A stretch of DNA of 22,560 bases, taken from IMG/VR virus record IMGVR_UViG_2896028454_000001, positions 67,450 through 90,009 of that record. One strand, written 5' to 3'. Shown here one piece after another: positions 1 to 22,560 of the stretch. Origin of the DNA: a virus. Taxonomy: Duplodnaviria > Heunggongvirae > Uroviricota > Caudoviricetes. Each line of letters starts with the position of its first letter. Position 1 is the first letter of the stretch. The position numbers and the translations under genes are program-made. The notes beneath the pieces are model-generated. The model saw only the letters and a program-made list of their open reading frames with translations. It had not been told where the DNA came from and made no database searches.

Positions 1-1
1 G

Positions 2-715
2 TCCACCAGCGTGAACACCCCGGCCGAGCAGACCCCGGCGAACGGTGTCAAGCCGCTGTCCGGGTTCACCACCAAGAGCGAGTCGACCACGGTCAAGACC
101 ATCGCGCACTGGTTCGCGCTGACCCGCCGGGCCCTGTCCGACGTCGCCCAGGTCCGGTCCCTGGTAGACGCCCTCCTCCGCTACGGCCTGGAGGAGAAGA
201 TCGACCGGGAGATCATCAACGGCGACGGGTCCACCTCCGACTCGCTGCGCGGTATCGCCCACACCCCCGGCGTGCAGGTCCTCACCGTGAACGCGGGCAC
301 CATGGACCCGGTCCGCGCGAACATCGAGGCCATCCGCCGGGCGAAGACCATGACCCGGCTCGGCGCCCGCGCCCAGTCCAACGGTGTCGCGGTCAACCCC
401 AGCGACCTGGAGAACATGGACCTGGTCAAGGACAACGAGGGCCGGTACATCCTCGGTGGTCCGGTGGCGGCCGGGGGCACGAACACCCTGTGGAACCTGC
501 CCGTGGTGGAGAACGAGGCCGTCCCCCAGGGTGAGCTGTTCGTGGGTGACTGGTCCAAGGCGGTCCTGTACGACCGCGAGGAAGCCTCCATCACCGTCAC
601 GGATTCGCATAGCGACTTTTTTGTTCGCAATATGGTTGCCGTTCTCGGTGAGTGCCGTGTGGCCCTTGCTGTTCTTCAGCCGAGCGCGTTTGTGCGGGTT
701 GAGCTGGCGGCCTAG
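2..715 (+). CDS. Major capsid protein, HK97 fold (5'-truncated by window edge)
   Basis: Frame is open from position 2. Motifs KTIAHW, IDREIINGDG, LWNLPVVENEAVPQGELFVGDW and DFFVRNMVAVLGECRVALAVLQPSAFV are typical of HK97-family capsid C-termini. Confidence 0.93.
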   Translation, partial: STSVNTPAEQTPANGVKPLSGFTTKSESTTVKTIAHWFALTRRALSDVAQVRSLVDALLRYGLEEKIDREIINGDGSTSDSLRGIAHTPGVQVLTVNAGTMDPVRANIEAIRRAKTMTRLGARAQSNGVAVNPSDLENMDLVKDNEGRYILGGPVAAGGTNTLWNLPVVENEAVPQGELFVGDWSKAVLYDREEASITVTDSHSDFFVRNMVAVLGECRVALAVLQPSAFVRVELAA

Positions 716-742
716 AAGTCCGTTTATGTCGGGGTTTTGGGG

Positions 743-792
743 TAGAATGTGAAGCGCCCCGGGGAGTGTTGGTAGCACTTTTCCCGGGGCTT
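743..792 (+). promoter_or_regulatory. -10-like TAGAAT followed by a long hairpin in the HNH leader
   Basis: TAGAAT at 743-748. GCCCCGGGGA (756-765) pairs with TTCCCGGGGC (781-790) around GTGTTGGTAGCAC. No convincing -35. Confidence 0.5.
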
Positions 793-827
793 GCCGAACC
801 ATTCTGACCTGACCAGAAGGCCCGACT

Positions 828-1427
828 GTGATCCAGTATAAGGCGTGTGCACGCTGCAAGGAAACCAAGTCGTTCGATGACTTCCCGAATGGGAAGCGGT
901 GGAGCGACGGGAAGTTCCCGTACTGCCGGGAGTGCAAGCGCGCGGCTAGCAACGCTTCCCACGCGAAGCACCGCGAGAAGCGCAACGCCAAGGCCCGCGC
1001 TCGCTACGAGGCCGACCCGGAACCGTACAAGGCACGTGCTCTCGCCTGGTACGCAGCGAAACCTGATGAGGTGAAGCGCCGCGCGATTGAGTGGGCGAAG
1101 GCTAACCCTGCCCGACGCCGTGAGATCCGCCTCGCCTCAGGGCGTCGAAGGTACGCGCTCAACCCCGAGCAGAAGCGGGAAGCGTGGCGTCGCCGTCACG
1201 CGGCCATCCGCAAGGGCGTCGCCGTCTACCAGTTCACCCACGAAGACATCGCGGCGAAGGTCGCGTACTGGAATGGGAAATGCTGGGTGTGCGGTATCAA
1301 GTATGAGGCGATCGACCACGTGAAACCGCTGAATAAGGGCGGACCTCACATGCTGGCTAACCTGCGGCCTATCTGCACTCCGTGCAACACCCGCAAAAGC
1401 GATAAGTGGCCTTTCGTGCCAGTGTAA
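828..1427 (+). CDS. Free-standing HNH endonuclease with N-terminal CxxC...CxxC zinc finger
   Basis: N-terminal CARC...CREC, a basic linker, then CWVC...IDHVKPLNKGGPHMLANLRPICTPCNTRK (HNH core). Codon usage is more AT-rich than the flanking genes. Confidence 0.9.
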   Translation: MIQYKACARCKETKSFDDFPNGKRWSDGKFPYCRECKRAASNASHAKHREKRNAKARARYEADPEPYKARALAWYAAKPDEVKRRAIEWAKANPARRREIRLASGRRRYALNPEQKREAWRRRHAAIRKGVAVYQFTHEDIAAKVAYWNGKCWVCGIKYEAIDHVKPLNKGGPHMLANLRPICTPCNTRKSDKWPFVPV

Positions 1428-1441
1428 ATAAGACCACATGA

Positions 1442-1474
1442 AAAGCCCCGGAAGGTTCGCCTCTCCGGGGCTTT
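1442..1474 (+). terminator. Intrinsic terminator-like hairpin, possibly bidirectional
   Basis: Perfect 11-bp inverted repeat AAAGCCCCGGA / TCCGGGGCTTT right after the HNH stop codon. Confidence 0.7.
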
Positions 1475-1494
1475 CCTGTTGAAGGAGGAACCTC

Positions 1495-1695
1495 GTGCCC
1501 AATCCGGGCTACCAGTCCGAGTTCCAGGGCGCCCTCCGTTCCGCGACGTCCCCGGCTGACGCTGCCGGTCTGCTCGCGGGGGTTGCGGTCGCCGACATCC
1601 CCGACCCGGCTTCCGCTACCGCTGCGGACGTCGCCGCGAAGGTCAACGAGATCCTGGCCAGCCTCCGCACGGCCGGGCTCATCGCGGCGGAGTAA
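1495..1695 (+). CDS. Small head-associated protein (head fibre/decoration-like)
   Basis: Strong SD (AAGGAGG) before GTG. The C-terminal ATAADVAAKVNEILASLRTAGLIA resembles phage head-fibre family ends. Position follows the capsid gene. Confidence 0.65.
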   Translation: MPNPGYQSEFQGALRSATSPADAAGLLAGVAVADIPDPASATAADVAAKVNEILASLRTAGLIAAE

Positions 1696-1816
1696 CAGGG
1701 TGTTCACCCGACAAAACCGGGGCCGGTGCCTGGTGTGCGCAGCCGACCATGCGTCGTGCGGCACCCCCGGCCCCGGCCCGTCTGTGACCCACGAACCAGG
1801 GGAGGGGGTGACACCC

Positions 1817-1993
1817 ATGCCCAACGGCAAGCTCACCGTCTACGAGGTGACCGTCAACGGCGGTTTCAAGACGAAGATGCAGCTCACCGAGGACGAAGCC
1901 CGCAAGCGCGGCCTGATCCCCGACGAGCCCACCGACACCAAGCCGACCGGCCGCCGCACCAAGACGGCCACCACCAAGGAGGGGGACAAGTAG
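1817..1993 (+). CDS. Hypothetical 58-aa phage protein
   Basis: GGAGGGGG before ATG 1817, high-GC3 codons, and the stop abuts the next ATG (TAGATG). Confidence 0.65.
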   Translation: MPNGKLTVYEVTVNGGFKTKMQLTEDEARKRGLIPDEPTDTKPTGRRTKTATTKEGDK

Positions 1994-2524
1994 ATGGACC
2001 CCTCCTGGCCGGTGCTGGCCACCGTCGAGGACTGGCCCCGGTTCACTGAGGCCCGCCAATCCGACCACGCTGAACACCTGCTGGCCGCCGCGTCAGCGAA
2101 CATCCAAGACTGGTGCGGGTGGCCGATCGCCCGGTACACGGCGGCAGGGGAGGAGTACGACGGTCGGGGCGGCCGGGTCCTCACCCTGCACACCATGCGC
2201 CTCCACGAGGTGACCGGTGTGCGGGTGGACGGGGCCCCGGTGGAGTTTCGGGTGTCGCGCCGGTACGGGCAACTCGAACGCGTCGGCGGGCACTGGCCGG
2301 TGGGGTTCGGAAGGATCGAGGTCGACTACACCGCCGGGTACACGCCGACCCCGCCCAACCTCGTCCAGTTGTGCGTCGAGGTGGCCGCGCGGGGCGCGAA
2401 CATCCCGATCAGTGTCGCGTCGGAGACCGTGGACCGTAGGACAGTCCGGTTCCGGGCCGCCGTGGAGCTGTCCGAGTTCGACCACGCCGCCCTGTCCGCG
2501 TACCGGCTGGGACCGAAACCATGA
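1994..2524 (+). CDS. Head-to-tail adaptor (gp6/gp15-like)
   Basis: Synteny plus motifs LLAAASANIQDWCGW, YDGRGGRVLTL and IEVDYTAGY, as in actinophage adaptors. Confidence 0.75.
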   Translation: MDPSWPVLATVEDWPRFTEARQSDHAEHLLAAASANIQDWCGWPIARYTAAGEEYDGRGGRVLTLHTMRLHEVTGVRVDGAPVEFRVSRRYGQLERVGGHWPVGFGRIEVDYTAGYTPTPPNLVQLCVEVAARGANIPISVASETVDRRTVRFRAAVELSEFDHAALSAYRLGPKP

Positions 2525-2865
2525 CCGGCATCTGGGGGGACACCGTCACCCTGGTCCGCCGCGTCGTGGTGGGCCGGGACCGGTACGGCAACGACGTCTA
2601 CGACGAAACCCGCGAAACCATCACCGGGTGCTCCTGGCAGCCCCTCGACTCAGCAGAACGCGCCGACCAAACCCAGGACCAGACGGTCATGTACTACGAC
2701 CTGTACATCCCCGGCCTGGACGTGGACGTGGACGCCGTGGACGCCTTCGAACACGACGGGGTGCGCGCCGAACGCGCCGAGGTGCACGGGCCCGCGTCCT
2801 ACAACCGGTCCGCGTCCGGCCTGCTCGACCACATCGCTGTCCGACTCCAGCAGATCAAGGGGTGA
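2521..2865 (+). CDS. Head-to-tail stopper / head closure protein
   Basis: ATGA overlap with the adaptor. Motifs GRDRYGNDVY, GCSWQP and AEVHGP fit actinophage stoppers. Confidence 0.75.
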   Translation: MTGIWGDTVTLVRRVVVGRDRYGNDVYDETRETITGCSWQPLDSAERADQTQDQTVMYYDLYIPGLDVDVDAVDAFEHDGVRAERAEVHGPASYNRSASGLLDHIAVRLQQIKG

Positions 2866-2871
2866 CACCGG

Positions 2872-3168
2872 ATGAAACCGCAACGCCCCGGCGAAGTCGT
2901 CCGCCTCTCCTACACCGGTATCGGCGACGCCATGCGCGAGGACGGTGTGCAGGAAGCCGCAGCGAAGCGGGCCCGCGACATTGCCCGCAACGCGACCGCG
3001 CTCGCACGCGGGGTGGGGATCGACGCCACGTTCACCGTGGAGGAATCGGTGCGCCCCCGGGGTAAGGGCAAGGGTCGCCCGCAGGCGCAGGTCCGCGCGG
3101 ACACCGACGACGAGGAAGAGCGCGCCCACCTGCTGTCGCTCCTCCAAGCCGCTGGGAGGGTCGTGTGA
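2872..3168 (+). CDS. Neck protein, HK97 gp10-like position
   Basis: 98 aa between stopper and terminator genes, GTGA overlap with the next gene. Function assigned by synteny only. Confidence 0.55.
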   Translation: MKPQRPGEVVRLSYTGIGDAMREDGVQEAAAKRARDIARNATALARGVGIDATFTVEESVRPRGKGKGRPQAQVRADTDDEEERAHLLSLLQAAGRVV

Positions 3169-3572
3169 ACCTGGACCCGGACGCCCCGAACCTCCTCGCC
3201 ACCGTCATGTCCTGGCACACCGAACAGGTTCCCGAGGTGCGGGCCGTCACCAAACGCCCGGCCGGGGCCCGTCTGGAGGAAGCCCTGGCGGTGGGGCCGC
3301 TGGTCCGGTTCGGCCCCCAACCCGGTGGCACTCGCACGTGGGCCGGGGACACCACGATGATCCTGGACGCCGACTGGTACGACACCGACATGGATGTCAT
3401 CCAGGCCGCGGTGAAGGCGTCCGTCGCCGCGCTGGAGCGGTTGGCCACCCGGTTTCACGCTGGGGTGCTCGTGGATGACTGCGCTGTCCACTTGGAGCCG
3501 GGGACCGCGAAGCACGAGAACGACCAGATTCTCCGCTACTACGGGGCGTTCCGGGTGACGTCGCGCTCCTGA
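3165..3572 (+). CDS. Tail terminator protein
   Basis: 135 aa immediately before the major tail gene, ending RYYGAFRVTSR. Assigned mainly by synteny. Confidence 0.65.
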   Translation: MNLDPDAPNLLATVMSWHTEQVPEVRAVTKRPAGARLEEALAVGPLVRFGPQPGGTRTWAGDTTMILDADWYDTDMDVIQAAVKASVAALERLATRFHAGVLVDDCAVHLEPGTAKHENDQILRYYGAFRVTSRS

Positions 3573-3700
3573 CCCCAGCCGCGCCCGCTGCGCTCCTGAA
3601 CCCCGGCCTGCCGCGCCCACCGGACGCCTGAACACCCGGCCTCCGCGCGCCCCACCACCCAACCCGCAACACCCCCACGCCTCCGCGCGGTGGGGGTGTT
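3563..3700 (+). repeat. Three imperfect ~25-30-nt tandem repeats plus an 11-bp hairpin upstream of the major tail gene
   Basis: CCTGA(A)C(A)CCC(A/G)GCC...GCGCCC at about 3563, 3590 and 3626. AACACCCCCAC (3668-3678) pairs with GTGGGGGTGTT (3690-3700). Confidence 0.6.
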
Positions 3701-3728
3701 CCGTATCCCCAAAAGGAGGTGGCCCCCG

Positions 3729-4379
3729 TTGGCCACTGTCGAGTCCCAGTACACCGTCACCAAGTCGGCGGTGTTCAAGGGCCTATTCGTGGCGGTGTTC
3801 GTCGCTGACGCCACCACCCCACTCCCTGCTGAGCTGTTCGACGCGGACGGCAACCTCAACCCGCTCGGCGCGGGCTGGTACCCGGTCGGGTACCTCACCG
3901 AGGACGGCATGACGCACTCCCGTGCGCGTGACATCACCGAGACCATGGCCGCCCAGGAGGCCGCCAGCATCCGGGACGACGTACAGGCCGACACGTCCAC
4001 CTCCCAGATCACCATGCTCGAAACCAGCCCGGTCGCGATCGCCCTGTACGAGGGCCTGCTGTTCGACCAGCTCGGCACCACCCTGGGCACGCCCCTCGCG
4101 TGGTCCAAGGACTCCGTGCCGAAGGTCATCGAACGCCGGTGGCTGTTCATCGCGGTCGACTTCTCCAAGGCCACCGGTGCGGAGAAGATCCGTGCCCGCC
4201 TGTACCCGTCCGGCGCGGTCACTGACCTGGGCGACGAGGTCGAGAACCGGTCCGACGCCAAGGGGTACGAGATCACCGTTAAGGCGTACAAGGACTCCGA
4301 GGTCAACACCGACGTCCTGCACTGGATGGACGGCCCCGGGTGGCGGGAGCTGGCCCCGGACCCGGCCCCTTCTCCCTGA
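3729..4379 (+). CDS. Major tail (tube) protein
   Basis: SD AAAAGGAGGT at 3711-3720 precedes TTG 3729. Motifs WYPVGYLTEDG, ITMLETS and GYEITVKAY are typical of actinophage tail tubes. Confidence 0.88.
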   Translation: MATVESQYTVTKSAVFKGLFVAVFVADATTPLPAELFDADGNLNPLGAGWYPVGYLTEDGMTHSRARDITETMAAQEAASIRDDVQADTSTSQITMLETSPVAIALYEGLLFDQLGTTLGTPLAWSKDSVPKVIERRWLFIAVDFSKATGAEKIRARLYPSGAVTDLGDEVENRSDAKGYEITVKAYKDSEVNTDVLHWMDGPGWRELAPDPAPSP

Positions 4380-4624
4380 CGGTGGCCCCGGGAAGCACCT
4401 CAATTGAGGTAGGGGCCACCGACCAGTTGACCGCGACCCTCACCTACACCAACGCGTCCACCGAGGACGTGACCGGTGCCGCGTCGTGGGTGTCTGACGA
4501 CCCCGCTGTGGCGACTGTCGACTCGGCGGGTCTGGTGTCCGCTGTCGGTGAGGGAACCGCGACGATCACCGCCACCCACTCCGGGCTGTCGGACACCTGC
4601 CTGGCGACCGTGCCCGCCCCGTAG
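4367..4624 (+). CDS. Ig-like (Big_2) domain, probably appended to the major tail protein by -1 frameshift
   Basis: SLTVAPGSTSIEVGATDQLTATLTY...WVSDDPAVATVDSAGLVSAVGEGTATITAT is a Big_2-type pattern. It lies in the -1 frame across the tail gene stop and has no SD. Confidence 0.8.
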   Translation, partial: PFSLTVAPGSTSIEVGATDQLTATLTYTNASTEDVTGAASWVSDDPAVATVDSAGLVSAVGEGTATITATHSGLSDTCLATVPAP

Positions 4625-4646
4625 ACAACCCGCCTACCCGATACCG

Positions 4647-4690
4647 AACCCGGCCGGTGGCCCACGGGGGTGAGCCCCACCGGCCGGGTT
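4647..4690. other. 14-bp perfect inverted repeat between the Ig ORF and the chaperone gene
   Basis: AACCCGGCCGGTGG (4647-4660) pairs with CCACCGGCCGGGTT (4677-4690). Confidence 0.65.
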
Positions 4691-4761
4691 CCATGCCTGA
4701 CCCCGTCTTGGGGTCGGCTCGCCCCCGCGCTCACCCCACCCCACTCTGGAGACGATCCCTC

Positions 4762-5112
4762 ATGGCCGAGGCCAAGAACCGCAAGACCCGCCGCACCCTC
4801 GCCGCTGTCCGCAACAAGTACGCGGAGAAGCTGGAGCTGGAGTCCGCGGCCAACCCCGTCGTCCCCTTCGACGGTGAGGACGGCAACACCTACAGCTTCC
4901 CCCACCCCCTGTTCGCCAACGACGAGTGGACCGAGCAGGTGGACGCCGCCGACACCACCGCCGGGAAAGCCAAGGCGATCCTCGGTGAGGAGCAGTACGA
5001 GCAGTTCCGCAAGCACCCCGACCACCGGGACGCCGACATCATGCTGATGTTCCTGGAGGTCAACCAGGCCACGCAGGGGCAGCTCACTGACGGGGGCCCT
5101 ACACGGTCCTAG
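4762..5112 (+). CDS. Tail assembly chaperone (G)
   Basis: Acidic 116-aa protein between the tail tube and tape measure genes. ATG 4762 follows GGAGA. Confidence 0.8.
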   Translation: MAEAKNRKTRRTLAAVRNKYAEKLELESAANPVVPFDGEDGNTYSFPHPLFANDEWTEQVDAADTTAGKAKAILGEEQYEQFRKHPDHRDADIMLMFLEVNQATQGQLTDGGPTRS

Positions 5113-5570
5113 ACCTGCTGGGGGACTCCCCCGAACAGGTCGAAGCGGTCGAGGCCGCACTGGTAGCCGAGTACGGGGGCCGTGACTGGCTCGGCGACTA
5201 CATGGCCACCCTGCACGCGGACCTGACCGGAGATGACCCGCCGCCCGGGGGCCGGGTCACCCTCCGCCAGTTGCGTGTCCTGATCGAGCACCTTCCCCCC
5301 ACCTCGGCCGCGCACCGCACCGCGCGGGGCCACGCATGGACCGACACCGAGTATCTGCTCGCGGTCATCGCGGACGCCGTCAGGGACCACGCCACGGTCA
5401 CGGTCGCCGCCAACAGCAAGAACCCCCGGTCGGTGAAGCGCCCCGACCCGCTACCTCGCCCAACCGACCAGGCCGAGGAAGCCCGCAAGGCCGCCGAGGC
5501 CGAGGAAGCAGCGAAGCGGATGCGGCACATGGTGGGCCGCCTCACCCCCGATTTCCAGCACCTGTTTTAG
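5091..5570 (+). CDS. Tail assembly chaperone T part (GT fusion via -1 frameshift)
   Basis: The -1 frame is open from 5091 (RGPYTVLDLLGD...). It contains LRQLRVLIEHLP and WTDTEYLLAVIAD, as in actinophage T segments. Heptamer G GGC CCT at 5094-5100. Confidence 0.78.
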   Translation, partial: RGPYTVLDLLGDSPEQVEAVEAALVAEYGGRDWLGDYMATLHADLTGDDPPPGGRVTLRQLRVLIEHLPPTSAAHRTARGHAWTDTEYLLAVIADAVRDHATVTVAANSKNPRSVKRPDPLPRPTDQAEEARKAAEAEEAAKRMRHMVGRLTPDFQHLF

Positions 5571-5583
5571 AAGGGGGTCCCTG

Positions 5584-8500
5584 GTGGCCACCACCGTTGG
5601 TGCCGTCTGGCTCAACGTCCTCCCGTCCATGCGCGACTTCACGAAGAAGCTGACCGGGGACGCCACCGACGCCGCCGCGAAGGCCGCGAAGATGTCCGGG
5701 TCCAAGCTCGGGGCGGGCATCGTGGACGAAGCCTCCAAGGAGGTCAAGAACACCAGCGCGAAGGCCGCCCGCCAGGCGGGGGAGAAGGTCGCTGACGAAG
5801 CCGCGTCGGCGGCCACGAAGAAACTCCCGAAGGAACTCGGTAAGACCGGCGACACGGCAGGCCGGGCGTTGGGTGACGCCCTGACCAGGTCCACCACGAC
5901 GGCCACCCGGGACGTGGTCGCAGCGGTCACCAAGACCACCGAACGCACCCTCCCCGCAGCCATGTCCGCCCAGGCGGGGAAAGCCGGTGAACAGGCCGGG
6001 GCCGCGATGTCCCGGGCCATGGCCTCCTCGTACCAGACGCCCACCGGCGGGTTCACGGGGTGGGTGTCCTCGGCTACGTCGGCCGCTCGGGAAGCCGGGG
6101 CGTCCGCCGCGTCCGCTCTCAGCTCTACGTTCTCGTCGGCCGGTCCCGCGATCACCACGGCCCTGACCGGCGCTGTGGGCGGTGCGATCGCTGCCGCGTC
6201 CCGCGAAGGGGTCGCCCAGGCCGGGGCTGCGTGGTCGTCGGCCGGTGCGGCGATGGCCGCCGCCGGGCAGCAGACCACCGCGTCTCTGTCGGTGCCGATG
6301 GCGGCGTTCGGCGCGATCACGCTGAAGACCGCGGGCGACTTCGAGCAGCAGATGAACCGGGTCCGTGCCGTGTCGGGTGCGACCGGCGCCGAATTCGACA
6401 GCCTCAACAGCTTGGCCCAGGAGTTGGGCGCGTCCACCCAGTACTCGGCGTCTGAGGCTGCGGACGCCATGGGGTTCCTGGCCATGGCCGGGTTCGAGGT
6501 TGACGAGATCTTGTCGGCTCTGCCCGGCACGTTGGACCTGGCTGCTGCGGGTGCGATCGACCTCGCTGACGCGGCGGACATCGCCTCGAACATCCTGACC
6601 GGGTTCGGGTTCGAAGCGGAAGAACTGGCCCGGGTCAACGACATCCTCACGGCGACGTTCACCAACTCGAACGTCAACATGACCCAGCTGGGCTACTCGT
6701 TCAAGTACATCGGCCCTGTTGCGAACTCGGCCGGGTTGCAGTTCGAGGAACTGGCTGCTGCGGTCGGCTTGCTGGGCAACGCCGGTATCCAGGGCGAGAT
6801 GGCCGGTACCGCGCTGCGTGGCGGTATCAGCCGACTGCTGAAGCCCACCGGGGCGGTCGCGGACACCCTGGACATGCTCGGGGTGTCCGTCCAGGACTCG
6901 GCCGGGAACATGCGGTCCCTCACCGACATCTTCGCCCAGCTCGAAGAGGCCGGGGCCACCACCGCCGACATGCTCACCATCTTCGGTCTCGAAGCGGGCC
7001 CGGGGATGATGGCGCTCCTGGAGCAGGGGTCGGGCACCCTGTCCGACTTCACCACGGAGTTGGAGAACGCCGGGGGCACCGCCGGGCGGATCGCGGACAT
7101 CCAGATGGAGGGCCTGAACGGCTCCCTGAAGGAACTGCGGTCCGCGTTCGAAGGGCTGCTGCTCGCGATCGCGGACTCCGGGATGTTGGAGACCGTCACC
7201 GGCCGGGTCGAAACCCTGACCGGTGTCATCCAAGACCTGTCCGCCACCAACCCGGAACTGCTGAACACCGCTGCTGGGTTCGTTGGGTTCCTCGCCGCGA
7301 TCGGCCCCATCTTGTGGATCGGCGGCCGGGTCGCGGGCACCATCGGCACGCTCACCACCGCTGTGCACTCGTCGGCGAAGTTCGTCGGCTTGGCCGTGGA
7401 CGGGTGGAAGGGCGCCGGGACCGTGTGGGCGGCGGGGACACCGTTGGTCACCCGGCTCACCGCCGCGATCCGCACCCAGTACCTCGCGTTGAAGTTGCAG
7501 GCCGCGATGACCAACCGGTCCACGGCGGCAATGATCCTGCACAACACCTGGTCGAAGATCGTCCGTGGGGCCACGTTGGCGTGGCAGGGCGCCCAGTGGT
7601 TGCTCAACGCGGCGCTGAACGCCAATCCCATTGGGTTGGTGGTCATCGCGATCGCCGCCCTTGTCGCAGCGGCGGTCCTGGCCTACCACCACGTGGACGC
7701 CTTCCGCGTGTTCGTGGATGACCTGTGGGCCTCCGCGAAGGTCCTGATCGAGCAGCTGAAGCCGCTGGCGCCGGTGTTCCTCCGCATCGCGAAGGTCACC
7801 ACGCTGATCGCGTTTGGCCCGCTGATCGCCGCGTTCCTGCTGCTCCGCACGGTGGTGCGCGCCGCCTGGCAGGTGCTGGAACCGGCGTGGGTGTGGCTGG
7901 TCGACTACTGGGATTCCACCCTGGGCCCCAAGGTCCGCGCGGTGGGGGACTGGTTCGTCCGCATGGGCGACCGGATCAGCGACGCGTGGGGCCGGCTGGT
8001 CGGCTTGTTCCGTGACCCGCCGACGTTCGGTGAGCTCGCGGACAAGCTGAAGGCCGTCGGGTCGGATGTCGCCGGGTGGTTCAAGGCCCGCGCTGCTGAC
8101 GTGGGCGCGTGGATCAGTGACCTGCCCCGCCTCATCTGGGAGGGCGGCAGCGGCCTCGGAGAGTCCTTCCTGGGGCTCCTCCGAACGATCCTGGACCCGG
8201 CCACCCTCACCGGGATCGGTCAGGGTATCGCCGGGCACATCACCGGCGGGTTGGACTGGCTGCTCGACCAGGCCCAGCTTCTCCCCGGGAAGCTCCGCCC
8301 GAAGCTGGAGGCCGCGGCCACCGCTGTCGTGGAGTGGGCTCAGGCCCTCCCCGGCCGGATCGAAGCGAAGGTGTCCGACCTGGCCGGTCGGGTGTCGGAT
8401 TGGGCTGCTGAGGTCGGTCCGCGCATCGTGGCGAAGCTGCGGGGTGCGGGCGAGGACATCGCTGCCTGGTTCAAGGCGTTCCCCGGGCGGGTCCGGGACT

Positions 8501-10695
8501 GGGTGGACATCGACGCCGTGGTGGCGTGGGCCTCCGAGATCCCGGGGCGTATCCGCGGCCTGGTCGACATCGACGCCGCCGTGGCGTGGGTGCTCGACAT
8601 GAAGGACCGGGCCATTACCCGTTTGGGTGAGGTCGCCGTGTCCATCATGGAATGGGCGCGCGGTTTGCCGGACAAAATCCGGGGTTGGATCGACAATGCC
8701 GCGAAGGTCAAGGACTGGTTTGTTGAGTGGGGTCCGAAGATCCTCGCGGGTTTGGCTATCGCCGTTCTCGTGGTGGCTTTGGCGATCCCAGCGTTGTTCC
8801 TTTCTATTGGTGCGGCGATCCTTTTTGTTCTCGGCGTTATCGTCGTTGAACTCGGCCAGTGGCTTTGGGAAAAGTTCACTGGGCTGATGGAGACCGCTGC
8901 GGCAGCGCTCGCGGCGAAGGTTTCCTCTGTTGGCGCGAAATTCAGGCAGGTCCGTGATCAGGCTGTTTCGGCAGTCCTGAATTTGCGTGACCGGGTCCTG
9001 GGTTTCTTTGCGAATTTGCGCGACCGGTCCGTTGTCGCCGCGACCAGTTTGCGTGACCGTGTGACTGGTGCTTTCACGAACGCCCGTGACTGGGCTGTTG
9101 CCCGGGTGACGGGGTTGCGTGATCGTGCTGTGGCTGCGCTGGTGTCGGCTCGGGATCGTGGTGTTGCTGCGGTCCTGGGGTTGCGTGACCGGGCGACGTC
9201 GTTGGCGACGAACACCCGTGACTGGGTGGTCTCTCGGGCGACGTCGCTGCGTGATCGGGCTGTGGGCGTCCTGGAAAATTTCCGGGACAAGGCCATTGCT
9301 GCGTTCGATAAGGCGAAGTCGGGAATTGAAACGGCCTGGAAAAAGGTCGAGTCAATTACCAAGAAGCCCGTCTCTTTCATTGTTAACACTGTTTACAATG
9401 ACGGAATTCGGGCCACCTGGAACAAGGTGGCCGACCTTGTCGACATGAAAAAGCTCGGCCGCATCAACGGCTTCGCCACAGGCGGCATCCTCCCCGGGTA
9501 CACCCCCGGAAGGGACCCGCACAAGTTCTTTAGCCCCACAGGTGGGCGACTGGAACTGTCCGGCGGCGAAGCCATCATGCGCCCCGAATTCACCCGAGCA
9601 GTCGGCCCGGGGTGGGTCAACGCCATCAACGCCGCCGCCCGCACGGGTGGTGTCGGCGGTGTGCAAACAGCGCTCGGCTTCGCCAACGGCGGCGTGTACA
9701 CCGGACCCGTCCAACGGTTCAACGAGGGCGGCATCTTCGGACGCCTGGCCAGCTTCGGCTCCAGCTTGAAGGACATCTTCGACGGTGACGGGCTCGTGGC
9801 CGCCGCCCGCAAGGTGCTGGACCCGCTCATCGAAACCATGCGCGGCAAGTTCACCGAAGGCCGGTGGGCGGAAGCCATGGTGTCCGTGCCCAAGGTGATG
9901 CTGGACAAGCTGCTCGGCTGGTTCAAGAACACCATCGGGGGCAAGCTCGGCGGCACCGGCAAGGCCGTCGCGGACAACGCCCGCAAGTACGTGGGCCTGT
10001 CCGGCAACCCGAACCAGTTCACGAACGCGTTCGGCATGGACGGGCTGGCCTGGTGCGCCATGTTCGTGTCGGAGATGATCCGCGAGGTCAAGGCCGAAGC
10101 CGCGTACAACAACGTGCGCTCCGCGGCCGTCGCCTCGTTCGCGAACAGCTCGCTGAGGTCGGTGTACGGGGTGGGCAACACCCAACCCGGTGACCTCGCC
10201 GTGTACCGGGGCAAGGGCCCCGGGAACTGGGGTCACATCAACATCGTCGTGGACAAGCACGGCGGCACCATCGGCGGCAACGAGTCCAACAGCGTGAAGT
10301 TCTCCTCTGGCTACTCGGCCAGGGCAACGAAGTTCATGCGGCCCAAGGCCCTGGCCATGGCCACTGGCGGCATCTGGGACCAGGACCAGGCGTTCAACAC
10401 CACCGCCACGACCCCGCCGCTCACACGGATGCTGCGGGCCCTCGACGCCGTCCCCACCTTGTACGACCGGGGCGGTTGGCTGATGCCCGGACTCCAACTG
10501 GTCGCCAACCAGACCGGCCGTCCGGAACCGGTGCTCACCGACCGGCAGTGGGCGGACATCCGCTCCGCCCGGGAGGAACGGCGCCGTGAACGCCCCACCC
10601 AGACGTTCAACATCCACGAGTCCCGCAACCCGCGGGTGACCGCACGCAAGGTCGTGACCGCCCAGTCCGACTGGGACGCATTGCACCCGGTCTGA
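5584..10695 (+). CDS. Tape measure protein with C-terminal CHAP-like peptidoglycan hydrolase
   Basis: 1703 aa. TP901-type core (FEQQMNRVRAVSGAT...TQYSASEAADAMGFLAMAG), hydrophobic segments, 11-residue repeats, GFATGG motif, and WCAMFVS...GDLAVY...GHINIV. Confidence 0.95.
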   Translation: MATTVGAVWLNVLPSMRDFTKKLTGDATDAAAKAAKMSGSKLGAGIVDEASKEVKNTSAKAARQAGEKVADEAASAATKKLPKELGKTGDTAGRALGDALTRSTTTATRDVVAAVTKTTERTLPAAMSAQAGKAGEQAGAAMSRAMASSYQTPTGGFTGWVSSATSAAREAGASAASALSSTFSSAGPAITTALTGAVGGAIAAASREGVAQAGAAWSSAGAAMAAAGQQTTASLSVPMAAFGAITLKTAGDFEQQMNRVRAVSGATGAEFDSLNSLAQELGASTQYSASEAADAMGFLAMAGFEVDEILSALPGTLDLAAAGAIDLADAADIASNILTGFGFEAEELARVNDILTATFTNSNVNMTQLGYSFKYIGPVANSAGLQFEELAAAVGLLGNAGIQGEMAGTALRGGISRLLKPTGAVADTLDMLGVSVQDSAGNMRSLTDIFAQLEEAGATTADMLTIFGLEAGPGMMALLEQGSGTLSDFTTELENAGGTAGRIADIQMEGLNGSLKELRSAFEGLLLAIADSGMLETVTGRVETLTGVIQDLSATNPELLNTAAGFVGFLAAIGPILWIGGRVAGTIGTLTTAVHSSAKFVGLAVDGWKGAGTVWAAGTPLVTRLTAAIRTQYLALKLQAAMTNRSTAAMILHNTWSKIVRGATLAWQGAQWLLNAALNANPIGLVVIAIAALVAAAVLAYHHVDAFRVFVDDLWASAKVLIEQLKPLAPVFLRIAKVTTLIAFGPLIAAFLLLRTVVRAAWQVLEPAWVWLVDYWDSTLGPKVRAVGDWFVRMGDRISDAWGRLVGLFRDPPTFGELADKLKAVGSDVAGWFKARAADVGAWISDLPRLIWEGGSGLGESFLGLLRTILDPATLTGIGQGIAGHITGGLDWLLDQAQLLPGKLRPKLEAAATAVVEWAQALPGRIEAKVSDLAGRVSDWAAEVGPRIVAKLRGAGEDIAAWFKAFPGRVRDWVDIDAVVAWASEIPGRIRGLVDIDAAVAWVLDMKDRAITRLGEVAVSIMEWARGLPDKIRGWIDNAAKVKDWFVEWGPKILAGLAIAVLVVALAIPALFLSIGAAILFVLGVIVVELGQWLWEKFTGLMETAAAALAAKVSSVGAKFRQVRDQAVSAVLNLRDRVLGFFANLRDRSVVAATSLRDRVTGAFTNARDWAVARVTGLRDRAVAALVSARDRGVAAVLGLRDRATSLATNTRDWVVSRATSLRDRAVGVLENFRDKAIAAFDKAKSGIETAWKKVESITKKPVSFIVNTVYNDGIRATWNKVADLVDMKKLGRINGFATGGILPGYTPGRDPHKFFSPTGGRLELSGGEAIMRPEFTRAVGPGWVNAINAAARTGGVGGVQTALGFANGGVYTGPVQRFNEGGIFGRLASFGSSLKDIFDGDGLVAAARKVLDPLIETMRGKFTEGRWAEAMVSVPKVMLDKLLGWFKNTIGGKLGGTGKAVADNARKYVGLSGNPNQFTNAFGMDGLAWCAMFVSEMIREVKAEAAYNNVRSAAVASFANSSLRSVYGVGNTQPGDLAVYRGKGPGNWGHINIVVDKHGGTIGGNESNSVKFSSGYSARATKFMRPKALAMATGGIWDQDQAFNTTATTPPLTRMLRALDAVPTLYDRGGWLMPGLQLVANQTGRPEPVLTDRQWADIRSAREERRRERPTQTFNIHESRNPRVTARKVVTAQSDWDALHPV

Positions 10696-10738
10696 CCTGA
10701 CATAACAACCGAACACCGGAAGAGGGGAGGGGCGCCCG

Positions 10739-11698
10739 ATGCCCATCGTCTACCTGCCACCCACACCACCAGGTAGGCCCGGGGTCGGGCTCCCTCCCCG
10801 CCCACCCGACTACACCACCCGCATCACCTGGACCTCCTCGGCCGGGAGGGTCACCACCCTCACCGACTGGCGGGACGGGTACACGCTGTTGGACGGGGCC
10901 CGAGGGTTGGGGATGCCCGAGTACGAGTTCTACCGGCGCGTGTCGGGGGTGCTCGACGGTGACCAGGTCGCGGGGGTGCGCGCCCTGTCCCGGGAGATTT
11001 TCCTGCCCATCCGTGTCCACGGCCGAGACCGGGGCGACATCATCGACCGGCGCCGCCGGTTGGCCGCTGACCTGGACCCGATGGACGTCAACGGCGGCGG
11101 CCGAGGCGTGTTGACCGTCAAGGAGTTCGACGGCACCTCCCGGCGGATCGTCGCCCACTACGAAGCCGGTGCTGAAGGCGAGATGGCCCGGGACGTGGAG
11201 GGCCTGTTGTGGGCCACGTTCGGGCTCACCTTCCGCGCCGAACAACCCTTCTGGGAGCTGGACCCGGTGGAGATCATCTACCGGGGGCCGGCCAACGACG
11301 GCCGGTCATGGCTGCCGATCCTCCCGCTTCAGGTGCGCGAGTCCGCGGCGATCGGCCCCGGTATGGGGATCAGGGTCGCCGGGTCGGTGCGCACGTGGCC
11401 GGTGTGGACGTTGAAGGGCCCGATCGCGCCGGGGGCCCGGCTGGAAAACGTCACCACGGGGAAGTGGATGGAGATCACCGCCCCGTTGGAGTCGGGGGAT
11501 GAGCTGGTGATCGACACCCGGCCGCGCCGTAAGTCGGTGCGGCTCAACGGTGACCGGGCGTACCAGCACCTCGCGCACCCGGGTTCCACGCTGTGGCCGC
11601 TCCCGCCGGGAGCCAACACGGTCGACGTGACCGCGTCCGGGTTGGCGGAGGAGTCTCGGCTGATCCTGCGGTACACACCGCTTGCGCCGACAGCATAA
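10739..11698 (+). CDS. Distal tail protein (Dit, siphovirus tail component)
   Basis: First gene after the tape measure. Motifs LDGARGLGMP, FGLTFRAEQPFW, LVIDTRP and LWPLPPGANTV. Confidence 0.85.
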   Translation: MPIVYLPPTPPGRPGVGLPPRPPDYTTRITWTSSAGRVTTLTDWRDGYTLLDGARGLGMPEYEFYRRVSGVLDGDQVAGVRALSREIFLPIRVHGRDRGDIIDRRRRLAADLDPMDVNGGGRGVLTVKEFDGTSRRIVAHYEAGAEGEMARDVEGLLWATFGLTFRAEQPFWELDPVEIIYRGPANDGRSWLPILPLQVRESAAIGPGMGIRVAGSVRTWPVWTLKGPIAPGARLENVTTGKWMEITAPLESGDELVIDTRPRRKSVRLNGDRAYQHLAHPGSTLWPLPPGANTVDVTASGLAEESRLILRYTPLAPTA

Positions 11699-11930
11699 AA
11701 GGATGGGCTTGGCCGTAGAGGTGTTGCGCTGTTGAAGATTGTCAACACACACAAAAGTCTTCAACGTAGACGGCCCCGAAAGACCGTTGATATGAAGCGT
11801 TGTTGAAATGCACCAACACATACAAAAGGCTTCAACGTAGACAGCCCCGAAGGGCCGTTAGGTCGCTTGCCTCAAACGCAAGGTCAGAGATCCAAACAAC
11901 TACCTTCAACGTGGACGGCCAAGCCCACTC
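11697..11930 (-). ncRNA. Candidate structured ncRNA / CRISPR-like mini-array with 71-nt periodicity
   Basis: Low-GC intergenic island. CTTCAACGTRGACRGCC at 11759, 11830 and 11904. UUCG hairpins on the minus strand. Terminal inverted repeat GGGCTTGGCCGT (11705-11716) / ACGGCCAAGCCC (11915-11926). Ends in UUUU on the minus strand. Confidence 0.6.
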
Positions 11931-11935
11931 CCCAA

Positions 11936-11964
11936 ACAGTAGTCGCACCCTACGACACCCGCAA
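11936..11964 (-). promoter_or_regulatory. Candidate sigma70/HrdB-type promoter for the minus-strand RNA
   Basis: TTGCGG (11964-11959), 17 nt, TACTGT (11941-11936). The predicted start (~11929-11930) coincides with the edge of the element. Confidence 0.5.
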
Positions 11965-11987
11965 CCGGTCCGAGGAAGAAGGTGGGC

Positions 11988-13178
11988 ATGGACGAATGGA
12001 CAATCCGGGTACGCGACGCGAACCGGGAGATGATCGGCGAGATCGACGACGAACAAGAGCTGGAGATCCGCGACCGCCACCTCGGCCACGGGGCATGGAA
12101 GATTGTCGCGGACGCCGACACCGACTCCGCGGCCCTCCTCGAAGAGGGCGACGGCATCGTGTTCGAGATCAACGGCCAGACCGTGTTCTCCGGGCCCATC
12201 ACCCGGCACGTCGCCGAAGTCAGCGACGACGAAGCCGGGACCGACCGGCCGGACGGCGCGGAAACCGTCACCTTCACCGGCATCAGCGACACCAGCGCGT
12301 TCCGTCGCATCATCTACCCCGACCCCACCCGGGCCATCACCACGGCGGGAGTGAAACACCCCGTCGACCGCACCACCCTGCGCGGCCCCGCCGAAACCGT
12401 CATCGGCACCCTCATCGACCAGCAGGCCGGGCCGTCCGCGCTCCCCACCCGCCGCCACCCCGGCCTGGTCATCCCCACCAGCCAAGGGCGCGGCCCCCAC
12501 ATCACCAGCTCGGAACGGTTCACCGACCTGCACGAGCACGCGTTCGCCCTGGGCGCCGGGGCGAACCTGGGTTGGCGGGTGATCCAGGACGGGACCGACC
12601 TGGTGTTCGGCGTGTACCAGCCCCAAGACCTCACCGACCAGATGGGGTTCTCCGTTGAGCTCGGCAACGTCGACACCTACACCTACGAGCTGACTCCACC
12701 CGAGGTCACCCACCTGATCATCGGCGCCGGAGGGCAAGGCAAGGATCGGCTCCTGTTCCAGTACACCCAACCCTCCCCGCTGTGGCCCGGCCTAGTCATC
12801 GAGGAGTTCAAGGACTCCCGCGACTTGAAGCAGGCGCCGGACGGCCCGGACGACACCGAGTGGGTAGACCCGGCCGTGGCCAGCGCCCAGCAGGCCGAGG
12901 AACGGTTCGCGGAGGCCGCCGCACAGCAAACCGTCGCGTTCGACCTGCTCCCCACCGAGGGTCTGGTGTGGGGGACGGATGTTGGCCTGGGCGACCGCGT
13001 CAACTTCGACACCCCCCGCGGGGTCGTGGTTGACCTGATCCGTGAGGTCGTCTACCACCGCACCCCCACGGACGGGCAGCGCATCACCCCGATCGTCGGC
13101 GACGAGATCCACATGCCTGCCACCTACCGGGCGTTGCGCCGGTTGCGCCGAGAGGTCGCCCGTCTGGCCGCCGCCTAA
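11988..13178 (+). CDS. Minor tail / baseplate hub protein (Tal, Gp37-like)
   Basis: Follows Dit. Motifs WTIRVRDAN, VFSGPI, TVTFTGISD, IIGAGGQGKDR and WGTDVGLGDRV. Start is ATG 11988 or GTG 11982. Confidence 0.82.
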   Translation: MDEWTIRVRDANREMIGEIDDEQELEIRDRHLGHGAWKIVADADTDSAALLEEGDGIVFEINGQTVFSGPITRHVAEVSDDEAGTDRPDGAETVTFTGISDTSAFRRIIYPDPTRAITTAGVKHPVDRTTLRGPAETVIGTLIDQQAGPSALPTRRHPGLVIPTSQGRGPHITSSERFTDLHEHAFALGAGANLGWRVIQDGTDLVFGVYQPQDLTDQMGFSVELGNVDTYTYELTPPEVTHLIIGAGGQGKDRLLFQYTQPSPLWPGLVIEEFKDSRDLKQAPDGPDDTEWVDPAVASAQQAEERFAEAAAQQTVAFDLLPTEGLVWGTDVGLGDRVNFDTPRGVVVDLIREVVYHRTPTDGQRITPIVGDEIHMPATYRALRRLRREVARLAAA

Positions 13179-13254
13179 CCCTCGTTGTCTTTCTCCATCC
13201 ACCAGGGCCCGCACCACCACGGTGTGGGCCCTCCGTCATGAAAGGGGGCTCCTG

Positions 13255-14241
13255 GTGGCTGAACTGTCCGGCGTGTTCGCCGACTCGCCGCTGGACGCCG
13301 CCGAAGACCTCGCTCGCCTGCTCCGCCAGTTCGCGCCTTCGGGTGTGGTCACCACCAGGGGCATGTCCCCACCGGTCGACGCGGGCGACGAACTGGAGAT
13401 CACCGCGAACGGCACCGGGCTGATCACCCTCGGCACTGGGTTCGCTCTGGTCGGCGGGTACTGGTACCGGGTCACCGCGCCCATCACCCTGCCCGTCACC
13501 GCGAACACGTCCTCCCAGGCCCGCCGGGACCTGGTGGTGGTCCGCGCCGATCCGACCGCGGGTGCGGCGACCGCGACCATCCTGCCGGGCACACCCGGGG
13601 CTGGTTCGGCTCCGTCCCCGTCCCGTGAGGGGGCTGGGGTGTGGGACGTGGTCCTGGGGGTTGTCACCGTCGCGGGCAACTCCTCGGTGGTCGTCTCCGG
13701 GGATGTGGACCTGCGCCCTCGCGAGTTCACGTCCGCTTCCGGTGCGGTGCCGTGCCTGTCCACGAACCGGCCGCCGGTCCCGCACCGGGGCATGGTCGCC
13801 TGGGAGACCGACACCCGCCGGGTGATGGTGTGGACCGGTTCCACGTGGGCGACCGTGTCCGAGACCCAGTACCCCACGGACTGGCAGTCGATCGAGCTGC
13901 GGTCCGGGTTCACCTACGGGGGTTCGGGTTCCCGCCCCGAGTGGCGGTGGGTGCGCCCCGGCTCGGTGGAGTTGCGGGGCACGATCTCGCGGATGAGCGG
14001 TGCGGGCATCGAGACGAACAACTACATCGGTCGGATGCCCGCGGCGGCCCGGCCGAACGCGAACCGCCGGTATGTGGGGGCGTCCGCTGCTCACACCACG
14101 GGGTATTCGGTGCGCATGGAGGTCAAGTCGACCTACCAGGGCGTCAACTCCGAAAACGCGGGCCGCATCTGGGTGTACACGGACGGCAAGCACGCCCCGA
14201 TTTGGGTGTCCCTGGACGGGTGGTTCTATGACGTCTCCTGA
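13255..14241 (+). CDS. Minor tail protein
   Basis: GAAAGGGGG before GTG 13255. Motifs GTGFALVGGYWY and RRDLVVVRAD, and a C-terminal beta-rich receptor-binding-like segment ending WVSLDGWFY. Confidence 0.72.
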   Translation: MAELSGVFADSPLDAAEDLARLLRQFAPSGVVTTRGMSPPVDAGDELEITANGTGLITLGTGFALVGGYWYRVTAPITLPVTANTSSQARRDLVVVRADPTAGAATATILPGTPGAGSAPSPSREGAGVWDVVLGVVTVAGNSSVVVSGDVDLRPREFTSASGAVPCLSTNRPPVPHRGMVAWETDTRRVMVWTGSTWATVSETQYPTDWQSIELRSGFTYGGSGSRPEWRWVRPGSVELRGTISRMSGAGIETNNYIGRMPAAARPNANRRYVGASAAHTTGYSVRMEVKSTYQGVNSENAGRIWVYTDGKHAPIWVSLDGWFYDVS

Positions 14242-14647
14242 CCTGCCCACCTGGCTCACATCCGCTGGGGTGTGGATCGGGGGTGTCGCTGCCCTGATCA
14301 CCGGCATCACCGTGATCACGGTTGGGGCCCGCAAGGCCGCGGTCAACTTGGTCCGGTTCGTGCGCCGCACCGTCCACCTGGTGGATGACCTGGTTGGGGA
14401 ACCCGAACGGCCCGGGGTGGAAGGCCGCCCCGGGGTGATGGAACGCCTCGCCCAGATCGAGGACCGTCTGAGCGACGTTGAGCACGAGGTCAAGCACAAC
14501 AACGGCACCTCGTTGAAGGACTCGGCGAAGCGCACCGAGGACACCGTGAAGGAACTCGCTGACCGGGTGGACAAGCTCGCGGCCCGCGACCCCCACCCCC
14601 CGGTGGTCCAGCAGGACATCACGATCCGCCCCGACCAACCCGACTGA
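14228..14647 (+). CDS. Membrane protein, DUF2746-like (lysis region)
   Basis: N-terminal TM helix, then GVMERL and EHEVKHNNGTSLKD, resembling the motif of actinophage DUF2746-type proteins. Confidence 0.65.
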   Translation: MTSPDLPTWLTSAGVWIGGVAALITGITVITVGARKAAVNLVRFVRRTVHLVDDLVGEPERPGVEGRPGVMERLAQIEDRLSDVEHEVKHNNGTSLKDSAKRTEDTVKELADRVDKLAARDPHPPVVQQDITIRPDQPD

Positions 14648-14673
14648 ATCCCCTCCGCAACTTCCTTCCCCTT

Positions 14674-14703
14674 GGGCCCTGACTTCCTGGTCAGGGCCCT
14701 TTC
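14674..14703 (+). terminator. Terminator-like hairpin upstream of endolysin
   Basis: GGGCCCTGAC / GTCAGGGCCC 10-bp stem followed by TTT. Confidence 0.65.
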
Positions 14704-14730
14704 TCATGCCCACAGAGAGAGGCACCCCGC

Positions 14731-15711
14731 ATGATCCTTCGTCCCCGCTCCCACTTCGGTTGGGGGGCATCCGCCGCCGACTACGCCAACCCCACCAAGG
14801 GTCTGGTCGTGCACTACAACGGCGGCCCCACCAGCCTCCGCACCGTCGAGGACTGCATCCGCTACTGGAAGGGCGTCCGCACCCAGCACATGTCCGGCAA
14901 CGGGTGGGCCGACATCGGCTATTCGTTCGGTGTCGCGGTCAACGGTGAGGTGTTCACCGGCCGTGGCCTGAACCGGTACCAGGCCGCCCAGGGCACCACC
15001 TCGGGTAACGCCAACTACTACTCCGTCAGCCTCATGATCGGCGGGACCGAGCAGCCCACCCCCGCCCAGATCCAGGCCGTGAAGGACCTGCGCGCCTACC
15101 TGATGGCCCGCGGCAACTCCGGGACCGTCCTCGGCCACCGCGACTTCGTGTCCACCTCGTGCCCCGGCGGTGTCCTGTACCCGCTCGTCAAGGACGGCAC
15201 GTTCACCGGGTCCGGCAACGGCACCCCCACCACCAGCACCGGAACGGGCGAGTACCGGCCGGAGAACGGCGACGGTCTGTACATGCTGTACGAGTACGGC
15301 GACGCCATCAAGCCCCTCCAGCCCAAGCTGGGTGTCACCTCGGATGGGTACTACGGGCCCGGCACCGAGGCCGCGGTGCGCGCTTACCAGCAGGCGAACG
15401 GGCTCACCGTGGACGGCATCGCCGGGCCGCAGACCCTCACCCACCTCGGCCTGACCGCCCCCGCCCCGGCCAAGGACTCCGGTGTCGTGGAGTGGCCGGG
15501 CGTGTACCTGAAGGACTACACCGCCCACACCTCGGCGCGCACCTGGCAGCAGCGCATGAAGGACCGGGGCTGGACGATCACGGTCGACGGCAAGTACGGG
15601 CCCGCCTCCGCCCGGGTGTGCCTCGCCTTCCAGAAGGAGAAGCGCCTGACCGCCGACGGGATCGTGGGCCCCGACACGTGGCGTGCCGCATGGACCTCCC
15701 CGGTCACCTGA
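14731..15711 (+). CDS. Endolysin: Amidase_2 (PGRP-like) plus two PG_binding_1 domains
   Basis: LVVHY, GWADIGYSF, GRG, GHRD and SCPG (His/His/Cys zinc ligands). DGYYGPGTEAAVRAYQ...GLTVDGIAGPQT and DGKYGPAS...LTADGIVGPDTW repeats. Confidence 0.93.
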   Translation: MILRPRSHFGWGASAADYANPTKGLVVHYNGGPTSLRTVEDCIRYWKGVRTQHMSGNGWADIGYSFGVAVNGEVFTGRGLNRYQAAQGTTSGNANYYSVSLMIGGTEQPTPAQIQAVKDLRAYLMARGNSGTVLGHRDFVSTSCPGGVLYPLVKDGTFTGSGNGTPTTSTGTGEYRPENGDGLYMLYEYGDAIKPLQPKLGVTSDGYYGPGTEAAVRAYQQANGLTVDGIAGPQTLTHLGLTAPAPAKDSGVVEWPGVYLKDYTAHTSARTWQQRMKDRGWTITVDGKYGPASARVCLAFQKEKRLTADGIVGPDTWRAAWTSPVT

Positions 15712-15843
15712 CCCGCCGGCCCCGGCCGCGCCCCGCCTTGTGGGTCGCGACCGGGTTCGCCGCCGGGGTGGTCCTGGTCTGCGCCGTGTGGGCCACCTCA
15801 GACCTGGTCCTGTGCGCACACGGGCCCGTCCTGGTCCTTCCCC

Positions 15844-16452
15844 TCAGCAGGTAACCCGGCTGTACGACAACCGGGCACGGAAGAACCCGCGGGCCGCGTC
15901 CCGGAACTCCAGACACCGGCCCCCGGCCACCCGCTCACCCCACATGGTCAGCGGGTGGCCGGGAGGAAATCCGCCTTCCCACCGCACCACCCCGGCAAGG
16001 TCCACCCACAACAGGCCCTTGTCGAACAGGGAGTGGCACTGGGAACAGGCCAGCATCGTGTTCCACAGGTCGAGTTTTTCCTGGTCGGTGCACACAGTGC
16101 GGGGTTTGATGTGCGCCAACTCCAACAAGTCCTGGGGGTACTCGGCCCGGCACAGCGCACACGGCGCCGCTGCTCGTCCGGCGAGCTTCCGGGCCCGCAC
16201 CACCCCCTGTTCACCGCGTCTGGCGGCCGGGGTGGTGGGGGAGAGTTCGCCAGTGAACTCCACATACCGGCTGCTGGGTTCCGTGCCGGGTTCAGGTGGG
16301 GTGCGCCAACCCCGCAACGCCAGAAACTCAGCGAGAACCATCAGCCCGGTGTGGGTCTTTCCCATCCCGGTGGACATCACCACCTTCACCTCAGTACCGG
16401 ATTGCCCTAGGCGGTGCTGCCCATCAAGCACCGCAAAGCCGTCTCCTGCCAC
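15844..16452 (-). CDS. HNH_2-family (restriction-type) endonuclease with an unusual N-terminus
   Basis: GGGAGG SD 7 nt before GTG 16452. RRGEQGVVR...CALC...LLELAHIKPR...NTMLACSQCHSLFDKG is an HNH_2-type core. Confidence 0.8.
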   Translation of the reverse strand: MAGDGFAVLDGQHRLGQSGTEVKVVMSTGMGKTHTGLMVLAEFLALRGWRTPPEPGTEPSSRYVEFTGELSPTTPAARRGEQGVVRARKLAGRAAAPCALCRAEYPQDLLELAHIKPRTVCTDQEKLDLWNTMLACSQCHSLFDKGLLWVDLAGVVRWEGGFPPGHPLTMWGERVAGGRCLEFRDAARGFFRARLSYSRVTC

Positions 16453-16508
16453 CCGTGCGCCTCCCAGGAAGAACCAACAAAGCGCACACGGTAATGGCAC
16501 TCACCGAC

Positions 16509-16537
16509 AGGCCACCCCACACCCGGGGTGGCCTTTC
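16509..16537 (+). terminator. Terminator-like hairpin upstream of holin
   Basis: AGGCCACCCC / GGGGTGGCCT 10-bp stem followed by a T-rich tract. Confidence 0.6.
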
Positions 16538-16561
16538 CTATTTCACCCAGAAAGGGCACAC

Positions 16562-16888
16562 ATGTCCCGTCGTATCGACCCCGCGTCCATCGTCCGCACC
16601 CTGCTCCCCTACCTCGTCGGAGCCCTCGCCGCTGCCGCCGCCCACTACAACATCGTCCTCCCCGAGACCGCCCTCGCCGCCGTCATCGAACCCGTCCTGG
16701 AACCCGTCGTGGCGTTCGCTGTCGGCTCCGGCTACTACCTGGTCGGCCGGTTCCTGGAGACCTCCACCGGCCGCACCGCCCAGCGCATCGGCCGCTTGGT
16801 CCTCTCGTTCGGGCTGACCGCCCACACCCCGGTGTACATCCCCGCCGCTGAGGTCGACGCCGCCCGCACCCCGCAGGCCGGGGCCTGA
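16562..16888 (+). CDS. Holin
   Basis: AGAAAGGG SD. 108 aa with two hydrophobic segments and the pattern IVRTLLPYLVG...YYLVGRFLE...GRLVL...PVY of actinophage holins. Confidence 0.72.
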   Translation: MSRRIDPASIVRTLLPYLVGALAAAAAHYNIVLPETALAAVIEPVLEPVVAFAVGSGYYLVGRFLETSTGRTAQRIGRLVLSFGLTAHTPVYIPAAEVDAARTPQAGA

Positions 16889-16935
16889 CCTCAACCCCAC
16901 CCCCCACAACACAACAGAACAGTCAGGAGGGGACC

Positions 16936-17697
16936 GTGAGGTACTGGTTCGGCGGCAGCCCGGCCGACTACGTCATCAGCCCCGGCCAGCAGGTACAGAT
17001 CACCACCGAAACGATCGGCTACCAAACCATCCTCGTCCCCGGGGTCCGGTTGTGGTGCTACGACTACGACACCGGGGACCGGACCACCGACCTGCTCGAC
17101 GCCTCCGGTTCCCAGGTCGACCACCTGGTCACCGTGGACTACGGGGCGATCCCCCGGTTCCGGGGCCCGGACGAGGTGCGCCGCCTGCTGATCGGCCCCG
17201 AACCCGCCGACCCCGGGGCCGGGGCGGAAACCGAAACCCCGTCCCGGTGGATCATCACCTCCACGGACTGGCCCACCATCGTGTCCAGCCTCGCCACCCG
17301 GGTCACCGCCTTGGAGGACACCGGGGGAGGGGGCGGTGAGCCGATCGACGCGGTCGCGACTGCCCACCCCCTGGTGTGGTCCCTGGACGGCGAGGCTGAA
17401 ACCCGCACGTCACCGCACTCGTACTGGAACCTCGAAGGCAAAGGCCAGACGGTCACGAAGGTGCGCGCCCAGGGCAACGTCATCGCCGGAACCTTGGCGG
17501 TGCACGTCCTCACCATCGACCCGGTCACCCAGGCCACCACGATCATCGCCGCTCTGCTCCTGGACTCCACCAACCCGCACGCCACCACCACCGTCGACGC
17601 GGCCGTGTCGGACGGCACCGGGCTGACCGTCGCCGTGGAACTCGGGTCGGACGGCGACCAGATCGAAGACGTCACCGTGCAGGTGATGCTCCGATGA
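16936..17697 (+). CDS. Putative minor tail / fibre-associated protein
   Basis: AGGAGG SD. The N-terminus RYWFGGSPADY...TDLLDASG resembles actinophage fibre N-termini, followed by a short coiled coil and a beta-rich C-terminus. Confidence 0.55.
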   Translation: MRYWFGGSPADYVISPGQQVQITTETIGYQTILVPGVRLWCYDYDTGDRTTDLLDASGSQVDHLVTVDYGAIPRFRGPDEVRRLLIGPEPADPGAGAETETPSRWIITSTDWPTIVSSLATRVTALEDTGGGGGEPIDAVATAHPLVWSLDGEAETRTSPHSYWNLEGKGQTVTKVRAQGNVIAGTLAVHVLTIDPVTQATTIIAALLLDSTNPHATTTVDAAVSDGTGLTVAVELGSDGDQIEDVTVQVMLR

Positions 17698-19253
17698 CCA
17701 CCGTCGTAGACACCTTCGACAGGGAGGTCGCGGGAGGGTGGGGAACCACCCAGTCCGGGCGCACCTGGTTGCTGACCGGCGGCACCAACGCGGAACGGCA
17801 GGTATCCGGCGGGGCTGGCCGGGTCACTCTGGCTGACACGCCCGGCACGATCCGCGCGCAGCGTTTGTCGCGGCCGTGGACGGACGGGGAGATCTTCGCT
17901 CAGGTCACCGCCGGGCAAACCTCGGAAACCGAGTCGCTGCTCGTCGCGTTGTTCTTCCGCCGCGACCCGGCCAACACCAGCAACTTCTACCGGGCCCGAG
18001 TGCACCTCCGTGTGGACGGCACTGTGGACCTGGACGTCACCCGCGGCACGGTCGCTGTCGGGTCGCGGGTGTCCACGGGGGTCACGTACACGCCGGGGTA
18101 CCGGCTGGCGGTCCGCGCCCGGGTGGATGGCCACCGGGTGCGCGCCCGGGTGTGGCCTGTCGGGGCGGCCGAGCCCACCACGTGGCAGGTGGACCAGACC
18201 ATCACCACGGACCCGATCCTCACCGGGGACATGGGGGTGATGGTCAGTGCGTTCGCGAACAACACCAACACCGCCCCGTGGGTGGAGTTCCGCCGGATAG
18301 AGGTCACTTACCGGCTGCTGGTGGAGAACCCGCTCACTGGCGCCACCGGAACCCAGGTGTCCAACGCCAGCCTGGCCGCGACCGCGAAGGCGGGCACTGT
18401 CACTATCGGGGCGGCGGGGGCCCGTGCCACGTACAGCACCACCCAGACCGTGTGGGGGAACCCCACCGTCCAAGTCGCTTCGGGGCACCACCGGGCGGAA
18501 ACCCCGCGCCTGCGGTTGACCTTGCCCACGTCGGGGCGGTGGTCGGCCCGGTTCTACACGTGGATGCCCGCTCTCCAGGACGCCGGGCACGGCACCAACG
18601 AAGTCCGGTCCGTGGCTGTCCTCCCCGAGTACGCGTGGGTGGTGCACGCCACCACGGCCGGGAACGTCGGCGCCCGGTTGCAACTCCCCGACCTGGCGGC
18701 GACGCCTCTGTCGTGGGCCACCGAGACCGGCACTGCTGTGGCGACGGCCCGGTGGTGGAGGGTGGAACTCCAGTGGGACGGGGCTTCGGTGTTCACGTCC
18801 CGCGTGTACCCCGGGCATGAAACCGCTACGTCCCGGGTGCACACGTGGACAGGGATGTCCGATTTGGGACGTACCTTGGACGTGACCGGGTTCCGGTGGC
18901 GGCGCCGTACCACCCTCCGGTGGGGTGATCAGGGGTCGGAGGTCACCGCGCTCCAAAACGAGCTGGTGGACCTGGGGTACGACATCGGCCCGTGGGGTGC
19001 GGATGGTGACTACGGCAACGCCACCTACAACGCGGTGGTCGCGTTTCAGGGTGACTACGGTGTTGCTCCCGCGGATGGTGTGGCTGGTCCGGAGACCCGG
19101 GCCGCGATGGATCTGGCGTTGGGCCGGGTGCCTCCGCCGTTGTACCTGTCGCATGTGGCGGTCGCGGACGGGGAGTTGATCGGCCCGGTGGAGCCTCCGC
19201 CTCCGGACCCGGTTCAGCGCCGGGGCAGGTTGGTGTTGGGGATGCGCATCTGA
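17694..19253 (+). CDS. Putative virion protein with beta-sandwich domains and a PG_binding_1 domain
   Basis: ATGA overlap. Trp/Thr-rich beta domains (VVDTFDREVAGGWG...). LRWGDQGSEVTALQNELVDLGY...ADGDYGNATYNAVVAFQ...DGVAGPET is a PG_binding_1 pattern. Confidence 0.65.
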   Translation: MTTVVDTFDREVAGGWGTTQSGRTWLLTGGTNAERQVSGGAGRVTLADTPGTIRAQRLSRPWTDGEIFAQVTAGQTSETESLLVALFFRRDPANTSNFYRARVHLRVDGTVDLDVTRGTVAVGSRVSTGVTYTPGYRLAVRARVDGHRVRARVWPVGAAEPTTWQVDQTITTDPILTGDMGVMVSAFANNTNTAPWVEFRRIEVTYRLLVENPLTGATGTQVSNASLAATAKAGTVTIGAAGARATYSTTQTVWGNPTVQVASGHHRAETPRLRLTLPTSGRWSARFYTWMPALQDAGHGTNEVRSVAVLPEYAWVVHATTAGNVGARLQLPDLAATPLSWATETGTAVATARWWRVELQWDGASVFTSRVYPGHETATSRVHTWTGMSDLGRTLDVTGFRWRRRTTLRWGDQGSEVTALQNELVDLGYDIGPWGADGDYGNATYNAVVAFQGDYGVAPADGVAGPETRAAMDLALGRVPPPLYLSHVAVADGELIGPVEPPPPDPVQRRGRLVLGMRI

Positions 19254-19256
19254 AGG

Positions 19257-19300
19257 TTGCTGACCTCCGATAAGTGCACTAGTCTCGCACATGTGTTCGA
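19257..19300 (+). promoter_or_regulatory. Promoter overlapped by an actinobacterial LexA (SOS) box-like site
   Basis: TTGCTG (19257-19262), 17 nt, TAGTCT (19280-19285). TCGCAC-ATGT-GTTCGA (19285-19300) has one mismatch to TCGAAC-N4-GTTCGA. Confidence 0.6.
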
Positions 19301-19329
19301 TAAGGGTGGGGACCCATCGAACAGTCCTC

Positions 19330-19364
19330 GGCCCCCGCACCCTTCACCGGGTGCGGGGGCCTTT
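19330..19364 (+). terminator. Intrinsic terminator between convergent operons
   Basis: 13-bp perfect stem GGCCCCCGCACCC / GGGTGCGGGGGCC followed by TTT. Confidence 0.8.
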
Positions 19365-19392
19365 CGTCGTATCCGGATGTTGTAGGGCGGCT

Positions 19393-19746
19393 CTACCCGC
19401 GACCCACCTGAGCACCCTTTAGAAGCTCACGGACCCGCGACGGTGGCACCCCAGCGGCAGTAGCCACATCGGCGCAGGTCACCCTCTGCGCACCTAGAGA
19501 CCGCACGACTTCCACAACCGCAACCTCATACGCCTCCCGGGCCTCGTTCACCGCTGTGATCTGTGGCGAAACCGGGACCACCACCACGTCCGCGGGCTCA
19601 TCCACCACCAACGCGAGCGCACTGGCCGCCGACTTCTTCACCTCTCGCAAAGTCCGGCCGTGCACGTACACGCCGGAACCCTCCACCTTGCCGACCCATC
19701 TGCGGCCCTTACGCTTCACAACCACCCGGTACGAGCACCCCATCAC
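19393..19746 (-). CDS. hicB: HicB-like antitoxin with C-terminal HTH
   Basis: YRVVVKRKGRRWVGKVEGSGVYVHGRTLREVKKSAASALAL fits the HicB N-domain pattern (GxTxxE). The C-terminal CADVATAAGVPPSRVRELL is HTH-like. GTGA overlap with the upstream gene. Confidence 0.62.
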   Translation of the reverse strand: MMGCSYRVVVKRKGRRWVGKVEGSGVYVHGRTLREVKKSAASALALVVDEPADVVVVPVSPQITAVNEAREAYEVAVVEVVRSLGAQRVTCADVATAAGVPPSRVRELLKGAQVGRG

Positions 19747-20942
19747 CCAACCTCCAGTACGTCCGCGATGATCCGATCCGCCAGCTCGTCAGGGAGTGGG
19801 CCACGCGGAACCGTGAACTCGTGCCCGCCCGCCCTGTACATCACGTGCGTGTCGGAGGACCGCACGGTTCGAACCCCCCAACCCCGGGTGCGGGCAGGCT
19901 CCCGAACCCGGGAAATACCGCCGTCCGCACGGTTCTTCAGGTTCGCGGTGACCTCCTGGGTAGCGGCCCATTCCTGGATGGTGATGATGCGCGGGTGCAC
20001 TTCCCTGGGAGACCACACCCACTCGCTGATCGGGTTGATCCGCCCACCCCCTGTGCGGCTGGCCTTGCGGTTGTACACCTGGTAACCGGTCAGCTTGGGG
20101 TTGGCCAACAACCCCTCCACCCGCTGGATCGTCCACTCCCCATCGACTGGGTACAGGTCCGGCCGCGAGTTGCAGAAGAACGCGATGTCCTCGCCCCGCA
20201 TCCGCTCCTTAAGACGCAACCGGAACAGCTCGGCCGCCGCAACCTGCCTGCGTTCGTCGGGGTGGAACGCCAACTTCTTCTTCGGCCGCCGCGGGCCGAA
20301 CCGTTCCGGTTGCGGAGGGGCGTTCTCATCGACCACCGCGATGTAGGGGTAGGGCGGCCGCCCGTGGTTCCACCCGTTGGTCGTGTGCTGGACTTGGCCG
20401 CCCATGGACATCTCCAACAGGGCGTACCGGTACACTTCGGCATCAACCTGGCTGTACCGCCTGGTGCGCAACTGGCCAGTCTTCGTGCCGCCGACCGGTT
20501 CGTTGGCGTACACCACCTCCACACCCAGCTTCTCCAGCTCGTGTTCCACGGTGAGGCTGGTCAGCATGGCACGCGCGACCCGGTCGGAGCGTTCAGCGAT
20601 CACGTGGGTGATGCCGCGGTGCTCGGCCTGGTCCAGGAGTTCCTGGAGCCCGCCGTCCCGGGGGACGGGGACCGCGAGGGTGTCGTACATCTCCGTGGTG
20701 CCCAGGCCGCGTAGCTCCGGGGGGAGCATCCCGGACTCGACGTCGTAGAAGTGCGCGACGAACTGTTCGCCGTCCTGCAACCGTTCGGAGGCCAACGCCA
20801 CCTGGCGGGGGATCGACGACCGGGGGTCCTGGTTGTCCTTGGTGGAGACCCGGCCAGCGAACGCGACCCGGCGGGGACGGAGGTCGGTGTGCGCCCAGCC
20901 GGGTACGCCGGTGAGGTCGATGGGTGGGCCGTACTGCGACAC
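19743..20942 (-). CDS. Serine recombinase (resolvase + recombinase domains) with HicA-like C-terminus
   Basis: Catalytic RVST, ERSDRVAR, GRPPYPY and LLANPKLTGYQVYNR. No Cys zinc ribbon. The last ~60 aa (DTHVMY...FTVP...RII) look HicA-like. Confidence 0.85.
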   Translation of the reverse strand: MSQYGPPIDLTGVPGWAHTDLRPRRVAFAGRVSTKDNQDPRSSIPRQVALASERLQDGEQFVAHFYDVESGMLPPELRGLGTTEMYDTLAVPVPRDGGLQELLDQAEHRGITHVIAERSDRVARAMLTSLTVEHELEKLGVEVVYANEPVGGTKTGQLRTRRYSQVDAEVYRYALLEMSMGGQVQHTTNGWNHGRPPYPYIAVVDENAPPQPERFGPRRPKKKLAFHPDERRQVAAAELFRLRLKERMRGEDIAFFCNSRPDLYPVDGEWTIQRVEGLLANPKLTGYQVYNRKASRTGGGRINPISEWVWSPREVHPRIITIQEWAATQEVTANLKNRADGGISRVREPARTRGWGVRTVRSSDTHVMYRAGGHEFTVPRGPLPDELADRIIADVLEVG

Positions 20943-20954
20943 AGGTGTGCCTTT

Positions 20955-21320
20955 CTACTCGGGGAACTCGATACGCAGGTGGGGGATGAGACGGGCAACA
21001 CGCGCAGCCACGGCCCGGTGCCAGGCGGCCGGGTAGGCGGCCAGGTCCGGGCGTGCGGCATGGAACGCGGTGTCGTCGCGGTACACGGTCAAGGTCGGGT
21101 CGTCCTGCCCTTGGAGGGTGGCTGCCAGCTCCTCCACGAACACGGTCGTGGTCTGCTCCAAAGAGCGGATCTCAGCGGCAACCCCGTCCGGCACGTTGTA
21201 CTTGCCGGTCTCCCAGTGGCGGACGGTACGGCCCGACACCGGGGGCGACAGGTACCCGGCAAGGGCGTCGCCGGTGAACCCGAGACCTTCGCGGATGACC
21301 TTGATTTCGGCAGGGGTCAC
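20955..21320 (-). CDS. DUF1870/Aca2-like HTH regulator
   Basis: TPAEIKVIREGLG...VSGRTVRHWETGKYNVPDGV...PTLTVYRDD...RPD...WHRAVAA parallels Aca2 as I recall it. GGAGG before GTG 21320; alternative ATG at 21359 or 21356. Confidence 0.7.
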   Translation of the reverse strand: MTPAEIKVIREGLGFTGDALAGYLSPPVSGRTVRHWETGKYNVPDGVAAEIRSLEQTTTVFVEELAATLQGQDDPTLTVYRDDTAFHAARPDLAAYPAAWHRAVAARVARLIPHLRIEFPE

Positions 21321-21391
21321 AGTGCCTCCAACGCTCGTGGTGTACGACGTGGTCATCATGGCACTGTGGCTCCTGGGCCGGACGGGGACAG

Positions 21392-21919
21392 CTAGCGGGA
21401 CAGGGCGGGGGATGGCGGGACCACCGGGACGGGGTCCTCGTCGTGGTCGCCGCGGCCGTGTGGGCACCACGGGCACCACGGTTGGAGGCGCTGGTGCAGG
21501 TCCAGGGCGAGCAGAGACCACGCGAACAGGGCTCCGATCAGAGGGCCGCCTGCCCAGGGTTGCCACATCAGGGTCGACAGCAGCACGGCCACGGTGACCA
21601 TGCTGGCGACCATGAGCAGCCAGCGGGGCCGGTCGGCGAGGCGGTGCACCATTCGCAGGGTGCGGGCGTGGCGGGCGGCGTCCTCGGACGGGGTGAGGGT
21701 CATCCCAGCGAAGCAGCGTTCGCAGATGCGCCCCTGGTGCCAACGGTGGTAGACGATCAGGGATGTGATGGCGGTCGCCCCCAGGGCCGCGACGGCGGCA
21801 GACCCGGCGGGGTGAATGGGTGGCTGGCCTTCGATGGTGACAAGGGCACCGGCCAGGGAGAAGGAAGCGAACGCAGCCCCGGCGGACAGCTGCGCGGAGT
21901 AGTGGATAGTCCAGTTCAA
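21392..21919 (-). CDS. Membrane protein with two CxxC motifs
   Basis: About four hydrophobic segments, with HQGRICERC and HQRLQPWCPWC. TTG start after GAGGA. Confidence 0.7.
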   Translation of the reverse strand: MNWTIHYSAQLSAGAAFASFSLAGALVTIEGQPPIHPAGSAAVAALGATAITSLIVYHRWHQGRICERCFAGMTLTPSEDAARHARTLRMVHRLADRPRWLLMVASMVTVAVLLSTLMWQPWAGGPLIGALFAWSLLALDLHQRLQPWCPWCPHGRGDHDEDPVPVVPPSPALSR

Positions 21920-21990
21920 CAGGGGTTCCTCGGGGTTGTTGGAGGGGCCCGCGTCGGGTGGTGGCGCGGGCCGCAGGGAAACCGTGAGGG

Positions 21991-22560
21991 TTAGGTGAGC
22001 CGAGTGACGGGCGTGTGCAGGGCCACGGCGGGGGTGCCCCAGGGGCCGGTGCGTTCCCAGCCGGCGTCAGTGAGGGCTAGGTCCGCAATCTCGCGGAGCA
22101 GAGCGGCGGGGATAACCTCGTTCACGCGGACCGGCAGGTCGATCACGATGTCGTCGCCGATGGTGAGGGTGTGCCACTGGGCGCCGAGGTCGAGGGTGGC
22201 GTCCTGGTTGATCAGGTCGGGGTCGTGGCGCTCAACGATCGCGGCGAGGTCGATGGTCTCGATGATGGCCGTGATGTTCAGCTGGCCGAGTTCGTCGTTC
22301 AGGTCCTCGTCCCAGCCGTGGTTTTCGGCGTAGTAGGGGCCGTAGAACTCGTTGCCGTTCAGGGTTACGCCGTCGGGGAGGGCGGCGTTGATGGCGTCCC
22401 GGTACGCGTCAACCATCGCGTTGAAGTGGCCCTCTTCGTTGACGCGTTCCAGCCACTCGGAGGAGCCGCCGCTGATGTACGCGGCAACGGTGGCCTCGAC
22501 GGTCAGTTGGGTGCGGTCGCCGTGGTTGTTCCAGGTGCCAAAGGATGTGGTGGTGGTCAT
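21991..22560 (-). CDS. Acidic hypothetical protein (first visible gene of the leftward operon)
   Basis: 189-aa ORF with high-GC3 codons, rich in D/E/N. The ATG is at the window edge, so the true start may lie outside. Confidence 0.7.
   Translation of the reverse strand: MTTTTSFGTWNNHGDRTQLTVEATVAAYISGGSSEWLERVNEEGHFNAMVDAYRDAINAALPDGVTLNGNEFYGPYYAENHGWDEDLNDELGQLNITAIIETIDLAAIVERHDPDLINQDATLDLGAQWHTLTIGDDIVIDLPVRVNEVIPAALLREIADLALTDAGWERTGPWGTPAVALHTPVTRLT

Follow-up and report, generated by a model that had tools for sequence, protein, structure and literature searches.

The junction between two tail genes in a prophage of Nocardiopsis, a soil actinomycete, raises the question of why a phage would place a small transcription unit against the direction of its late operon, and what the resulting RNA would do. 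The window, that is, the whole stretch of 22,560 nucleotides analysed here, is the right end of a 90-kb virus record (IMGVR_UViG_2896028454_000001; 69% GC). The record is a prophage in assembly GCA_009830995.1, in which the flanking genes are named from Nocardiopsis sp. FR26. An element of ∼50% GC fills the gap between the following two genes:

10739–11698, plus strand: dit, distal tail protein gene, left flank (PHROG 33/106; PF22768)
11988–13178, plus strand: Gp37-like minor tail (Tal) gene, right flank (PHROG 538; PF14594)

The original prediction, made from the letters alone, described the element as an independent leftward unit whose terminal half-repeats pair to give a single closed RNA of 230 nt. 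The leftward unit and the paired half-repeats are supported, but the reading as one closed RNA missed the precursor of a CRISPR array. The best explanation of the whole, to which we assign a probability of about one half, is a phage moron that imitates type I-G pre-crRNA, titrating Cascade and targeting a conserved block upstream of mtrA.

Insertion site

The dit–tal junction varies among related prophages. Four relatives have a gap of 15–34 bp, an empty junction; two others carry AT-rich genes on the reverse strand (278 and 180 aa), and one further relative has an insert of about 1.7 kb. Because the junction is empty or differently filled in these relatives, it is a cargo hotspot of related prophages, reverse-strand cargo genes included, and the element is an insertion. 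Cargo on the reverse strand is consistent with expression of the element in the lysogen. Adjoining cas genes are absent, the array being flanked by tail genes.

The AT-rich reverse-strand cargo (L454:2120-2956 and L455:2050-2592) has no Pfam match and represents candidate defence or exclusion morons, and different cargo occupies the same junction in another prophage (L168:1879-2739). The left end of the element (11699-11708) resembles the ribosome-binding region before the tail gene (11978-11987), as if the insertion had duplicated the original junction and the extension of the terminal stem had grown from that copy. Elsewhere in the window, 9 kb from the array, an Aca2/YdiL-family gene (PF08965; 20955-21359) lies beside a serine recombinase and two unannotated genes, a neighbourhood that is possibly an anti-CRISPR cluster. 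In FR26, the sequence that directly follows the prophage record contains a lasso-peptide-like cluster (L418:15096-18796) with a small precursor-sized gene, an asparagine synthase-like cyclase, PqqD, a transglutaminase, and a methyltransferase.

Architecture of the element

Read on the minus strand, the element consists of a promoter motif, a 3′ half-repeat, spacer 1, a repeat, spacer 2, a repeat, spacer 3, a 5′ half-repeat, and a U-tract, with the following coordinates and supporting evidence:

11936–11964, minus strand: promoter-like −35/−10 pair with a 17-nt spacer, predicted start 11930-11929 (sequence; conserved in a related phage)
11915–11927, minus strand: terminal stem, 5′ arm, 13 bp (fold, shuffles)
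11903–11920, minus strand: R1, 3′ half of a repeat with stem arm, 4-nt linker, and handle at 11910-11903 (host consensus at 18 of the last 20 nt)
11865–11902, minus strand: spacer 1, ∼38 nt, 3′ half forming a hairpin (diverged homologue in the related phage)
11829–11864, minus strand: R2, whole I-G-like repeat with stem 11858-11852/11847-11841, C(UUCG)G loop, and handle 11836-11829 (host-repeat comparison)
11794–11828, minus strand: spacer 2, 35 nt, 40% GC (hairpin at nt 11–28)
11819–11828, minus strand: seed of spacer 2, nt 1–10, identical in both phages (TTC-flanked site upstream of mtrA)
11758–11793, minus strand: R3, whole I-G-like repeat with stem 11787-11781/11776-11770, UUCG loop, and 8-nt handle 11765-11758 (host-repeat comparison)
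11723–11757, minus strand: spacer 3, 35 nt, 43% GC, paralogue of spacer 2 (spacer comparison)
11711–11722, minus strand: R4, 5′ half of a type I-G repeat (host-repeat comparison)
11704–11716, minus strand: terminal stem, 3′ arm, made of the repeat 5′ arm and a 7-nt extension (fold, shuffles)
11697–11700, minus strand: short U-tract, a weak predicted 3′ end that overlaps the complement of the dit stop (sequence)

A homologous element is present in a second phage, IMGVR_UViG_3300049136_000020, whose Dit is 87% identical; tail proteins of the two phages are 85–87% identical. The array of the second phage is one unit shorter, with two spacers, but still has the promoter motif, the ends, and a spacer of each family; the promoter, handles, seeds, and ends are conserved between the two. 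Scans of viral sequences gave no homologue beyond this phage, and a metagenome scan for homologues gave matches at chance level only.

Every spacer is preceded by a stem and a handle, as the two half-repeats pair through the terminal stem. The predicted cuts leave 11910, 11836, and 11765 as the first handle bases. The claim that the two ends rebuild a repeat stem by pairing with each other holds, with a stem of 13 bp (11704-11716 with 11915-11927) in place of the 12 bp proposed. None of 2,000 shuffles reaches a terminal inverted repeat of this length, and in naked-RNA folds the terminal stem of the full transcript has a pairing probability of ∼1.0. In folds of the same kind, the two repeat hairpins of the full transcript reach a probability of only 0.2–0.3, and part of the seed is base-paired both in spacer 3 and in the second phage. 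The model therefore has to assume folding during transcription or binding of Csb2.

The original prediction placed the RNA on the minus strand on the basis of three stem differences between R2 and R3. On the minus strand, these differences indeed give G-U pairs, one in R2 and two in R3, and the plus strand has A-C mismatches in their place. Both loops are UUCG, closed by a C-G pair in R2 and a U-G pair in R3. The two homologues contain no both-sided compensatory pair. The minus strand folds at −94.2 kcal/mol (z −4.47) and the plus strand at −83.9 (z −4.40); both strands fold better than shuffles, so fold energy alone does not set the strand. The predicted promoter is present as a −35/−10 pair at 11964-11959/11941-11936 with a 17-nt spacer, but its score of 8/12 falls under the cut-off of the promoter scan; the related phage keeps the motif with one spacer change, and the DNA just upstream has diverged. 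The U-tract also exists, but it is only 4 U long, two of them complementary to the dit stop; the related phage has 3 U, and the tract is at best a weak terminator. A promoter and terminator scan of the element called neither.

Spacers 2 and 3 are duplicates that have nt 1–15 in common save position 8 and differ mostly in the hairpin loop. The hairpin of spacer 2 (nt 11–28) is kept in all three copies of the spacer-2 family. The GC content of the phage spacers is 40–46% vs 67% for host spacers, only 0.5% of which are so low.

Relationship to type I-G arrays

With a motif from the 3′ half of the repeat, long arrays are retrieved from Nocardiopsis lucentensis, N. quinghaiensis, N. sp. CC223A, and Streptomonospora, their period being close to 72 nt. 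The retrieved arrays flank csb1, csb2, and cas3g with the I-G extension; in N. sp. CC223A, an array is present without csb1-csb2-cas3g. Over their last 20 nt, the phage repeats agree with a host consensus repeat at 17–18 positions. Their layout is a 7-bp stem followed by a 4-nt linker and an 8-nt handle, and the spacers fall within 34–38 nt. The cutting geometry of Csb2 is likewise a 7-bp stem, 4 nt, and an 8-nt handle (10.1101/2022.08.08.503147).

Several of 376 host I-G spacers match the phage family, the best at 32/35 on this prophage, and stem from other Nocardiopsis strains. A 5′ TTC accompanies five of the seven distinct host spacers that match at ≤7 mismatches. These matches fix the PAM, the repeat–spacer boundary, and the minus strand as the crRNA sense, and mean that I-G attacks these phages. 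The strand originally predicted is thereby confirmed independently, as host I-G spacers in this orientation carry the 5′ TTC PAM.

The element resembles the Nocardiopsis I-G arrays (csb1-csb2-cas3g) in the 3′ half of the repeat, the stem-linker-handle arrangement, the 71–74-nt period, and a TTN-type PAM. Unlike these arrays, it has no cas genes, leader, or full protospacer; its repeats are 1 nt shorter, with UUCG loops and G-U pairs, and its spacers are AT-rich and structured. That it is a cas-less, type I-G CRISPR-derived mini-array on the minus strand is almost certain, and that it is expressed and processed in I-G hosts is likely. The I-G system is found in only 6 of 51 Nocardiopsis genomes, and no Csb1 named from FR26 is present among the Csb1 protein matches.

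The Nocardiopsis I-G loci (L143, L144, L146, and L299-L302) are compact, consisting of csb1-csb2-cas3g with cas3g fused to a Cas3-extension domain, and sit between two divergent arrays with very variable repeat loops. No cas1, cas2, or cas4 is recognised beside the I-G genes in the ORF listings of three loci. One Nocardiopsis genome that lacks csb1 has a stand-alone Cas3-extension (NF049934) gene with a solitary I-G-like repeat ∼1.5 kb downstream (L311/L363; G244:C171:7606-7645, minus strand); the repeat closely resembles R2, and the resemblance extends into the 5′ flank. The locus is possibly a remnant of an I-G locus or a variant one, and may be connected with the origin of the phage repeats. 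Two genomes in which csb1 was not found contain I-G-type arrays whose repeats are strongly degenerate (L037 in G003; L313 in G232). None of the conclusions drawn here depends on the unpublished genome G129.

The site upstream of mtrA

The TTC motif followed by nt 1–10 of spacer 2 is present once per genome in 48 of 51 Nocardiopsis genomes, including all six that are I-G-positive; the reversed control pattern has 4 matches in total in the 51 genomes. The site lies in a near-invariant block, 222–330 nt upstream of mtrA in each locus inspected, and the genes downstream are mtrA, mtrB, and an lpqB homologue. On the other strand, a divergent operon starts 141 nt from the site (one locus measured) and encodes a protein with a GPDPase membrane domain, DUF4129 and DUF4350 proteins, and a MoxR ATPase. 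Spacer 2 forms Watson–Crick pairs with the site at positions 1–10 and 13–14, with a wobble at 11 and position 12 flipped out, and spacer 3 has an extra wobble due to the G at position 8. Seed positions 7–12 appear to cover a −10-like hexamer on the mtrA strand.

The seed control consisted of all TTC-led 10-mers of four layouts with 7 A/T (4 × 1,024 = 4,096 seeds) in five genomes. The spacer-2 seed is the only one of the 4,096 that is present in all five test genomes. One other is present in four; the control-layout site common to four of the five falls within a sequence that looks like a tRNA gene. Three seed patterns were tried before the mtrA match emerged. The chance of an exact seed match is near 0.1%, with an upper estimate of 2–3% if all degenerate variants are allowed. 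Judged from sequence, functional binding at the mtrA block is close to an even proposition.

A reading of the target block as an MtrA box was not adopted, as only one half-site fits well. In Streptomonospora sp. PA3 (G004) and another I-G-positive relative, G121, the putative counterpart of the block has a different base at protospacer position 1, and so does one mtrA locus (L421) in a third genome. Given these position-1 differences, the exact seed match is mostly specific to the host genus of the phage. Nucleotides 11–14 of spacer 2 (window 11810-11818) also match target nt 16–19 with five target bases looped (L414:5500-5509), a hint of low weight that spacer 2 may have descended from the mtrA site by deletion. 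In Streptomyces, MtrAB controls sporulation, the osmotic response, and antibiotic production (PMC13189361, PMC5650626); we found no link between MtrAB and phage fitness in the literature.

Search for other targets

The 13 csb1 upstream regions, the leaders, and the 20-kb I-G loci harbor no convincing match of seed and PAM. The best match in a csb1 region is 9/10 with a TTT PAM and a mismatch at position 1, in one more distant relative. Seeds without a PAM occur at chance level across the 51 genomes, and the prophage contains no self-targets with a TT PAM. Spacer 1 has no conserved target, its matches being scattered and at control level. Sites of the spacer-3 type occur four times, in single genomes, and have no relation to mtrA or to one another.

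Proposed mode of action and alternatives

In the lysogen, the leftward promoter would produce an RNA of 230 nt. Host Csb2 would bind both UUCG hairpins as well as the long-range terminal stem, cutting 4 nt past each stem and releasing three RNAs with 8-nt handles from two whole repeats and one split repeat. The short 5′ fragment would stay paired to the 3′ end and serve as the 3′ stem of the last RNA. The RNAs would load Csb1/Cas3g in competition with immune crRNAs, which would be diluted either way. Guides of the spacer-2 family, which both phages carry and which is duplicated here, would pair through ∼10–14 PAM-proximal bases upstream of mtrAB-lpqB. So few paired bases would not suffice for cutting; the bound complex would stay in place and reduce transcription of mtrAB-lpqB and/or the divergent membrane-protein/MoxR operon. 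As with CreR and Cracr guides, the proposed R-loop would not be long enough to permit cleavage. By analogy with MtrAB in Streptomyces, our guesses at the benefit to the phage are an altered envelope that blocks superinfection or a delay in development. The more specific proposal that the end-paired I-G array makes Cascade repress a core regulator, steering envelope or development and not silencing immunity genes, is tentative, and leans slightly towards doubt. No guide-directed repression by a natural I-G crRNA-like RNA was found in the literature.

The mtrA match could also be due to chance, or be left over from the origin of the spacer, in a pure decoy: a Racr-like array whose RNAs titrate Csb2 and Csb1. 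Such a role is in keeping with the self-structure of all spacers, a spacer 1 without target, a phage family under I-G attack, and the Aca2-family gene 9 kb away. A decoy needs no particular seed, yet nt 1–15 are the best-kept part of the spacer-2 family, and the seed aligns exactly, in register and beside the correct PAM, with a site found across the genus; moreover, the handles are complete, and Racrs are solitary repeats (PMC10651486). We regard a pure decoy as unlikely. Quite improbable is a classical Cracr array that represses a cas promoter or that of a CRISPR-guarding toxin in unsampled Nocardiopsis strains. The published Cracr architecture does have 2–3 spacers, near-duplicate spacers, and conserved seeds, and a weak site with a TTG PAM and a 7-nt match to spacer 1 occur within 5–27 kb of I-G loci in two genomes. 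The csb1 upstream regions and I-G loci described above speak against such a target, and neither a CreR-like mini-array of the host nor, among 458 host spacers, a similar spacer was found.

Viral mini-arrays usually act as inter-virus weapons, in which fully matching spacers direct host Cascade against rival phages or plasmids, and the spacers here are of full length (35–38 nt). However, full protospacers are absent from the collections searched (50,697 phages, 72,556 plasmids, IMG/VR, and the 51 genomes), and the spacers diverge between copies yet keep their hairpins, unlike what is expected of full-length guides; a weapon is the most remote of the readings. An inactive relic, a MITE-like DNA element, or a structured RNA unrelated to CRISPR would agree with the 13-bp terminal inverted repeats, with a host, FR26, that may lack I-G, and with the Rfam search suggested earlier, which gave no match at gathering thresholds. 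The MITE named as the fallback in the original prediction is rejected on the grounds of a single copy in the prophage, the same site in both phages, and no homologue in the 51 genomes. The repeats are I-G repeats, and the promoter, handles, seeds, and ends have been conserved between phages whose tail proteins are 85–87% identical, which leaves these readings very improbable.

Comparison with known systems

In the literature examined, known viral regulatory crRNA-like RNAs silence CRISPR-linked promoters and none is type I-G; within an incomplete coverage, no example directed against a core host regulator came to light. The closest relatives of the proposed mimic are the Cracr arrays (Liu et al., bioRxiv 10.1101/2024.10.29.618823), which are also phage-borne and cas-less, with 2–3 spacers and degenerate host repeats. 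Cracr guides are defined by 9 or more PAM-proximal pairs, and spacer 2 has 10/10 with TTC. The element and Cracr arrays further resemble each other in matching a promoter region over a short PAM-proximal stretch and in probably competing for Cas proteins, and the element has a prophage moron site outside the CRISPR-cas locus and a conserved predicted promoter motif. It departs from Cracr in two defining respects. Cracr arrays target cas or creT promoters, whereas the predicted target here is a core chromosomal regulator; and Cracr copies host CreR/CreA, whereas the element has no host counterpart that we could find. Cracr arrays are reported for V-A, I-F, I-E, I-C, and I-B, in contrast with the I-G type described here, and the outer repeat of the element is split and closed through long-range pairing.

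The viral regulatory mini-arrays of Shmakov et al. (bioRxiv 10.1101/2023.03.03.530964) share a conserved seed with distally diverged spacers, and the mini-array of a Moraxella prophage has three repeats and two near-identical spacers. These mini-arrays are I-B and I-F1, with no mention of I-G, and their targets were sought only within CRISPR-cas loci. Racrs (Camara-Wilpert et al., PMC10651486) share a phage RNA that mimics host repeats and may sequester Cas6- and Cas7-type proteins. A Racr is a solitary repeat without a target, and the Racr paper includes no I-G example; the element has two whole repeats and two halves, which make three handle-bearing units, and a PAM-flanked seed match.

Should the mtrA target prove real, it would mean that phages are able to turn host Cascade into a programmable repressor of core physiology. 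It would also explain the orphan spacers of Cracr arrays, the targets of which were sought only near cas genes, and provide a natural case of CRISPR interference without cutting by I-G, in which Cas3 is part of the complex. If the match is due to chance, the element is still an I-G example of the recently described class of anti-CRISPR RNAs, with an unusual end-paired design.

Follow-up and report, generated by a model that had tools for sequence, protein, structure and literature searches.

A type I-G repeat-like mini-array between the Dit and Tal-like genes of a siphovirus provirus, a candidate RNA anti-CRISPR

The gap of 289 nt between the Dit and Tal-like tail genes of a 90-kb IMG/VR provirus contains, on the minus strand, a compact element (11695-11966) built of CRISPR repeat-like hairpin units, and by sequence comparison these units belong to the type I-G repeat family of Nocardiopsis. 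The reading that we prefer, and to which we give a probability of roughly 0.55, is that the element is an independently transcribed mini-array of crRNA mimics directed against Nocardiopsis type I-G systems, acting as an RNA anti-CRISPR in the manner of a Racr- or Cracr-like decoy or hijacker; its transcription, processing by Csb2, loading into Cas complexes and inhibitory effect are steps that we infer. A preliminary description of this DNA had offered a Racr-like RNA, a hijacking mini-array or an undescribed repeat-RNA system, and while the computation makes no choice between the first two, both of which are retained, the third is not called for.

The window (the whole 22,560-nt stretch analysed) is the final 22.5 kb of the provirus, with the genes of a siphovirus tail module, among them a lysin gene, on the plus strand. 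The start of the Tal-like gene was set at the ATG at 11988 by homology with a prophage of Nocardiopsis eucommiae (L012). The Dit and Tal genes are adjacent in that prophage, whose Dit is 81% identical, and in eight other prophages of the family, and a ninth further family prophage has a different small gene at the junction. Because the element is absent from these ten related prophages, we regard it as a moron-type insert between Dit and Tal, placed at a hot spot. Its GC content is 52%, against 68-70% in the surroundings. An Rfam search of the whole window gave nothing at the gathering threshold, and in the element region returned only noise at E-values up to 10.

Within 225 nt there are two complete units and two half-units (Table 1). 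Each full unit is 36 nt long: a lead-in of 6 nt precedes a 7-bp stem with a UUCG loop, and CUAC and GUUGAAGN follow. The stem starts fall at 11858, 11787 and 11716, an exact period of 71 nt, and the inter-unit segments are 38, 35 and 35 nt in length. The coordinates, sequences, period and segment lengths given in the preliminary description are thus all borne out by reading the sequence. A repeat search returns the same organization as a 71-nt direct repeat (11713-11783 and 11784-11854, 76% identity), and also finds an inverted repeat, perfect over 13 bp (11704-11716 and 11915-11927), whose inner portions are the two half-units and whose arms form a closing stem with a duplex energy of -29.3 kcal/mol. 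The U1 hairpin folds at -11.5 kcal/mol, and the predicted fold of the element is strong on either strand (z about -3). The tail GTCYACGTTGAAG occurs three times in 90 kb, each time inside the element.

Table 1. Features of the tail-gene junction and of the minus-strand element (window coordinates), with identities to the related phage contig L010
Feature	Position	Strand	Sequence or evidence	Identity to L010
Tape-measure gene	5584-10695	plus		
Dit, distal tail protein gene (left flank)	10739-11698	plus	Pfam SPP1_Dit PF22768, E = 4.8e-11	
U-rich tail, possible transcript end	11695-11703	minus	UCCUUUUAU; directly after closing stem; overlaps Dit stop codon on the other strand; from sequence only	
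Split repeat, 3' part	11704-11722	minus	ACCUCU, then stem arm ACGGCCAAGCCCA (11716-11704), predicted to pair with 11927-11915	
5' half-unit, downstream of full units	starts 11716	minus	ACGGCC	
Tail				25/28
Pseudo-spacer S2, 35 nt	11723-11757	minus	UCUUCAAC can pair with preceding handle GUUGAAGA	29/35
Unit U2, 36 nt	11793-11758	minus	ATATCA, ACGGTCT, TTCG, GGGCCGT, CTAC, GTTGAAGA (RNA: GUUGAAGA)	34/36 (full unit, against the single L010 unit)
Pseudo-spacer S1, 35 nt	11794-11828	minus		
Unit U1, 36 nt	11864-11829	minus	GACCTA, ACGGCCC, TTCG, GGGCTGT, CTAC, GTTGAAGC (RNA: GUUGAAGC)	
Pseudo-spacer S0, 38 nt	11865-11902	minus	internal hairpin CUUGC...GCAAG	27/38
3' half-unit, upstream of full units	11920-11903	minus	GGCCGT-CCAC-GTTGAAGG	
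Split repeat, 5' part (U0)	11903-11927	minus	stem arm UGGGCUUGGCCGU 11927-11915, CCAC 11914-11911, 8-nt handle GUUGAAGG 11910-11903	24/25
Candidate promoter	11936-11964	minus	TTGCGG (11964-11959), 17 nt, TACTGT (11941-11936); read by eye	
Promoter and leader	11966-11928	minus		37/39
Gp37/Tal-like tail gene, Sipho_Gp37 family (right flank)	about 11988-13178	plus	Pfam PF14594, E = 2.4e-43	

The natural comparison for these units comes from 51 Nocardiopsis genomes, against which the element was searched. True CRISPR arrays were found there with a 37-nt repeat (GTCTCAAC) composed of a 7-bp stem, a variable loop, GTCYAC and GTTGAAGG, and with mutually unrelated spacers of 32-39 nt (mean 35.5). These arrays adjoin a three-gene operon encoding Csb1/Cas7g, Csb2 (TIGR02165, 265 bits) and a Cas3g with the type I-G extension, and we assign them to type I-G because of these flanking csb1, csb2 and cas3g genes; Csb2 is present in six of the 51 genomes. 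A covariance model built solely from 77 Nocardiopsis CRISPR repeats matches U2 along the whole length of the model at 25.6 bits, U1 at 25.2 bits and the unit of the related phage L010 at 26.7 bits. When the window and the 90-kb record were searched, the two units were the only matches, on the minus strand only and with an E-value of about 1e-3 in 63 kb, the E-values of this model being rough. Together with the retention of the element in L010, this bears out the claim that it is more than a chance arrangement. At the level of plain similarity, the phage units match the best Nocardiopsis repeats at 28-30 positions, the mean for a pair of host repeats being 27.2, and the last 18 nt of U0 agree with the host consensus AGCCGTCCACGTTGAAGG at 17 of 18 positions.

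The phage units nevertheless score below the true Nocardiopsis repeats, which reach 31-62 bits in the same model, and so are diverged. The divergence lies chiefly in the first six bases and in a loop that is one base shorter, and the six 5' bases of U1 miss two positions that are invariant in host repeats; given this and the lower scores, recognition by Csb2 is not assured. The parts that Csb2 is expected to use are better kept. The published substrate of this enzyme has a 7-bp stem, is cleaved 4 nt 3' of the stem to leave an 8-nt handle, and serves a system with a TTN PAM (PMC9638904), and the geometry of the phage units is the same. The type I-G architecture with an 8-nt handle, which the preliminary description had named, is therefore found in Nocardiopsis arrays beside Csb1/Cas7g, Csb2 and Cas3g, and agrees with the published geometry; the resemblance of the unit to host-lineage repeats, a comparison that the same description had suggested, is real. 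Our search for cas genes covered the Csb2 family, no member of which is encoded in the 90-kb record, and to that extent the element is cas-less as had been claimed for the window. The sequence upstream of the element is unlike the leaders of Nocardiopsis arrays.

Conservation of the hairpin-GTTGAAG unit in a related phage had been put forward as a check on the element, and it is found in a single IMG/VR contig, L010, which has the same order of tape-measure gene, Dit, element and Tal. The L010 element has one 71-nt unit fewer: besides the two half-units and the promoter-like block, it retains S0, a single full unit and one further pseudo-spacer. The coding DNA on both sides of the element is 76-80% identical between the two phages and the pseudo-spacers are 71-83% identical, whereas promoter, repeats and tail together agree at 120 of 128 positions (94%; P = 3.7e-6 against a background of 79%). 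This excess of identity over background indicates that purifying selection acts on the repeats and ends of the element and not on its 'spacers'. The two phages are the only carriers found and are close relatives, and both arms of the closing stem are identical in L010; the closing stem and the promoter are conserved without covariation. Differences in the repeat stems do inform on strand: U1, U2 and the L010 unit are set apart by C-to-U changes alone, which keep the stems paired (as G-U) when the minus strand is read but put A-C mismatches into them when the plus strand is. A plus-strand reading was rejected on this ground and because the covariance model matches the minus strand only.

How such an element could act can be outlined from its sequence. 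A minus-strand promoter would give rise to an RNA of about 235 nt, running roughly from 11929 to 11695. In actinomycetes the -10 box follows the rule TANNNT, by which we read the candidate promoter; an alternative -10 box, TAGGGT (11952-11947), overlaps it, and the predicted start, near A11929, precedes the closing stem by a base or two. A scanner for E. coli-type promoters found none in the element, and a terminator scanner did not call the U-rich tail. Pairing of the RNA's ends in the 13-bp stem would then supply a third repeat-like stem, with CCAC and GUUGAAGG after it; the rebuilt stem agrees with the host consensus in its base (ACGGCC/GGCCGU) and in its 3' flank (CCAC-GUUGAAGG). Csb2, a Cas5-Cas6 fusion, would bind the three stems and cut 4 nt 3' of each, and since the transcript ends rebuild a repeat-like stem, every segment would gain both a 5' handle and a 3' hairpin. 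Three RNAs resembling crRNAs are expected, about 74, 71 and 69 nt long, in which the 8-nt GUUGAAGN handle is followed by a pseudo-spacer of host-like length and a 3' hairpin. By occupying Csb2 and Cas7g these RNAs could leave fewer complexes with genuine phage-targeting spacers, and, like Cracr RNAs, the pseudo-spacers may also direct the complex that they capture towards a host promoter. Both Racr RNAs and well-expressed non-targeting crRNAs weaken interference by competition (PMC10651486), and we rank an RNA anti-CRISPR role first because crRNA-like products should load Csb2 and Cas7g and would be expected to weaken interference in the same way. The combination of an end-paired, split repeat with the hypervariable loops of host repeats suggests that Csb2 reads the stem base and 3' flank and not the loop. 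We note that the split repeat, a 13-bp stem without a loop, is a putative Csb2 substrate.

A more elaborate version of this scheme takes the split repeat to be a designed feature of a closed form of mini-array, for which CRISPR arrays, Racrs and Cracrs offer no described parallel: end pairing would make a Csb2 stem, so that there are as many hairpins as guides, the ends would gain protection, and the U-tract might stop transcription. Structured pseudo-spacers, paired with their own 5' handles, would trap Csb2 in dead-end complexes that are not Cascade. We offer this only tentatively and would expect it to be wrong more often than right by a wide measure; were it true, the element would rank as the first RNA anti-CRISPR directed at type I-G, and Csb2 would ignore the loop.

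The segments between the units have the lengths of spacers, but they do not behave as three independent sequences, and the earlier picture of an array with three spacers stands for the segments only. S1 and S2 are identical at 25 of 35 positions and share their first 15 nt apart from one transition, and since the duplication takes in the entire 71-nt unit (76% identity) the two are paralogues; the uniqueness of spacers that marks a bona fide CRISPR array is missing here. The first, PAM-proximal 15 nt are common to S1, S2 and the L010 pseudo-spacer, and the differences cluster past position 15 (Fisher P = 0.02, 0.01 and 0.2), which with no target found is the same pattern as structural constraint would produce. 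A view of the element as purely a decoy leaves the conservation of these 15 nt unexplained. Structure is indeed evident in all of the segments. Each handle can pair with UUCRAC in its own segment; handle and S2 together fold at -11.7 kcal/mol, and in the L010 pseudo-spacer UCUUCGAC preserves the handle pairing through a U-G pair. The S0 hairpin is likewise kept in L010, where alignment places C-to-U and A-to-G changes that yield G-U pairs on the minus strand only. This conserved structure argues for, and does not prove, RNAs other than ordinary guides.

Searches for targets of the segments in phages, genomes and cas promoters, with attention to PAMs, had been recommended in the preliminary description, and they returned no target for any segment. 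Protospacers of S0-S2 were absent from the provirus's own genome, from 50,697 phage records and from plasmids, from IMG/VR when exact patterns of parts of S0-S2 were used, and from the 51 Nocardiopsis genomes when S1/S2 seed patterns were used. Nothing points to self-targeting: the phage's own genome lacks any seed with TT as its PAM. A seed with a TTN PAM is absent from the six Nocardiopsis type I-G loci, the csb1-leader intergenic regions included. Genome-wide seed counts are at the level of a reversed-pattern control. Two matches were considered and set aside as chance-level: TTC followed by 10 nt of S1 where a response regulator of the OmpR type, in our view MtrA-like, has its promoter, a site kept in five type I-G genomes, and TTT followed by 14 of 15 nt of S2 at contig ends of one Nocardiopsis genome (G003), in a flank that presumably lies just 3' of rRNA operons. 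As Nocardiopsis phages are thinly sampled, the absence of targets is weak evidence.

Relatives of the element itself are scarce. BLAST of the element and the surrounding 6 kb against phage records gave no match, and relaxed settings gave chance matches only, to a 19-mer of one E. coli phage and to Lactiplantibacillus plasmids. In IMG/VR, a repeat-tail pattern found one true relative, L010, together with four chance matches, and a hairpin-plus-tail pattern found L010 and one chance match; a 15-nt spacer prefix gave chance matches of at most 19 nt, and masked S0 and S1/S2 patterns gave zero matches. The five matches in one metagenome scan were all in unrelated coding sequence. The 13-bp terminal inverted repeat might be taken as that of a MITE or transposon, an origin which we rejected in view of the lack of a second copy in the 90-kb record or the 51 Nocardiopsis genomes and of a target-site duplication; a 17-nt look-alike at G000:33598 is inside a gene. 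The region of the record at 32-35 kb is mobile DNA.

Three other explanations of the element deserve consideration. It could be a working array for conflict between phages, with guides that load type I-G Cascade so that Cas3g attacks rival phages or plasmids and superinfection exclusion protects both lysogen and prophage. All segments would receive a handle and a 3' hairpin in this case too, their lengths fall within the host spacer range of 32-39 nt, the units are within the diversity of host repeats, an antisense position in a late operon would suit expression from a silent prophage, and a single target with two alleles could account for the pair of related guides S1 and S2. Yet no protospacer was found (with thin sampling of Nocardiopsis phages), S1 and S2 are paralogous and not separate acquisitions, and the conserved structure in all three segments, pairing with their own handles included, is not expected of guides. 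We think it an unlikely account, if one to be kept in mind. Alternatively, the element may descend from a CRISPR repeat but no longer have dealings with Cas proteins, and serve instead as a DNA element or as a structured RNA with an antisense or regulatory function, for example in controlling Dit/Tal expression or stabilizing the late transcript. The strength of the fold on either strand, the 13-bp closing stem, the structured pseudo-spacers and the placement exactly between two late genes, overlapping the Dit stop codon, would all suit such a role; however, conservation is strongest in the very features that a Csb2 substrate needs (stem base, CYAC and GUUGAAG), related phages have no element at this junction, and no Rfam family is matched, so that we rate this as improbable.

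The degenerate repeats, the duplicated 'spacers' and the lack of cas genes and targets might also be those of an inert, decaying scrap of a host CRISPR array acquired by illegitimate recombination. Decay is hard to reconcile with repeats, promoter and ends that remain 94% identical while neighbouring genes are at 76-80% (P = 3.7e-6), with stem changes that are without exception wobble-compatible, or with end complementarity that runs 7 bp past the repeat-derived arm, and we give this last explanation very little credence.

The RNA anti-CRISPR reading places the element in a kind already known, that of viral mini-arrays, solitary repeat units or Racrs, and Cracr arrays. Viral Cracr arrays exist and carry variants of one spacer against variant loci (Liu et al., bioRxiv 10.1101/2024.10.29.618823). 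Like them, the element is phage-borne and cas-less, has degenerate repeats around spacer-like segments and places several units in one predicted transcription unit, and the PAM-proximal part of its paralogous pseudo-spacers is the better conserved part. Cracr arrays and regulatory mini-arrays are defined by at least nine PAM-proximal matches to a cas or creT promoter, and the types described are V-A, I-F, I-E, I-C and I-B, with I-G not among them (bioRxiv 10.1101/2024.10.29.618823; Shmakov et al. 2023, PMC10120712). The element differs in having no cas-promoter seed match in six Nocardiopsis type I-G loci, and in its split, end-paired repeat, for which we met no counterpart in the text of these sources. 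A prophage mini-array with three repeats and two near-identical spacers is on record, and this precedent, the variant spacers of Cracr arrays and the shared PAM-proximal 15 nt make the Cracr model attractive.

The likeness to Racrs and solitary repeat units (Camara-Wilpert et al. 2023, PMC10651486) lies in a mimic of the host repeat that is found near a candidate promoter, in a prophage devoid of cas genes, and in the expected action, competition for Cas6-type and Cas7 proteins. The element is not solitary, however: segments as long as spacers separate its two full units and a split one. Viral solitary units of type I-G already figure in the supplement of that paper, none of those in the supplement text searched having ACGTTGAAG, and the main text reports no test of a type I-G Racr and does not mention I-G (PMC10651486). 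Virus-borne mini-arrays for inter-virus conflict (PMC11656645) similarly have one to a few spacers and no cas genes and rely on host Cas proteins, but their repeats are identical to those of the host and most of their spacers match related viruses; in the element the repeats are diverged, two spacers are paralogous and no match was found. The arrays of Nocardiopsis and of the type I-G system of Thioalkalivibrio sulfidiphilus (PMC9638904) share with the element repeats of 36-37 nt, a 7-bp stem followed by 4 nt and an 8-nt handle ending GUUGAAG, and a period of 71-73 nt. They differ from it in that the element has no adjacent cas genes or host-type leader, only two full repeats and non-unique spacers, and lies in a phage tail operon. 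What is new here is an example from actinomycetes and for type I-G, for which host arrays of matching type and host spacers against the same phage family are available, together with the split repeat predicted to form by pairing of the transcript ends and the structured, paralogous pseudo-spacers.

That the phage family is a target of Nocardiopsis type I-G spacers emerges from comparing the 260 spacers of the six loci with phage sequences. One spacer, from G003, matches the portal gene of this phage (PF04860; G000:64720-64754) at 32 of 35 positions with a TTC PAM, and its three mismatches all fall at third codon positions. Spacers of a second genome (G012) match tape-measure genes, in the N. 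eucommiae prophage at 29 of 36 positions and in L010 at 29 of 38, both with a TTC PAM; given 260 queries, these two matches are borderline.

Type I-G is, to our knowledge, the least studied of the type I CRISPR systems. In the literature cited above we found neither an RNA inhibitor that had been tested on it nor a viral array that regulates it. The element described here is a compact, testable candidate of about 235 nt in a matched natural setting, with host arrays of the same repeat family, a portal-matching spacer with its TTC PAM and an Aca2-family regulator. Should the element prove to be only a decoy, it would be a further example of a known phage trick; a Csb2 that reads the stem base would in addition be useful for the design of short type I-G guide cassettes in actinomycetes. 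The gene for the Aca2-family regulator (PF08965, 42.5 bits) is at window positions 20955-21320, on the minus strand, in the same phage and 9 kb from the element.

Repeat sequences vary to an unusual degree in the type I-G arrays of Nocardiopsis, with 225 distinct sequences among 269 repeats (L024/L025 from genome G012, L026/L027 from G026, and L163-L169). Variation is extreme in the loops, and in the stems many substitutions are matched by compensatory ones; GTCTCAAC and GTCYACGTTGAAGG, by contrast, are invariant throughout. This pattern suggests that Csb2 would recognize the base of the stem and its flanks and not the loop. One repeat-spacer unit (spacer CCAGACGAGG...) is duplicated in tandem within a genuine host array of G012 (L025, about 120-300), and unit duplication of the kind found in the phage element therefore occurs in real arrays too. 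In all the type I-G loci inspected (L025:1162-7976 in G012 and the corresponding loci of five other genomes) a three-gene operon of csb1, csb2 and cas3g lies between two divergent arrays, the cas3g gene being fused to the I-G 'Cas3 extension'. The genes cas1, cas2, cas4 and csx17 were absent among the ORFs scanned at these loci, in a scan that was not aimed at them. A tyrosine integrase gene is located near the G012 locus (see table).

Spacers of the type I-G array in genome G003 match the provirus at two sites. The match to the portal gene (G000:C1:64720-64754), which sits 2.7 kb ahead of the window, covers 32 of 35 positions with a TTC PAM, and its mismatches fall only at third codon positions; the other (G000:C1:5541-5575; 30/35) is preceded by TGC and lies in an unannotated ORF. 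In five type I-G Nocardiopsis genomes (L219, L209-L212) a conserved promoter-region motif, ACTTCATTCCTTTTGTATGCTTTCTGTTACCA, is found upstream of an OmpR-family response regulator with a long leader, and includes TTC followed by the first 10 nt of the pseudo-spacer S1 of the phage element. We judge this seed match to be at chance level, and regulation of the promoter by S1 is conceivable.

Single canonical type I-G repeats are also present in genomes that lack Csb2. Those of G046 and G041, neither of which has an array, occupy one and the same chromosomal site, adjoined on the opposite strand by a tRNA-gene-like sequence (read by eye), and have the appearance of a final remnant left by a type I-G island that has been lost. 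Elsewhere in G046, two hairpins (CTTCAACGG...CTGTCTACGTTGA; 26.5 bits for the first) each have a small, co-oriented gene directly downstream; they possibly represent solitary repeat units carried by a different mobile element.

Features of the window and of Nocardiopsis genomes
Feature	Location	Strand	Remarks
Single canonical type I-G repeat	L202 (G046:C162:13032-13068)
Single canonical type I-G repeat	L204 (G041:C80:19473-19508)
Two intergenic hairpins	L028 (G046:C171) 7606-7645 and about 8030-8060	-	Resemble phage units
Tyrosine integrase	L025:13053-14354
Small gene	window 19393-19746		Adjoins serine recombinase gene; no family match
Serine recombinase, 399 aa	window 19743-20942	-	Resolvase and Recombinase domains
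Aca2/YdiL-family regulator	window 20955-21320	-	PF08965, 42.5 bits
Two proteins	window 21392-21919 and 21991-22560	-	Upstream of and co-oriented with the regulator; no family match for either

The Dit-Tal junction is a recurrent moron site: a related prophage (L151, G207:C1), whose Dit is 71% identical, carries a different insert, apparently a small gene, there, downstream of Dit. About 9 kb from the element, the Aca2-family regulator and the two proteins upstream of it form a candidate acr-aca operon.
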